Positions 1 through 59,788 of a stretch of 59,788 nt of DNA are shown here, piece by piece; position 1 is the first letter of the stretch; each line of letters opens with the position of its first letter. The stretch spans positions 1 through 59,788 of the forward strand of contig CDMY01000519.1 in assembly GCA_001179505.1 (NCBI GenBank), given 5' to 3'. The DNA is from Vitrella brassicaformis CCMP3155. Lineage: Eukaryota; Protista; Chromerida. Position numbers and translations under genes: made by a program. The notes beneath the pieces are model-generated. The model saw nothing but the letters and a program-made list of their open reading frames with translations, did no database searches and was not told where the DNA came from.

Positions 1-195
1 TCTCTCCACCCGTTACACAGCAATATACCCTAGCTCACAAGCTCGCAGTGGTTCGTCTTGCCAAGCTGGCAATCCTGACACTCTGTTAATTAATCCACAC
101 ATAATTGAGACTCCCACCCACCCACCCACCCACCCACATACATCAAAAGCAAAAAACAAGAGGTGAAAGACTGTTGGTGGCCAAAAGCTGCAACC

Positions 196-232
<37 letters not shown>

Positions 233-298
233 GCGTGTAATGTTGGTTTCACATGACGCACACGCACACGGGTCAGCCGCCTGGCTGGTTCCATGCAA

Positions 299-2343
299 TT
301 ATGCGTTGATGAGGGTCACATCATGGTGTGTGTCCGCCGGCTGCCTGTGACCTGACGTCCGCATCCTCGGCTGCTGCTGCTGGTGCTGTGGAGTGGGGGT
401 GTTGGCTGAGACGTGGCCGGTGCTCAACATGTCGTTGATGCCGCAATCCCCCATCTGGCGTTCGTTAACATCCCAACCACACACGTAGCGTGGCGTTCGT
501 GTCAGGCCTGTGTGTATGTATTGTATTGTGTCTTTACTTTGATTTTGAAGTATCCTTTGTCGCCCCAAGTATCGTTCCAGCTGTTGAGCACCAGCCAGTA
601 CTCGACGCCATCCTCCACACCCCACCTACACCCACACACGCACGAACATTCATCCAGGAATCCGACCCTCCCTGTGCCAGTCAGTTCCCTCCCTGTGCTG
701 CCTGCCTGCGTGCGACCTCCCCTCACCCACATACCCGAGTATTTTGATGGCGTGTCCGCCGAGCATCCTGCCTTTGACGTGCTGGTACACACCCGACTTG
801 TAAGTCAGGAAGTCCGAATACACAGAGAACGCACCCGTGATGGGGCCGTTCTGCACACCACACGCCCACATAGACACACAGATAAGTTCGAACCACTTAC
901 TGTGAGTGTGTCTCTGTGACAGACACCTCACCTCCATGATCTCTCGTTTGGCCTCATCGACGTCGAACAGCGTGAAGGCCTCGTACGCCTTGTGCCGGTC
1001 CTGTGCGCACGCACACACACACACGAGAGACCATGAATAGCACGTGCGTCGCGTCCCTGGGGGGGGGCCATGCACCGCACCCACACAGACGGATAGTCCA
1101 TCCACCTCACCCACCTGGTTGAACTGCTCGGTGTAGTTTGTTTCAGAGCATTTGGCCATGCACTTGGGGGTGCTCTGCTCGCCATTGCAGGCCGGGTATG
1201 GGCCTTTGACGTGGTGAGAACACTGAAGGGACGGAGGATACCAGCCAGCCAGCCAACCCACGCCAATTGGATTGGACCCTGTGTGTGTGGTGCGCTTTTG
1301 GTCTGTCTGTCTGTCTGTCTGTGCGAGTGACATCAGATCCCTCCCTCGTACCATTGGAAGTTGGTAGGGCCAGCAGGTGTCCCCCGTTCCGATGTCGCCA
1401 TAGTCACCACCACTCACCACACCCTGCGGTGCAAACACGCCGGCAGGACACGAACGTGGGAAAGAGTGTGGCTCGTGTGTGTCATGGCGACTGACTGACC
1501 ACTTCAGTGAACCACTGCCATGCGAGTGCGGGCTGGCCACCGTCACAGCCGAAAGAAAAACAATGAGACTCGTCGCAGCAGCTCGTCGTGTCCTGCGGGG
1601 ACAGCAGCGTCTGGAACGAACCTGGAACCTCACACACAACACACACACACACACAGAGTGATCAGAGAGAGGGGGTAAAACCTAGATCCTTTCTGTCCTG
1701 TGTGCCCACTTCACTCACCGTTGGTCTTGATGCACATCCGGTCGTTGAAGGCCTCGGTGGACGCAAATGCCCAGCAGCTGCCACACTCGGCCTGGTCTCT
1801 TACGTGCCCAATGACATCCTTGCACTCCGGCCACCTCTCACGGGCGTCAAAGCTCTCAGGCAGCGCATCCCTATCGACCGGCACTGTGGGCTTCTTCTCC
1901 TGAAGGTGGATGTACTGGTCGCCCACAAAGGTGCCCATGAGCCGCCTGGCGTCCTTGACCGACATCTGACGGAACCGAGGGGGGTTCTCCGCCACCCAGG
2001 TGGTGTCGTGCTGGGTGTTGATCTGCCGCGCCATGGCCTCATACGAGGCCGGCCTCGCCTCGCTGAAGGCCGCCTCGCAGATGGCCTGCAGGCTCTCGTC
2101 CGTGAGGAAGTTGTGTTTGCCGGCGCCGATGGTGCTTGGAGGGAGGGCGTCGATGGCGTGTCGTTTGAAGTGCGCAAAGTAGAGGCCGATCTCATCGGGT
2201 GTGAAGGTGCTTGAGAGTTGTGGGGTGAAGAGGCGCCTGAAGCACTCATCGAGCTTGACATCCATCTCCTCTCGGTTGTGCAGGGGCACATCAGCGGCAG
2301 CACCAGCCACAAGGAGGACGACCACAGCCACACGGGACACCAT
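299..2343 (-). CDS. CTSB: Cathepsin B-like cysteine protease (C1A), spliced, with signal peptide and long propeptide
   Basis: [17 protein letters not shown] signal. Motifs [10 protein letters not shown] (catalytic Cys), CSHH occluding loop, GGHAIKILG (His) and [19 protein letters not shown] (Asn). The 3' end is tentative. Confidence 0.93.
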
Positions 2344-2582
2344 CTTTTCCCAAACCAACGTCGGGCCTACAGGGCTTTGCTCGGCGAGAATTTGCGACGT
2401 GAGACAACCCGAATAATTTACGTACTCCTTGACGCCCTTGCGCTGGCCCTTTTCGCACATACGACGTCGCCCACACCATCCTCAACTACATCATGGGCAG
2501 CAACGTCGGAAGCTGGCACAGCTGAAGCTGCTCTTCGATCTAGCGCGGCACAACCCCCTCATAGCCCATCGTCAAGCTGGCA

Positions 2583-5237
2583 ATGGTGAGCCGCCCATCC
2601 ATTGCAGCACCGACATTTCCCCATCCATTTTTGCCTTTCCGGTCAGGCCAAGTGCACAGCAATACGCGGCGACCGTGCAGCAGAGAGCGAAAGAAGACCA
2701 CCTGCAGGGGCCATCCGGGACAACGAGGCCGAGCGCAGAGAACGAGAGATCCTCAACAAGTACACACACGGCTTATGAGTGCACTGTACATGAGGAACGG
2801 CACGCATCTGCTGGTCTTCTTTGTATGTAGGCGGGTCGATGAGCTGGAGACCATGATAGCCACGTACAAAAGAGATCAGCACAAAGTAAACACGCTATTT
2901 GTCTGGGTGAAGGCTGGAAGGCGAGAAAGAAGTGGCGAAGAGGGCAGCAGCCGGCATCGACACCACGCCCACTCAGGACAAGAAGATGATGACGCCCGCC
3001 GAGATGCAGCGATACCTGGACGACTATATTGTCGGTCAACAAGCTGCAAAGCGGGCCGTCATCCTTGCAATCAGTAATTATCACTGATCTGCTTCGTGCT
3101 GCTTGTTGCATTTCAAAAGTGTGTGTGTGTATATGTTCAGGAAACAGGTAGCGCTGGGACCGACAGCAAGACCCCGAAGGCCTCGCAGAGGAGCCCCTGA
3201 TGAACATTCTCCTCAAAGGTCCAACTGGCAGCGGCAAGACAGAGGTGAGGACACTCACCAGTCACATTTTCCATTTGTTGTCGTCTCGTTTTCATTGTCT
3301 GCAGCTCGCTCGACGCCTTGTATCAATGGTGGATGCGCCGTTCATCATCACCCCGATAACCCAGTACACCTCCGTGGGCTATCGGGGTCGAGATGTGGCC
3401 GACATGGTGAACAAGCTGATGCAGAAGACCGTCAACAAAATGAACGCAAATGGCGCACAGGCTCAGGTAAGACAGGAGAACAGCAACACCACTCTTACTC
3501 ATTGTCATCCGTTGTTGGGCCTTGTATTGTCGACTGCAGCTGCCGGAGCCGGGAGATGCACTTGTCAGCCATGGACACACGCAAATATGCTATGAAAATT
3601 GCATGTCTTCTTTCACCATTCGTTTTGCAGCAACTCGCCACCGGCATTGCAGCAGCTCGACATCGGTTTCTCCCACCCTCATCAAGGCGGCCATCAAAGA
3701 AGTCGAGACCAGAGGCATCATCTTCATAGGTATGCATAATTATGCATATGAGAATTATCTTATGCGACTAGATGAGATCGACAAGATTTGTAAGCCTCAG
3801 GTGCGAGAGACATGCAAGAGACATGCGAGAGACATGCGAGAGACTCGTTTGCACACTATGTCTTTCAGAACGAAAGGACGGCCGGGGTGGACGTGTCAAG
3901 AGAAGGTGTACAACGAGATCTCTTGACGGTGATAGAGGGATCAAACGTCGACACCAAATACGGTGAGCAGGTCTCATCATGCGCTCAATGTGCTCTCTCT
4001 TTGTGTGCATGTGTCGTGTGTGAATTCTGTATGCCTAGGGCAAGTGAAGACGAACAGGATGCTGTTCATCGCGGCCGGCGCCTTCCACAACGCGCGCCTC
4101 GAGGACATGTACAAGGAGCTGCGAGCGCGATTCCAGAAAATAGTGGAGATCCGTCTCGTCGTCTGTGACACGGAAGGCAAGACATACCTCGTCAAGTGGG
4201 CGGTGAGTGAGAAAATGGGATATGCAGACAGAAAGGCGGCAGCAGGCAGGCGAAGAGAACGGCGGTTGACCTCGTTGTCGTGTATGTATGTGTAGGGCCA
4301 TCCTCCTGAGGGCTGTCCCGGCACGACTTGGATGCACGAAGAGAATGTTGACCTCACATTGCCTGCGCACCTGTAAGTGAAGGGCCGGCTGTGTGTATCC
4401 ATACATACACATACACATACACACACACACATGTCTGCGTTGGTGTGTTTTGCGCATTCATGTAGGTCGCGGTCTCCCCGCTTATTCGCAGACATGAGGA
4501 ACGAACGTCGTGCAATCGCACGGATGACCAAGGACGACGAAAACGAAAACGGTGCACACACACACGCACGCACTCACTCACGCCAATCTGAGTCATCACG
4601 TGTGTGTGGTGTGGTGTGGTGTGTGTGTGTAGGAAGAGGACGACTCCGGCCACCGCCGTAAGACGGTCGAGACGCAGTGCCTCTTCGCGCGCCTGGGGGC
4701 CATTCTCATCTTGCACCTGAAGCGCTACGGCTTCAACAAGCACACGGGCGCATCCAAGAAGGTACGATGGCTAAAGACACACACAGAGAGGGAACGAGAC
4801 GTTGTTCATTGTGTTGTGGTGGTTGTGCTGTGCTGTGCTGTGCAGTTGAGGCACATGGTGACCTACCCGGAGAAAGTCGTCATCTCCGACAAGTGGCTCA
4901 CCAAGTGAGTGGGATCACGGAGGACACACACACACACACTGGTCTCCATCCATCCGTCGCATCGACTTTTGCATTTATGTCGCCCGTGTCGTGTGTGTGT
5001 GTGTGTGTGTTTGTCTTGTCAAGTCGTTCCTCTCCAAGTACGTGTTGTGTGATGAAGGCAAGGCCAAGCACGGCAGCAGATCCAGCCAGTCAGAGCCGCC
5101 GCCCTTCGGTCGTTGCAAGGTCGGCAGCAAGCGCATCAGGACCTTCAAGTTGCTCGCCGACCGTCGACATCCGCCCCCACATGGCGCCCCGCGCTCTCCT
5201 CAACGAGCAGCCCTCGGCGTCCTCCTCATCCTTCTGA
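2583..5237 (+). pseudogene. Chimeric HslU(ClpY) AAA+ / chromo-like / partial USP gene; contains an in-frame TAG and out-of-phase distal exons
   Basis: HslU exons: [97 protein letters not shown]. Then YLVKWAGHPPEGCPGTTWMHEENV, then ILILHLKRYGFNKHTGASKK|LRHMVTYPEKVVISDKW. Start and end are tentative. Confidence 0.7.
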
Positions 5238-6602
5238 GTGGATTCCGCTCTCTTGCTGTCTGTCTAGCTGCCTGTCTGTCTGTCTGTCTGTCTGTCGCCT
5301 CTTCGTGTGTGTGTGTGTGTGTGTGCGTGTGTGAGTGGCTGTTTGCGTGCGTGGGGGGCAGGGGAGAGGGGGGCATGGGGGCATGGAGTGCAGAGAGAGA
5401 GGGTGCAGGTGACATGGGACACGACGATTTTTCCTGTGTAGTGTGGGACACAGGACAAGGGGAGGGAGGAAGAAGATCGACAGAAACGCTGTCTACATTT
5501 TATATCGTCGAAGGACAGGGACCATACGCTTTCTCGCGCTCGCCATGTGTGTGTGTGTGAGGGTGCGCATCGCTGGCTGCTTATTTATATACATCGAGGG
5601 AATGGACACCTTGACAGGCGCACATCAACAGAGTTTGCTCGTCTGTCTGATGATGTATGCATTGCATGGGGTTGTCGGCACGGGGACGGTCGACTGCATT
5701 GGAACTTGAGGCAACAAGACCGTCACACACACACACACGCAGATGCAGTCAGTGAGTCAGTGTGTTGATTTGAGCACGTATCGACAACCAGACAACCGCG
5801 GGCAGACAGCCACTCCTCACCCACTCAGACAGACAGACAGACAGACTGGTAGGCAGGCAGGCAGACACGCCATTGCACACGTACACACAACTAGGGAGGG
5901 AGGGAGGGAGGGAGGTGGGGGAGAGGCAAAACTCTCTCGTCAATATGTCTGCCTGCCTGCCTGCCAGGACACATCGATATCCATCCATCCGTCTATTCAT
6001 GCCCAGCCGCCGGTCACACACATGAAAGACAGCAGGTGCTTGCTAGCTGGTTGACCGGAGGGAGGGAGGGAGGGAGAGCGAGCGAGAGAGAGGAAGGCAC
6101 TAGACGAGAGGAGGGAGACCTACCTGTAAAACGGGAGCTAGCCTCACCTTCTGACTGAGTCTGTTGGTTGCCCTTCCACCAAACCCAGCGAGTCACTCAG
6201 AAGGCACAAATAGCTTGTTTGTTTGTGACGTGAAGCAACCAATCCATGCAATCAATGCACACCAACATGACCAGCCCCACTCACTCACTCCACAGCCAAC
6301 GCCTTCCTGCCTTCCTTGGCGTCTCTCTCTGTCTTGGCACTCGGCTGACTAAAACGCACGCACAACTACCGCACCGCACCGCACCTCGATCGTCTTCACT
6401 CCGTGTGCATTGATTGCATGGGCCGTGTGCGTCGAGTGCTGCCCTTGCCCACACGACACGTGGCTGAACGCACTCACTCTGGGCTCAGGCACGGATGAGC
6501 TGCGGCAGCAATCGCACACGCGGCACGCACAACTACCCCATGAACCGATTCATTCGTTCATTCCCCCTCATATATGCGGCAGTGTGCTATCTATCCATCG
6601 CG

Positions 6603-9600
6603 TCAGCCAGCTCCTGCAGGAGGGTGCCTGGGCGGCTTGTCGGGCAGGTAGCTGATGTCGATGTTGCGGTCCACGTACACCAACATGGACGCGTTGTAGG
6701 CCTCCAACACCTAGGCATACAGAGGGGGAGGGGGGACCACAGACATGGCCATGGATGCGCTCACTCATCCATGCAGCCACCCAGCCACCCACCCTGTATT
6801 TGTCGACAGACTTGACCACACTGTCGTCGAACAGATACCTGCACACACCACGCACCGCGCAGACACAGACAGACAGATATGAGGGCATCCGGATATATTC
6901 ATTCATTCATTCGTCTTGTTGTGTGTGTGGTGTGCGTGTGGTTGTGCATGGAAACAAGCATCCGTCCATACCATTCCTTGTCGTTTCTGACGTATGCGTT
7001 GTAGTGTCCGTGGCTGAGGGTGGTGCCGTGGTGCTTTATCACTGCCGTCAGCTCGTACTCCGGACGATACACACCCTCGCCAACCCTGCACACCACACGG
7101 TGGACCCACATCCACATCCACATCCACAGTCACAGTCACAGTCACAGACAGACGATGGATGGGATGGATGGATAGACACCCGCCTGCCTGTCTGTCTGTC
7201 TGTCTCAATGCATCCCCCCATTGTTGTGTTGTGTGTGTGTACCAGTCTTCCTCGATGACGAGCTTCTCCGGGAAATCGACCTCCGTTGACGACTGCACTC
7301 ATACACACACACACAAGGAGGGAGGGCAGGGCGTGACGGTTGGACCGGTGTTTCCTTCCTTCGGTTTGTTGGCTGGGCTGACCTTGGACGATTGGTTGGT
7401 GGCCTTGTCATACTCGTAACGCAGAAACGTCACCAGCAACACCTGCACGTCACGTGACGCACCGCACCCAGCCATGCCATCCACAACACATACAACCAAC
7501 ACAACGTGTGTTATGTGTGTCCGTGCATTGCCTCCGTGTGCTGTTGTTGTGGTTCACAGTGGTGTGTGTACTGACGGGTGGTAGGTATGCGAAGGTGGTG
7601 TGTCGTGTGAATCCGCCCGCCTTGGCGGGCGACTCGGGTGGCGGCTCCTCCGCACTGCTCGACGCTGTGGGCTTGCTGTCCACCTCCTCGCGGAGACACT
7701 CACGGGCGATGCCCTCACTACAGACACACAGACAGATTTACACGGGGAGTGGACGGACAAATGGACACGACACGCGCAGTGCGGTCAGTCAGTCAGTCAG
7801 TGAGTCAATGAGATGAGGCTGTGTGTGCTGTCTGTGTGTACATGAGGTTGAATCGTTTGCCGTCTTTGGGTGTGTCGATGTGGATGTGCAGCTTCCACAT
7901 GAACTCGATATGCACACTCCCGTGGTCATCGTCATCTGCAGCCAAACCAGGCCACACACAGAGGGGGGGGCATTTATCCATCCGTCGTTCATTCGAGGGT
8001 AGCTGAGTGAGTGAGGGCGTGTGTGTGTACCTTCCTTGACGGCCTGCTTCGTCACGTCTGCCCTCTGAACAATGCCGAACAGACTGACCAAAGAGGCACA
8101 GCACCCAAGAGTGTTTCATGCCATGCGCCATGTGTTTGCTGTGTAGACACACACCACACCACAAGTGCCCCCCTCCCACCGCTTGATAGGCGAATCCTCA
8201 TTCTCAATGTCCCTGACGTATGCACACACACACACACACACAGACAAGATCACACGCGTGTGTGTGAAGGTCGATCCTCCCCCGCGAGTGCGTGTGTGTG
8301 CGGCCATGGAGGCAGTTAGCTTACTGGACGACGAGTCCCTTCTTGTCAGGGGCCGTCGGCTGCGTGTGGGGGACGGCGGCAGGGCTGTCACCCAAAGTCT
8401 CCCTCTGATAGACATTTAGAGAGAGCATCCATTCAATGCATTGGACGCACACAAGAACCGATTTGGTGTCGGATTGGATATCCCGCGGGCGGTCGGTGGC
8501 TCAACTCAACACCACACGGGTGCGTGCTGTGGTGTGCTGTGTTTGCCTTGCCTTTTTCCATCTGCACTCCTCGTGCAGCGAGTTGAGCAGGAAGATCGTG
8601 AACTCGTGCACATCCTGCTGGCTGTCTGCACACACATCACATCACATCACATGCACACACACAGAGGAGAAAGAGGTAGAAACAGTACAGGAATGTCTGT
8701 CAGACTTGTAGCTGGCTGCACTGACTGACTGACTGATTGCATCTGATCTGCCGTCCCTCCATCCCTCCCTCCCCCGGTCCGGTAGGTAGGTGGGTACCGT
8801 ACCCATTTCATTAGAGTGCTTCTGTGCGTATTCCTTCCATGCCAGTAGGACAGGCCCGAGATATGCCGTGGCTGAGATAGTGCCCCTCCCCTGGCCCTTG
8901 CCGCCCTTGCCACCCTTCCCCACAGGTTGGAAACCATCCGCTGTGGCTGGGTCGGCTGACACACACACACACACACACACAGAGAGAGAGAAAGAGAGAA
9001 TAAATACACACATTGATCCATCTGTGGCTGCGTGTCGTGTCGTGTCGTGTGGTGTGGTGTGGTGTGGTGTGCCTTACAGCGGCTTTGCTGACTGACCTGT
9101 GCCCTGTTGTTCCTCCCAAGCCTTGTCTATTTCTTCCTTGAGTGCGGGGTGCTCAGCGAGCACATCCCGTGGGTGGTAGAACTGCCGGAACAGACCCGCC
9201 AGGCACCGATAAAAGGTGCGACGACCGGGGCCAACCTCCTGCACACACACACACACACATGATGGAAGGACACAGTCGAGGACAGGCACCTGCCTGGCTG
9301 CCCATGACAGGACTGACATACACAACTCACGTACCTCGTTAGAGAGTGAGAGGAGCATGGCCAGTGGCGAGATGGGCAGAAGCGACTGCACCACCTGGGG
9401 GCACACATCACATGCACAGACAGATAGACAGACCAGCGAGACCCAACCAAACCAGAAGGTGCCGTCGTATGGTTGTGCTGTGGTGCATTTGGTGTGGTGT
9501 GGTGTGCAGGTGACTGACTGACCGAGTTGACGTAGCAGAAGTTCTTGCTGTTCTTGAGGCCACGGCGGGTGTAGCGCGGCATCGACGTACACTGCCAACA

Positions 9601-12600
9601 TCCCATCCACCCAGCCATCACTCAGATATGCATGCATCACATCGGAATGGATGGACCCGACCCACTCGCTGTGTGGCTGTCTGTCTGGCTGTCTGTCTGT
9701 CTGGCTTTCCTTGCAAACTTACGCTGGTGAAGGAGAAGAGTCGTTTGAAGCTCTCCGACCCCTCCGGGCACTGTGTCTCCATGTGCTTCTCAGCCTGCAT
9801 CCAACATCACACCCACACCAAGGCCCATACACTCACATGTGTGTGTGTTCCTGGTTGCGGCATCCAGCCAGCCAGCCAGCCAGCCAGCCATACCTCGAGG
9901 AGCCTGGCGCGCTCAATGAGCGGCCGTCTCCTGAGCTCGGCCAGCAGGTGCTGACGCCGGGGATGCGTGGCGATGTCCCGCACCAGCAGGAAGTCCAGCA
10001 CGCTCAGGCCGAGGCTGGATATGGTCACCCTCAGGTGGCACATGACGTAGGCCTTGAAGTAGTCCTCCGAGAGGCTGGCGGTGAGGGCGCTCAGGGTGTC
10101 CTGGCTGGGCACCTCCGAGGGGCCGCCACGCACCTTGTCGGCGAATGACATGCCTGGTTTACCGCCCCACGCAGGCCCGCCGCCGCTCCGCAGCGAGCTG
10201 CTCGGCGACGCACCACCGCCACCACCTCCCGCACTCAAGGCGGGCGAGGGCGCGGCAGCGGCACCACCACCACCACCACCCCCACCCCCACCCGCCGCAT
10301 CCGCAGCTGTCCATGCTGTGTACTGTTGCTCGGGCTCCTCGTCTTGGTCGGTGTCGACTTGGTCTGGCGCTGGTGGTTCTTGTTGCGCGTTGAAGGTGTG
10401 GTCAGCATCATCGGCCGGCGGGGGGAGGGGTTGGGGGGGTGTTGGCTGGTCTGATGGAGGGGGGAATGGGGGTGCGTCCTGGGCCTCGCCATCCTCCTCT
10501 TGGGGCTCTGCAGCAGATGCGTCCACGACCGTCCGCTGCTCCTCGTCACCTCCTGCTGCTGCTGCCGCTCCTGCCGTGGAATCATCCTCCGCCAGGGGTA
10601 GCTCCTCTTGGCCACTCGCCTCTGCGGCTTGGCCGTCTGGTGCCACCTCATGGCCCACCATGCTGCCCTCCATGATGGACAAGGGTGGGGGTGCACGTGT
10701 CTGGCCAGGTGGCATCATGAATGGCGGCGATGGGAGTGTGTCAGGTGGCTGGCTGCTGAGGTTGGCAGCTCGGTGTCTGCTGCTACCCCCGCTGGATGAC
10801 GAGCCTGACTGGTCCAGGTCCACGTATATGCCCCCGTTGGTGTGAATGATACCCCCATGGCCACGGTCCTGCTCGTAGTGGGGCTGCCGGCTGGGCGTCG
10901 AGGGGTGGTCACCATCGCCACCGCCATCTACTGCACCACTCTCGCCCTCCTGACAGACAGACAGACAGACAGACATCAAGGACGACAGACAGACATGGAT
11001 GGACACAGACAGACATGACCATGAATGCGCTCACTGCACTGATGGTGTCAAGCTTGTCTATGCGGCCGGCAAGCCGGCCGTGCGTCCCCCTCTCACCTAC
11101 CTCGGCCTCATCCATGCCTTCGTGCGGCGGCACTTGCAGGCTGACCGGCACCGGACTCACATGTGCAGCTCCCCCCTCCCCATCGGCCGGATTGGGAGGG
11201 GGTGGGTGTGGAAGTGGTGGGCCCTGACTCACACTTACGTGGGGGGGAGACATATGGACGTATGGCGCATGCGGCTGCTGATGCATGGCGCCCATGACCA
11301 CATTCTGCAGACCATACGGCGGTACGTCTGCACCAACACCAGCGCCGCCACCAAAGCCGTTGGTCGGATACTGCACGCCACCATCACCATCACCACCACC
11401 AGGAGCAGGTGCAGCAGCAGGTGGTTGGACCTGCAGAGGCACCGGCATTGGGCTGGTGACCTGGCCATGTAACTGCTGGACGGGTCCCCCTGCCCCGCCG
11501 TCGAAGGGCATGCCCATGGTGCTGAGAGGTGGAGGTGGGGGGTAGGTAGTGGGGTATGAGACAGGGTGGTGGGTCCCACCCACTGGCACGGCCCCTGGGT
11601 GGGGAAGGGGGTGGTGAGGGTGTTGAGGGGCAAGGTGGGGATGGGGGAGGGGGGGNNNNNNNNNNNNNNNNNNNNNNNNNNNNNNNNNNNNNNNNNNNNN
11701 NNNNNNNNNNNNNNNNNNNNNNNNNNNNNNNNNNNNNNNNNNNNNNNNNNNNNNNNNNNNNNNNNNNNNNNNNNNNNNNNNNNNNNNNNNNNNNNNNNNN
11801 NNNNNNNNNNNNNNNNNNNNNNNNNNNNNNNNNNNNNNNNNNNNNNNNNNNNNNNNNNNNNNNNNNNNNNNNNNNNNNNNNNNNNNNNNNNNNNNNNNNN
11901 NNNNNNNNNNNNNNNNNNNNNNNNNNNNNNNNNNNNNNNNNNNNNNNNNNNNNNNACGGTGGAGAGGGGTGGGGGTGGATCGGGGACGGAGGGGGGAACC
12001 CGTAGTCCATCGGGTGGGGCTGACCCAATTGGAATCCTGACGCGTCACCCGGGGGTGGTGCAACGGCCTCTGGTGGCATGTCACAACTTGCCTGCGGGCA
12101 GAAGGAAGGAAAACACACCAACCAAGACCAAGAGCAGAGCACATGTCAGTCAGTGAGGGAGGCTCCATGGCATGCATGGCTTGATTGATCCTTGGAAGGG
12201 GGGTGCGGTGGGGTGCGGTGGTGGGTACCTGAGCGGCTGCAGCGGAGCTGTCAAGGGGAATGGTGGTCATCATCGGTCCTTCAGCCACTCCCAAGTGGCA
12301 CCCACTGCTGATCTCACTGCTTGGCAGCCCGTCCGACACCCTCTGGCTGGCTGCCGCCACCTCAGCGTATTCCACGTCACGGTGCGAGTGACCATGACCC
12401 AGTGCATCTTCACCGTGTACTTGAGCTGACGACTCCTGACGCCCACGGCCCCGCCCCGCCTCGTCGGTGGGTGGGCCTGGGCCACCGGCTGGCTGGTGGT
12501 CTGCTGGCGGTGGCGATGGGTGGTGTGGTGTGCGGTGGTGATGTTGTTGAGGTTGAGGCGGCATCCCCTCTTGTGGCGAGACATCGACGCCATTGAGGAG

Positions 12601-13275
12601 GGCAGCACGGGGAGGGCCATCAGAGTCACCCGATGCCGACGGCGCAGACGCAGACACGCCGTCCGGCTGCTGAACTGGACCGACTTCAGACGCTGTCGGC
12701 TCACGGTCACGATAGGCGTCGCTCTCAGCCACAGATGCCCCCATCGGTGAGACGCTCTCCACCCCATTGTGGCCCCACCCGCTCGTCAGGATGGCTCCCT
12801 CGCCCTCGTGGTCACGGCCGCGGTCTTCAGTACTCCTGCCGGCACTCGATGACGCGTCATCTGTATGTGAGGCCCGTCGGCGGAGGGCCGGCTTCCATGG
12901 CTGCTTGGGGGCCGGCTGCGGAGGCTTCTTCGAGTGCGTTCGGTTCATAGCGTGAGTTAGCACAGAGTCAGATGACGACGGGGCGGCGGGTGCAGGGGCC
13001 GCTGATGCCGCTACGGATGGTGCCGATACTGGTGCGGCCGGTGGTGGGGCCCCTCCCGTGGCGGCCTTGGTCATTCCCTTGGTCCACACGCTGCCTCGTG
13101 GCTGGCTGGATGAGGGCTGCCTGCCGCCGCCGCCCAGACTGGGAAAGTGGTCAGGACTCAACTCGGGCGACTGATCCTCCCCTTGCTGCTGCCGCTGCTG
13201 TGGCTGTGGCTGTGGCTGTTGCTGTTGCTGTTGATCGGTGTCTGCCGGTTCATCTCGAGAGCTGCTGCCGTTCAT
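6603..13275 (-). CDS. Ubiquitin-specific protease (C19), USP10/Ubp3-like, with long Gln/Pro/Ala-rich N-terminus; spans an assembly gap
   Basis: Cys box RGLKNSKNFCYVNSV (~9525-9570), QQDVHEFTIFLLNSLHEE (~8570-8620), VDFPEKLVI, His box YELTAVIKHHGTTLSHGHYNAYVR, YLFDDSVV, final exon NASMLVYV...GAG*. Confidence 0.85.
11656..11955. other. Assembly gap (300 N) after a G-run
   Basis: N run seen directly. Confidence 1.
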
Positions 13276-14043
13276 GGTTGGTGGCGAGAGGAGATGCTGG
13301 ATGATGGGCTGCGTTTCTCGCTCTCCTGCTTGTCCCTCAAGATTGGCTTCCCTGATCTGACTGCAGGCTGGTCCTGATGAGTGTCCTTGGCTGCTCGTTT
13401 GCCGCCCAGAAGACTGCTCGCTGGCCCTTTTGGATGTTGATCAGCTGGAGGGAACAAGGCCACGTGCGCCTCTGGAAAGACGTTTGTACAGAGATCTGTT
13501 GTGGCTAAGCTCGCAGACGCATGCGGAAGAGACCGTCGGAAGAGGCTCCACCATGTGGAAGAGGGAGGTGGGGGATAGGCAGAGGAAACAAGCTAGCTTC
13601 GATATGCCAGCGGACGGCTGAGTCAAACATTCATGAAACATGTATCAATTGACGTGTATCGAGGGAAAGGAAGGGTGGTTCGCTTCTCCGATGAAGTGTT
13701 TTGCATTGCACAGCAAAGACACCGAGAGATCAGCGCATATGATGCGGATAGCATAAGGTAGTTGTATCCCTACCGACACTCCACTGCCTAGCATAGCTGG
13801 TATGTATGCATACACACACACACACATATACATCCATGCACATATCACCCGATCAGCCAGTCGTCTGTCTGTCGGCAATTCTCTCCGCCAGGTGGCTGCT
13901 GGCCGGCTCCATTTGGGACGGACGGTGGCGCTTTGCGCTGAGGCTGCCTGGCTAACACGAGTGTGGGGCCGGGCCGGGCTGGGCCGGCGGCACGTCCGTC
14001 TATCTGCCCACACCCACGGAAAGTCATCGATCTATCTGTGTGT

Positions 14044-15750
14044 CTAGTGGAAGCCGCCCCAGGATGGCGGCAGGTGGTACCACCTGACGTACCGGAACGC
14101 AGACAGACAGACAGACAGACAAACACAGGGCATGAATGTGCGGCCAGTTAGCTGTGGTGATTGTGTGCGGTGGGGTGCGAGTGTAGACCACCAATGCGAG
14201 CAGGGCACGCCGGGAGGAATCTTGAGGGACAAATCCATCGCCTGCATAGCATACAATACACGCAACACAATCAACACAGACAGACAGCACCGGGCCAGCA
14301 CATGTATGCATGCCATCCAGGTGATTGCGATGCGATGCGATGCGGTGGCTTTGATTCATTCACTCAACCCTCTGCCTGCCCTCACAAAGCAACGAATGAA
14401 TGCAATTACTCACCTCAGTGTGGCATGCGCGGATGGAGGTGTCGAGTTGCACCATGTTGTCCGACAACTCGGACATGATGGGGATGGCAACTTCCTCCTC
14501 GCCGGAACTGCTGCTGCTGCTGGTGCTGGTGCTGCTGGTGGGCGAGGATGCTGCCGACGAGGAGTTGCTGCCCTCGAAGATGTCACTCAGGAACTGCAAT
14601 CAAAAAAAGGGAGTCATGATCGGTACCTACTGTTGCCTGCAGGGAGTCCGTATATCCATCGGTGTACGTACGTACGTACCTGCAGTGCGCTTCTCTTCCA
14701 TGGAACGCATCCCCACTCCTCGAACCCCGACACCCACATGTCGTACACCTCCAGATGATCCCTGCATGCATTGCAATGCATGCATCACACATACACACAC
14801 ACATACACCCGCGTGGCCACCATTGACAATTGTCCTCGTGTGCGTGCAACATCGGTTATTTGCTTGACTACTCACTGGCACTGGTCGATGAAGGCCTCAA
14901 CATGTTTCTTGAGAGGGAGTGCAGCGTCATTGTGGGCGCCGGCGTTGCTGAGGGCAGCGGCCCTGACCATGCGCCTGAACATGGTGTTGGCCCGGCTGCC
15001 CTGCCACACCTTGGTCCGATTGCTGAAGCACCCCACACGGAACACGCCACTCATCAGCAGCTCACGGTCGGCCTTCTGCTTGGCACATGACGCCTTAATC
15101 GACGCCACACTCGACAGGCGGCTGAGACCGGTGAACACGTCGCCTAATGTGTGGACCGACAGACACATGCGTACATCCAATCCATGAGCGTGTATCTATC
15201 ATATCATGCATAATCAATCAATCAGTGAGCAAGTATGTGTGGGTGTGGGTGTGGGGTATGCGCACGTTGAGCCTCGATGATCTCCTTTGGTGTGTTAGAC
15301 AGATCCGTGAACAGCTGCTCGTATCGCCTGCCGTACGCCCCCTCGGGCCCCGTCGCATACGACAGGAACGTCACACCCACAGTCTGAGTCACCAATACAC
15401 AGAAGAACCCCTCTCTGAACGTCGGTCGCACCACACCAACAGACAACACATCACGACAGACGAACGGACAGACAGAGCAACACCACCCATAGTGCTGCTG
15501 CTTGAAACCTGAGCCCACTCCTCACTCACCGATTTGCGCCCTGGAAGGCCGCAGTGTTCCAACTCTTGCACGCACGTAGGATGCTCTTAATGGAGGCTGC
15601 ACACACAAAACACAGGGCCGTGAGGGACATGGCGAGAGGGAGAGGGAAGTGAGCTTTTTCGTCTATTTCCCCCGGCGCACCGAGGTCGGAGCACACGCAG
15701 ATGGACAGCAGGAGGTTGTCGGGAAGCTCCCGCCAGCCAGCCTGCGCCAT
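14044..15750 (-). CDS. F-box protein with unrecognised C-terminal region
   Basis: Spliced N-terminus WRELPDNLLLSICVCSDL|ASIKSILRACKSWNTAA fits the F-box pattern. Further exons (e.g. 14872-15180, 14360-14599) have GT/AG ends; last exon WYHLPPSWGGFH*. Confidence 0.6.
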
Positions 15751-16042
15751 CGCTGTGATGGCTCAGTGAACGCGAGCTCAAATGTGTGAAAGTGGCGAGA
15801 ATTCTCGTCTCCGCTCGGGCTTATTGATTCCAAGAGACCTACGATGCCGCATTCTCATGGTCAGCAGCCACTCTCAAGCCCTAGCCGCATGCAATGACCG
15901 AGGTCTTCCCAATTGGGTCTTCCTGGTAGATCCGGGCCGATATCATGCGGCGCGCGGGACGGCGTTGTGATCTGTAATTTCTCTTTTCTAACGATTCGAG
16001 GCCTTCAGGGCCTTGGCTCAAGTCGTGGAAATTTCAAATATA

Positions 16043-18145
16043 ATGGGGACTCTCGGAAAGGCAATTCTTCTCCTATCTGTCCATCTGATGCATGTAAGAA
16101 GCTACACTCACATGCAGACAGATACCCTTGATGTGAGCACATCAAGTGGCTGTGTTAAATGTGGTCGTTTGTCGTGGCGACATGACATCGGGCAGGCGGC
16201 CATGGGTGCGACCTGCGAGCATCGACGGCTGCGCAGAGCGGGAGAGGCCACCAATGGCCCATGCCATTGTGAGAACTTCGACGACACCTTCTACAGGCAG
16301 ATAGAGCGCGACTTGGCTGTGTGGCGGAAGACGGGCGTCGGCGGTCAAGTGGAGACGCGAATGGACCAGCGGCTGTGGCCTGAGAGCATCAAAAGAGCCA
16401 AGATGCAGGTCAGGAAGGAAGGAAACAAAAACCACACCCTCCCGCGCTTTTCCTCACCGCTGCATGCATGAGATGGTTTGTCGGTGGTGTGCATGCGCAT
16501 GGCATGTCTGTGTGTCTGTGTGCAGTGCAGATCGATGGCAACAGGCTGTACTTAGTGAATCATCCGAGCGGTGGCCGTGCGAGGAAGCATGGCAGGATGC
16601 GATGTGCCCTGGAGGTCATCCTCGACGCACTCAGACACTGCACTCTCCCAAGTGTCAGCTTCTGGCTTAATGTAGCCGGTAGAGTAGGCGGGAGAAATTG
16701 AGGGCAGACAGACGCAAACACACACGTACTGTACACTACTGAAACATTGTTGTGTGGTGTGGTGTGGTGTCGACATTGTGGTGACTGACGATAGATTGGC
16801 CTCTGGTGCCGAAGAAGGCGTCCGAGGGTCCCATCCCGGTGCTGTCCTTGGCCAAGAGCGACGACTACGCGGACATCCTCTTCCCCTCGCCCTTCCTAGC
16901 TTGTGAGGCCGATCAAATCCGCACACAAGCTGCCAACAGCGTCCGTCAGCCAGTCACCCGACCACAAATCAACTGACTGACACATCACATGCAATGCATA
17001 CGAACGAACCAATCAATGTACTTACGTATGTGTGCATCGCATCTCTTTTGTGTGCTGTGTGTGCTGCGTGTGCAGTCTGTGCCATGGGCTTCGAAGAGGT
17101 CGGTCATTTTTTGGCGGGGCCATCCGTGGTGCGACATGAGCCGGCCCTCACGCGCTGCAGCCAACGAGAGCACATGTTCCCGGCTGCTCCTCAGGAATCA
17201 TTCCATCGCAAGACCCGGTGTGTGTGATGGCCCCATGTGTGTGTGATACGGGCGTACAAACGTGTCCGTGTAGTTCTGCGTTGTGCAGACATGGTTGATG
17301 CGGGGCTGACAGCGTTTTTCAACGACTACCTGCCTGAGGAGTCTCAGCGTGTGTGGCCCACGCTGTATGGGCCCAGGATGGCCCGCGTGCCGCTGCACGA
17401 GCATGCCAGGTACAAGTACCTCATGCACGTCGACGGCACCACTTACAGCAGCAGAATTGGTCCGTGGGCGCCTGGAAAGTGGGTTGATTGATGTGCACGT
17501 GTGAGGAGTCAGTCAGTGAGTGCACAGCGTAAAGCAAAAGGCTTGTTTGTTTCTTCAGGCAAGCTGTTGCTTCTGGACTCAGTGGTGCTTAAGCAGGAGA
17601 GCCCATTCTACGAGTTCTACTACCCCCCTATGGCCCCGTATGTCCACTACATACCTGTGCATAGAACCCTGGAAGACCTCCAAGACGTACGTACTGGACT
17701 GTACTACTGCACTGTACACACGCCATGCCACACGCCATGCCCACCACATCGACAGACGTACGTGTCTGTCTGTCTGTGTATATATGTGTGCAGGTGTATG
17801 TGTGGCTGTCAAAACACGAGGCCGATGTGCTGAGGGTGCGCAATGAGGCCGTGAGATTCGCAGACAAATACCTCACCCGCAAGGCAGCACGGTGCATACC
17901 TACACAGACACACACGAGCATTGCACACACACACACAGTGTCTGTGTTGTGTGAGTGGCGTACGGTACGCGTGGGCATGTCATGTGCACTGCAGATGCTA
18001 TGTGGTGCGGTTGCTGCACGAGTATGCCTCTCTGCTCACACACCCTTCGTCCCGAGACGGCCCCAATAGGGTCGATCGGTTGGAGTACAGAGGCACACCC
18101 GAGGAACAAAAGGCCTTGTTCGAGACATCTATGTGGAGCGCTTGA
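16043..18145 (+). CDS. Glycosyltransferase family 90 (CAP10/POGLUT/KDELC-like), secretory pathway
   Basis: Signal-like MGTLGKAILLLSVHL. Motifs FYRQIERDLAVW, PVLSLAKSDDYADILFP, WASKRSVIFWRG, HARYKYLMHVDGTTYSSR, LLLDSVVLKQESPFYEFYY, HYIPV, YVVRLLHEYASL. Confidence 0.88.
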
Positions 18146-18538
18146 TGAATGAATGAATGAATGAATTCAGCAACTGACCGTCGGCCGTGCACACAATGGT
18201 TGTTGATTGAAACGCACAAGCGTCGGTATGTGCAGGTCTGTCTGCATACATGACATGGAAGGAAGGAAGTATGTCTGTCTGTACGTACGTGTGGGTGGAT
18301 GGATGGATTGATGGACGAGTGCAGCCAGCAAGCCACCCACCAACCCGCCGACTGATAAAGCATCCAACCTCTCGCCCATTCACCCATCCTTACCAGCCTA
18401 CCAACCTCTCTGTCTGTCTGTCTGTCTGTGCATCACTCACTCCCTCACTCATCTCTCCTAGATTCATTCATCAGACCACAAAGCCTGCCTGCCTGGCAGA
18501 CACCCCCCCGCCCGCCATACCACCCACACCTTCATTCC

Positions 18539-20384
18539 TCATATGACGGTGATTTTCGGCCCCTCGGTGGCCCTGCCCACGGCCTTCTGCAGATAGGAAG
18601 TCAGGCTCTCAAGGCTGCTGGACGGCACATGCAACACCTGAACACACGCAGACCACAGCACAAACAACCAGCCGAGCCAAGCTTGTGTCCCGGGTGGGGT
18701 GCGGGAGTGGAGTGTGTGGTGGCTCTGACATCGCATGCGGGCACGGGGCTCTTGTCGAATCTCTTGGCCCCTGAAAACTCCACCTGGTTGGCAAACGCTT
18801 CATCATTTAACCAACACACCACACATCACACATAGATAAGTACTGCTGGTCTGCGACGTGACGCGAGTGCGTGTGTGTGCGTACACATGCCCCAGTAGAA
18901 GAAGCGCGAGACGTTTTTTGAGAGCCTGAGAAGCCCCGGTGAGACCCGGTTGACCTGTGCGCTCTCGCCCCTGCTGCCCATGAGGGTCTTGCACAGACTC
19001 AAGATCTGCTCTGTCGTCAAAGGCTGGATGGACCACACACACACACACACACACAGATGGATGGATGGATGGATGGAACAAACAGAACCGGACGATTTAT
19101 TTATGGAACACGATGGATGGCATGGATGGGCAACGCAATGCAACGCACCTGTGGCCCAACGAGGTCCAAGATCTTGTTCTCGGCCCCGGGAAGCTCCAGC
19201 GCCCTGATGGATTTATACATACATACATCACATCCACACGTGTGTGCGTGCAGTACGTACAAGACAGGCATAAGAAACAACAAATATCAGCCGGTCTGTC
19301 TGGCTGGCTGTCCGGCTGTCTGTCTGTGTGTCAGACATGCATGCATAGAAGTACCTGAGTGAGTAAGTACCTGAGTGCGAGTCTGCCGGCATCTTCCTCC
19401 GCGATGTAGGGCACTCCCTCATCGCCCTGTCCCTCTGGCGGCAGATACACGGGCTCGCCCAGCTGCATCGGACGAATGAACTCACTCACCACACCTACAC
19501 GTACACATACACATACACACGCATACCATACACACACGCATGTGCACGCACATACACACGTCCGTCGGTCGGTGTGTTGGATGCAGTCAGTCAGTCAGTC
19601 AGTCAGTGGGTGTGTTGATGCGGTGGCTGTTGTCAGTCACTGACCGCTGTAGAATCCGGGGACCCTGAGGATGGTGTAGGGCACGTCCGAGTCCTGAATG
19701 ACGTTCTCCATGACGTACTTGTACTTGACCCGCGCCACGTCGAGGAACCGCTCGGCGTCTGTCACGCTGAAGAAGACCAGCCGCTTGACCTGCGCTGCCT
19801 CGCACGCCGCTACCAACGCATACTTGCCCTCCCAGTCAATCTGCACGCAATATACATGCATACCCGCACACGCACCGCACCGGACAGGACACAGATCCCA
19901 TCCCGACAGGCAAGGCGTGCGTCGGGTCGGGTGTCGTGTCGGACCTTTCTCTGGGCTTCGAGTTCGATGGCTCGTGTGGCTGATGCGTCGATGACGGCCG
20001 TGACGCCCGCCAGCGCCCCTGGGAGGGTCTCAGGCAGACTCAGGTCACCATACACTATCTCAGCTCCCCAGTCTGACAGAATGGACCCCTTGCTGCACAC
20101 ACACACATCCATCCATCTATCCATCCATGCATCCACCAGGGCGGACAAGCAGTGCAGGTGTCGTCCCTTTCACTCACTCACTCACGTCGACCGGCCCACC
20201 CAGCTACCTACCGTGGTGATCTGAGGATGCATCTGACGTCATATCCCCGGTCGATGGCATTCTTGACAATGATGCGGCCCACTGTGCCGGTGCCGCCCAG
20301 CACCAGCAGCTTGCCGGGCACAGGGGGCGCCATCATACGCAGGGACCGTGACAAACCGACGCGATTGTGTGGTGGATTGGGTAC
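18539..20384 (-). CDS. ycf39: Ycf39/HCF244-like atypical SDR (NAD(P)-binding, PSII assembly family); 5' end unresolved
   Basis: [101 protein letters not shown]. Confidence 0.75.
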
Positions 20385-20791
20385 CTGAACAACACAAAAA
20401 GGACAATGTGAAAGCAAGCCATTGACAGACAGTGGCTGTCAGGCAAATCCATGGTTCTGCGTACGTGTCTGTGTGTCAAGGGGACCGGCTGCCTCCTCAA
20501 GACATTCCGGTGCGGTCCTTGGAAAGCGACGCCTGAAGGCAGACACGAATGAGATCAGATCATCATGATGCAATTCGATTTGCCGTCCGTCCGTCGTGCG
20601 CACCTGATGGGTCGAATGGCGTCCTGCTGGTGTGTGCATTGGCAGTCCATGGCAGCCACGCGCACACCCAGCAGAGCAGCCATCTGCACAAGCGCATGGC
20701 TGCCTGCATCGACAGATCTGTGGTGCTCCTTCTCCCTCCTTTTTTGGGTGGCTAAGCTCGCGTAGATCTGTGAGGTCGGCGAATTCATGAC

Positions 20792-23700
20792 ATGAGGGTG
20801 GCGGTCTGGTGCATCTTGTGGTGCCTGCATTCGACATCTGCACTTGCATTTGTGGTGAGGTGCATGGAGCGCCATGCTGCCCCGCAGCTGCTGAATGTCG
20901 ATGCTTTGCTTCACTCATGTGTGGCGGCCATGGCCATCCATCTCTGCTCTGTGTCTGTCTGTGACATGCAGGTGGTCCGTCCGACGGCAAACAGCGGGTC
21001 ATTTCGGCAACACAGCCGCAGTCGGCGTTTGCTCCGCACCGCCACCAGCATGACGACGGCCGTTAACGGCGGACCCAAGGAGGTCGGTGATTCACTCACT
21101 GAGACCACTCTTACATGAGTGGCAGCCAGCCAGACAGATGAGTGGGTGTGCGGTCTGTGTGCATGGCATGGCATGCAGGATTATCTGGCCGTGCATGTAT
21201 TCGGCGAAGTGACGGCCGGCAACGAAAAGGACTTTGCGACGGCGAGCCATGCCAACGCCAAGAACTCGGTTAACGAGGCTGGGGTGGCAAGGTTCGACTT
21301 TCTGCGGGGCGAGGCTGACCCGTCGCGCTTCTGCCTCATCGAAGGTGCGACACATACACTCATGGATGGCTGGCTGGACGGCAGATGGGTTATTCCGTGG
21401 TGACCTGCTGTGGCATGTGCATCTCTTCTCTTCTCTTCTGTCCTCTCTCTCTCTCTCTTGCCGCCGCTCCTGAATTGAAGTCTACAAGGACAAAGGTGAC
21501 AGAGACAGACAGACAGACAGACAAAAAGGCAAACAGACTTGCTGGCGTTCCGTTCCAGCAAACACACGCCACGTACATCACGCGGACGCCTCGCCTCTTG
21601 TCTGTCCTGTCTGTCCCCTTGAATACATCCATCCATCCATCCATTTAGATGCTCCCGCAGCCCACAAGGAGACGGCGCACTACAACACCTGGCGGTCGAC
21701 AGTGCAGGAGTGGATGGCTGAACCACGGAGCGCCAAGAAGTACACCCCCATATTCCCACCCGCTGCCTATTGGGACATCGAGGCGTCGGCCAGCGAGTCG
21801 CCCAGCCCCCTCGATGCCACAGAGACACCACTGCTCTGCGTCATGGTCGATGTGCAGGTAGACAGACAGACAGACAGACAGACCCACCGGACCGCTAGCT
21901 AAGCGGCTGGCTGGCTGGCAGGAAGGCAGGAAGGCAAGCCAACAAACAGGCGGTGTTTGTTCACCTGTCGTGCGTGGCTTTGGCTGGTGTGTTGTGCTGT
22001 GTGTAGGTGAAGGAGGGTTACGAGGAGGCTTTCATCCAGGCGACACGTGCCAACTGCGAGTGCTCGGTGCGTGAGCCTGGGGTGTCGCGATTTGACCTGC
22101 TGCGCAACAATGACGACCCCTGCAACTTTGTGTTGGTGGAGGTCTACAACAACCCGGAGGCTCCCGCGCTACACAAGGTATGATACCTACCTACTTGAGG
22201 GGGGGCTCAGATATATGCTCGCACCGGCAATGAAGGACAATCGTGGCCAATGTCCCTCATTGACGGTGTAGGAGACGAAGCACTACCAGACGTGGCGCGA
22301 GACGGTGCAGGAAATGATGGCTCGGCCCAGGCAGAGCGAGAAGTTTATCACACAATTTCCATCCAGGTCGGTCAGTTTGTAGGGCGGCACACACATCGCA
22401 CCGAGCGCATCACACACAGTCAGTCAAGGATGGACGCGACGCCCTTCTGTGGGCTCACCCACTCACTCACTCACTCACTCGTGGCTGACTGGCTGACTGG
22501 CTGCACTCACTGCGTATATGTGTGTGTATGTGTGGATATATGTGATGGATGTGTGGGATGTGTGTCCCTCCCTAGGGTCCACTGGCACCGTGTGGAGGCC
22601 CTGACACACAAGCCCCTCACAGAGCCACTGGGCTTCCCGGGAACCTTCGAATTCGGTTGGTCAAACACACAGAACACAGAGCTCCCTCCCTCCCTCCCTT
22701 GACATAAATCACACAAATGAATGCCATGCCGTGCATGACCTGACTGACCCGCCCACACACGTACGGTACGCGTACCTACGTCCGTCCCTTGTGTGTGGTG
22801 TGTGCGTGTATGTGTGCAGTATCTGCGGGCAAAATCATGTTTGGGAAGGGGTGTGCGTCTAAGCTGCCTGGGATTGTCAAGAAGGCCGGCAAGTCGCGGG
22901 CCCTCATCGTAACGGGCAGCCACGGACAGGACCGACACAAACACATCATCGACTCACTCACAGTAAGTCACCCACACACACACACACACACAGACACTCT
23001 TTACATATATGTGGACACCCATTCATTGTTGGCACCATATGTATGTGGATGTGTGTGTGTGTAGGATGAGGGCATCTCGTGCGCGTTCATGAGCATCGGC
23101 AAGGAGCCAACCGTCGAGGACGTCCGCGCCGGCACACAGGCCGCCAGAGACGCCGGATGCGACACAGTCAGCCCCTGCACACACACACACACACTCACAC
23201 ACACACACACACGCGCACACACACACAGAGAGAGAGAGAGACACTTCGCTGCCTGGACATTTCCCCTCCCTGTGTGTGTCCTGCAGGTTATATCGATTGG
23301 TGGCGGGAGCGCAATCGATGCAGGCAGGTTCTTGTGGATGTGGCTATGCTTACATGCCATGTGTGGACATATGCGGCTCTTTGTATGGACGCCTGTCGAC
23401 GCAGGCAAGGCGATCGCATCTCTGCTGGCCAACGGGGGCGACCCCTTGGACTACATGGAGGTTATTGGGAAGGGCATGCCCATCACACAGCCATCCGTCC
23501 CCTTCTACGCTCTGCCCACCACTTCCGGCACCGGAAGTGAAGTTACCAAAAATGCCGTACTCGCCTCACTACAACACAAACAAAAGGTAGCGAGGGAAAG
23601 AGCTTCGTAAGTGGCGCGGGGTGGGTGGTGAGCTCGCCGTGTGCATATCGAGATGGATTGGGCACTCTATCTCTCTCGCTCTCTCTCTCGCTCTCTCTCT

Positions 23701-25190
23701 CTCTCTCTTTCTCTCTCTGTGTGTGTGTGTGTGTAGGCGTCGATGCGGTCTGAGCTGATGCTGCCGACGATGGCGATTGTTGACCCGATGCTGACGGTGT
23801 CTGCCCCATGCAACGTTACCGCTTCCACCGGCCTGGACGCACTCACGCAGGTATGCTGGATGGATGGGTGGATGCCATACGTCCAGACACACACGCGCAC
23901 CCTTCACGGAGTAATGGGTCGTCCTCAGTGCATCGAGCCATATGTGAGTCACCTGGCGAATCCGCTGACGGATGCTTTGGCCAAGGAGGGCATCAAGAGG
24001 GCAGCCAGGAGCCTCCGGGCCGCTTACAGAGACCCCAAGGACATCGCCGCACGAGAGGAAATGGTCAGTCAGCCAGTCAGTCACAAATACATACATGCGA
24101 TGCGCACACGAGTCACTCCTCGACTCCTTGACTCATTCACTCACTAACTGACTGCAGGCTCTGGCGTCTGTCTTGGGTGGGTTGTCTCTGGCCAACGCCA
24201 AGCTAGGTGCTGTCCATGGCTTTGCTGGTGTCCTGGGGGGCTTATACCCTACTGCGGCCCACGGCGCCATCTGCGCCGCACTACTGCCCTTTGTCTTCGA
24301 GATGAACGTCGCAGCACTCTCAGACGAATACGTACGTGGGCATTCCCTCCCGTTGACGGATACCAGCCCCCGATGGATGGATAGATGGATGAGTGGGCAT
24401 TCTCTGTCTGTCCGTTTACTTACGTGTCTGTCTGTTGTCTCCCCCGCCCCATTCAGAGCCGCACGCAGGACCCGGCCGTCGTGCGGAGGTTGGCGAAGTT
24501 CACGGAAGTGGCCAGGATAGTCACCAGTGAGTCAGTCACCAACCAGGCCTGGCCTGACGCACACAAGACACGCAACAGGCAGCCCTCCCTGTGTAGCATC
24601 CATCCATGCGTCCACCGTTTGACTATTCCTCCTTGTTCATGTGTGTGATGACGGGTCGATCAACCGATCGATCTATCTTGTGGCGATCGATCGATCAGAC
24701 AATCCCGATGCGACGGCTGAGGAGGGCGCCGAGTGGCTCAGTGCCCTTGCCACGGACCTTCATGTGCCACTCCTGGGTGAGTAGCTAGGCGAGTGCCTGT
24801 GCGGCCATGACAGCTTACGTTGATCTTATTTTGTGGTGTCTTATGAAGGCGAATACGGGCTCACCCCAGACCAGTTTCACAAGGTGGGTGCGTGGGTGGG
24901 TGGGAGCTAGGACAGTGAGTGCTGTGCTGCATTGATTGCTCGTACAACCCACGGCCTGGCTGCATACATGCGCTGCACGTGTGGTCTGTGGTTGGTTGGT
25001 TGGTTGGTTGGTGGGTTGGACAGGTCGCAGAGGTCAGCGCGGCGTCGAGTTCGATGAAAGGCAAGTTCGATGAAAGGCAATCGCGTACACAAATGCTCAC
25101 ACACTGACGTATGATGAATACATACGTTCAGGTAATCCTGTGCAGCTCTCCATCGACCAGCTCAAGACCATCCTCAAACAAGCCACCTAG
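20792..25190 (+). CDS. Fusion: signal+transit-like peptide, two ABM (LsrG-like) domains, iron-containing alcohol dehydrogenase
   Basis: Leader MRVAVWCILWCLHSTSALAF. ABM1 ANAKNSVNEAGVARFDFLR..CLIEVY..HKETAHYNTW; ABM2 ANCECSVREPGVSRFDLLR..LVEVY..HKETKHYQTW. Fe-ADH GGGSAIDAGK, PTTSGTGSEVT, DALTQCIE, LGAVHG, AAHGAICA. Splice phases checked at several junctions were consistent. Confidence 0.87.
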
Positions 25191-25732
25191 CGAATGGCTG
25201 TGGCGCGTTCATATTGTGTGCGTGCATTTATCATCGTTGGTGTGTGTGGGGGGCGGGCAGGCGGGCGGGCGTGTTCGCTGCGGTCTGTTGTGTTGTATTG
25301 TGTTGTGTGGGTGGCGGGCTGCATGCATCTCTCGATAGCGAGAGGCTGCACATTTTTAGGACTGTGCATCGTATGCGAATGAGACAAGGCTTAGAGTCAA
25401 TCGGACATTATTCGTCGAAACCTTTTTACGCTTCAGTAGGGTAGGTATGTGGTGCGCACATATCCTGGCCACTCTGCATTCAGCCAGCTTTCCTGGCCTT
25501 GGCAAGCTTCTGGCGTAGGGCACTGCACCCCGGAAGCAAGCCAAGCCATATATATCGATCGCATCGACTGCTTACAGTACAGTACAGGTATATGTACTGT
25601 CATCAGCTATCGACTGTCATCAAGCTGACATGGTGTCATACGCCAGCCCAATCTATCTATCCCTCAATCTATCTATATATATCTGAGGGAGCAAAGCCCC
25701 CGGTGCAGTGGCAGTGACCACTGGCTCGATGT

Positions 25733-28700
25733 TCAGTCAATCTCTCGTTTGGAAGATACCTCTCTGCCTGCCTTTCGCCGATAAGACTCAAAGAAACTCA
25801 CACTCTCAGCATTGGTCCTGGGCTGCATTCTTCGGAGCGCCTCTCTCAAGTGTGAAGCCGATACGAGCACACAGCTCGGCCCCCCGTTGTCCCGTCCTGT
25901 TGCGTGTGAGCCACCCCGGTCGTCTTGCCCTGCGCGGATTGCGGCTCGAATGGCGGCCATAGCTGCCTCCCGACAGACCATGCATATCTCCGCTCCGCTG
26001 TATCCCTTGCTGTTGTTGACCAGCTGTCCCAGGAAAGTCTCGAGAGACATGCTGTCCTGACCGCCTTGTGAGTCTTGAGTGCCTAGGTCGAGAGGCAGGC
26101 GACTCAGATTGGCCTTGAAGATCTCGTATCGAGCGGCAGCGTCAGGCAGGGAGACGTACAGGAGACGATCGAACCGACCGGGCCTGCGATACCGCAGGAA
26201 GGAAGGAACGACAGACGCAGTGCAGCTAGTCGATTGATAGCTTATCGATCCATCAACACAAGCAGGTACGCACTGAGCCACCTGAGAAGAGCTGCATCAA
26301 GAAGGTCAGGCCGATTCGTCGCAGCTATAACAACCACCTGCCTGCAAGCAGGAAGCTACCACAGCTGTCCCCTGCCTGCCTGCCTGCCTGGCGGTCTGTC
26401 TGTCTGGCTGGGTACAGCAGGTGACTTGGCTTACTTGACGGGAGCAATGCCGTCAATCTCGTTGAGCAGCTGACTGAGGACCCGGCTACCAACCTGATGA
26501 GGACATGTATATCATAATTCACTCGGCACATTCCTGTTGACCCACAGATCTGTCGGTAAGTGGCGCTTCTTTCCTTACCCCTCCTGCATCTCCTCCCAGC
26601 TCTCGGTCCACACCGAGGGCATCGATTTCATCGAAGAATACCACGCAGGGAGAGTTCTGACGTGCCTTCCTACACGCATCCACGACACCATACACTCGTG
26701 GATGCCCTCCTCCCCCCAGTGCTGGCTGCGACTTGAGCTCCCCAGACCTGAAGAGTTCCCGAACAGCCCGCTCCGCCTCGCCCACCCATTTTGAGAAGAG
26801 CTCCGGACCCTGTAGGAGGGAGGTAAAGTAGCACGGCACGAGAGACAAGCACATGACCGGATGCGGGCAACTGGAACAGACAGCAATGAGTACCTTGATC
26901 GAGATGAAATTCATTTGAGTCTCAGTAGCTACTGCCTTGGCCATCATGGTTTTGGAATTGCCGGGGGGACCGTAGAGCAGCACTCCACGGGGAGGGCTCA
27001 GCTGCAGATCGCGAAACAACTGACAGATACACAACACGGACACGTCACAACTATTTTGTGCTTGACTGACAGCCACACTGGACGGTCTGTCTTTCGCGGC
27101 GCAATCGGCGCACATGTCACCCACCTGCTCATATCTGATAGGCCAGTCGACGCATTCCTGCAGCTGGCTCTTCAGGTCATGATATCTGGGCCACATACAC
27201 AGAGGCATCTCTCCTTCCGCTGTGAGCTTGACTCGTACCCTCCGATATCACTCCATCTGACCTCCGGCACCTCTATGTGCAACTCCTTCATCCCAGACGG
27301 CCTGCCAACACCGTCACAGCCAGCCAAACTCGCCACTCACACCCGTTGTTGCTTGGCTGTGTCGTGTTGACCTGACGAGCTTGAGCGCCTCCTCAAAGCA
27401 ACTCAAGTTTAACACACTTTCTGCAGGCGGCCCGGCGGGTGAGCGAGAAGATACACGAGTCAGAGCGACAGACGCAGCAGTGTTCACAAGGGCTACCAAA
27501 TCGGCGCCGACAAAAGCCTGGCACCTCTTGCTGAGCTGCAGACATGCACAGCAAGCACAAAGGAAGGACACCGATTGTATATGTCGAAGGCAGCCAGCCG
27601 GCGAGCATGGCTGCCTATCCATCCGTCGGTCGGTCGGTCCGTCCGTCCGTCCATCCGTCTGACCTCTTCGATGTCTATGTCGGTCAGGGTGTGGGGCAGG
27701 TGTTGGATCGCAATCCTGATGATCTGCTGGCGGTCGGTGGCCGTCGGCACTCCGACCTCTACCTCCCTCTCCAACCTGCCGCACCGCCGGAGGGCCGTGT
27801 CCAAACTGTTCGGACGATTCGTGGCAGCAAGAACAAACACCCCCGGGCACGCACGAGACCCATCCAAACACGTCAGAAAGGTCCCAACGATGCGACGCTC
27901 AGCCTGGTCCGATACGATTGCATATTAAGCAAAGAAACGACCAAGAGTCAATGCGGGCGAACTCAGGTCGGCTTGTCTTTCTGTGCTGCTTGTGCGGTCA
28001 CTAGCTCATTGTGCCAGTCACTCAACTCACCTCGCCTGCCTGATCCCTTTGCGGACATATGGCATCAATCTCGTCGATAAAGATGAGAGTAGGTGTCCCA
28101 TAACGTTCCCATCTTTCTTGACCCCTCTCAAATAAGTTGATGATTTTGCGCTCGGACTCTCCCACGAAGTGACCCAGTAAGTCGGTCGCGGCGACCACCT
28201 CCAACCCTATGCCAACACCCTCCGCCACATGCCTCTGGTGTTGTTCTAGCTCCTCCACAAGACAGCGAGCCAGGAGCGTTTTGCCCGTTCCTGGAGGTCC
28301 GTACAGCAAGACGCCTTTAGGAGGTCGTACGCCATACTCTTTGTACAGCGACGGGTGTAGCAGCGGCCACTGCAGGATGCTCTGCAGCTGCTCCACCACG
28401 GACTGGAATCCTCCAAACCTGCCGACACTGTCTCTATTAGAAGGTGCGGCTGGAGGCGTGTGGGGCTGAGTTTACCTGCGAAATCCACTTGAGTCGCGTT
28501 TGGTGTCGTCAACGCCGTGTGAATCCTTCGCCCCTTCTGCGTGGCCAGCCAGCTGCAATGGAGGTGCATGTACAGCGACTGACGTCGTCACCTCCACCCT
28601 TCCGCAGAGCAGCTGGCCACTCGTCGCTGCTCCTGCATCTAAGCCGTCGTGCTTGTCGTACGAAGAATGGAAAGCCAACTCAGGCTCGTCACCTCCCTCT

Positions 28701-29504
28701 CCCGACTGCCTTCCACTAACGTGATCTTGATGTCCAGCTTCGGAGCCGCGGGAATGCCGCTCGATGCGCCCAGCGGGCGATGGATCGGGAGGAGGTTCAC
28801 CAGGCTGAAGGGCGACGTCGACGATTCTGAAAGCCGCCAAGCTTCCACGCAAGGAGACAACGATCCAGTTGGACAAGCTGTAGTAGCCCCCCTGGATCGA
28901 AGCTTTCAAGTACGACACTGACGCAGGATCACCCAAAGAAGACACCAGGGGGAGCTCAGACGGGAGCCCGCCGGCAGCAAGACGAGAAACAATGGATGGC
29001 GGGGCGGCAGGGCACACCGTGATGGCCGCCGCGCTTCTCCAGTGATGCGATGCCAGCGGTACCAGTAGACCACTTGTTCGCCGCATGGTCAACGAGGCTG
29101 CCTTCCCGCATTCTTGTCGCCCGCCTTCGTCTTGTTCTTCTTCGGTAATTGATAAGTACATTGCCAGGGAAACCGCCGCACTCGAGGGAGGGAGCCTGTC
29201 ATCCTTGCAAAGGAATCCAACAGCCTGAGGTGGATGACACGCCGCAGACCGCGACGAATCCGCTCCACAATGCTTGATCATCACTAGCTGGCCCTCATGC
29301 AGACCACGTTGGCTCATCAGCTTAGGATGCACCCGAACGCCGCGGGCTCCAACGTTGTAAAGGGAAAGATCCTCCCAAAGGATGACGTCAAGCGATTCCT
29401 CATTGTCCTTCCTCTGCCGACTGCATGGTCAGGACACAAACGCAATCATTCACACACCACCAAGGTTGCACGAACTTCCATCGAGCTCACCTCAGAGTAC
29501 TCAT
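25733..29504 (-). CDS. AFG2: AFG2/SPATA5 (Drg1-type) double AAA+ ATPase, 60S biogenesis
   Basis: D1 KGVLLYGPPGTGKT / IFIDEIDAI; D2 RGVLLYGPPGNSKT (AFG2-like xSKT Walker A), PELFSKWVGEAERAVRELF, FFDEIDAL, RPGRFDRLLYV. 14-nt exon 1 (29491-29504) splices in frame into the 28472 ORF. Confidence 0.88.
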
Positions 29505-29729
29505 CTTGATTCAGGTCGGTCTTATGCCGAAAGCAAGCTACATCTATGCGGAAAGGATGGCGTCTCACGATCGAACCAATGTTCGGAAAATGCCGCTCGT
29601 CCCCTTCCTTCGTTCCTGGCAAGCGTGGTGCGGCAGCCGTAGCTGATCTCAACGTGCGACGTCGGAGTTGCGAACCGGATCGAGGAATGTCATACTAGCT
29701 CGCTAGCGAAAGAAAGCTGCCTATGTTGC
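29459..29729 (-). promoter_or_regulatory. Bidirectional promoter AFG2/RRP12; copy A of a duplicated cassette
   Basis: ATGs 219 bp apart, head-to-head; the reverse complement aligns to 37209-37485. Confidence 0.8.
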
Positions 29730-32700
29730 CAGAACACTCAAGCGTCGCCGCGGATGTGGTGAGCTAAGACCACAACGTTGATAACTGACTTCGTTGTACC
29801 TTTGGGTGCCAGGCATTGTGGTTGAGCGAGAGGAAAGACGCGCTTGCGGACCGTGGGGAAGTACAGGTTTACGAGCATGCATCGGTGTGCCTCGACGCCA
29901 TCGAGCAGGCTATACCAAGGCAGCCGAGAGAGGTCACGGTTTACCTTTCGGCGACCATTGCCTCCCTGCTTTTGGAGCTCGAGGAGTGGACGGGTGGGAG
30001 TGACACTCGTCTGCAAGGTCTGGCGCTTTTGGTGGGGCTCTTCTTGCGGCACGTCCCTCTGACAGCAACACCATCTTTGGCTGCCACGGAAGGCTCGCTG
30101 TTTGAGGCAATGGAGAAGGTCAGGAGCAAGCAAGAGGGAGCGAGGGAGAAAACTATCCTGCTGGGAGTCCTCACGCGGCTGCTGGAGTGCCTCGCGGCTA
30201 TGTACGACGTGCTACACGCGCATGGAAGTCACAATCAGCCACGCGCGGGACCCCTGAAAACGCTGCTGTCGGTGCTTTTTGAGGCGGGTGAAGAATCTCG
30301 AGTGGCTGCGTTGAAGTGCGTGGTCGCGCTCTGCCGCTTCGAGCAACAGTCTGGGCACGAGCTTGCAGGCTTCACGCCGCACCTGGGCAGTCTAGTCTTC
30401 AGTGACAGAACTCAGTCGGATCCAGTGACGAAACGAACGGCAATTCGGCTTCTCCGTTCGCTGCTCCCATTCATTCCTGTGAAGACCTTCCGAGAAGTAG
30501 TCGACGATGTGATCATCCGCATGGCGAAAGGGGTCGCCGGAGCTACCAGTGAGGCAGCAAACGGCCTGCGGCTTATTACCGAATATCTAGCGCCGCAGGA
30601 GAGCGATCCCAGCCCCTTCGCATCATCGCGCGTGGAAGCAGATGATCTCTTTTTCTTCGCAAACAGGCTAGCCGTGGAGCGAGATTCTTTGAACCTCAAA
30701 GACATCGGAATATCCTCTGCTTTCATCGAAGTCAGCGGAAACGTGATTGCAGCGATGTGTGAGCAGGGTGCGCAGCAGATCACGCAAGACAGATCACGCC
30801 ACGATTTATTGATTCAAATTGATGATCTGCCGCCTTGTGAATCGGATCAGGTCGGACGACGAATGATCTCTTGTATGACTGGTGGTCCTTTTCAAAAAGG
30901 CGGCTTGAAGAAGGAGAGCCGTTGCTGACCTACACCATCACAAAAGCCATGGTACATTTGCTATTCCACTGAAGGCATCAGAATTTACTTCATGTGTAAC
31001 CCCAGGGAAAAGTGGTTAGCTGTGCAGTTGCACACGATGTCGAGGACTTTCCTCGTCTTGTCAAGGAATGCAGGTGAGGTGTATTGCCTTAATATTCTGC
31101 CTTTTGAATCTTCAAGCCCTCCCCTGATGGTCTGGTCTTTCCACAGGTCTTTGTTAGAGTATCGTTTGAAAGGTGTGTGGCCGTCGGTATTCCCCGTGAT
31201 CACGGAACTCTTCACGGCAATCGAGCAACGCGGGCTAGAGTTCCTGCTGCAGCAGTACAGCCAGAGGCAGGCAGCTATGATTGACAAGGAAGACGATGAG
31301 CTGACCGACCAAGTCATTGAGGATTTCCGCTCTTTCTGCCGATTGCGGCTCCATCCGTGCCGTGGACTGCTAGAAGACTTGGCAAGCATCATGAAACGGG
31401 CAGTGGAGCCATTGGACCATTCAGCGACTCTTGCAACCTCGTCCCGGTATTAATCAGAAATGTTTACGTTGACGGATTGCGGACAAGTTTGTTTCGAATT
31501 TTTCCGCAGCCGGGGTGTGGAAGATGCCTTGGGCGCCGCAGCGGTCGCATTTTCGGCAGCTCTACCAGAAGTTCTGAAGCTGCCCTTCTTCGAGCTACGT
31601 CTCGACAGCGTGCCCATCACTGATCCAGAATTCTCCACCAAGGCAAACTCCTGGCTGTTGCCTGTTCTCAAGCGGGCGGTCAAGCGAACCTCGCTAGTTT
31701 ATTTCCAGAACGAACTCCTCCCATTGGTTCGTTAGAAAAGAACAGGAGCCACGAACAAGAGAAACTTTTCCTCTTCTCCCAGGCTTGTCAACTCCAGCAG
31801 CATGCTTCAAAGCTCCAGAATGAACACAGTCAAGACATCACAGCTGCGGCGTCTGCAAAGAAATATCAGCTGTTGGTGGGCAAAAGGGATTGGTACCTTC
31901 AGCTGAAGTCTCCGTCTTTTTGTTTTTTCTCCCAGGCCGACCAGATTTGGAGTTTGCTTCCCGCGTTCTTCACCGAACCAATTGACCTGAGTGCCGTCTT
32001 CCCTGATGCGCCTCAATCGTCTCCTTTGGCGAACACGATGCTGTCGTTTTTGGACACTCAGCCGTCGTTGCGCCATTTAATTTGCTCAGCACTCACGACG
32101 ATATGCGAGCAGTCAAACCTAGAGCACGGCGCCTCCGGCACGGGCGGCGAGGCTGTTGTTCTTAAGACAAGCCAAAGCCTCATCTGGCTTACGTCGAAGA
32201 GAAATCACCGTTCCCTCCGGTGTTATTCCGAGCGATTCTTGCCTCTTCTGTTCACGACGCTGTTGAAGCAGGAGGCGGAAGTGGGAAGTCTGAAGGCTAT
32301 ACAGGTGAAAACACTCTCGTACATTTCCTCCAAATGCTTTCATGTGTACACAGGCCTTAGCGCACTTCTGTCCTGGCAATGTACTCGATTCCTACTTGAA
32401 GAACATCTGCCGCAAGCTTCTGAAAGCGTCTTTGGCCGAGCCGGGAGGAGATGGCCGTTCTCGAGAACCGCACAACGTCGTCGTCCTCGAGTCTGCGGGT
32501 GGAATGGTGGCCCTTGCAGAGTTGGCGAATGCTCTAGTCCCGGCTCTTCCTGCTGAGACACGTAGGTCACGGCACGGAGTTCAGCAGTCAGAATGAGGGT
32601 CACTCGCCTTCTTGCTTCAGTACCCATTCTTCTGCGAGTAATGTGTCCTCTTCTCGTGAGCGAAGAGACGACAGTGGCCAAAGAAGGAGGAGGACGGAAA

Positions 32701-34670
32701 GGTTCGGTTCAGCTCAGTCGCCGTGCATACAAAGCCGTACGGAGTGTGATAGAGAGGGAATTGAACGAAAGCCTCGACAAGAGTGCCTTCTTACCAAAGA
32801 CACCTCTACACACAATTGAGGGCTGCAAAAAGCTTTGGGAGGTAGGTCACGAGCTGTTGTCACACTTTCTTTCATTTCGAATTTGTTCGAACCTTCAAAT
32901 ATAATATCAGCATTTGCAAAAGGCACGACAAGGATGTGGCCCTGGCGCTCTAAAGGTAGTAGGACTGATTGTCTCTTGGTCGTGTATACCTTTTTTCTTC
33001 CTTTTTAAGTCTCGGCTGAGCTGCATCAAGGTCTACTGTCGTCTGCTTTCGTTGCGACAAGGATCTCAAGGAGTTTGGCGGTCACATTTCCATGATGTCA
33101 GTGCATGTCTCGTCCCTGAAACCCTGATGTGTTGCAAAAGCACAAACCAGGTAGGAAAACACCTGTTTCGTTTGCTGACAATGACGTACACTCACCTTCA
33201 TTCTCTCTTCTAAGGCTGTGCGGGCGGACGCATTGGAGATCCTTAGACTGCTAGCCGCGTCATCTGGGGACGGTACTCTCACACGCCGTAGAAATAAACT
33301 CTTGTCTTTCCTCAAGGCTTTTTCAACGTGACTTTGGCAGTGAGTGACATCGTCGCGATGATTTCGGCCGGATTGGCAAGCACCAGTTCACCGATGAAAG
33401 CTGCAGCTGTACTCGCATTGACGCAGCTCTTGCTCAGTCATGGTAAATGAAGCCTGCCACCGTCTCCTCGCATCCGCTTCATTTCCCTCTAGGTTTGGCG
33501 GATACTGAACCATTCCGGCGAGTCGTTCGAATCGTGTTGCTTCTACTGGGGGATGGCGACAAGTCGGTTTTTGAAGCAAGTTTGAGATTCGCGAAGGTGA
33601 TTACGCAAGGTGTTAAGTTTTCTTGGGTGTGTCTCCCTTCCTTCTTTCTGTTATTTCAGGCTTGTGTGAGGATTTTGTCCCTGGAGGCCGTTACGGAAAA
33701 CCTGCCTCTCATACTAGAAATGCTTAATAACTCCCACGCAATTCGATGTACGCGCTATATGTGATCTCATCATTTTGATGCTTTTGCCGCCTTCTCCACA
33801 AAATCAGACCGTATTCTTCTTCACCGAGTTATTGAGAAGATGTTGAAGAGACTGGGTCCTGACTCGCTCGCAGCCGCTTTTCCTGCTGACAAAAAGGACC
33901 TCCTCTCGTATTGCGAGAAAAGAATGAGGCGAAGCAAACACGCTACGGCCCTGAAGCGTAAGAGGCGGGTCTTGGCGCACATGCACGGAGGCGTTAGCGA
34001 CGAAGCCGAGAGCGATAGCGAAAGTGAAGATATCGGCCGACAAAAGGATGCCGATTTTCGTATTGAAGAAGGCGTACCGAGTCTGCAGAACCTGCTTGAC
34101 GACTTCGAAATGGAAGACGGTCCGAGTCGCAAGGTCGGTGACGCATTTCTGGTGTCGAGTCTTGTTTCAGTATTTTGCTATGGGTGTTGTCAGAGATCCA
34201 GGGCATCAGGAACCCTTCAGCTCCGGGAGGAGCTCGATGACGAAACTATCGACCTTTTCGCCACCAGCGGTACGATCTTCATGGCTGGTTCATCAGTTTT
34301 GTATGACTAGATCGATTCTTACCGCAGCAAAACAAGCCTCGATCCGTCCAGAGTCTAGCAAGCAGCGGAAAACGGAAAAAAAGGTCTTAGAAGCCTTTGA
34401 GCCGCGCGGACAGATTTTCGGATCTTCCCGGGGACGTACGATATCCTCTAAAGAAACTGACGACCGGCAGCCAACGAAGAAGGGTCGAACAGGTCTGCAG
34501 AGCTACGCCTACATGCGCATTGGGAAGAAGTCGAGCCAAGGGCGCGGAGCAAAAAGAGTGAGTACCTTTCTCAGTTACACTCTCACAACGTGTGTCATAC
34601 TCGCATGTGTCGTCTGCAGCACATTGCCAAGACTCTCAGACTCTCTAGAAAAAAGGAAAGGAGACGCTGA
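29723..34670 (+). CDS. RRP12: RRP12-like ribosome export HEAT-repeat protein (NUC173 domain)
   Basis: ALGAAAVAF..NSWLLPVLKRAVKRTSLVYFQNELLPL, QIWSLLPAFFTEPIDL, LLEKMLKRLG..DKKDLLSY, C-terminal SYAYMRIGKK and basic tail; many short introns. Confidence 0.8.
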
Positions 34671-34914
34671 AAGCACTTTAATCCTGTACAAAGGAAAGGA
34701 GACGGATGACATTATGAAAAGCGCGATGGTCTGAAGTAGCACTAGCAAAAGCAATGTCGACGAAGCGCCCGATCTACAGTTTGCAGCATGTGCACAAGCG
34801 CAGATAGTACGCGCGTACCCCACTGCAAACTACCACGAGAAACGTCGGACACACGCGGAAAACCGCTTTCCTGCCTGCACTGCCTGTAAAATCCGCGCAC
34901 AGAAGTCTGACACT

Positions 34915-37215
34915 TCATAGCTTCGCAAAACTTGTTCCACGGTCTTGTAAAGGAACAATCTGCCTGGGTTCCGGCCCTGCAATTCCATCAACAGTCACGG
35001 TCTTCTCAAGTCGGGTACTGCTTGCTTACCAACGTAGAGGGACTGTGGACGGATTAGTCTGTTATCTTGGCGTTGCTCGACAACATGGGCAGCCCAGCCC
35101 GCGGTCCGCGCAATGATGAAAAGGGGAGTAAAAAACATTGTTGGAATGCCACACCTGAAAAGTTGGAAAAGCAAAAAAGGAATATACATAAGCCCGAACA
35201 GTCAATTGTTACTCGTGGTAGGCAGTGGCGCTGTAAAAATCCAAGTTCTGAAGAGACAAAGTTGACGTCTGATGCGTTGGGGATGTGCAGAGAGTAACAA
35301 GCCTTCCTGTACCGGATACATCTGTTTTCTCTCCAGCATGGTCTGAGAAAAAAAAGGCACTTATGGTTATAGCCGACCTGCGTTGAACAGAAAGCATCTT
35401 ACCTTTTCGACTGCCTCTGATATTCGGAAGAGCTTCGCATCCGAATTCGGACGCTCCGATAGAGCCCTGGCGAATTCCTTAATTAAAGGCGATCGGGGGT
35501 CTCCTGAGGAAGGGAGGAAGGAACGAAGGGAGGAAGGAAAGAAGGAAGGAAGGAACGAGTCTTCGGCATTGATTCGATCAAGCACGCCATCGCCCGCTTG
35601 CGATCACCCCTCCTGTTTACCGTGCTTGTACATCCTGAGGAAATCAGTGCTTTGCGCTTACTAACGTTGTTCGAAAGGCTTGCTCTTACCTGTGCCCAAA
35701 TCCCTGAGAAACACCGGAAACACCGGACAACCGACGGCATTCTTTTGACAACTCTCCTTTTTTTCCTTGGTTACCATCACAAGTTCTTTTCTTGCGAACA
35801 TTTGCTCTAGCTATAAGCAAGAGCGCGCGATGATTCAATCGTTCAATTCCGTTGCCAGTACCTGCTGTCTTGCGTCCATCTCGTCCTTAAAGCCCTCGAG
35901 CATGTGCCTGACGGGCGATTCAATCTTGAGCAATTGAGAGGGCAGTTTTGGTGCATTACATCGCCGCTTCGTTTGCTCCGCCATGCAAGGGACCTCGAAG
36001 GGTTCCTTGAATTTCAAAGGAAACAGATTTTGCACCTAACCTGCTCATGGTTTGCGTGCACACTATACATCACTCATACCTATTGCTGAAGTTATGCACG
36101 AGTAGAAGTCCGACAACGTTGCGCATGTTACTCGCGCCGCAAACGTTGAGGCTGCATTTAGCAAGGTAAAAAGTCCTGTGCTCTCTCCAGGCTGTCCCGT
36201 TCAGCCAGTTACCGTTGAAGTCATGTTCGGCATACAAGATCAGCGACGCATCGACCGTGCGGGCACACAAGGGATCAATCTGTGCCAAAGCAGTCAAAAT
36301 CGCTCCACAAGGCCACCCTGAGGGGTTTGCTCCATGTGTTTTCTGGTGTCTACCTTCTTCGGATCGTCATGGAGGAGATGCAGAAAGTGCTCCGCAACGG
36401 AATCCTTCTTGCTCGTTCCTGTGTGCGACGACCCCCTTGCTCAGTCTGCCTTCATCCTTCTCGCGTACCGGTGTCGATCCGCTTTCCAAAGTGGCTGAAG
36501 TGGTACCTGCAACGTTACCTCCGTCTGGGCGCTGTGTTTTCTTTCCCACCCTTTCTGCCTACCAGTAAAAGAGCATGGATGCGTAGCACGATATCAGACG
36601 GATGGCAATGTTCACTTGCTGCTCGTTTGGGTGTGTCTCTGGCTCAAACGTCCCCAACGTAGAGCATCCTGTTCGCAGAACGTCCTTTCACCAGAACAAT
36701 GAAAAAAGGCTGATAAGAAAATCCTGGTTTTGCTCGTAGCCCGCCTACCATAGGATGAGCATCCCTGGGGAGCTGTTCGAGCACTGTTCTCAAAGGCACC
36801 GGCAGGGCCCTGCAGGTGCCCAACGTGCAGAAACGTCAGACGAGGTGGAAATCGCCGCTATTGATCTCATTCACCGGTTGGCTGCTATTGTGTCTTGAAA
36901 GGAGTGTAACTGTGTCCGAGTAGGGAGTTCCTTGAAGAGGAGAAGGTATGCGACCTCTTCGAACGTACACTGGGAGCACAAATCCTCAATGGCATACCCT
37001 GGAGGGACATCAATCATCCAACTTGTCGCTCGCTGTCCTCGCGGCCTGCCCTTACCTCTGTACGTGAGGCCAGTGCCTTTGAGACCCACAGTCGATATCG
37101 AACTCTTCCCAGCAATGACTCCTGCAAGTCCCTTAGAGTAGGAATCAGCTGCCGTGCTGTTCATCCGCACTCCGAGAGGCAATCGAGTCGCCAACGGCAA
37201 CAAGCGGCGCAACAT
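34915..37215 (-). CDS. prpC: Bacterial-type citrate synthase / 2-methylcitrate synthase (PrpC-like), with mitochondrial-like presequence and C-terminal AKL
   Basis: GLAGVIAGKSSISTVG, LTYRGYAIEDL, TFEEVAYLLL, LYAEHDFN, VMGFGHRMYKHGDPRS, FTPLFIIARTAGWAAHVVEQRQDNRLIRP..YVGPEPR..SFAKL*. Confidence 0.85.
35504..35620 (+). repeat. Partial copy C of the promoter cassette, occupying most of a citrate synthase intron
   Basis: ggaaggaacgagtcttcggcattgattcgatcaagcacgccatcgcccgcttgcgatcacccctcctgt vs 37332-37400 ggaaggaacgaatcttcggcattgattcgatcaagcacgcgatcatccgctcgcgatcacccctcctgt. Confidence 0.92.
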
Positions 37216-37485
37216 GAGCCTCTCTCACGCTGGAGGAGCGAGCTAGAACTGCACACGGAGGGTTGATTCAGGCGTGGACGCTAAGATCAAACACCTTGCC
37301 GCACAGGCTTGCCAGGCAACGAAGGCAGGGAGGAAGGAACGAATCTTCGGCATTGATTCGATCAAGCACGCGATCATCCGCTCGCGATCACCCCTCCTGT
37401 CTGCCGTCGTGTCCGTGGTTTGACCAACCTGTAATCAAGATGAGTCTTCTGAGGTGAGCTCGATGAAACTTCGTGCAAACTTTGG
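37209..37485 (+). promoter_or_regulatory. Bidirectional promoter citrate synthase/DRG1; copy B of the duplicated cassette
   Basis: ATGs 225 bp apart, head-to-head; aligns to the reverse complement of copy A. Confidence 0.8.
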
Positions 37486-39621
37486 ATGTCTTTTCGCTGG
37501 TTCGTGTGTTTGCGATAGTAAAATAGCAGAGATTGAGGCCGAGATGGCGCGAACGCAAAAGAACAAGGCCACCAACTATCATCTCGGTCTGCTCAAGGCA
37601 AAGCTGGCCAAACTGAAGCAGCAGCTAGTAGGTCATGGTTGGTCCCGTCATCATTCATTGTGTGGAACTGTGTGTTGTGATGGTTTGCAGATATCCGGCA
37701 GTTCAGGCAAGGGAGGTGGCGGTGGCACTGATGGTTTTGATGTGACCAAGACAGGCGACGCTCGAGTAGGCCTCGTCGGGTTTCCATCCGTAGGGAAGTC
37801 GACTCTCCTCAATAAGCTCACGGGTCACGCTGAGATGGCTGCGTCAGAGGGAAGCATGCGATAATGCGCTGCCACCGTCGTCTTCGTCGTCTTGCAGGCA
37901 CGTATTCTGAGGTGGCGGCCTATGAGTTCACGACCCTTACCTGCGTCCCAGGGGTCTTCAAATACAAGGTAGAGAGCAGCGGGAGCCCGGCTCTGTCATC
38001 TTCAACTCTGCCTCCCTCTTTCCCTCTCCGTCGCAGGGCGCCAAGATACAGTTGCTTGACCTTCCTGGCATCATTGAGGGCGCTAAGGACGGCAAAGGAC
38101 GGGGTCGTCAGGTCATTGGTGTAGCGCGGACATGCAGCCTCATTCTCATCGTGCTGGACGTCATGAAGCCACTCACTCACAAGAGGATCATCGAAAAGGA
38201 GGTGGAGGGGTTTGGCATCCGGCTCAACAAAAAGCCGCCAAACATCACCATCACCAAGAAAGACAAGGGAGGCATCATTATCACCACCACACAGCCACTC
38301 AAGAAGATCGACGATGAGACTATCAAATCGATCTGTCACGAGTAAGAATACCAGCGCCAGTCGGTCTCACCGTGGATGAACATGTGTTGTGTCACCGTGC
38401 CACAGGTACAGGTGAGCGAGCGACCGACTGTGAGACGCACGCATCGACGGAAGGCATGTAGTCGTGTGACAAGCCTTGTCCACTTCTCTGAGCTGTAGAA
38501 TTGGCCACCTCAATGCGTGTGTGTGAATGCAGGATATCGAATGCCCAGATACAGATCCGTTGTCAGGCGACGGCAGACGACCTGATCGACGTCATAGAAG
38601 GGAACCGCGTCTATGTCCCGTGCATATACGTGCTCAATAAGATCGACCAGATCACTATCGAGGGTATGTATGTACGGACGTATGTATGTGTGCATGCACA
38701 CAGGGGCCTCTGAGAGAGAGAGAGAGAGAGAGACCCGTTGCACCACATCCCCGCTTCGGGAGCTTCTTGCTTGTTGGTTGCTGCAGAGCTGGACATATTA
38801 TCCAAGTGCCCACACTACGTGCCCATATCTGCGCACCATGAGTGGAATTTGGATGGGCTGATTGAGAAGATATGGCAGTACCTCGACCTCGTCCGCATCT
38901 ACACAAAACCGAAGGTACGAGTTGGGATGGGAACGGGAGACGCCACATGGCAGGCAGACAGGCAGGCAGCGTGGACGGACGGACGGACGGACGGACGGAC
39001 GGACACTTAAGTGCCTTGCGATTGATATCCCTTCTGTGTGTGTGTGCCCCACGTTACACATACGAATACATACTTACAGGGTCAGATTCCCGACTACAAC
39101 GCACCTGTCATTCTGAAAAGTGCTGAGACCAGAGTCGAGCACTTCTGCCTCCGAATCCACAAGACACTCCTCGCGCAGTTCAAACATGCTCTTGTGTGGG
39201 GCAAGTCGGTGAAACACAACCCACAAAAGGTCAGCTGCCTCAGCCAAAAGCAAACATCTATAGTTCATGATTCATGTACGTATGTGCTCACGGCTTCCTT
39301 CCCTTGGCCACTGCCCTGATGTGCTTGATGTGCATTAATGAATGGCAATGCAGGTCGGCAAGGAGCATGTCCTTCAGGTCAGTGAGTCTGCCACTAATTT
39401 CCGTCCGCTGTGTGTCAGCGGTTCATTCCTTGGCTTGGGTGCGTACACGTGTGGCTGTGTGTGCGTAGGACGAGGACGTTGTCCAGGTACATGTGGCCGA
39501 GGGCGAGAGGGGGCTTAGCCTGCCAAAACGCCATGCCGACCGATGTGTTAGAGTCTCTTCCCTCCTGCGTGTTGTGTTGGCCTGGCTGGCCTTTCGGTTG
39601 ATGCAGATCATCAAGAGATGA
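37440..39621 (+). CDS. DRG1: Developmentally regulated GTP-binding protein 1 (DRG1/Rbg1)
   Basis: MSLLS|[72 protein letters not shown] domain ending [18 protein letters not shown]. Confidence 0.96.
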
Positions 39622-40179
39622 ATGCCACATGGCGTGTCTGTCGAGTCAGTCGATCGAGTGGCGAGCAAGACAAGACACGCATAGGTGTGTATTTGTGCTT
39701 TGTGGGTTGGTTGGTTGGGTGGGTGGGTCACTCACTCACTGACTTACAGACTCGACTGACTTGTACAGCCGCGTGTACATGCATGGCATAGAGGCGAATC
39801 GATGTTCATGGATAAAGTATACGTTGACCAATCCAACAACAAATGCACACAACACAACACGAGTGAATGAATGAATGTGTCATAAAGGATGGCTGTCGAT
39901 AGATAGCAGTCTGTATAGCTAGCTGGCTGTCGACCTGGCTCTCTCTTTGCCTGCCTGCCTGCCTATCTGTCACTTGAGTCAGGCAGGGGTGGTTCGTTTG
40001 GTTCGTGTCGGTCTTTTGGTCTGTCTGTCCGAGCATGCCATGCATCCATCGATCGATCAACAACACACATGTACTATACATTCCGTTCATTCATTCACTC
40101 AGTACTGCCTGCCTGCCTGCCCTTGCCTGCACCCACTCATTCACGCCCCGCCCCACCCCGCTCACCCATGCGCTACACC

Positions 40180-41545
40180 TTAGTGCGACTGCCTCGCGCG
40201 TTGTCGGAGGTACATGACGATGTCGTGAAACAGATCCTTCTCGTCCACACTGTTGAACCGCTGGATACATACATCCAGCCATCCAGCCAGCCAGCCACAG
40301 GGACACAGAAGACTCACATACATGAATGACATCATCGACTGGTGCTCGTCATCACGCAAGCTGGCTTCCCTCAACGGACTGGTGGTTTGTTTGGGCCCCA
40401 CCCTTTGCTTTGCTTACCAAGGGTATGCAGTTGCCCGACTCTTCCAGGTGAATGGCAAGAGACCTGACGGTCATGACGCACACCACACCATATGGACGAC
40501 ACAATGCCGTGCCATCACTCCCACATTAGATAGATACATACGCTCGTACACACTACAAACGCCATTGCATTGCTTGTCTCAATTCGGCTGCCCCGCCTGG
40601 CTGGCTGGCGTGGGCGAGCCAGCCAGCCCATCCATTATGTATGTGGCGCCCTGCCCTTAGTGCGTGTGTGTGGACTTGCCTTGGGTCGTCAACGATGCTT
40701 GCCCTTGTTTCTACTCTTTTGAGCTGTCTCGACACCAACAGCGCCTTTATATCACGTATCGCTACCTTACGGGTCTTCTCCTGCACGCACACCACAGCCA
40801 GCACACAGCAGCACGTAGGAAGGACACGCAGCGACCGACCGAAGAGGCCAGACAGACACGAGCAGGGACACCCAGACAGCGGTGGAGGGAGGAGTCAAGT
40901 GAGGGGCAGTGGAGGTGAGAGTGAGTGAGTCATCCACCCATCCATCCCACCTGGAAGGAGATGGTGAAGGTAAGGTCGTCAACGTCGAGGCTCACAGTAC
41001 ACAAAAGGGAGGTGCCGTCCTGCACACACGCACACACACACAGACAGACAGACAGACAGACAGAGGAAGAGAGAGAGTGAGAGTGGCGATCAGTGTGTCC
41101 CGTCCTCCGTCCTCCCGAGATTGACTGTTTGACTGGCTGGGGCTGGTTGGTTGGTTGGTTGCCTGACCTGCAGGATGACGGTGACTCTGAGCCCATCCTG
41201 CAGCTTCCGTTGGAAGGCTTCGAGCTCAGGGGTGAAGGCAGCCGCCTCTGCCCCCTCACCAGGGCCGCCTGTCGGAGACCCATTCATCCTGAACAATCAA
41301 CCAACGAACCAACCAACCAAAACATGAACCAATTGAGTGAATCACACACATACGTGCACAGAGGACGGACAGACAGACAGACAGACAGACAAGGGGAGGA
41401 CAGGACGTGACGTTTCATTGAGCCCGCCTGCCCGCCTGCCTGCCTGCCTCGCGAGCGAGCGAGCGAGCGAGCCTGGCTGCCCTTCCCTCCCTCGACCTCT
41501 CCTTCTCATGTATGTTACCTACCCATTGGTAGCCTGCACCATCAT
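40180..41545 (-). CDS. ISP (inner membrane complex sub-compartment protein)-family PH-fold protein
   Basis: FQRKLQDGLRVTVILQ|DGTSLLCTVSL..|RKVAIRDIKALLVSRQLKRVETRASIVDDPR|SLAIHLEESGNCIPL|RFNSVDEKDLF, resembling the apicomplexan ISP C-domain. Start is tentative. Confidence 0.75.
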
Positions 41546-42320
41546 AAAGTCACACACAGGACAACAGAGGGTAGCTAGCCTATTGCCTTGCCTTAAGGGC
41601 GCCTGTCTGTGCAAGTAGGTCTGTACTGATGCTCACGTGGTGGCTGCCTTGCGCCGTTCCGTTGTCCGCATATCCAAAACGGTTCCCTGCAGGCAGGGCA
41701 GGCACCACACGGACGTGCCGCGTCTAGACTTCGTGCAGCTGGCCCGCCCCAGGCAGAGCTGAGCTCGTGACCGATCCGAGTCAGGCGAGCTCTGTTGGTT
41801 GTACTGAATTCTCTCCCTCTCCCTCTGTCTGTCTGTCTGTCTGTGTGTTACCCACCCACCCTGTGTGTCATTGGGCGGCAGGAATACGCGGTCCCTGTTC
41901 TGACCCACGTCGGTCGGCTCGACCTGACCCGCCACCAACACCAACAGAAGACCCTCATAAGCCATTCACTGGATGCCCTTTCGTCCTCCCTCTGTGCCCC
42001 CACACCCACCGCACCGAGCAACATGAAGACAGATTCCCTGCACGCACACCCACACAGCAGAGGCCACCAAAGCATGCCGATAATGAACCAACCGTCAGTC
42101 ATGGCTTTCGTGCCATTTCTCTCCTTTGCTTCCCGTATGTCTTACCCATTCCAACCCCCCTCACAACCGTGCTCCTCCCAATCACCACCCGGCAGCACAA
42201 TGCACCGAACCTGCCTCACCACTCGTCAGCACGGCTCACAATCAAAATCAGTCTCTAGCGCGTTTCGTGCGAGCTTAAGATTGAAGGAGACGCCAAGTTG
42301 AAGAGGCAGAGGCCATCAGT

Positions 42321-45300
42321 ATGAAGGGTGTGCAGCTGAGTGCTGAACAGCTGCGCTGCATAGAAACTGCATCTGCGCTGGCGTTGACGAGTGGCGGCGT
42401 GTGTGAAACTGATGAGGCGGATCAGGAGGACCAAGAGGCTGTCGACGCTGACTACGACCGGTGAGGCCACAGGCGACAAAGATTCATATGCACTGGTTGT
42501 CAGACTGCCTGCACTGCCCCGGGTCCCTCCCTCCTCCCTGATCTTCCAGACATACATACGTGTGACTGTTTGTTGATTTCTCCACCAGGTACTGCCACAT
42601 CAAGACCCGCCTGGAGGGCGCTGGCGCCTCATCTCTCGAGACCCAACCGGTAGGTAGGAAACCAGCCAACCAACCACACATCGCACTGCGGGGTTTGTGT
42701 GTGATGGTGTGTGCTCATGTATAATGCCTGCCTGTCGACCAGCTCAAGTTCTTCAGTTTCTACAAGCACTTGGAGGGGTCCTACTCCCGGCTGCGCGGAT
42801 GGCGCGACAAGAGCCCATGGAGATGGTCCGTACGCAAACGGGCAGGCAGGGAGGGAAGTGTCATGCACCTGCAGTCACTGCACACACAATCAAACAATCA
42901 AGGAACCACACACACACAGCCAGCCAGCCCGACACAGAGAGAGATGCCATGCCTTTCTCCATGGCATGGATGGGACGCCCGATGTGTCTGCTCTGTCTGT
43001 CTGTGTGGTTGTCACATGTTTGGTCACTCCACTCCCTCCGTCGTGCAGGCTGGAGTCGTTTCACGGCTTTTGCGACGATCTGTGTGCCAGGACCAGCGAC
43101 ACCCGGCAGTGTTTGCGCGATCTCGAGTCGCTGCGCAAGGACGTCATCGCCAGGACGGAATCCTTGCACAATGCATGCGATGCCCTGCTGCAGCAAGAAA
43201 CACATGCTAAGGTAGGTAGGTGGGTAAGAAAGGAAGGAAGGAAGGAAGGAAGGGAGGGAGATAGAAGAGGGGGAGGGGGAGGGAGAGCCAGCAAGTGGGT
43301 GGACTGGACTGGACGAGACCAAGCAAGGGAGGGAGGGAGGGAGGGAAGCAGAGATGGAAGCCGGGCACAGGCCAGCCACCCACCCACCCCACCCACATCG
43401 AGAGTAGAGTGTGTGTCCACGTGGATGCATATGTGTCTCTGTGTGTGTGTGTGTCAGTGCGTGTCTGAGGCCATCAAAGTGCGGCTGGACCACTTTGACT
43501 GTGTGGAGCAGATCAGTTGCTTCTTTGACCTGCACCGCCCCGACGACGTGAGGGACCACCTGGCCGCCGGCCGGAGGCCATCTCACGGTGGTGGTTCAGG
43601 GGACACTCTACCCCCACCCCCACCACACACAGCCGTGGAACTGTCCCCACTTGTGTCAACTAGTGCCGAGGGTCCTGCTGCTGACCCCACACCGCAACCC
43701 CAGTCCCACCCCCATGGTGGTCCTGGCAGTGGGCACTACGGTGTGGGTCTGAGCAACCCGGCCTTCCACCCGTCCTTCACCACCATGCTGGACCGCCTCG
43801 ACGATGCTGCACTCTTCCTCGAACAGAGGGGATACGACTACCTAGAGGTAGGTACACAGCTGGCCAGCCAGCCAACCACCCACCCCATCAGCCAGCCAGC
43901 CAGTCAGCCAGCCGGGCCAGCCAGGCCAGGCAGCTGAACAACTTCCTTGACACGTACGTACACATCCATACATTCACATACATACACCTACCTGCACCAC
44001 ACCACCCCCCACCCCACCCTGCCTTACGTACTTACACACACTGCCTGTATCCATGCCAGCCACGCCATTCATTCCATGCACACATACATATGTCTTTGCT
44101 GCCTGCCTGCCACTGTGTGCTGTGCTGTGCCCTGCCCCACCCATGTTACATATCTTGCTCCTGTCTGGCTGTCCTGTCTGTGTGCCTTACATTATTCCAT
44201 CCACCGATCCGTCCGTCCGTCCATGAATCCATCAGGCTCAGCATTGCTCCCGTCAGCTGGACCACTTGAGGTCCCGTGCCTGCACCTTGATACGCTCCGC
44301 TGTCGTGGGGGCTGTCGACAAGTGCGTGGCACAGGTATGTGTAGCGAGAAGCAACCGAGGCGAGGCAAGGCCTGCCTACTTACTGTACTTACCGTACATA
44401 CACACAGCGTGCAGTGAATGCCACAACACCACACAACACCACACAAGACAACGCACAAACAAACACACCACCAGACTGACTGACTATCTTTTGTGTGTGT
44501 GTCCAGGTGGAGAATCAGCTCAAGAGTGCTGCATCCGAGCGCAAACAAATTGAGACGTCGGTCTTCTACGTGCGCTTCAGGTAAATAAATGGGTGACTGA
44601 GTGAGTACTAACTACTCCACACAATCAATGACGGGCAGGGCAGGGGGCTGGATGTGATGTTGGTTGGAGTGAGTGAGTATTGTACAAATACATACAAACA
44701 TCCGGCCCCTCTCTTAATGTGCGTGTGTGTGTGTGTGTGTGTGGTCAGGGCGACGGCCAGCAATGTGAGGCATCTGACGGCGCTGTTGTGCAAGCGGTCC
44801 AATGCTGCCGTTCACGAGACATACACGGCGTACGTACGGGAGGGAGGGATGGATGAGGCACACACGACGTACGCACGCTGACAATATCTGCCCACCTCCA
44901 TGCACTTGCACAACACAGCACATTGAGAGGGGGCAGGGGAGGCCAGCCACGGAGGTGGTGACACACCGACAGGCAGACAGACAGACAGACAGCTAGACGG
45001 ACAATGTGGTGTGCGTGGGCGTACCGGTCGTCGTCGGTATTTGCGTCATCCATCCATCCATCATCAGGTGTCTGGACGGGATCGAAAAGTCCTACGCGGC
45101 AACACGAATTCGCCTCATTACAGACCCCCTCCGCAGACACATACAGGTAACCTGTGTGGGTAGATTAGATACATACGTACACACCTGCACACTCACACAC
45201 ACACGTGCACTGCATTTGTGCGGTGTTTGTTGGTTCAGTCGATATTGAGTCAGTCATTGCCTCGTTCGTTGGCCCCAGCGTTGCGTCAGATCACATCCTA

Positions 45301-48300
45301 CGTCGTGTCGATCGGCCAGCTCGAATACACAACTTTCGAGGCCTTCTTCGAAATCAGACAGCCGCAGGTAAGTAGCTAGCTGAGCATCCGCGCCCCTCCG
45401 GTTGCCTGTCAAGTTTCTGTGCTGTCTGTGTGTGTGTGTGTCGGTCTGTGCGTCGACTGGTGGGCGCGAGCAGGACAGTTTGCGTGAGTTGTTGGAGAGC
45501 ATAGGAGGGCTGTACTATGACCTGCTACGGCCATCCATCCTCGCATGTGACGCGATCGACGAACTCAGGTGGGGGAGCGGAGGGGAGGGGGCCCAACCAA
45601 CGAACGCACCCGCTCACTTCCTTCCTCGTGTGTGCCTATCTATCGTTTGTTCGCTCTCTCTCTCGTGTGCCCTCCTCCCTCCTCCCTCTCCCTCCCTCCC
45701 TGTCATCCTTTTATCCATCCATCGATTGGTATGTATGTGTTACACACTATTTATGAGTGTGTGTCCTGCAGGGAGGTAGCCGAGAGTCTGTCGATGGACG
45801 TGTTGGAGCCCCACAGTCAGTCCCGCAGGGGCGCTGAGCTGGCACCCCTCCTCTCTACCGTCTGCAGACTACACCTGGTCAGTCAGGCAGTCAGTCAGTC
45901 GGGCCCTACGCCTTCCTCCACATAGATGCTCGAATCATTACTGACTCATTCACTGGAGCTCACACGCACTTACTTGGTCGATCTTCCTCCCTCCCTCCCT
46001 CCCTGTCTGTCTGTCTGTCTGTGTGGCTGTGTGTCTGTGTGGCTGCACACACATAGGACGTGCAAGAGCGGCTGATATTCAGGATGGAGACGTACGTCCG
46101 TGACGAGATCGCTGGATTTGTGCCATCGGACCAAGACCTCGACTACCCCAACAGGTAGGCCAGTCAATTCCTTATTCACTTGCACGGGCGGGCGGGCGGG
46201 CGGGATGGCCAGCCGGCCGGCTGAATGCAGTGAGTGCACTCACTCAGCCGTGTCTGTCGTCGGTACCTACTTCAGGCTCCTGCGTGAAGCTGCAAGTGCA
46301 GCAGGGGACGACACCTTGTCTGATTCGGCAGCTGCACCAGCTGCCCTTGCAGAACCGGCCATCACGCACAGAGGTGGGTGGGGGCGGGTGGGCGGGTGGG
46401 GGTGGTTTGGGACAGGGACACCCATGCCATTCATGCGGATGCACCTTTGTGTATGTATGTGGGCCGAGCGGACCTGTCTCTCTGTCTGTCTGTCTGTCAG
46501 GTGTCAGTGGCCCGGGTCGGCCGACGTCCGGTTGGTATCCGACTCTGGAGAGGACTCTGATGTGTTTGTCCAAGATATACCGCATCCTCGAAGCACCAAC
46601 CTTCCAGGAGATCGCCCAGGAGGCCGTCGGCGTATGCCTCGGGTCCTTGCTGCACGCATACAAAGAGATACTTGACAAAAAGGTGGGTGGGCCTGGTCGC
46701 CACGCCGCGAGGGAGGGACAAACCCAACGCTACGCAAAATGGAGGGAATACAGTCAGCCCAGTGCCTGCCTATGGAATCGCTATTTCTTTGTTTGTGTGC
46801 AGGGCGGCCTTGACTCGCTGCTGTTCCTCATCAAACAGCTGCTGATTCTCAGGTTAGCCAGCCTGGTGACGCCAGCCAGCCCGCTGGGGGAGGGAGGGAT
46901 ATGCTATGCTGATCTGATCATAGATAGATAGATATATTCATTGTGTGTGGATGCATCCAATGCACCTATGTATCTATGCGCATCTATGTGTGTCTTGTTG
47001 TGTGTGTGTGTGTGTGTGTGTGTCGGATCTGCCTTCCTGCAGGGAGCAGGTGTCAGCGTTTGAGGTGGATTTGGTCCACCAGGAGCGTACGTTTGACTTT
47101 GCCAACGTGACCAACCAGCTGCTGGACCTCGTGTCGGTCCGCAAGTGGATGAGCTTACACGCCACTTTCTCCCTCGACTCCATCAACAAATACATCGGCA
47201 ACCCCGTCTCCCTACTCAAGGCACTCACTCCACAGCTCCAGGTAAGTACGTAGGGAGGGAGGTATGTCAGACAGATAGACAGTCAGTCAGTGGGGAAGGA
47301 AGGATCAAGGGGACCTAGGGCAGGGCAGCTGCTCTCATCCGTCCGTTTCTCGCTTGTCGTGTGGATGTGAACCCCTGGTTTTTCTCTGTCATGCTGTGCT
47401 GTGCTTTGCTGCAGGAGAATCGCACCGACACGAAGCGTGCGATGGAGGGCGAGCTGAAGCATGCGTGTGAGGCTCTGGTCGCTCACTGCTCTGCCATCAG
47501 TAAGCAAGCCAAAGAGACAAGACAGACAGACAGCTCTGTGGGTGCATACGACATATGTCGGTCGGTGTGCCTATTTGTTACTGCGCTGCGCTGGTGTGGC
47601 TGGCCCTCACTGCTTGATTTAGTTGTGTTGCCGCTGGTCAAGATCATCTCCCAAGTGACGCCAGCCGACCAGCTCACCGGACAAAGTAAGGCAAGGCGGG
47701 AGGGAGCACATTCGCTGCCCTCCTTCCTTGCTCCCTCCATCCCTCCCTCCCTGGCTCCCTGGCTGCCTGGCTGTTTGGTCCGTCGGTCGAACTGTGTCAT
47801 GTCTCGGTGTTTGGTTGGGTGGCTCATTGATTCATTCAGGTGCCAGTAGTTCCAGTTCTTCAAGGCGAGACCAGCCCTTCGCCAGCAAAGGTACACACGC
47901 GAGCCGTCAGTGAGTGAGGGAGTGACGGGTTTGTGTTGTCATTCATCCCGCCTGTCTGTCTGTCTGCCTGGCTGGCTGGGTGGCTGGCTGGGTGTGTGTG
48001 TGTGCATTGATTGCATTGCGTTGGTGTGGTGCGAATGGAATGCAGACAAGTTGCAGTGTGCGGTAGAGGAGTATTTGTCCAACATCGAGAATGAGATCCC
48101 CAAGATCATCACGTCGCTGCACATCTACCTGGGCAGCGGCGCCCCACCATACATGGACGACGGCCGATCCAGTGTGGCAGGCGGATCAGACATCGGCACC
48201 GGTGGTGGTGCTGCCACTGCACGCACCGACGACACTGGTGGGGTGGCACCCCACAGCACAGTGCTGATTCTGCTCAAGCCCATCCAGCTGGCCATTGTCG

Positions 48301-48428
48301 AGAGCGCGCGTCAGTTCGACCACGTGCTGCGGCGGGACTTGCAGCTGTCCGACCAGGAGGTCGACGACATCAAATGGCTACCGCCCCACGAGATCGAGGC
48401 CAAGGTCCTAGCCACCACCGCCACTTGA
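42321..48428 (+). CDS. COG3: Conserved oligomeric Golgi complex subunit 3 (Sec34)
   Basis: [112 protein letters not shown]. Confidence 0.9.
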
Positions 48429-49098
48429 CCAACCCTACCTACCCACCCGTCGAATCGAATCAATCAAGTCGATGGATCCCTTCATTGTTCTGTACAGAAA
48501 TGGATGGGATGGTGTTACTCACTAGCTACGAACGGCTTGGTGTGAGTAGACTGGAGTGCCTGCCTGCCTGCCTGCCGTCCACGGATGGATGGGCGGATGC
48601 ATGGATGTCAATTCATCGTAGATAGATGGTCCTCCCTGGTGTCGGACAGGACAGCACACATTACATTACATGAAGCAAGCCATTTGAGTGCATGAACGAG
48701 CGATGAACGAATCATGTCAGTCTCATAGTGGGACGCGGGAAACGGAGCATCTACCCATCGATCCATCTGTCTGTCTGTGCACGTGTGTGAGAGAGCTGGT
48801 CTGCATCCGGGACTACCCTCTCCACACAGGAAGGTGACTTGCCCGCCAGCCACTTACCTACCCAATTAAGTCGACTGACTACTCATTCATCTCGCAGCCA
48901 ACCCACCAGCCAGCCAGCCAGCCACCATACATAAAAACGCACACACGGATGGAGACAACCTGTTTTCGTTCGCCCTACTCACTCGGCTACCCATCCCCGG
49001 CTGGTCTTTTCATTTCACCGCATCCATCCCTCGATCTAACTACCCAGCCGTCCGCCAACACTCACAGGCAGGGGCTCGCCCGCCCGCCCCTCAACGAG

Positions 49099-52000
49099 TC
49101 AGTCTGAGTTGACGGCTGTGGCGAGCAGCTTGCCGCCTCCCTGCTCTAGCCTCTCCGTCAGCCTCCCCTTGGCAGCCAGAATCAAACCCAGAAACACTGG
49201 CGATGGCGACATTGGCCTGCAGGAACCAACCACACACACACAACAACCAACCAAGCAGAGAGGAGACATGGACGGCGATCGTCCTGCCAGCCAGCCAGCC
49301 AGCCCAGGGCGGGGAGGTGGTGTGCTCAGGTACCTGGATTTGAATTCCGGGTGGAACTGTGTGCACACGAAGTAGGGATGGTCGGGAATCTCACCTATCT
49401 GCACCACACATCGCATACATACGCATAGATGACACACATACATATTCACTACCATCAAACCTCACGTGAGCCCCGCCCATCCGCCCGCCCCGGCAGCGTG
49501 CGTACGGTACCTCCATTCTCTGTCCGTCCTGGTCGTGTCCCGTGAAGATGAAGCCCTTGGACTCCAACGCTGCCACCATCGCTGGATTCACCTCATACCT
49601 CACCAAACACACACACACATTCAGCCAGCCAAAGCAAGCCACCAAATAAATGCAATGCGTACCTACCGTAAACTAACACTCCCTCCCTCCCTCCCACTCA
49701 AGTAAGGACATGTATGTGTGTTATATACATACCTGTGTCTGTGTCGTTCGTGAATAGTGTGCTGGTGATCGTACAGCTTGAAGGCCAAAGACGACGGGTC
49801 CCTGCACACACACCCAATGCCTCCGTGTCATTCGTGTGTACGTCATGTCTGTCTAGTGGTGGGCGCGTATGTCATACGATACGCGATGCGATGCGATGGA
49901 TGCCATGCATACTTGATGATGGTTGGTCTGGTTCCCAGCCTCATGGTGCCTCCCATGTGCGTCTGGGACACCTCAGGCATGAACACCACCACTAATCAAT
50001 CGCACACACACAGCCGGGGGGGGGGGGGGGGGGGNNNNNNNNNNNNNNNNNNNNNNNNNNNNNNNNNNNNNNNNNNNNNNNNNNNNNNNNNNNNNNNNNN
50101 NNNNNNNNNNNNNNNNNNNNNNNNNNNNNNNNNNNNNNNNNNNNNNNNNNNNNNNNNNNNNNNNNNNNNNNNNNNNNNNNNNNNNNNNNNNNNNNNNNNN
50201 NNNNNNNNNNNNNNNNNNNNNNNNNNNNNNNNNNNNNNNNNNNNNNNNNNNNNNNNNNNNNNNNNNNNNNNNNNNNNNNNNNNNNNNNNNNNNNNNNNNN
50301 NNNNNNNNNNNNNNNNNNNNNNNNNNNNNNNNNNGCAGACAGACAGACAGACAGACGGACTGAAGGCGCTCAGCAAATGAGCGAGTGAGTGATCCATAGC
50401 TATCTATGTCCGATGTGGTTGGTTGATCGGGTAGGCCATCGTTAGGTAGGTAAGTACCTTTTTGTGTGGTGTCTTTGTCGAACTCTTCAGAGTTGGCATT
50501 GTCCATCTGCAGCACCTCCCTGCATTCCATTCACACACACACACACGTCCGTACATGCAGTAAGTACATGCTTGCTATGTACCCAAACACACACACGGTT
50601 ACTTACTTATACGCACACGCACCCACTTGTATATACGTGAGGTGAATCCATACATGCGATGCGATGCGCAAATATCATATGTATGCGTGCCGTGCCGTGC
50701 GTGTGATGGTCATTTCCTTCCTCCGCCATCCATCCATCCATGCATCTGACTGACAGACTGACCTTGCGAATTCGATGACGGCGGTTTGCAGGCCCAAGCA
50801 AATGCCGAGGTAAGGCTTGCCATCTGTGTAGTGTATGATAGATTGATACGATACACAGCACGCAGAACGAACGCACACCAATGCATTCATTATTGGATGC
50901 AGGCAGGAAGGGAGGACAGACAGAGGGTGGGGTGGCAAGTAAGTCACATAAATACATGCATGTCCTTGCCGCCCTTTTCTGTTGTGAATGGTATGCATAC
51001 GTCAAGTTAGTTAGTTCACTTACTTTGTCTGCAGAATCGTGCTGACAGTGCCTTTCCCTCGATGCCACGGTCACCAAAACCTCCTGATTGATTGATATAT
51101 GACAGACAACCCACCCACCAACACACACGCAACCCCCGCCCACACCACAAGGTGTGTGTTATCATTTGCTTTGCCGTGTCGTTTGTTAGTTATGTGTGCA
51201 GGTAGTACCGTAGTACCTACCTGGACAGAGGACCCCCTCGACGGCCTGTATTTTCCTCCACGCCTCATCGTACTTGTCGGCACACTCATGCTGCATCTAC
51301 ACACCCATGGACACACACACACACACAGACTCAGAGGCATGAGAGAGACGCAAACACCACACAGACACAGGTGCTCGTGTGCAGTGCACGCACCCCCTCC
51401 TTGCCCGGCTGCCCTCTCTGACGGTAGCCGTATATGTGGGTGTGGGTGTATTCTATCGACCTCCGTCCGTCGGTACCTGCGGCTCTAGATCTGTGGATTC
51501 GATCCAGCAGATGTCGACCTTGAGGCCCGCCTCAGTGGCCGCATGATTGAGGGCTTTGATGACCGACAGGTACGAATCCGACAACCCCGTGTACTTGCCA
51601 ACCACACCTATTGTGACCTGCAGAGGTCCCACAACCAACGGATGGATGGATGGACAAACAACATACACACCACCTCACATGAGGCCGACCAACGGACGAA
51701 CGGACCCCCTCCCTCCCTGCCTGCCTGCCTGTCTTGCACTCCCTACAACCCACCGTACGTACGGACCGTTTCCTCAATGGCGTCGACTCGTTGGGCCATT
51801 TTGGCCCAGTTGGCCAGGTTGTAGGGCACCATGAGGTGCCGATTCTTGGCCAAAGGACTCAGCGGACGGGGGTGCAAATGCAGACGCTGCAGTGCACACG
51901 CACAACCACCACATGTTTACACAATACTTAACTGCCTGTCACGCACAAGAAATCTGCTCTCCCTCTGCGTGTGTGTGAGAGCGTACGTCGCATATGAGTG

Positions 52001-53725
52001 GGCCGACGTGTTGCTGTTCGAGCATGAGTGGCACGTGGTAGATGTTGCTCACGTCGTGAACACTTATCACCTACAGGAAGGCACACGCACAACCGCCGAC
52101 AGCACAGCACAGCAGCATAGGATGCTCATGTGATGGCCGGCCACGGCCGTACGTGTAGATATATAGATGTATGGATGCCTTGCACGCCTACATGGTCTTT
52201 GGGGCATTGTCCGAAGAGTGCGATTTTGTGTCGTGCGGCCTCCCCCAGGGGCGCCTCGGACCGGCAGAAGATGAAATCGGGCTTCAAACCTGCCTGACGC
52301 AACTCCTGCACAGACAGACAGCACACACAAGTGTATTAACAAACAGCCAACCAGCCAGCCAGCCAGCCAGAGAGAAAGGGAAGGAAGAGTGTGACCAAAT
52401 GATTAGATCAGCACAATCGATGGGATGGAGTGTGTGGACGCACATGACATGACATGCACATTCCTCGCTGCAAGTGTACAGTTTGTGTGATTTCCTCACC
52501 CGGACGCTGTGTTGTGTGGGTTTGGTCTTCTGCTCGCCAACCACGCCCATCACCGGGACGAAGCCCACCTGGCACTGCACCAATCAACACAGCACACACA
52601 ACAGACACCAACAGACAGACAGACAGACAGGCAGACAGACAGACAGGGACGGAGCAGATAACATAATAACATCCATGACGCCACGTCATCGATCAAATGG
52701 CCGGCCCGGCCGGCCGGCAGGCGGGGTGGGTGGGTCGACACACACAAACAGATGCATGGCATGCAGGCATACATACATACATAACATACCAGGCAGAAGT
52801 TGTCGAGTCCCACTTTAAATGAGAACTGCTGCAGGGCCTCCAGGTACACCGAACTCTCTATGTCACCCACAGTACCTGCACACCACACCACAGCCAAACA
52901 CACACACACACACACACACATAGACAGTCCAGTCCAGTACCTGTGCAGTGCAGTGCAGTGCAGTGCAGTCTGTGTTTTGTGAGTGCAGTGCGTATGGCTA
53001 CCTGGCTGTCTGTCTGTCTGTCTGCCGGGTGTGTGTGTTTGGGTTGGGTGTGTTTGTTTGTTTGTTCGTACAGTACCTCCGACTTCGATGAGGCAGATGT
53101 CTGGTGGTCCCTTTTTGCGGTCGACTGGTAGGTGTGCTATCCTCTCGATCCACTCCTGTATGGCGTCTGTCACGTGCGGCACCACCTGCACTGTCTTGCC
53201 CAAATACTCACCCTTGCGCTCCTTCCTAAACACACACACATACACACATGCATGGCATGCAGCCAGGAGTCAGTGGTGGGTTCGGGGTGTGCTTAGTGGG
53301 TAGGTAGGTGGCTAACTAATGAGTGCCTCCCTCCCTGGCCTCCCCTCCCTCACTCGATGACTTGTTGGTATATCTTGCCGGTGGTGATGTTGTGCTCGCG
53401 AGTCAGAGTGATGTCCAGAAACCTCTCGTAATTGCCTGTGGCGCCGGGCCGGTCGGATGGATGGATGGATGGATGGATACCCACACACAACCAACCAACC
53501 AGACAGGAAGCCACCCATGCCGTGCCGTGCGTGTGGTGCACACCACCGGCTATGCTGCATATGTGGATGGGTGGGGTGACTGACTGCGTATATATATAAT
53601 AAAGTGTGTGTAGTGACTGTACCCACCTAGGTCAAGGTCGACTTCCCCTCCGTCCTCCAGCACATACACCTCACCGTGCTCATAAGGCGACATCGTACCC
53701 GCATCGATATTCTGATACACACACA

Positions 53726-53762
<37 letters not shown>

Positions 53763-54183
53763 GCAGGCAGGCAGGCAAACAGGGAGCATTGCAACCCAGA
53801 GAGAGAAGTCTGCTGTCTGTCTGTGTATGTGTTGGTCTGTCTGAGGCTGCATCCATACGCACGAGGTATGGGTCGATTTTGATGGATGTGACCCTGAGTC
53901 CCAGTGACTTGAGGACCACACCCAGGCTGCTGATGGTCGTGCCCTTGCCCAGACCACTCAATGTGCCCTGCACGGATGCATACCACACCAGACACACACA
54001 CACACACAGAGAGATCTGACTGATGCAGCATATATCCATTCCATTCATGTGCATCACATCAAGTCGGTCCTCACTGTGTGGCTTACTCACCCCCGTGATG
54101 ACGAGGTACTTGACTGGCCTCTTGTCATCGTTGAGGCCGTCCTCCTGCCGGTGGAACGACGGATCTCCATTCAACACCGGCAT
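49099..54183 (-). CDS. CTPS: CTP synthase
   Basis: KYLVITG|..SGLGKG, IKIDPYL|[71 protein letters not shown] (Cys), [26 protein letters not shown]. Confidence 0.97.
50035..50334. other. Assembly gap (300 N) after a long G-run, apparently inside a CTPS intron
   Basis: N run; the flanking exons join in frame (DTTQK|VVVFMPE). Confidence 1.
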
Positions 54184-54521
54184 CTTGCACACATGCACAC
54201 AACGAACGAACGCCTCCCTGCCCACTGATCGTATGGAGTGGACAACAGCTGCTTAGATCGACACGTCAGCAATAAACGCTCTGCTCCCTCGTAAAACAGT
54301 TCGACCAATGGTCGATCGCATCTGTCCGAGTGTTTCTCCGGTTCTCTGGCTTGGACAGAGGCCCAAAGCCACCGAAGACAGCGTGTTACAGCAGCCTTGA
54401 GAGGTAAGAAGCGGCTTCAGTGGTGAATGAATGCCATCGATGCGAATGCGATGAATGTCAATGCCACAGGAGATCTGGGTAGTGTGGCTTGCAAGACACA
54501 GGGAGGACGCCCGCACGCACC

Positions 54522-56878
54522 ATGGCTGACGTGACAAGGATGACGAGTGCCCTTAACCTGGGGTGAGTGAGTGAGCAGTAGTAATGTCAATTGCAATTTA
54601 TCTGCCTGCTGTGCTGGGCTTTGTGTGTGCGCACGCAGGAGGCGGCTGCCGCCCCAGAATGTGGAGAAGACAGTCATCGGCCTCGGTAGCCTGCCAGCCA
54701 GCCACATGGATACACACATACGTGCAATGCAAACAAACATTAGTTAATGGAATAAAGACACACAGCGAACCGAACCGCCCGCCCCATTTTGGTCTGTCTG
54801 TGTGTCTGTGTGGTGTGGGTGTGCGGTGTGGATGTGTGTGATTGGCAGTTCGTATGGTGCCGTCCCTGGCAGAGGAGCTGTTGCAGCGCATCGACCGACC
54901 GCTCAAAGTCAAACTGGACACCGACGTACGTACGCCACGCGGCAGCGTACAATGAGATCCCAATAGCCGCCATTCTTTCATCCGCCCATCCCATCCACGC
55001 TGTGCTGTGCTGTTTGTGTGTGTGCGCAGCAGCAGATGTACTTCGTAGCCAGCGATTACAACCGGGAAGGCAACTCATTCAGGTGAGGGAGTAAGTGTAT
55101 GACTTGCGAGCGGAGGGGGGAAGGGTGGCGATAAATGCACTCACTGCACAGCACAGCACAGCACTGCTTTGTTGTTGGTTTGATGCACTGCCTTGCAGGT
55201 CCCCGTGGTCTAACCAGTACTATCCGCCCCTCCCTGACGCCGACAAAGCAGAGGCATTCTACCCGTACGCAGGCACAGTGCATCACATCAACGCAATACA
55301 CACACACACGTGGACACAGGGACCGCCTTCCCTTTGTCCCTTTGTCCCTCCCTCCCTGCCTCAGTTCAGAGCACATGCGGAAGCAGGAGGTGCTCTTCAA
55401 TGAGGTCTTCGACGCATACAGGCACAGGCAAGCTATACACACACATACCAGTGAGTGCACCCCTGGGAGTGAAGGGCCTGGCGTGCGCGTGCGTATGTGT
55501 GTCACTCACTCACCCACTCACTCACTCACTCACTCACTCACTCATGTCTGTCTGTCTGTCTGTCTGTATGCATTCATTCATTCCCTGACTGACGCATCCA
55601 TCCGTTTATTTATCGGTGTGTCAGTTACTTTGGTGGCGGTGTGTCGTCTGTGTATTTGTGGGATCTCTCGGACGATGGATTCGCTGCTGCATTCTTCGTA
55701 CACAAAGGTAGGTAGGTTGGTAGGTAGGTAGTGGGTGGGTGGGACCAACAGGACAGGGGCACGGCACGCCCATTCATTCTTCCATCCATGCCATGCATCC
55801 CCAGGCTGGGCTGGCCATCCCACCCCTGTCCCTCTGTGTGTGTGTGTGTGTGTGTGTGATAGAGTCTGACAAGGGTGATGGCGACAGCACGGGCACCTGG
55901 GACTCTATACACGTAGCCGAAGTTGTCGAGGCGCAAAACGCTGGTCTGTCTGCACCTACATACCATCCGTGCACACAACAGAAAGAAAGCATCAAATTGG
56001 AATGAGTGCATGGCAGGCATGTGTGTGTCCGCCTTTGTGGTTTGTGTGGTGTGAGTATGTCAGCTCACTACAAGGTGACGTCGACTGTCATCTTGAGCAT
56101 ATCCGACACGGGCCCAGGCAGCAACTTCAGAATCGGCGGACAAATGACACGACAGGTAGGTGGGTAGGTACTACAGAATAGAATGGGCAGGCAGGCAGCT
56201 TTGAGATGACTGACGGGGCGGCTCTTATTCGCGTGCGACGGTGATATACAGATGTGTATGGTGTATGTGTGTGTTGGTTCACTCGAGTAGACGGAGGAGC
56301 ATCTCAAGATGGACGAGGCGGGATTCGTGAGCCACCTGACTCGACTCGGACCCATGGTAAGGAAGGAGAACTTACGCAGGCAAGCGCCGCGCCTTCATCA
56401 ATGTGTGGTGTGGATGGGGTGGATGTGTGGCTGGCCGGGTGCGGTGCCTGCCTGGATTGACCCGATCCGTCATTAATGCATGCATTGATCTATCTGTGGG
56501 TGTTGGTTCAGTTGGAGGGTGCCGAGGCACGACTGCGGAAAGACATTGACCAGGTCAGTCAGGTGTCTCTGGCGGGAGTGGATCCATGCGATGTGATTGA
56601 TGTCTGCATGGCATGGCATTCATATGTTCCAGCATGGCATGGCATGGCATGCAGTGTGGGTACTCACTGTGTGGTGGTGTCGTGTGCTGTTGTGTGTTGT
56701 GGTGTGTCCCCTGCCTGTCCTGCAGGTGTATGTGCACCGCACCCGTGAGTGTGTGAATGGTCTCCGGTCCCTCCAGCCCAACGCGCCCCCACAGGCCAAG
56801 GCCACCAGGGGCAAACACATGACCGAACTCGCTACCGTACTCGCCGCACAGAGCAAGAAGAAGACAGCCGACCAATGA
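54522..56878 (+). CDS. CAPZB: F-actin capping protein beta subunit
   Basis: ALNLGRRLPPQNVEK, VPSLAEELLQRIDRPLKV, SDYNREGNSFRSPWSNQYYPPL, TGTWDSIHVAEV. Confidence 0.93.
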
Positions 56879-57775
56879 ACCGACCGAACCATACGTGTGG
56901 TTGGTGCTTGTACAGACAGACAGACAGACAGACAGCGGTAGGCAGCATATGTACATGTTAGATATCCCCCCTGCAGCCAGCCGAGCAATGATTGATATGA
57001 ATGAGTGTGTACGGTACGTACCCACATACATGGATGGGATGAATGTGTGCGGCGGACGTCATGTGTGCTCAACGTGAGTGACGGCCTGGCCACCCACCGG
57101 TGTGGTGTGGTGTCTTCAGGAGAGAGAGGTTAGTTAGGTTGAAAGGAAGGCCTTAAGGGCCTTCCAGTGAGGGAGGGAGGGGTAGTTAAACCACCACCGA
57201 GTCATTGATTGCAGGCAAATAGGATGATAGAAGTCACGCACGCGTACACACACACATTCTCACAAATGGACACATTCTCTCTCATCGATAAGTCTTTTGT
57301 GTGACTGACAACTGTGATTGAAAACTCAAGATAGATACAACCAATCAAAATGTATACACGCACACGCCCACACGGATTGATGCTATGCGATCGCCATGCA
57401 CTGTGACCCACACACACCGACGACAGCCAGATTTCCCAGCTCTCCCACCCCTGTACACCCCCCACCAACGCAACGCACCCACCGCAGGTCAGTCAGTCAG
57501 TCAGTCATTCGGCGCGTCAGTCGAACACAGCCCGTCCCGACCCGTCCCGTCAACACATGTATCGATCGGTGCCAGCGTTTGTCTGTTGCCATGCCATCCA
57601 TCGATGCACCACGCGACGCGACCTGCAGGGGACCCGATCCCACACGAGGCGCGGCGCAATGAATGCATCGGTTGCGTTGTTTTCAAGTGGCTAGCTAACG
57701 ACAAAACCAGTCAGATAGTCAGATAGTCAGTATGGACGGGTCGGGCCGGTCGGACCCCCCAGATGTCTGTCCTGT

Positions 57776-59496
57776 CTAGGCCGGAGCGACGGTTTGTCCG
57801 TCGGGTTTGGTTTGCTTGGAGGCTCCAGTGGTCTGAATGGCGGCCAGGAGCTGGTGCAGCCACTTCTTCATCGCAGGGTCCTCTTGCAAACTGCGGGCAA
57901 ACGTCTGGTCCCTAGACATACATCCATCAATCGCACCACCACACACACGTGCCCATCCATGTCTGTCTGTCTGTGCTCCTGCGGGTAGGGGTGTGTGTTG
58001 GGTTGGCCTGCCTGCCTGCCTGCCTTACTTGAGGCTGTCTGGGAGGCACTGCCGCAACGCCTCGCGGGCCCTGCACACAGCACAGGGAGGGACACTCACG
58101 CACATGTATGAATGAATGAATGCATGGATGGATGGATGGCATGGGATGGATATCAAGCAAGCACGGTAACTAACAGCCATGTCATGTGTGAGTGTTGGTT
58201 CTTGTCTAGTCTTGTCTTGCCTGGGGTTTTCTGAGAGTCTGAGGTAGCATCTGACGATGTGTTTGAGGAGCCGCGCAGAGGGCAGATCCGCCAACGTAGA
58301 CACCATGTTGGCCAACACAGTGCTCACCTGAGGGATCAGATCAAACACATCACATGATGACATACACATCCGGACACAGACAGATGGGATGGGATGGCCA
58401 AGACAGTGAGGTTACTTACAGCATAGAATCGCTCTGCGGTGGCACATATGTAGCTAAGCCCCAGGTCGTCCAGCAGGATCTTCTGGACGATGAACGTAGC
58501 CACCTGCACACACACAGCGACCGACCGACAAATCCCATACACACGGCCTGGCCTGTAGCCGCCCACCAATCCATGCATCCAATGTGTCAGTACCCGCTCT
58601 CACCCCACCGCACCGTTTTTGAGAGTTCGCTGCCCGTTTCCATGATCCTGAGGCACAGTGGTATGATCTCCGTCTGCAGGAGGAAGTTGATCACACCCGG
58701 ATCGTCAACCTAACAAACAAAACAACCACACACACGGATCGGATCCATATGAATGCCATTGTGGGGATGGGTCAGCGAGTGCGGGCGTCCCGTCCCGCAG
58801 TGTGTGTGAAGGGAAGGTGCCTACCTTGACGAATGCGCCGATGACCCCGAGTGAGGTGAGTCGGAGGTACTCGAACGGCCGGCTCTTAGACACCGTGTTC
58901 AAAAACGGGTACAGAAACAACGGGATGTGCGCTGCAGTGCGCTCACACAATCGCACCACACACACATCCAATCCAGGTGGGTGCACATGGCCTGTCCGTC
59001 CCTCCCGCCCATCCAATCCAATCCACGACCCGACCACCGACCGTACCATTGAGGAAGAGTCTTCGTGTCTCAGGGTGGGATGCGACGCACTGAAGTAGGG
59101 CCAGGGAGTTGCACACACGGTTCGACGCCGGAGCAGTCAGGTTGGGCGGCGACAGCTGAGGACTGCACACAGACGGACGGCAAACACACACACAACAGCG
59201 CACACACCAAACATATGACAACAAAGGTGGCTCACAGGCCCGTCATGCGCTTCAGTTGATTCTCTCTCTGCTTGCGTGTTCCTTGCTTCCGCTGACTAGA
59301 TGGTGACGATTTCCTGTAGGAGTGCGGCGATGGTGCCGAATGAGTGCCAGAGGATGGGTGCGAGGTCGTTGAAGCTCTCGCGTCGCTTGCTGAGCTCCAG
59401 CAGGGCATTCTCCCGCTTGTCACTGTCGGTCAGGTCGCCCACCAGCTGGTAGATCTTCTCCCTCTCAGCCGCTGAAGGCTGACCTGCCCCGGCCAT
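57776..59496 (-). CDS. CNOT9: CCR4-NOT subunit 9 (RCD1/Caf40)
   Basis: [117 protein letters not shown]. Confidence 0.97.
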
Positions 59497-59788
59497 GCCA
59501 GATGCCAACCAACACAACAACTGATACGGCTAAGGAAGGAGGTTAAGGAAGGGGATCGCAGGGCATTAGCTCGCAGGTGCAAAGGCGTGGTAGTGTGAGG
59601 CTGAGGGCGATGGCGATATGAATGTGCGAAAAGGCCGGTGAGGACCTTTCCTGTAGTTAGCTGAATAGAGGATCTGCTGGGCGGTAAGTCCCAGAGTAAG
59701 AATGCTTTTACTTTAATAAGACCGATGGACTGGCCAATCAGTCAAAGTTGTTTCTGTCCATGTATGGCATCATGAAGGATGGTCAATA

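What the first reader, a model, noticed from the sequence alone, without database searches (positions are those of the whole stretch)
2977..4372. HslU ATPase core fused directly to a chromo-like domain, without HslV-docking parts
Seen: phase-consistent exons encode the HslU Walker A, GYRG pore loop, Walker B and ELRARF. The long I-domain is reduced to a short unrelated linker. Within the same exon (4039-4202) the sequence switches to [21 protein letters not shown]|GHPPEGCPGTTWMHEENV, which fits the chromodomain pattern YLVKW.G...TWE.EEN. HslU's C-terminal domain, which activates HslV, is absent. USP-like exons follow. Inference: an exon-shuffled unfoldase with a chromatin-reader-like domain and a USP fragment, either a new nuclear remodeller or a decaying chimera.
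Basis: partly seen in the sequence, partly recalled or inferred. Interest (0 to 1): 0.75.

Follow-up and report, generated by a model that had tools for sequence, protein, structure and literature searches.

The report
Chimeric HslU-like gene with premature stop
In the alga Vitrella brassicaformis this is a patchwork gene: the front of an old HslU-type ATPase copy joined to copied pieces of two other genes (a chromo-like piece and the tail of a ubiquitin protease). It is transcribed weakly and carries a stop codon in a conserved position, so it is more likely a recently broken chimera than a new chromatin remodeller.

Summary
The HslU motifs, the missing I-domain and C-terminal domain, and the chromo-like motif are all in the sequence. 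The exons are not fully phase-consistent. An in-frame TAG (3149-3151) replaces the conserved Trp codon of the HslU 'RNRW' motif. In the RNA-supported exon set the USP-like exons are out of frame (TAA at 4659-4661).

The locus is a mosaic:
- 2986-4142 is an old, I-domain-less HslU paralogue with no DNA-level copy elsewhere in the genome.
- 4145-4629 is 70-74% identical, introns included, to a module in two other genes (C356, C408).
- 4602-5333 copies the 3' end of real USP genes (C47, C821), with the His box deleted.

One spliced, low-abundance RNA links all three parts. A 94%-identical metagenome relative shares the HslU-chromo junction. HslU exons E6-E7 show dN/dS of about 0.07 against it, so the fusion was under selection until recently. 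The relative lacks the USP part.

No chromodomain hit was obtained exon by exon, only collinear motif-level similarity. The gene model is already public (399 aa, unnamed), but the RNA contigs contradict it.

Verdict: a lineage-specific exon-shuffled chimera, probably freshly inactivated. Interest is modest.

The parts
2986..3073 (+). E1: HslU N-terminal helix (MMTPAEMQRYLDDYIVGQQAAKRAVILAI), donor GT at 3074
   Evidence: 61% identical over 28 aa to paralogue C446. RNA contig piece 2913-3073 ends exactly at this donor.
3141..3244 (+). E2: RNR*RWDRQQ..., the ATG at 3200, and Walker A GPTGSGKTE
   Evidence: TIGR00390 hit 28-121 with 1 TAG. The 102 letters between the two RNA pieces fit the acceptor at 3141.
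3149..3151 (+). In-frame TAG replacing the Trp codon of the conserved RNRW motif
   Evidence: Aligns codon for codon, without gaps, with TGG in C130, C206, C446 and C444, and with TAC in C267. DNA contigs from two studies show no difference from the window over this place.
3305..3466 (+). E3: LARRL...APFII...GYRG pore loop
   Evidence: 42-49% identical to C446/C206 exons. RNA piece 3303-3463.
3540..3729 (+). E4: about 45 aa of unrelated linker in place of the I-domain, then ...IKAAIKEVETRGIIFI (start of Walker B). The acceptor actually used is uncertain: 3540 keeps the frame, the canonical AG at 3629-30 breaks it.
   Evidence: Frame analysis. Depth arithmetic on the RNA contigs argues against 3540 for the observed contig. 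The junction was not read directly.
3772..3800 (+). E5: [10 protein letters not shown] (Walker B)
   Evidence: 89% identical to C130 EIDKICKPR.
3869..3962 (+). E6: [31 protein letters not shown]
   Evidence: TIGR00390 262-294. 5 synonymous and 0 non-synonymous differences from relative L016.
4039..4202 (+). E7: HslU sensor-1/Arg-finger region up to about 4142, then the first chromo-like exon part ([20 protein letters not shown]). The fusion point lies inside this exon.
   Evidence: TIGR00390 265-333. Homology to C356/C408 begins at 4145. RNA piece 4038-4201.
4145..4629 (+). Segment copied from a C356/C408-type gene: chromo-like exons plus their introns plus E9
   Evidence: 70% nt identity to C356:398711-399187 and 74% to C408:11058-11203. 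The genome holds only 3 copies of the first exon.
4296..4372 (+). E8: GHPPE + GCPGTTWMHEENVDLTLPAHL (second chromo-like half). The ancestral acceptor of the module is at 4310|4311.
   Evidence: Alignment A1. RNA length and depth fit the 77-nt form.
4466..4551 (+). E9: SRSPRLFADMRNERRAIARMTKDDENEN, ends in phase 1
   Evidence: 54% identical to the C356 exon. Counted within the 352 RNA letters.
4602..5333 (+). Segment copied from the 3' part of a USP gene (C47/C821 type). It starts in the GT-rich intron before E10 and has an internal deletion of the His-box exons.
   Evidence: 76%/74% nt identity, 95-98% at the 3' end; 90% to a fragment on C242.
4633..4761 (+). E10: USP-like ...LILHLKRYGFNKHTGASKK. 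With the RNA-supported acceptor at 4633 the HslU/chromo frame reads GRGRLRPPP and stops at TAA 4659-4661.
   Evidence: 81% aa identity to C47/C821. Phase count; 352-letter count.
4846..4904 (+). E11: LRHMVTYPEKVVISDKWLT (USP-like)
   Evidence: 68-79% aa identity to C47/C821.
5024..5237 (+). E12: remnant of the USP 3' exons. The acceptor is shifted by 1 nt (cagG to caaG), there is a roughly 110-nt unalignable filler where the His-box exons lie in the parent genes, and the conserved C-terminal ...TVDIRPHMAPRALLNEQPSASSSSF is followed by a stop.
   Evidence: Alignment A2. The RNA piece starts at 5024.

Best explanation
The locus is a lineage-specific mosaic gene of Vitrella brassicaformis, made by ectopic DNA recombination from three sources.

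1. The 5' two-thirds come from an old, already I-domain-less paralogue of the HslU (ClpY) AAA+ ATPase. This covers the Walker A, pore-loop, Walker B, sensor-1 and Arg-finger exons and has no small C-terminal domain.
2. A 485-bp piece of a C356/C408-type gene carries a two-exon chromo-like module and one further exon. It is fused in frame inside an HslU exon.
3. About 730 bp come from the 3' end of a C47/C821-type USP gene. The join lies in a GT-rich intron tract, and the segment later lost its His-box exons.

The whole is transcribed at a low level and spliced into one RNA. In strain CCMP3155 the conserved Trp codon of 'RNRW' is a TAG, and the USP-like exons lie behind a stop codon in the RNA-supported frame. 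They also lack both catalytic boxes.

The HslU-derived frame, with at least the first chromo-like exon attached, was under purifying selection until recently. The most likely present state is therefore a freshly inactivated chimeric gene. At best it is N-terminally truncated, starting at the ATG at 3200. It is neither an HslV partner nor a working unfoldase.

What is shown and what is inferred:
- Shown: the anatomy, the source genes, the nonsense codon, the RNA linkage and the selection signal.
- Inferred: the recombination mechanism, the timing, and loss of function.
For: - Genome and gene identity: 72.7 Mb in 1064 contigs. The public model P0001 is named as from Vitrella brassicaformis CCMP3155.
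- HslU origin: TIGR00390 beats ClpX but stays far below the cut-off. Intron positions are shared with paralogues C130, C267 and C446.
- Mosaic origin: DNA-level matches, introns included, to C356/C408 for 4145-4629 and to C47/C821/C242 for 4602-5333. 2500-4150 has no DNA-level copy apart from a 92-bp upstream repeat.
- Source genes: C47 carries a real UCH domain, 26.8 bits.
- Nonsense codon: TAG aligns with TGG in four paralogues. DNA contigs X3 (2566-4389) and X4 (2841-3347), from two studies, show no difference.
- RNA: X5 contig 17 joins 2913-3073, 102 nt and 3303-3463. Contig 18 joins 4038-4201, 352 nt and 5024-5189. The 352 equals E8+E9+E10+E11+1. Depth is 7-9, against 1218 for the neighbouring cathepsin B gene.
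- Frame break: E9 ends in phase 1 and E10 starts at 4633, which gives TAA at 4659-4661.
- USP decay: shifted acceptor and His-box deletion.
- Relative L016 is 94% identical and shares the junction, but lacks 4344-5459 and has AC at the E8 acceptor.
- No protein with this architecture exists elsewhere. After P0001 (903 bits) the next hits are ordinary bacterial HslU at 155 bits or less. Only P0001 and P0002 match the junction exon closely among 1.84 billion representatives.
Against: - Exons E6-E8 show 8 synonymous against 2 non-synonymous differences from the relative (dN/dS 0.07, p 2e-4), and indels occur only in introns. The reading frame has therefore been functional for most of the time since the two lineages split, and the product may still be made from the ATG at 3200.
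- The HslU-to-chromo fusion is in frame and shared by both lineages.
- The RNA evidence comes from assembled contigs of one run, not raw reads. The E3/E4 junction could not be read directly, and minor isoforms would be missed.
- The relative's E2 is not available, so the age of the TAG is unknown.
Confidence: 0.6

Rival explanations
1. A working, truncated fusion protein. Translation starts at the ATG at 3200 (MNILLKGPTGSGKTE...) and runs through the AAA+ core into the chromo-like module, ending at TAA 4659-4661 (about 290 aa if the 3540 acceptor is used). It acts as a lineage-specific nucleotide-binding or chromatin- or protein-binding factor, independent of HslV.
For: - dN/dS is 0.07 on E6-E7, there are no exon indels, and the chromo-like exons are nearly unchanged between two lineages: 1 change in 108 nt, against about 6.7% in introns.
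- The fusion is in frame and shared with the relative.
- Walker A, Walker B, sensor-1 and the Arg-finger position are kept.
- I-domain-less HslU-like paralogues (C130, C267) show that this stripped form is old in this genome.
- The gene is transcribed and spliced.
Against: - The ATG at 3200 lies downstream of a long upstream reading frame that ends at the TAG, so initiation would be inefficient.
- The N-terminal helix, which contacts the adenine in HslU (established knowledge), would be lost.
- There is no AAA+ small domain and no sensor-2 arginine.
- The depth figures argue against the in-frame 3540 acceptor in the observed RNA contig.
- RNA abundance is low, and introns lie downstream of the stop codon, which favours nonsense-mediated decay.
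- There is no chromodomain profile hit.
Confidence: 0.25
2. The public gene model is right. It gives a 399-aa AAA-USP protein by splicing 3030|3152 (skipping the TAG), retaining 3730-3771, and joining E7 directly to E10, so that the USP-like exons are in frame.
For: The model is open and gives Pfam AAA_2 (77 bits) and a marginal UCH hit (25.2 bits against a cut-off of 23.9). It is deposited as a protein of Vitrella brassicaformis CCMP3155.
Against: - The RNA contig runs on to 3073, not 3030.
- 352 letters, not 188, lie between 4201 and 5024.
- The depth in 4261-4457 fits a 77-nt E8.
- The GTCGGT donor at 3031 is weak.
- The USP part has neither a Cys box nor a His box.
Confidence: 0.07
3. Assembly artefact: the juxtaposition of HslU, chromo-like and USP pieces is a mis-join of repeats.
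For: The junction between the chromo-like and USP segments lies in low-complexity GT-rich sequence. Contigs of all runs break at such tracts.
Against: - DNA contigs of an independent study span 2566-4389 without a difference.
- A spliced RNA contig bridges 4038-5189.
- An independent metagenome contig carries the same HslU-chromo junction.
Confidence: 0.03

Closest known systems
HslU (ClpY) AAA+ unfoldase of the HslUV protease (NCBIfam TIGR00390; Pfam AAA_2 PF07724)
   Same: N-terminal helix, Walker A, pore-1 loop position, Walker [12 protein letters not shown], sensor-1 and Arg-finger region. HslU is the best-scoring family, and intron positions are shared with the other HslU-like genes of the genome.
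   Different: No I-domain. No C-terminal small domain, sensor-2 Arg or HslV-activating tail. Pore loop is GYRG rather than GYVG. Scores 166 bits against a cut-off of 362. Has a nonsense codon in RNRW. Foreign 3' parts are attached.
I-domain-less HslU-like paralogues of the same genome (C130:171.3-172.2 kb; C267:70.0-71.3 kb)
   Same: GPTGSGKTE-type Walker [18 protein letters not shown](Q/R), [11 protein letters not shown], and no room for an I-domain between the Walker A and Walker B exons.
   Different: C267 keeps the C-terminal domain. In C130 no equivalent of E7 was found after the E6 equivalent, and it has RPTGSGKT. Neither carries the chromo-like or USP segments.
Chromodomain (Pfam PF00385), e.g. 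the chromovirus-type chromodomains abundant in this genome
   Same: Collinear YLVKW ... TW..EEN(V/L) motif. Each exon half aligns to the expected part of a profile built from 12 Vitrella chromodomains.
   Different: Only about 5 bits per half. No Pfam or PDB hit exon by exon. The first aromatic-cage position is supplied by HslU-derived sequence (K/I), and the third is His. The sister copies in C356/C408 have LVNKEG in place of TW..EEN.
USP/UCH deubiquitinases (PF00443): the paralogous genes on C47 and C821
   Same: Exons E10-E12 are 68-81% aa and 74-76% nt identical to the LILHLKRY...YPEK...C-terminal part of those genes.
   Different: No Cys-box exons. His-box exons deleted. Acceptor shifted by 1 nt. 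Out of frame in the RNA-supported transcript.
Chimeric genes and pseudogenes formed by segmental duplication and exon shuffling (e.g. Drosophila jingwei-type young chimeric genes; gene-fragment mosaics)
   Same: Fragments of several source genes in one orientation, introns included, transcribed as one spliced RNA. The source genes are still present elsewhere.
   Different: No transposon hallmark was looked for or seen. One junction lies in a GT-rich intron tract and the other inside an exon, at the module's ancestral acceptor.

Membership tests
HslU (TIGR00390) | Whole-protein score above the curated equivalog cut-off (362 bits) | tested here: not met
   166.3 bits on the public model P0001. 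Exon hits cover only model positions 28-121 and 262-333.
HslU (TIGR00390) | Walker A GPTGxGKT and Walker B hhhhDE | tested here: met
   GPTGSGKTE in E2 and IIFI|DEIDKI in E4/E5.
HslU (TIGR00390) | I-domain inserted between Walker A and Walker B | tested here: not met
   Model positions 122-261 are unmatched. About 45 aa of unrelated sequence take their place.
HslU (TIGR00390) | C-terminal small domain with sensor-2 Arg and the HslV-activating C-terminal tail | tested here: not met
   No match beyond model position 333. Paralogues C206, C444 and C267 do match positions 360-414.
HslU (TIGR00390) | Open reading frame through the conserved N-terminal RNRW motif | tested here: not met
   TAG in place of TGG, present in DNA contigs of two studies.
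Chromodomain (PF00385) | Profile match at or above the gathering score (25.1 bits) | tested here: inconclusive
Exon by exon there is no hit, and the module is not among the exon-level genome hits. A local profile gives about 5 bits for each half, in collinear order, with shuffles reaching the score in 23/2000 and 2/2000.
Chromodomain (PF00385) | Three-residue aromatic cage (β1 Tyr/Phe, Trp of KW, Tyr/Phe after the Gly) | tested here: not met
   Read from the sequence against the alignment of 12 Vitrella chromodomains. Only the Trp is present; the other two positions are K/I and His.
Chromodomain (PF00385) | Three-stranded β-sheet packed against a C-terminal helix (fold) | not testable with these tools
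   This needs a fold prediction of the spliced E7-E8-E9 product, and no stored reference holds it.
USP/UCH (PF00443) | Catalytic Cys box and His box | tested here: not met
   Homology to the source genes starts after the Cys-box exons, at 4602. The His-box exons are deleted between 5042 and 5155.
USP/UCH (PF00443) | In-frame continuity with the rest of the gene | tested here: not met
   With the RNA-supported exons the frame stops at TAA 4659-4661. A 1-nt acceptor shift lies at 5023/5024.

The most novel reading that the evidence does not exclude
Vitrella (and perhaps other chromerids) holds a small family of HslU-derived AAA+ modules that have lost the I-domain and been redeployed away from HslV. 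In one member the AAA+ small domain was replaced by a chromo-like β-module. That fusion was kept under purifying selection in at least two lineages, which would make it a new type of AAA+ protein with a reader-like appendage. The CCMP3155 allele would then be either a strain-specific null or translated from the internal ATG.
Probability: 0.2. Interest if true: 0.6.

Novelty: new member of a known kind. Interest (0 to 1): 0.33.

Why it matters
- It is a clean, traceable case of exon shuffling in a chromerid alga. All three source lineages are still in the genome, one junction sits in the GT-rich 3' tract typical of this organism's introns, and a close relative shows a different structural state.
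- It shows that the public gene model for this locus is forced around a stop codon and is not supported by RNA.
- It tempers the idea of a new chromatin remodeller. The ATPase lacks parts that AAA+ unfoldases need, and the gene carries a nonsense mutation.
- If the selection signal holds up in more isolates, the I-domain-less HslU-like family would deserve a functional look.

Tried and rejected
- Exon-by-exon Pfam scans at E up to 10 gave only weak AAA_2 hits and no Chromo hit.
- PDB sequence searches with each chromo-like half gave only chance hits: a lectin and EGFR.
- The word search with the read-through ORFs 3200-3592 and 3963-4292 aimed to find upstream contigs of the relative or a spliced Logan product. 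It found none.
- An exact look-up of P0001 found nothing on record.
- I first thought the C356 source gene carried PHD and DNA-methyltransferase-like parts, and that C408 carried a kinase-like part. Pfam found nothing on the open segments tried, so I withdraw both labels.
- A local inverted duplication of the neighbouring minus-strand USP gene (6568-13275) as the source of the USP fragment is rejected. Similarity is only 53% over 15 aa, and the real sources are on C47/C821.
- A reassigned TAG codon is rejected. The one other TAG reported inside an HslU match (C444) lies in intron read-through.
- A recent duplicate of a canonical HslU is rejected. Exons are only 42-65% aa identical, and there is no DNA-level copy.
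- The E3/E4 acceptor could not be read from the read-laying output. The depth arithmetic argues against 3540 but does not fit the canonical 3631 exactly, so this is left open.
- Literature: no paper holds both 'Vitrella' and 'HslU'. Three papers hold both 'Vitrella brassicaformis' and 'chromodomain'; from their titles and abstracts none concerns this locus.
Full report
**What the window is**

The assembly has 72.7 Mb in 1064 contigs and the window is contig C519. The DNA is intron-rich, with about 56% G+C.

**Checking the observation**

Reading the + strand with GT-AG introns gives these exons (my coordinates):
- E1 2986-3073
- E2 3141-3244
- E3 3305-3466
- E4 3540 or 3631 to 3729
- E5 3772-3800
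- E6 3869-3962
- E7 4039-4202
- E8 4296-4372
- E9 4466-4551
- E10 4633-4761
- E11 4846-4904
- E12 5024-5237

The hslU model TIGR00390 matches the window at model positions 28-121 and 262-333 only. On the public model P0001 it scores 166 bits, above ClpX at 93 bits but far below the 362-bit cut-off.

- There is an in-frame TAG at 3149-3151. The search program also flagged it ('1 TAG').
- HslU homology continues to about 4142. ELRARFQKI aligns with ELQGRLPVRV of paralogue C446.

**The stop codon is a nonsense mutation**

A codon-by-codon comparison of E2 with the five other HslU-like genes of the genome needs no gaps. It puts the TAG on the TGG (Trp) of the conserved RNRW motif in C130, C206, C446 and C444, and on TAC in C267. 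The intron just upstream is at the same position in C130, C267 and C446.

DNA contigs from two separate studies cover the site without any difference from the window: X3 over 2566-4389 and X4 over 2841-3347.

**RNA**

Run X5 behaves as RNA. It has spliced contigs, and depths range from 7 to over 1200.
- Contig 17 lies on 2913-3073 and 3303-3463 with 102 letters between. This fits E1's donor at 3073 and E2 from 3141, so the TAG is in the RNA.
- Contig 18 lies on 4038-4201 and 5024-5189 with 352 letters between. This equals one ambiguous base plus E8 (77), E9 (86), E10 from 4633 (129) and E11 (59).
- The depth in bin 4261-4457 corresponds to 78 nt, which fits the 77-nt E8.

One spliced RNA therefore links the HslU, chromo-like and USP-like exons, at depth 7-9 against 1218 for the neighbouring cathepsin B gene.

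E9 ends in phase 1. With E10 starting at 4633, the HslU/chromo frame reads on for nine codons and stops at TAA 4659-4661. The USP-like exons are untranslated in this RNA, and two further introns lie behind the stop.

The E3/E4 junction could not be read directly. The depth figures argue against the in-frame acceptor at 3540 for contig 17, but they do not fit the canonical AG at 3629-30 exactly. I leave this open.

**The public model**

P0001 (399 aa, unnamed) avoids the TAG with a 3030|3152 splice, retains 3730-3771, and joins E7 directly to E10. The RNA contigs contradict the first and third of these choices. Its Pfam hits are AAA_2 (77 bits) and a marginal UCH hit (25.2 bits), with no Chromo hit.

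**Mosaic origin**

A DNA search of the whole genome gives three different results for the three parts.
- **2500-4150:** there is no other copy, apart from a 92-bp repeat upstream.
- **4145-4629:** this is 70% identical to C356:398711-399187 and 74% identical to C408:11058-11203, introns included. A protein-level search finds only these three copies of the first module exon.
- **4602-5333:** this is 76% and 74% identical, and 95-98% identical at the 3' end, to the 3' parts of genes on C47 and C821. It is 90% identical to a 118-bp fragment on C242.

C47 and C821 are USP genes of one type. Both keep the His-box exons, and C47 also shows a Cys box (GLVNNANLCYSN...) and a UCH hit of 26.8 bits. The window's copy differs from them in three ways:
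- It begins in the GT-rich intron before E10.
- Its acceptor is shifted by one base at 5023/5024; the RNA piece starts at 5024.
- About 110 nt of unalignable sequence replace the His-box exons.

The chromo-like segment begins within two bases of the module's ancestral acceptor, but in the window it is fused without an intron to HslU coding sequence. Ectopic recombination at such tracts is my inference.

In C408 the module's second exon is homologous for only about 36 nt and then continues into different coding sequence. The module has therefore been recombined more than once.

**Is it a chromodomain?**

- Exon by exon, neither Pfam nor the PDB sequences give a chromodomain hit.
- The genome-wide exon-level PF00385 scan lists 50 matches, none at C519, C356 or C408.
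- I built a local profile from 12 chromodomains of this genome. It aligns the first half to the ...YklKW part and the second half to the AtWedEenl part, in the right order. Each scores about 5 bits, and shuffles reach these scores in 23/2000 and 2/2000 trials.
- Only the Trp of the aromatic cage is kept. The sister copies read LVNKEG where the window reads TWMHEEN.

The resemblance is more than composition would give, but it is motif-level only, and the region was picked because of that motif.

**Selection and a relative**

The big representative search with the junction exon found only P0001 and one 96%-identical ORF, P0002. P0002 lies on a 3.7-kb ENA metagenome contig, L016.

L016 matches window 3806-4343 at 94% and 5460-5556 at 93%. 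It lacks 4344-5459, has AC in place of the AG before E8, and continues into sequence that in this genome lies on C821.

Over E6, E7 and the first 48 nt of E8 there are 8 synonymous and 2 non-synonymous differences. This gives dS 0.12, dN 0.009 and dN/dS 0.07 (Fisher p 2e-4). All indels lie in introns.

From this I conclude three things:
- The fusion predates the split of the two lineages.
- The HslU-derived frame has been under purifying selection.
- The USP part, and the end of the chromo-like module, are dispensable.

**Family context**

The genome holds canonical-looking HslU genes on C446, C206 and C444, and an HslV-like gene on C984.

C267 and C130 are I-domain-less HslU-like genes. C130 shares EIDKICKP(R/Q), [11 protein letters not shown] and APFII..TQYT with the window, but it has RPTGSGKT and no equivalent of E7 was found after its E6 equivalent. 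C267 keeps the C-terminal domain.

The window's exons are 42-65% identical to all of these. It is an old paralogue, and the I-domain loss is old too. No protein elsewhere in the 5.8-billion-sequence collection shares the architecture.

**Conclusion**

The interpretation 'exon-shuffled chimera' is right and now has identified source genes.

The tri-domain protein does not exist in the RNA-supported form. The USP part is a dead fragment. The ATPase lacks the parts needed for HslV docking and for normal AAA+ ring function.

The strain carries a nonsense mutation in a conserved codon. Because the frame was under selection until recently, I take the locus to be a freshly inactivated, or at best N-terminally truncated, lineage-specific chimeric gene (confidence 0.6). 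A still-functional AAA-core-plus-chromo-like protein starting at the ATG at 3200 is the main rival (0.25).

Noticed in passing
window 1711-2460 (- strand) and upstream exons: Cathepsin B-like cysteine protease gene (CGSCWAFAS... motif). It is by far the most abundant transcript in the stretch (depth 1218 in X5). Both RNA-like runs read C where the genome and the DNA runs read A at 2302.
   Followed up: no
window 6568-13275 (- strand): A separate, apparently complete USP gene, with a Cys box near 9500 and a His box at 6900-7100, converging on the chimeric gene. It holds an assembly gap (run of N) around 11.6-12.0 kb. It is not the source of the USP fragment.
   Followed up: partly
window 2504-2595: A 92-bp element with 89-90% identical copies at C282:51861-51953 and C309:60507-60599. 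It lies upstream of the HslU-like exons; its nature is unknown.
   Followed up: no
L016 (ENA ERZ893784 k147_3378768), 3698 bp: Metagenome contig from a close relative (94% nt). After the HslU-chromo exons it continues into sequence 87% identical to C821:18476-21211. This is either a different gene order in the relative or a chimeric assembly.
   Followed up: partly
L041 (G000:C130:167500-176500), about 3800-4700 +: I-domain-less HslU-like gene with RPTGSGKT in place of GPTGSGKT and no detectable equivalent of E7.
   Followed up: partly
L040 (G000:C267:66500-75500), about 3550-4830 +: HslU-like gene without an I-domain but with the C-terminal domain (ENSTINIGTRRL...). Its pore-loop region is altered.
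   Followed up: partly
L012 (G000:C408:7000-15000), about 4210-3700 -: The same chromo-like first exon (EVRLVLCEREGNTYVVKWA), followed by a second exon that is homologous for only about 36 nt and then runs into unrelated coding sequence. This is a second independent recombination of the module.
   Followed up: partly
L015 (G000:C242:140500-148500), 3929-4049 +: A 118-bp fragment of the USP exon, 90% identical to window 4601-4718 and closer than the full USP genes are. It is cut off after ...LILHL.
   Followed up: no
window 5826-5965: Very high contig depth and dozens of alternative joints in all four runs: a dispersed short repeat or microsatellite-rich element (ctgt/gtct runs).
   Followed up: no

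What the first reader, a model, noticed from the sequence alone, without database searches (positions are those of the whole stretch)
20792..25190. Putatively plastid-targeted LsrG-LsrG-Fe-ADH fusion: candidate metabolite-repair enzyme
Seen: one spliced gene encodes a hydrophobic signal ending ALAF, an R/S/T-rich transit-like stretch, two complete ABM domains and a full Fe-ADH. Both ABM domains keep Asn, Glu and His at the positions matching the E. coli LsrG catalytic residues (N25/E54/H70). Known: LsrG isomerises phospho-AI-2, a phosphorylated pentane-2,3-dione; chromerids use form II Rubisco; Rubisco misfires give 2,3-pentodiulose-1,5-bisphosphate. Inference: a fusion of bacterial origin, coupling isomerisation and NAD(P)H reduction of a reactive dicarbonyl sugar-phosphate in the plastid. 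AI-2 quenching is an alternative. I am not aware of a characterised function for this architecture.
Basis: partly seen in the sequence, partly recalled or inferred. Interest (0 to 1): 0.8.

Follow-up and report, generated by a model that had tools for sequence, protein, structure and literature searches.

The report
Plastid-addressed LsrG-like isomerase–alcohol dehydrogenase fusion
This alga makes one protein that joins two copies of a small LsrG-like isomerase to an iron-type alcohol dehydrogenase; it is the fused form of a two-gene pair found side by side in many bacteria, and it probably converts and then reduces a small reactive carbonyl compound whose identity is still unknown.

Summary
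Window 20792-25190 (+) is a 20-exon gene encoding 691 aa. Spliced contigs from four public runs (three studies) show one mRNA running from the 5'UTR through both ABM domains into the Fe-ADH.

The protein has these parts:
- a signal peptide ending ALA|F;
- an acid-free, S/T/R-rich transit-like stretch;
- two LsrG-like ABM domains, each keeping N25/E54/H65/H70 (E. coli LsrG numbering);
- a complete group-III Fe-ADH.

New here:
- In at least seven bacterial lineages, a single LsrG-like ABM gene sits directly upstream of the same Fe-ADH subfamily. Nothing else nearby is conserved.
- That subfamily has Gln where the second metal-binding His normally is.
- The eukaryotic fusions (Vitrella, Chromera, Chrysophaeum, Mallomonas, Epipyxis, environmental algae) form one clade for each of the three domains, next to those bacterial pairs.
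- The same ABM subfamily is separately fused to DkgA/B-like aldo-keto reductases, once in a heterotrophic diplonemid.

This supports bacterial origin and isomerase-reductase coupling. The ABM domains are not LsrG equivalogs (57 and 70 bits against a cut-off of 135). The Rubisco by-product idea is unsupported: most bacterial carriers are groups usually described as heterotrophs, and several algal orthologues lack a plastid leader. The substrate is unknown. I found no paper on this architecture. The scan's notes did not hold this finding on other DNA.

The parts
20792..25190 (+). Whole coding region, 20 exons, 691 aa. Exons: 20792-20854, 20972-21082, 21179-21344, 21481-21495, 21649-21857, 22007-22177, 22272-22366, 22576-22655, 22820-22962, 23065-23166, 23287-23323, 23405-23586, 23737-23850, 23929-24063, 24158-24331, 24457-24526, 24699-24776, 24849-24883, 25024-25060, 25132-25190.
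   Evidence: Model and translation. Spliced RNA contigs in four runs. Identical to database protein P0001 up to aa 622.
20752..20791 (+). 5' UTR as far as the RNA contig reaches. It contains an in-frame TGA at 20771 and a 2-codon upstream ORF starting at ATG 20787.
   Evidence: X7 record 4 starts at 20752; sequence read.
20792..20848 (+). Signal peptide, aa 1-19, ending ...STSALA. The next residue is Phe.
   Evidence: Hydropathy and composition. Phe at +1 is typical of chromerid plastid leaders: PMC6668581.
20849..21076 (+). Transit-peptide-like stretch, aa 20-56, interrupted by intron 1. It has no homology to the bacterial proteins.
   Evidence: 27% S+T, 16% R+K, no acidic residue. Bacterial ABM proteins begin where aa 57 aligns.
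21077..21773 (+). ABM domain 1 (aa 57-160), LsrG-like. It spans exons 2-5, including the 15-nt micro-exon 21481-21495.
   Evidence: Pfam ABM. NF007791 57.3 bits. N/E/H/H conserved. AF2 pLDDT about 97.
21828..22585 (+). ABM domain 2 (aa 179-280), LsrG-like, about 50% identical to domain 1 over the exon-3/exon-6 stretch by my hand count.
   Evidence: Pfam ABM. NF007791 69.5 bits. PDB 2OMO 2e-11, then LsrG 2GFF and 3QMQ. Foldseek rmsd 0.9 A to 3QMQ.
22640..25187 (+). Fe-ADH domain (aa 299-691). It has the GGGS dinucleotide motif at aa 390, IVTG (Gly where NAD-type enzymes have Asp) at aa 333, and the metal motif GLDALTQ at aa 490, with Gln in place of the usual His.
   Evidence: Pfam PF00465 and PF25137. 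PDB best hit 8ZRL, 6.9e-55. 56-60% identity to 384-aa bacterial Fe-ADHs. Motifs.
23324..23404 (+). GC-AG intron (81 nt, in frame). It is flanked by a 7-nt repeat, so the cut is ambiguous by 7 nt, and GC..AG is the only canonical reading.
   Evidence: Joint 23319->23401, skips 81, both=7, in all four runs; model.
25061..25131 (+). GC-AG intron (71 nt). Its donor GCAAGT lies in the first copy of a perfect 16-nt tandem duplication (25049-25064 and 25065-25080).
   Evidence: Joint 25058->25130, skips 71, both=3, in all four runs; sequence.

Best explanation
This is an expressed nuclear gene of a chromerid alga. An earlier scan note names the alga as Vitrella brassicaformis. The gene encodes a two-step carbonyl-processing enzyme that carries a plastid-type address.

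What the protein looks like. The N-terminal 56 residues are a bipartite leader: a signal peptide, then Phe at +1, then a transit peptide. The two ABM domains pack against each other into one LsrG-like alpha+beta barrel, replacing the homodimer that the bacterial single-domain proteins would form if they behave like the solved LsrG/2OMO proteins (ArqI's basic unit is a homodimer). Both domains keep the LsrG residue set, so there are probably two active sites. The C-terminal half is a group-III iron-type alcohol dehydrogenase of an uncharacterised subfamily. That subfamily has Gln in place of the second metal-binding His, and Gly followed by basic residues where NAD-specific members have Asp, which suggests NADPH.

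Proposed mechanism (inferred). The ABM part performs a cofactor-free, enediol-type shift of a carbonyl along a small alpha-dicarbonyl or alpha-hydroxy-carbonyl compound, as LsrG does on P-DPD. The substrate may be anionic or phosphorylated. The dehydrogenase then reduces the carbonyl that is exposed, using NAD(P)H. Together this removes or salvages a reactive metabolite. The order of the two steps is not known.

Origin. The gene descends from a bacterial two-gene pair (ABM gene directly upstream of the Fe-ADH gene). After transfer, the ABM was duplicated and the genes fused, before the algal lineages that carry the fusion diverged.

Shown: the gene structure, the single mRNA, the domain identities, the conserved residues, the bacterial gene pair, one clade for each of the three domains, and the parallel AKR fusion.
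Inferred: the chemistry, the cofactor, the plastid location and the substrate class.
For: - Gene and mRNA.
- Domains.
- ABM subfamily: the only NCBIfam hit is LsrG NF007791, aligned over the full profile, at 50-83 bits for the algal and bacterial members. The best PDB matches are 2OMO, then LsrG 2GFF and 3QMQ. N25/E54/H65/H70 are conserved in all 24 ABM domains of the fusions and in all 12 bacterial partners.
- Fold: the AF2 model of the tandem region has pLDDT 93.9 and pTM 0.89. It matches the tandem ABM structure 3F44 as a whole, and each half matches 2OMO and LsrG at 0.7-1.0 A.
- Bacterial pair: an ABM ORF lies directly upstream on the same strand in 9 of the 13 distinct loci whose Fe-ADH scores best against Vitrella. 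It is also present in two Synechococcus, a deltaproteobacterium and a second Pirellulales contig. A tandem-ABM gene followed by an Fe-ADH gene occurs in L088/L089. No other neighbour is conserved.
- Phylogeny: the eukaryotic Fe-ADH domains form one clade (SH-aLRT 100) beside the ABM-linked Chloroflexota. Eukaryotic ABM1 (96/83), eukaryotic ABM2 (99/97) and the bacterial partner ABMs (99/99) are three clades that meet at one node (92/86).
- Independent fusion to DkgA/B-like AKRs.
- An LsrG-like ABM (ArqI) shares an operon with a glyoxalase and is induced by glyoxal: PMC12274486.
- Leader: with PMC6668581.
Against: - No substrate is identified, and no member of either subfamily has been characterised.
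- The ABM domains fall far below the LsrG equivalog cut-off, so the chemistry could differ.
- ABM proteins also include cofactor-free oxygenases and non-enzymatic regulators (ArqI itself acts as an inhibitor).
- The His-to-Gln change at a metal ligand could mean different metal use or altered catalysis.
- Plastid targeting rests on inspection only; no predictor was run and no localisation was done. Orthologues differ in their N-termini.
- The sister relation to Chloroflexota in the Fe-ADH tree is weak (80-85, quick search), and that eukaryotic clade also took in one misplaced long-branch bacterial row, L076. The donor is therefore not resolved.
Confidence: 0.6

Rival explanations
1. Repair of Rubisco or RuBP side products. 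The enzyme acts in the plastid on 2,3-pentodiulose phosphates that arise from RuBP: either PDBP, or the beta-elimination product 1-deoxy-2,3-pentodiulose 5-phosphate. The latter has the same constitution as LsrG's substrate P-DPD.
For: - The leader is plastid-type in both chromerids and in several other algal orthologues.
- The LsrG-type residue set is conserved.
- PDBP is a known Rubisco misfire product, and its only known disposal is by a phosphatase (PMC9833046).
- The gene pair is present in marine Synechococcus.
- That the RuBP beta-elimination product has the P-DPD skeleton comes from my own chemical knowledge and was not checked in a paper here.
Against: - Most bacterial carriers belong to groups usually described as heterotrophs: Chloroflexota Anaerolineae and Caldilineae, Pirellulales, Bacteroidales, Gemmatimonadales and Riflebacteria. 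Rubisco presence was not checked.
- Algal orthologues P0153, P0154, P0156, P0011 and P0021 have no leader, and P0017 and P0015 look mitochondrial.
- The AKR version occurs in a diplonemid.
- The gene pair is not next to carbon-fixation genes in Synechococcus.
Confidence: 0.12
2. The dehydrogenase acts first and the ABM is an oxygenase. The Fe-ADH oxidises an alcohol or diol to an enolisable carbonyl. The ABM part then acts on it as a cofactor-free oxygenase or quinol-monooxygenase-type enzyme, in a catabolic or biosynthetic route.
For: - The ABM family is named after cofactor-free monooxygenases.
- One database source labels a member of the tandem-ABM cluster (P0171) 'quinol monooxygenase YgiN'.
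- From my own knowledge, YgiN works alongside a reductase (MdaB).
Against: - Sequence and fold are closest to LsrG and 2OMO, with the LsrG residue set intact.
- No entry named YgiN appears in the PDB sequence search, even at E <= 10.
- The pattern around the dinucleotide site suggests NADPH, which would favour reduction (inference).
- The AKR partners are DkgA/B-like carbonyl reductases.
Confidence: 0.13
3. Breakdown of the bacterial signal AI-2: the protein isomerises and reduces phospho-AI-2 (P-DPD) taken up from surrounding bacteria.
For: - LsrG is the only named family the ABM domains match.
- One source labels a homologue as the P-DPD isomerase and another as 'autoinducer 2-degrading protein'.
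Against: - The domains are below the equivalog cut-off.
- No conserved neighbour of any kind, kinase, thiolase or transporter included, lies next to the bacterial pairs.
- A plastid address makes an extracellular signal an unlikely substrate.
- DPD also forms spontaneously from ribulose 5-phosphate inside cells (PMC2443158), so activity on DPD-like compounds need not involve signalling.
Confidence: 0.07
4. Non-catalytic role: the ABM part senses or binds a small aldehyde, or regulates a partner protein as ArqI does, and the Fe-ADH part is regulatory as ErcA is.
For: - ArqI is an LsrG-like ABM that acts by binding PqsA (PMC12274486).
- ErcA, a regulatory Fe-ADH, is among the best NCBIfam matches.
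Against: - The full LsrG residue set is conserved in both domains across all fusions.
- The GGGS motif and three of the four metal ligands are kept in the ADH.
- ErcA scores are under half its cut-off.
Confidence: 0.05

Closest known systems
LsrG, (4S)-4-hydroxy-5-phosphonooxypentane-2,3-dione isomerase (E. coli b1518; PDB 3QMQ, 2GFF)
   Same: - Same fold: each repeat superposes at about 0.9-1.0 A.
- Alignment covers the full length of the NF007791 profile.
- Asn25, Glu54, His65 and His70 are conserved, as are the RFD and PR motifs.
   Different: - Only 33-38% identity in the structural alignment.
- 57 and 70 bits against a cut-off of 135, while E. coli LsrG scores 192.
- Two domains in one chain instead of a homodimer.
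- Fused or adjacent to a reductase rather than sitting in an lsr operon with a kinase, a thiolase and a transporter.
2OMO, Nitrosomonas europaea 'DUF176' putative ABM protein (structural genomics, function unknown)
   Same: It is the closest solved structure by sequence (2e-11 for a 57-aa exon) and by fold (rmsd 0.7-1.3 A, 42-49% identity).
   Different: It is a single domain with no known function. I did not examine its genomic context.
ArqI (PA0709) of Pseudomonas aeruginosa, an LsrG-like ABM in the arqI-gloA2 glyoxal-response operon (PMC12274486)
   Same: It is an LsrG-like ABM that is genetically coupled to an enzyme that disposes of alpha-oxoaldehydes.
   Different: - The partner is a glyoxalase, not a reductase.
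- ArqI is a hexamer that acts by protein binding.
- Its modified Arg49 and Cys68 are reported not to be conserved in the wider LsrG family.
Group-III Fe-ADHs: lactaldehyde reductase FucO, 1,3-propanediol dehydrogenase DhaT, methanol dehydrogenase (PDB 8ZRL, 3BFJ, 1RRM)
   Same: - Same two-domain fold family.
- GGGS motif present.
- Asp and two His metal ligands present.
- Alignable over the whole domain.
   Different: - The second metal ligand, His, is replaced by Gln throughout the subfamily: 118 of the 120 closest stand-alone proteins and nearly all loci.
- No NCBIfam equivalog reaches even half of its cut-off.
- Gly replaces the Asp that marks NAD-specific members.
Tandem ABM proteins 3F44 (Lactobacillus) and 3MCS (Fusobacterium), 'putative monooxygenases'
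   Same: They have the same two-repeat pseudo-dimer architecture (TM 0.80-0.84 by target).
   Different: Only 14-18% identity, function unknown, and no reductase attached.

Membership tests
LsrG equivalog (NCBIfam NF007791, EC 5.3.1.32) | Whole-protein score at or above the curated cut-off of 135 bits | tested here: not met
   ABM1 scores 57.3 bits and ABM2 69.5 bits. The Chromera domains score 50.5 and 62.1, the bacterial partners 55-83, and E. coli LsrG 191.8.
LsrG equivalog (NCBIfam NF007791, EC 5.3.1.32) | Residues reported as catalytic (Asn25, Glu54, His65, His70) | tested here: met
All four are present in both domains, in all 12 fusion proteins aligned and in the bacterial partners.
LsrG equivalog (NCBIfam NF007791, EC 5.3.1.32) | Genomic association with lsrK, lsrF and the lsrACDB transporter | tested here: not met
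   Clustering of neighbouring ORFs in 16 bacterial loci found only the ABM and the Fe-ADH conserved. Pfam on selected neighbours found no Lsr-type genes.
LsrG equivalog (NCBIfam NF007791, EC 5.3.1.32) | Isomerisation of P-DPD to P-HPD | not testable with these tools
   This needs an enzyme assay.
ABM / dimeric alpha+beta barrel (Pfam PF03992) | Pfam gathering score reached, and a ferredoxin-like beta-alpha-beta repeat that pairs into a barrel | tested here: met
   89.2 bits against a cut-off of 23.1, with two stretches. The AF2 model has pLDDT 93.9 with two beta-alpha-beta-beta-alpha-beta repeats. Foldseek gives 3F44 at E 1.3e-15.
Iron-containing alcohol dehydrogenase (Pfam PF00465 + PF25137) | Both Pfam domains above cut-off, and the GGGS dinucleotide motif | tested here: met
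   157.3 and 101 bits. GGGSAID starts at aa 390.
Iron-containing alcohol dehydrogenase (Pfam PF00465 + PF25137) | Canonical metal ligands Asp, His, His, His | tested here: not met
   The motif is GLDALTQ, with Gln in place of the first His, and this holds across the subfamily (alignment to 8ZRL). In that same alignment the other two His align with His of 8ZRL.
Lactaldehyde reductase FucO (TIGR02638), 4-hydroxybutyrate DH (NF058672), ErcA (NF041833) | Equivalog cut-offs of 523, 500 and 550 bits | tested here: not met
   The best scores are 186-246 bits for the algal domains and the bacterial homologues.
Bipartite plastid-targeting sequence of red-lineage complex plastids | Signal peptide, aromatic residue or Leu at +1 after the cleavage site, then a transit peptide rich in hydroxylated and basic residues and poor in acidic ones | tested here: inconclusive
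   By inspection all three features are present, and they are shared with Chromera (AGA|F). The motif is described in PMC6668581 and PMC8233740. SignalP and ASAFind are not available here, and there is no localisation data.

The most novel reading that the evidence does not exclude
The ABM plus Fe-ADH pair, and its algal fusion, is a dedicated, widespread and so far unrecognised system for damage control or salvage of metabolites. Its targets would be 1-deoxy-2,3-pentodiulose-type compounds (DPD or P-DPD) that form spontaneously from ribulose 5-phosphate and RuBP. In plastids it would reduce the isomerised or native dione, possibly to a 1-deoxy-pentulose 5-phosphate such as DXP. That would return lost pentose-phosphate carbon to the MEP pathway.
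Probability: 0.1. Interest if true: 0.85.

Novelty: new variant of a known kind. Interest (0 to 1): 0.55.

Why it matters
Three independent lines of gene-association evidence point the same way:
- a conserved two-gene pair in at least seven bacterial lineages;
- a single-origin fusion in chromerid and ochrophyte algae;
- a separate fusion of the same ABM subfamily to an unrelated reductase family.

Together they say that an LsrG-type isomerase works with an NAD(P)H carbonyl reductase. No member of either subfamily has a known substrate, and I found no paper on the architecture.

This gives people who study metabolite damage and repair, or LsrG chemistry, a defined candidate. It is a soluble single-chain enzyme with simple bacterial equivalents, including in marine Synechococcus, and it can be assayed directly. 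It would also extend LsrG-type chemistry beyond AI-2 signalling.

On a practical level, the public gene model for this locus (662 aa) ends inside an intron and should be corrected to 691 aa.

Tried and rejected
- **Spliced protein not submitted.** The spliced 691-aa protein has no reference, so I did not type it into any tool. I used exon references, the database protein P0001 and local scripts instead. No tool has therefore seen the last 69 residues of the Vitrella protein; they were checked only against homologues in scripts.
- **Marques 2011 (LsrG mutagenesis)** is not held. The ArqI paper does not name LsrG catalytic residues.
- **The protein-atlas search** was busy for P0001. For the Chromera orthologue it returned only generic bacterial Fe-ADH clusters.
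- **Neighbourhoods looked at for hints to the substrate.**
  - Synechococcus MIT S9507 gave nothing informative: an FAD oxidoreductase, GXWXG and ArgRS.
  - Verrucomicrobia, which carry the Fe-ADH without an ABM, have housekeeping neighbours.
  - One Chloroflexota-type locus without an ABM has a class II aldolase and a PfkB kinase nearby. This hints at a lactaldehyde-type substrate but is a single case.
- **The 97-aa 'single ABM' P0023** turned out to be an exon of an intron-containing algal fusion gene that a prokaryotic gene caller had split. The count of 80 'single ABM' clusters therefore overstates stand-alone proteins.
- **The bacterial tandem-ABM operon L088/L089** was rejected as the direct donor. 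Its Fe-ADH is only 35% identical and its ABMs 39%, against 53% (Fe-ADH, P0236) for the single-ABM type.
- **QQ-2, the metagenome AI-2 quencher,** is an SDR and is not related.
- **The supplements of the chromerid targeting paper** hold no entry for this protein under the words I tried.
- **Taxon labels** for most environmental homologues could not be obtained.

Full report
**1. Is it there?**

Yes. Reading 20300-25700 and joining exons by hand gives a 20-exon open frame from ATG 20792 to TAG 25188-25190, encoding 691 aa. Seventeen introns are GT-AG and two are GC-AG (23324-23404 and 25061-25131). Exon 4 is a 15-nt micro-exon (21481-21495).

One call of read laying on 20700-25300 placed contigs from four runs (X1, X2, X7, X8; three studies) that lack the introns.
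- Thirteen of the 19 joints are listed outright. The micro-exon appears as the inserted letters at joint 21344->21647. Both GC-AG introns appear, each with the expected positional ambiguity.
- The joints around exons 5-6, 7-9, 9-12 and 12-13 are not listed. The contig pieces abut or the lengths between them fit the model to the nucleotide (for example 176, 138 and 110 nt in X1 record 1).
- The 24883->25024 joint is supported only indirectly, by the side lengths (37 and 34) of the neighbouring joints.
- X7 record 4 begins at 20752 and continues through both ABM domains into the Fe-ADH. An in-frame TGA at 20771 fixes the start codon. This is therefore one mRNA, not two genes.
- The runs are contigs, so depth says nothing about expression level.

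**2. The public model is wrong at its end.**

The exhaustive search returned P0001 (662 aa), the database's protein for this locus. It equals my model up to aa 622 and then reads on into intron 16. All four runs splice 24526->24699. My C-terminus (...SSMKGNPVQLS...) matches the homologues' ...SSTKGNPV.LS....

**3. Domains.**

- Pfam on P0001 finds ABM twice, plus Fe-ADH and ADH_Fe_C. The exon pieces agree.
- In NCBIfam the only family the ABM parts hit is LsrG (NF007791), aligned over the whole 96-position profile. The scores are 57.3 and 69.5 bits against a cut-off of 135; E. coli LsrG itself scores 191.8.
- The closest solved proteins to exon 6 are 2OMO (N. europaea, function unknown), then Yersinia and E. 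coli LsrG.
- An alignment with E. coli LsrG (taken from locus L004) shows Asn25, Glu54, His65 and His70, and also the RFD and PR motifs, in both Vitrella domains, in every Fe-ADH fusion and in the bacterial partners.
- By my hand count over the exon-3/exon-6 stretch, the two domains are about 50% identical to each other.
- An AlphaFold model of aa 52-292, built on a 34-row alignment, is confident: pLDDT 93.9, pTM 0.89. It matches the two-repeat ABM protein 3F44 as a whole (TM 0.84 by target). Each half matches 2OMO and LsrG at 0.7-1.0 A. So the tandem is an intramolecular version of the LsrG-type dimer.

**4. The dehydrogenase.**

- The Fe-ADH half aligns over its full length with methanol, 1,3-propanediol and lactaldehyde dehydrogenases at about 1e-40 to 1e-55. 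It reaches no NCBIfam equivalog; the best scores are 186-246 bits against cut-offs of 500 or more.
- It is 56-60% identical to a large set of 384-aa bacterial proteins labelled only 'iron-containing alcohol dehydrogenase'.
- The subfamily has a hallmark. The second metal ligand, the His of the usual D-x-x-x-H motif, is Gln (GxDAxTQ). This holds in 118 of the 120 closest stand-alone proteins, in all the algal fusions where the motif search landed on the Fe-ADH, and in nearly all related bacterial loci. More distant Fe-ADHs in the same search keep His.
- After the first beta-strand the sequence is IVTG-S-H-G-Q-D-R-H-K. From general knowledge of this family, Asp at the position of that Gly marks NAD-specific enzymes, while Gly followed by basic residues marks NADP users. 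I therefore infer NADPH. This was not tested.

**5. Where else does the architecture occur?**

An exhaustive HMMER search with the 57-aa exon 6 found 508 proteins at E <= 1e-3. Among the 165 proteins fetched, local domain mapping gave:
- 24 ABM-ABM-FeADH;
- 4 ABM-ABM-AKR;
- 55 ABM-ABM;
- about 80 single ABM.

At least one 'single' is an exon of a split algal gene, so the last count is too high.

Named carriers of the Fe-ADH fusion are Chromera velia (UniProt A0A0G4GPB0, 59% identity over the ABM region), Chrysophaeum taylorii and Mallomonas, and Epipyxis. An intronless environmental copy lies next to a nuclear PsbU gene.

The AKR domains are DkgA/DkgB-like. From general knowledge, this group includes methylglyoxal-reducing enzymes. 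One AKR fusion comes from the heterotrophic diplonemid Namystynia.

**6. Bacterial ancestry.**

- Looking up genomic places for close bacterial Fe-ADHs showed, in a Chloroflexia genome, an ABM gene 60 nt upstream on the same strand. Its product is far closer to the Vitrella ABM domains than E. coli LsrG is (alignment and tree).
- A scan of species-representative genomes with that Fe-ADH gave 80 loci.
- An LsrG-like ABM ORF abuts the Fe-ADH upstream in Chloroflexota (4 species), Gemmatimonadales, Pirellulales (2), Riflebacteria, Bacteroidota (2), a deltaproteobacterium and two marine Synechococcus. That is 9 of the 13 distinct loci whose Fe-ADH scores best against Vitrella.
- A large Verrucomicrobiaceae clade has the Fe-ADH without an ABM.
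- Clustering of all neighbouring ORFs found nothing else conserved. The pair is therefore a self-contained two-gene unit.
- A more distant operon (L088/L089) has a 221-aa tandem ABM gene followed by a Gln-type Fe-ADH gene.

**7. Trees.**

- On the Fe-ADH domain, all eukaryotic sequences form one clade (SH-aLRT 100). It lies inside the Gln-type bacterial radiation, weakly sister (80-85) to the ABM-linked Chloroflexota (quick search; one long-branch bacterial row, L076, is misplaced inside the clade).
- On the ABM domain, there are three well-supported clades joined at one node (92/86): eukaryotic ABM1 (96/83), eukaryotic ABM2 (99/97) and the bacterial partner ABMs (99/99). E. coli LsrG and the ABMs of the AKR fusions lie outside.
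- Both halves thus point to the same kind of bacterial pair. The duplication and fusion happened once, before the carriers diverged. The AKR fusions arose separately; in one of them the two ABMs are each other's sisters.
- The root and the donor are not established.

**8. Targeting.**

- Residues 1-19 are hydrophobic and end in ALA. Phe follows. Residues 20-56 have no acidic residue and are rich in S, T and R. Homology to the bacterial ABMs begins at residue 57.
- Chromera has the same layout (...SAGA|F...). Several environmental orthologues have a signal peptide plus F or L at +1.
- Chrysophaeum and others start directly with the ABM. Epipyxis and P0015 carry mitochondrial-looking presequences. 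P0005 has only a signal peptide.
- Both chromerids are reported to have Phe just after the cleavage site of plastid proteins, less strictly in Vitrella (PMC6668581).
- I rate a plastid location for the Vitrella protein as likely, about 0.7-0.75, but it is a prediction.

**9. What it does.**

- The gene pair, the fusion and the convergent AKR fusion make functional coupling of the LsrG-like part with an NAD(P)H carbonyl reductase the firmest inference.
- LsrG moves a carbonyl along a hydroxy-dione by proton transfers, without a cofactor. The intact residue set argues for the same kind of chemistry on a related small substrate.
- An LsrG-like ABM that is co-transcribed with a glyoxalase and induced by glyoxal (ArqI, PMC12274486) is an independent link between this ABM branch and reactive dicarbonyls.
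- The lack of any conserved transporter, kinase or regulator fits the disposal of an endogenous reactive compound better than it fits a nutrient pathway.
- DPD forms spontaneously from ribulose 5-phosphate (PMC2443158). This source exists in every cell and is concentrated in plastids, which makes DPD-type compounds reasonable candidates.
- PDBP is a documented Rubisco misfire product (PMC9833046). However, the taxonomic spread of the pair and the varied addresses of the algal orthologues argue against a Rubisco-specific role.
- That chromerids use form II Rubisco is general knowledge that I did not verify here (one search found only a reference-list mention).

**10. Novelty.**

Both domain families are well known, and the fusion is already in public databases as an unnamed 'ABM domain-containing protein'. 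As far as the held literature shows, three things are undescribed: the conserved bacterial pair, its single-origin algal fusion, and the parallel AKR fusion. I call it a new variant of a known kind. It is a well-founded lead for enzymology rather than a surprise.

Noticed in passing
window 24457-24700 (exon 16 / intron 16): The public protein model for this locus (P0001, 662 aa) misses the donor at 24526 and reads into the intron to a stop, which replaces the true last 69 residues with about 40 intron-encoded ones. All four RNA runs splice 24526->24699.
   Followed up: yes
window 24526->24655: There is a minor alternative joint (skips 128, ends GT..GG) at low depth in X7 and X8 only. It would change the frame. 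It may be noise or a rare misspliced form.
   Followed up: no
window 25049-25080: A perfect 16-nt tandem duplication (GTTCGATGAAAGGCAA, twice) spans the end of exon 19. Each copy offers a GC donor, and the RNA uses the first.
   Followed up: partly
window 21624-21650 and 22680-22700: Depth here is very high (up to 4557) and many contigs have loose ends. These short stretches (catccatcc... and ccctccctccc...) are simple repeats in introns that are shared with many other transcripts or loci. They are not part of the gene's signal.
   Followed up: partly
window introns, e.g. 22960-23064, 23167-23286, 23640-23736: Many introns carry (CA)n or (CT)n runs near the 5' side and (GT)n runs before the acceptor. 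This agrees with another first-stage note on this stretch (s1-197309). I did not analyse it.
   Followed up: no
downstream of window 25190: The X1 transcript contig (4016 nt) extends about 1.9 kb beyond the stop codon. This is either a long 3' UTR or an assembly merged with a neighbouring transcript.
   Followed up: no
loci L001-L072; proteins P0176-P0295: A whole Fe-ADH subfamily has Gln instead of His at the second metal ligand (GxDAxTQ). Two Bacteroidota members (L015, L016) have His there. The consequences for metal binding are unknown.
   Followed up: partly
P0034, P0037, P0018/P0165: These are tandem LsrG-like ABM domains fused to a DkgA/B-like aldo-keto reductase; P0037 is from the diplonemid Namystynia karyoxenos. 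In P0034 and P0037 the second ABM has lost the Asn/His residues, so it is probably only structural.
   Followed up: partly
L088 5001-7017 (and L089): This bacterial operon has a 221-aa tandem ABM gene followed 20 nt later by a 443-aa Gln-type Fe-ADH gene. A single lost stop codon would turn it into a fusion. It is only 35-39% identical to the algal protein.
   Followed up: partly
P0176, P0177, P0230; P0157: Some algae appear to carry the two halves as separate proteins, each with an N-terminal extension (clearly signal-peptide-like in P0176 and P0157): an Fe-ADH alone (428-458 aa), and a tandem ABM alone (370 aa). Fusion and fission both seem to occur.
   Followed up: no
window 50001-51000; 10001-13000: There is a sharp composition change: GC is 0.36 at 50-51 kb against about 0.56 elsewhere, and it swings 0.66 / 0.46 / 0.65 at 10-13 kb.
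   Followed up: no

What the first reader, a model, noticed from the sequence alone, without database searches (positions are those of the whole stretch)
29459..37485. Whole bidirectional promoter duplicated ATG-to-ATG in inverted orientation: likely staggered-break inversion that swapped gene starts
Seen: the AFG2 start (revcomp) accgacctg-aatcaagATGAGTACTCTGAGgtgagctcgatggaagttcgtgcaaccttgg matches the DRG1 start accaacctgtaatcaagATGAGTCTTCTGAGgtgagctcgatgaaacttcgtgcaaactttgg. Both have a 14-nt exon 1 and the same donor. Similarity continues through the intergenic DNA (gccgcac..gcttgccagg.aacgaagg, cattg.ttcgatc) to the opposite ATGs: RRP12 ctagctcgctagcgaaagaaagctgcctATGTTGC vs citrate synthase ctagctcgctcctccagcgtgagagaggctcATGTTGC. 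Four unrelated genes therefore start from two copies of one ~270-bp cassette. Known: inversions from staggered breaks leave inverted duplications at both breakpoints, and the DRG1 N-terminus is conserved. Inference: the ancestor had RRP12 head-to-head with DRG1. Inverting the RRP12-CS block copied the promoter, so AFG2 took DRG1's exon 1 and donor and CS took RRP12's ATG. This would be promoter and start-codon capture by inversion.
Basis: partly seen in the sequence, partly recalled or inferred. Interest (0 to 1): 0.85.

Follow-up and report, generated by a model that had tools for sequence, protein, structure and literature searches.

The report
Duplicated gene-start module shared by four genes
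In the alga Vitrella brassicaformis a ~270-base head-to-head gene-start region exists as two inverted copies around a two-gene block, and RNA shows that an unrelated ATPase gene starts with a copied first exon of the GTPase gene DRG1; how the copy arose is unresolved.

Summary
The window is contig CDMY01000519.1 of Vitrella brassicaformis.

**The repeat**
- L (29462-29729) and R (37211-37482) are homologous in inverted orientation.
- A 61-nt core around the ATG, 14 coding nt and splice donor is 88% identical.
- The rest is 61-74% identical with indels, well above shuffles. One ~50-nt stretch does not align.

**Use by the genes**
- Spliced RNA contigs from two independent runs show AFG2 mRNA starting in L and removing intron 29421-29490.
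- One of them also shows DRG1 doing the same from R, and both intergenic regions transcribed.
- Only two core copies exist in a whole-run DNA contig set, so this is not a dispersed element.
- The copied peptide (MSLL/MSTL) and its codons are DRG1-typical, so DRG1 is the source and AFG2 the recipient.

**New here**
- A third, partial, direct copy (35531-35623, 88% to R) forms almost a whole citrate synthase intron.

**Not shown**
- The inversion itself was not tested, because no outgroup gene order could be obtained.
- A copy-paste (templated) insertion fits about as well.
- A clean-break version of the inversion cannot work without also losing an ancestral AFG2/citrate-synthase 5' region.

Unchecked scan notes list similar duplicated promoter or leader-exon modules elsewhere in this genome. 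Interest is moderate.

The parts
29462..29729 (-). L copy of the 5' module, inverted relative to R. It runs from 29 nt inside AFG2 intron 1 to RRP12 ATGTTGC.
   Evidence: Alignment to R with shuffle controls. An unbroken DNA contig covers 28400-29754.
29462..29521 (-). L core: the last 17-18 nt of the 5'UTR, 14 coding nt (MSTL + S) and the donor plus 29 nt of intron.
   Evidence: 88.5% identical to 37422-37482. The only other genomic match at 80% or more is the R copy (record 15).
29491..29504 (-). AFG2 start codon (29504-29502) and the 14-nt coding part of exon 1.
   Evidence: The annotated 907-aa gene starts at 29504. RNA contigs L002 and L013 read ATGAGTACTCTGAG joined to exon 2.
29421..29490 (-). 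AFG2 intron 1, 70 nt, phase 2. Its first 29 nt belong to the duplicated module and its last 41 nt do not.
   Evidence: Removed in RNA contigs from two runs, ERR558152 and SRR646408.
29505..29674 (-). AFG2 5'UTR, at least 170 nt, covering most of the L module.
   Evidence: RNA contig L013 begins at 29674.
29723..29758 (+). RRP12 start codon and 36-nt coding exon 1 (MLPEHSSVAADV). It is followed by intron 29759-29812.
   Evidence: Protein P0001, a read laying joint in run X13 and L002.
29723..37217 (.). Block enclosed by the two copies: RRP12 (+, 29723-34670) and citrate synthase (-, about 34990-37217). The two genes are convergent.
   Evidence: Pfam hits RRP12_HEAT and Citrate_synt, the annotation and the spliced contig L002.
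35531..35623 (+). M: a third, partial, direct copy of the module's middle part. It lacks the ATG/exon/donor core. It makes up most of citrate synthase intron 35505-35620 on the minus strand.
   Evidence: 88% identical to R 37314-37407. Local score 126 against shuffles 20.5 +/- 2.2. The match to L is weaker (37 against 20.6 +/- 2.3). The intron is removed in L002.
37211..37482 (+). R copy of the 5' module, from citrate synthase ATGTTGC (minus strand) to 29 nt inside DRG1 intron 1.
   Evidence: In RNA contig L002, 37055-37453 is contiguous.
37215..37217 (-). First in-frame ATG of citrate synthase. It opens an arginine-rich, presequence-like N-terminus, MLRRLLPLATRLPLGVR.
   Evidence: The ORF in L002 is open from this ATG, with a stop 3 codons upstream. 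The annotation and the gene caller use the second ATG at 37164, so this start is inferred.
37440..37453 (+). DRG1 start codon and the 14-nt coding part of exon 1 (MSLL + S). It is followed by intron 37454-37518 (65 nt, phase 2).
   Evidence: L002 junction and N-terminus [18 protein letters not shown], and the family N-termini.

Best explanation
**What is shown (about 0.9).**
- A ~270-bp head-to-head 5' module was copied once, locally and in inverted orientation. The two copies now bracket the convergent pair RRP12 and citrate synthase.
- One end of the module carries a start codon (ATGTTGC). RRP12 uses it in L and citrate synthase uses it in R.
- The other end carries a 5'UTR, a start codon, 14 coding nt, a splice donor and 29 nt of intron. 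DRG1 uses it in R and the AFG2-type AAA ATPase uses it in L.
- The copied exon is DRG1's own. AFG2 therefore took its start codon, first coding exon, donor and most of its 5'UTR from a copy of DRG1's 5' end. The join lies inside an intron, upstream of AFG2's own 41-nt intron tail and acceptor.
- The duplication looks old: the flanks are 40-74% identical. The 61-nt core is held at 88%, either by constraint or by a later conversion.

**What is inferred (about 0.45).**
- The copy arose when the RRP12-citrate synthase block inverted. Staggered breaks across an ancestral RRP12/DRG1 module duplicated it at both ends of the inverted segment.
- The ancestral AFG2/citrate-synthase 5' region was lost in the same event or soon after.
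For: - Homology and its limits.
- Copy number: the core has two copies only in a whole-run DNA contig set at 80% likeness or more. The L arrangement is unbroken in a DNA contig.
- Use by AFG2: its exon 1 is spliced to exon 2 in RNA contigs of two independent runs, and the annotated model starts at 29504.
- Use by the other genes: DRG1 and RRP12 first introns are confirmed. Both first introns are phase 2 and 65-70 nt long.
- Direction: 81 of about 100 DRG1 homologs have five residues before K/R-I, mostly MS[VIL][LIV]Q, and MSLLQ and MSTLQ occur among them. Chromera DRG1 begins ATGAGTGTTCTT, matching Vitrella exon 1 at 13 of 15 nt.
- Gene identity: the best solved-structure matches of the ATPase are AFG2 proteins, at 528 bits against about 470 for CDC48/p97.
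- Origin: inverted duplications of single-copy DNA at both ends of an inverted segment are the recognised footprint of staggered-break inversions (PMC3355041; PMC1885836 listed). The copies sit exactly at the two ends of a whole-gene block.
Against: - No outgroup gene order was obtained, so the inversion is not observed.
- The model needs a further loss of the ancestral AFG2/citrate-synthase 5' region. It also needs two new junctions that both happened to be functional.
- The direct partial copy M cannot be made by an inversion.
- Which of RRP12 and citrate synthase owns the ATGTTGC end is unknown.
- The core is much better conserved than its flanks. This could mean a later conversion, which would blur any dating.
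- One environmental contig (run X10) departs from the reference inside the core at 29485. This is unexplained and may be a chimera.
Confidence: 0.45

Rival explanations
1. Copy-paste without inversion. The gene order AFG2-RRP12-citrate synthase-DRG1 is ancestral. A break between AFG2 and RRP12 was repaired by copying about 270 nt from the citrate synthase/DRG1 module 8 kb away, in inverted orientation (templated insertion or template switching). This replaced the old AFG2/RRP12 5' region, so both AFG2 and RRP12 captured new starts.
For: - M is a 93-nt direct copy of the same module 1.8 kb away, inside a citrate synthase intron. This shows that a non-inversion copying process acted on this sequence.
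- The size and distance are those of local templated insertions, a known class (papers listed).
- The number of new junctions, two, is the same as in the inversion model.
- AFG2 and RRP12 are both ribosome-biogenesis factors, so they are a plausible ancestral pair.
Against: - The copies sit exactly at the ends of a whole-gene block, as the inversion footprint predicts.
- Replacing two gene starts at once by a single insert is also a demanding event.
- No junction microhomology can be read at this age.
Confidence: 0.3
2. The two copies pre-date the present arrangement. For example, a larger inverted segmental duplication was followed by loss of redundant genes, or recombination or gene conversion between older copies occurred. 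The 88% core would then be a later conversion tract rather than a constrained element.
For: - There is a sharp contrast between the core (85-89%) and its flanks (40-74%).
- Core divergence equals that of the younger M-R pair, 88%.
Against: - No remnants of extra gene copies appear in the window self-comparison.
- No hybrid L/R contigs occur in the DNA run.
- The core also contains obvious functional sites (Kozak context, ATG, donor) that would be conserved anyway.
Confidence: 0.17
3. A mobile or dispersed repeat (MITE, introner-like element or spliced-leader-type gene) that happens to lie in front of the genes.
For: There are three copies or part-copies within 8 kb, and one of them (M) is an intron. 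The M/R 93-nt part could not be searched genome-wide.
Against: - Only one other contig in a 143-Mb DNA contig set matches the L region at 80% or more, and it is the R copy.
- There are no other copies in the 59.8-kb contig.
- There are no terminal inverted repeats.
- The 10-nt direct repeat near M is acceptor consensus plus conserved coding sequence, not a target-site duplication.
- There is no Rfam match.
- Both exons are cis-spliced to their own genes.
Confidence: 0.04

Closest known systems
Inverted duplications at the breakpoints of staggered-break inversions in Drosophila (Ranz et al. 2007, PMC1885836; Guillen and Ruiz 2012, PMC3355041)
   Same: Two copies of otherwise single-copy, non-repetitive DNA lie in inverted orientation at the two ends of a gene block. 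In Drosophila too, genes next to the breakpoints are altered or gain new parts.
   Different: - The duplicated piece here is only about 270 bp.
- It is a whole head-to-head 5' module whose two ends both supply start codons to unrelated genes.
- The organism is an alveolate alga.
- No uninverted relative is available, so the inversion itself is not demonstrated.
5' exon or promoter capture that forms chimeric genes (exon shuffling through intron-to-intron joins)
   Same: An unrelated gene (AFG2) now uses a copied promoter/5'UTR, start codon, first coding exon and donor. The join lies inside an intron and the intron phase is kept.
   Different: - Only 4-5 codons are transferred, so the protein is barely chimeric. 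The gain is mostly a start codon, a 5'UTR and regulatory DNA.
- The opposite end of the same copied piece also serves a second gene.
Local templated insertions and template-switch repair (class listed)
   Same: A short copy of a nearby sequence is placed a few kb away, in either orientation. The M copy fits this class best.
   Different: No junction microhomology can be read, and the L copy replaces two gene starts at once.
Introns created from copied DNA (introner elements; filler-DNA intron gain) - comparison from general knowledge
   Same: The 116-nt citrate synthase intron consists almost wholly of a copy of another sequence.
   Different: The source is the gene's own upstream module rather than a multi-copy element. 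Whether the intron was gained or only overwritten was not tested.

Membership tests
Staggered-break inversion footprint | The duplicated DNA is otherwise single-copy and non-repetitive. | tested here: met
   Only L and R match at the core in a whole-run DNA contig set and in the window. Caveat: a partial third copy, M, exists.
Staggered-break inversion footprint | The copies are inverted and lie at the two ends of the rearranged segment. | tested here: met
   L (29462-29729) and R (37211-37482) bracket RRP12 and citrate synthase.
Staggered-break inversion footprint | A relative carries the segment in the other orientation with a single copy. | not testable with these tools
   Chromera DRG1 was found only on transcript contigs. 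Apicomplexan DRG1 neighbours are unrelated. Metagenome scans were empty.
5' exon / promoter capture | Unrelated genes share a homologous first exon plus flanking non-coding DNA. | tested here: met
   Gene identities come from Pfam, PDB and homolog searches.
5' exon / promoter capture | The recipient's mature mRNA uses the copied exon. | tested here: met
   RNA contigs from ERR558152 and SRR646408 join the L-specific exon 1 (codon ACT) to AFG2 exon 2.
5' exon / promoter capture | The donor gene can be identified. | tested here: met
   The DRG1-family N-terminal consensus and Chromera DRG1 codons match the exon.
Transposable element / introner | Many dispersed copies. | tested here: not met
   for the L region and core. 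The M/R 93-nt part was not searchable genome-wide.
Transposable element / introner | Terminal repeats and a target-site duplication. | tested here: not met
   No terminal repeats were found. The 10-nt repeat at M overlaps conserved coding sequence.
Spliced-leader RNA gene | A multi-copy small RNA gene whose exon is trans-spliced to many mRNAs. | tested here: not met
   There are two copies, each contiguous with and cis-spliced to its own gene. There is no Rfam match.
Invertible segment maintained by recombination between inverted repeats | Both orientations are present in DNA. | tested here: inconclusive
   No hybrid contigs were found in run X4, but contigs drop rare variants.

The most novel reading that the evidence does not exclude
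This locus may be one verified example of a recurrent, lineage-typical process in Vitrella. Short head-to-head 5' modules (promoter/5'UTR, start codon, leader exon, donor) would be copied locally again and again, often as inverted pairs around two convergent genes. Unrelated neighbouring genes would then adopt them, and fragments of the same modules could even end up as introns (M). Break-prone divergent promoters would then be a main engine of 5'-end and regulatory evolution in this genome. The scan's unchecked notes on other contigs list at least eight look-alike cases.
Probability: 0.3. Interest if true: 0.7.

Novelty: new variant of a known kind. Interest (0 to 1): 0.5.

Why it matters
This is a clean natural case, supported by RNA, in which one small rearrangement gave an essential-type gene (AFG2) a new start codon, first exon, splice donor and 5'UTR taken from another gene. 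The other end of the same copied piece starts yet another gene.

It shows how compact genomes with head-to-head genes can rewire gene starts and possibly co-regulation. AFG2, RRP12 and DRG1 all act on ribosomes, and all three now sit behind homologous modules.

The partial copy that forms a citrate synthase intron links promoter-module copying to intron origin. If the many similar unchecked notes in this genome hold up, the process is general in chromerids and worth a genome-wide study.

Tried and rejected
- **Rfam:** a scan of 29000-38000 found no match.
- **Metagenome core scan:** a scan for the core pattern gave 0 hits.
- **Metagenome RRP12 scan:** a scan for RRP12 exon relatives found none.
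- **Representative-protein search:** the RRP12 N-terminal exon found only the Vitrella protein itself, so no Chromera RRP12 was obtained.
- **AFG2 exon 2 search:** used as a protein query, it found nothing in its length band.
- **AFG2 full-length search:** the hits were CDC48-family proteins carrying no AFG2 name. The AFG2 label came from solved structures instead.
- **Chromera synteny:** DRG1 was found only on transcript contigs.
- **Apicomplexan DRG1 loci:** there is no RRP12 neighbour (tblastn E > 3) and no intron after nt 14. The intron is therefore lineage-specific or was lost there.
- **Longer citrate synthase ORF:** the 405-aa version is not on record.
- **Target-site duplication at M:** rejected, because the 12 nt between the repeats encode conserved YKH(G) of the GFGHRMYKHGDPR motif.
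- **Donor hairpin:** the core folds into a donor-containing hairpin in both copies, but the z-scores are -0.7 and 0.1, so it is not significant.
- **Homology beyond the core:** it does not extend into the intron tail, exon 2, or the coding DNA past ATGTTGC.
- **X10 loose end:** it is absent from the window.
Full report
**Source and genes.** The window is the whole contig CDMY01000519.1 of assembly GCA_001179505.1, Vitrella brassicaformis. Four genes matter here.

| Gene | Strand | Coordinates | Evidence |
|---|---|---|---|
| Two-domain AAA ATPase, 907 aa (AFG2-type) | - | 25733-29504 | Pfam and annotation; best solved-structure matches are AFG2 proteins, 528 bits against about 470 for CDC48/p97 |
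| RRP12, 1262 aa | + | 29723-34670 | |
| Citrate synthase | - | about 34990-37217 |; annotated as two split models |
| DRG1-type GTPase, 367 aa | + | from 37440 | |

Self-BLAST of the window returns only two repeats that are not low-complexity.
- The first is the inverted pair 29462-29521 / 37422-37482 (61 nt, 88.5%).
- A 33-nt pattern over the ATG, exon and donor occurs exactly twice and never in shuffles.
- The remaining ATG-to-ATG DNA (218 and 222 nt) also aligns far better than shuffles. The local score is 52 against 17.4 +/- 2.4, and the global score is 35.5 against -6.7 +/- 5.8.

**Identity along the module.**

| Segment | L versus R |
|---|---|
| Distal intergenic third | 61% (significant) |
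| Middle | 74% |
| Proximal ~50 nt | not alignable |
| 5'UTR end, 14 coding nt and first 29-32 nt of intron | 85-89% |
| Rest of intron, exon 2, coding DNA beyond ATGTTGC | no similarity above shuffles |

Its shared blocks occur nowhere else in the contig, so they are not common promoter motifs.

**The copies are used.**
- A 10.2-kb contig from RNA run ERR558152 (L002) carries all four genes with more than fifty introns removed. In it 29491-29759 and 37055-37453 are contiguous. AFG2 intron 29421-29490 and DRG1 intron 37454-37518 are spliced out.
- A second contig, from the unrelated run SRR646408 (L013), starts at 29674. It runs through the L-specific exon (ATGAGTACTCTGAG) and joins AFG2 exon 2. 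AFG2 therefore has a 5'UTR of at least 170 nt that covers most of L.
- RRP12 exon 1 and intron 29759-29812 are confirmed by a third run.
- The N-termini are MSTLSRQRK (AFG2), MSLLSKIAEIE (DRG1) and MLPEHSS (RRP12). For citrate synthase, the first in-frame ATG gives MLRRLLPLATRLPLGVR, which looks like a mitochondrial presequence. That citrate synthase start is inferred, because the annotation and gene caller use the second ATG.

**It is not a dispersed element.**
- I laid a whole DNA run (143 Mb of contigs) on 28400-30600 at 80% likeness. One unbroken contig covers 28400-29754.
- Only one other contig touches the module. Its loose ends are the flanks of R.
- Rfam finds nothing.
The 93-nt M/R part could not be searched genome-wide.

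**Direction of transfer.**
- Among about 100 DRG1 homologs, 81 have exactly five residues before the conserved K/R-I. These are mostly MSVLQ or MSILQ, and MSLLQ and MSTLQ also occur.
- Chromera velia DRG1 starts ATGAGTGTTCTT, matching Vitrella exon 1 at 13 of 15 nt around the ATG.
- The exon is therefore DRG1's own, and the AFG2 copy is derived.
- AFG2 needs it. Its exon 2 frame is closed by a stop just upstream, and the next in-frame Met is residue 37, inside the N-domain.
- The join lies within the intron, 29 nt after the donor and 41 nt before AFG2's acceptor. Both introns are phase 2.
- Toxoplasma, Babesia and Plasmodium DRG1 have no intron there, so the intron is specific to this lineage or was lost in apicomplexans.

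**The third copy, M.**
- M (35531-35623) is 88% identical to R 37314-37407 and only weakly similar to L.
- At one aligned site (ACGC[C/G]ATC) M agrees with L against R (alignment). This fits M being a younger offshoot of R.
- M lacks the ATG/exon/donor core.
- M is almost the whole 116-nt citrate synthase intron 35505-35620. That intron and its neighbour cut the conserved GFGHRMYKHGDPR motif into 15-nt and 14-nt micro-exons. This probably explains why the annotation splits the gene in two.
- The 10-nt repeat flanking this unit is not a target-site duplication, because conserved coding sequence lies between its two copies.

**How the L/R duplication arose remains open.**
- Staggered-break inversions leave inverted duplications of single-copy DNA at both ends of the inverted block (PMC3355041; PMC1885836). 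The layout here fits that footprint.
- The simple form, with one clean break at the AFG2/citrate-synthase end, would leave both genes without 5' ends in the ancestor. An ancestral 5' region must also have been lost.
- A templated copy-paste of R into the AFG2/RRP12 gap needs the same number of new junctions, two. It is also favoured by M, which no inversion can produce.
- I could not obtain any outgroup gene order.
- My odds for the origin are: inversion about 0.45, copy-paste about 0.30, older or more complex histories including later conversion of the core about 0.17, and a repeat family about 0.04.

**Open points.**
- The core is far better conserved than its flanks. Both copies can fold the donor against the last bases of the core, but not better than shuffles. 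A later conversion tract is equally possible.
- A contig from a marine-sediment metagenome, about 99% identical in the flanks, leaves the reference at 29485. It carries an adapter at its other end, so it may be a chimera.

**Earlier scan notes.** The scan's earlier, unchecked notes on other contigs of this genome list many duplicated promoter or leader-exon modules. They include inverted repeats around two convergent genes and a duplicated bidirectional promoter bracketing a 5-kb block. I did not test them. They are a lead that the process may be recurrent, not support for this case.

**Verdict.** This is a real, RNA-supported duplication of a gene-start module, with capture of a start codon and first exon by AFG2 from DRG1. 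The inversion mechanism is plausible but unproven. It is a new variant of known kinds of event, of moderate interest.

Noticed in passing
window 35505-35620 (- strand), with micro-exons 35621-35634 and 35690-35704: A 116-nt citrate synthase intron is made almost entirely of an 88% copy of the gene's own upstream module. With its neighbour it splits the catalytic GFGHRMYKHGDPR motif into 15-nt and 14-nt micro-exons. It may be a gained intron or an overwritten one.
   Followed up: partly
window 34915-37164: The public annotation splits citrate synthase into two gene models (121 and 267 aa) at the micro-exon/M region and starts it at the second ATG. A spliced RNA contig gives one ORF of 388 aa, or 405 aa from the first ATG.
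   Followed up: partly
L002 (RNA contig ERR558152_15581) = window 24699-39232: One spliced contig runs through five genes on alternating strands. Neighbouring transcripts therefore overlap or abut at both 5'-5' and 3'-3' ends. The RRP12 and citrate synthase 3' ends share 34620-34977.
   Followed up: no
window 29184-29485 and beyond: A marine-sediment metagenome run of 2025 holds DNA about 99% identical to this contig, with scattered SNPs and an 18-nt insertion behind 28947. One of its contigs departs from the reference at 29485, inside the L core. It may be a chimera.
   Followed up: partly
window 35502-35559: A GGAAGGAA-type purine microsatellite lies at the edge of M. On the citrate synthase strand it serves as the intron's polypyrimidine tract.
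   Followed up: no
window 37418-37490 and 29455-29525 (- strand): In both copies the end of exon 1 plus the donor (CUGAG|GU) can pair with (A/C)CUUUGG exactly at the end of the conserved core. The fold is not more stable than shuffles.
   Followed up: partly
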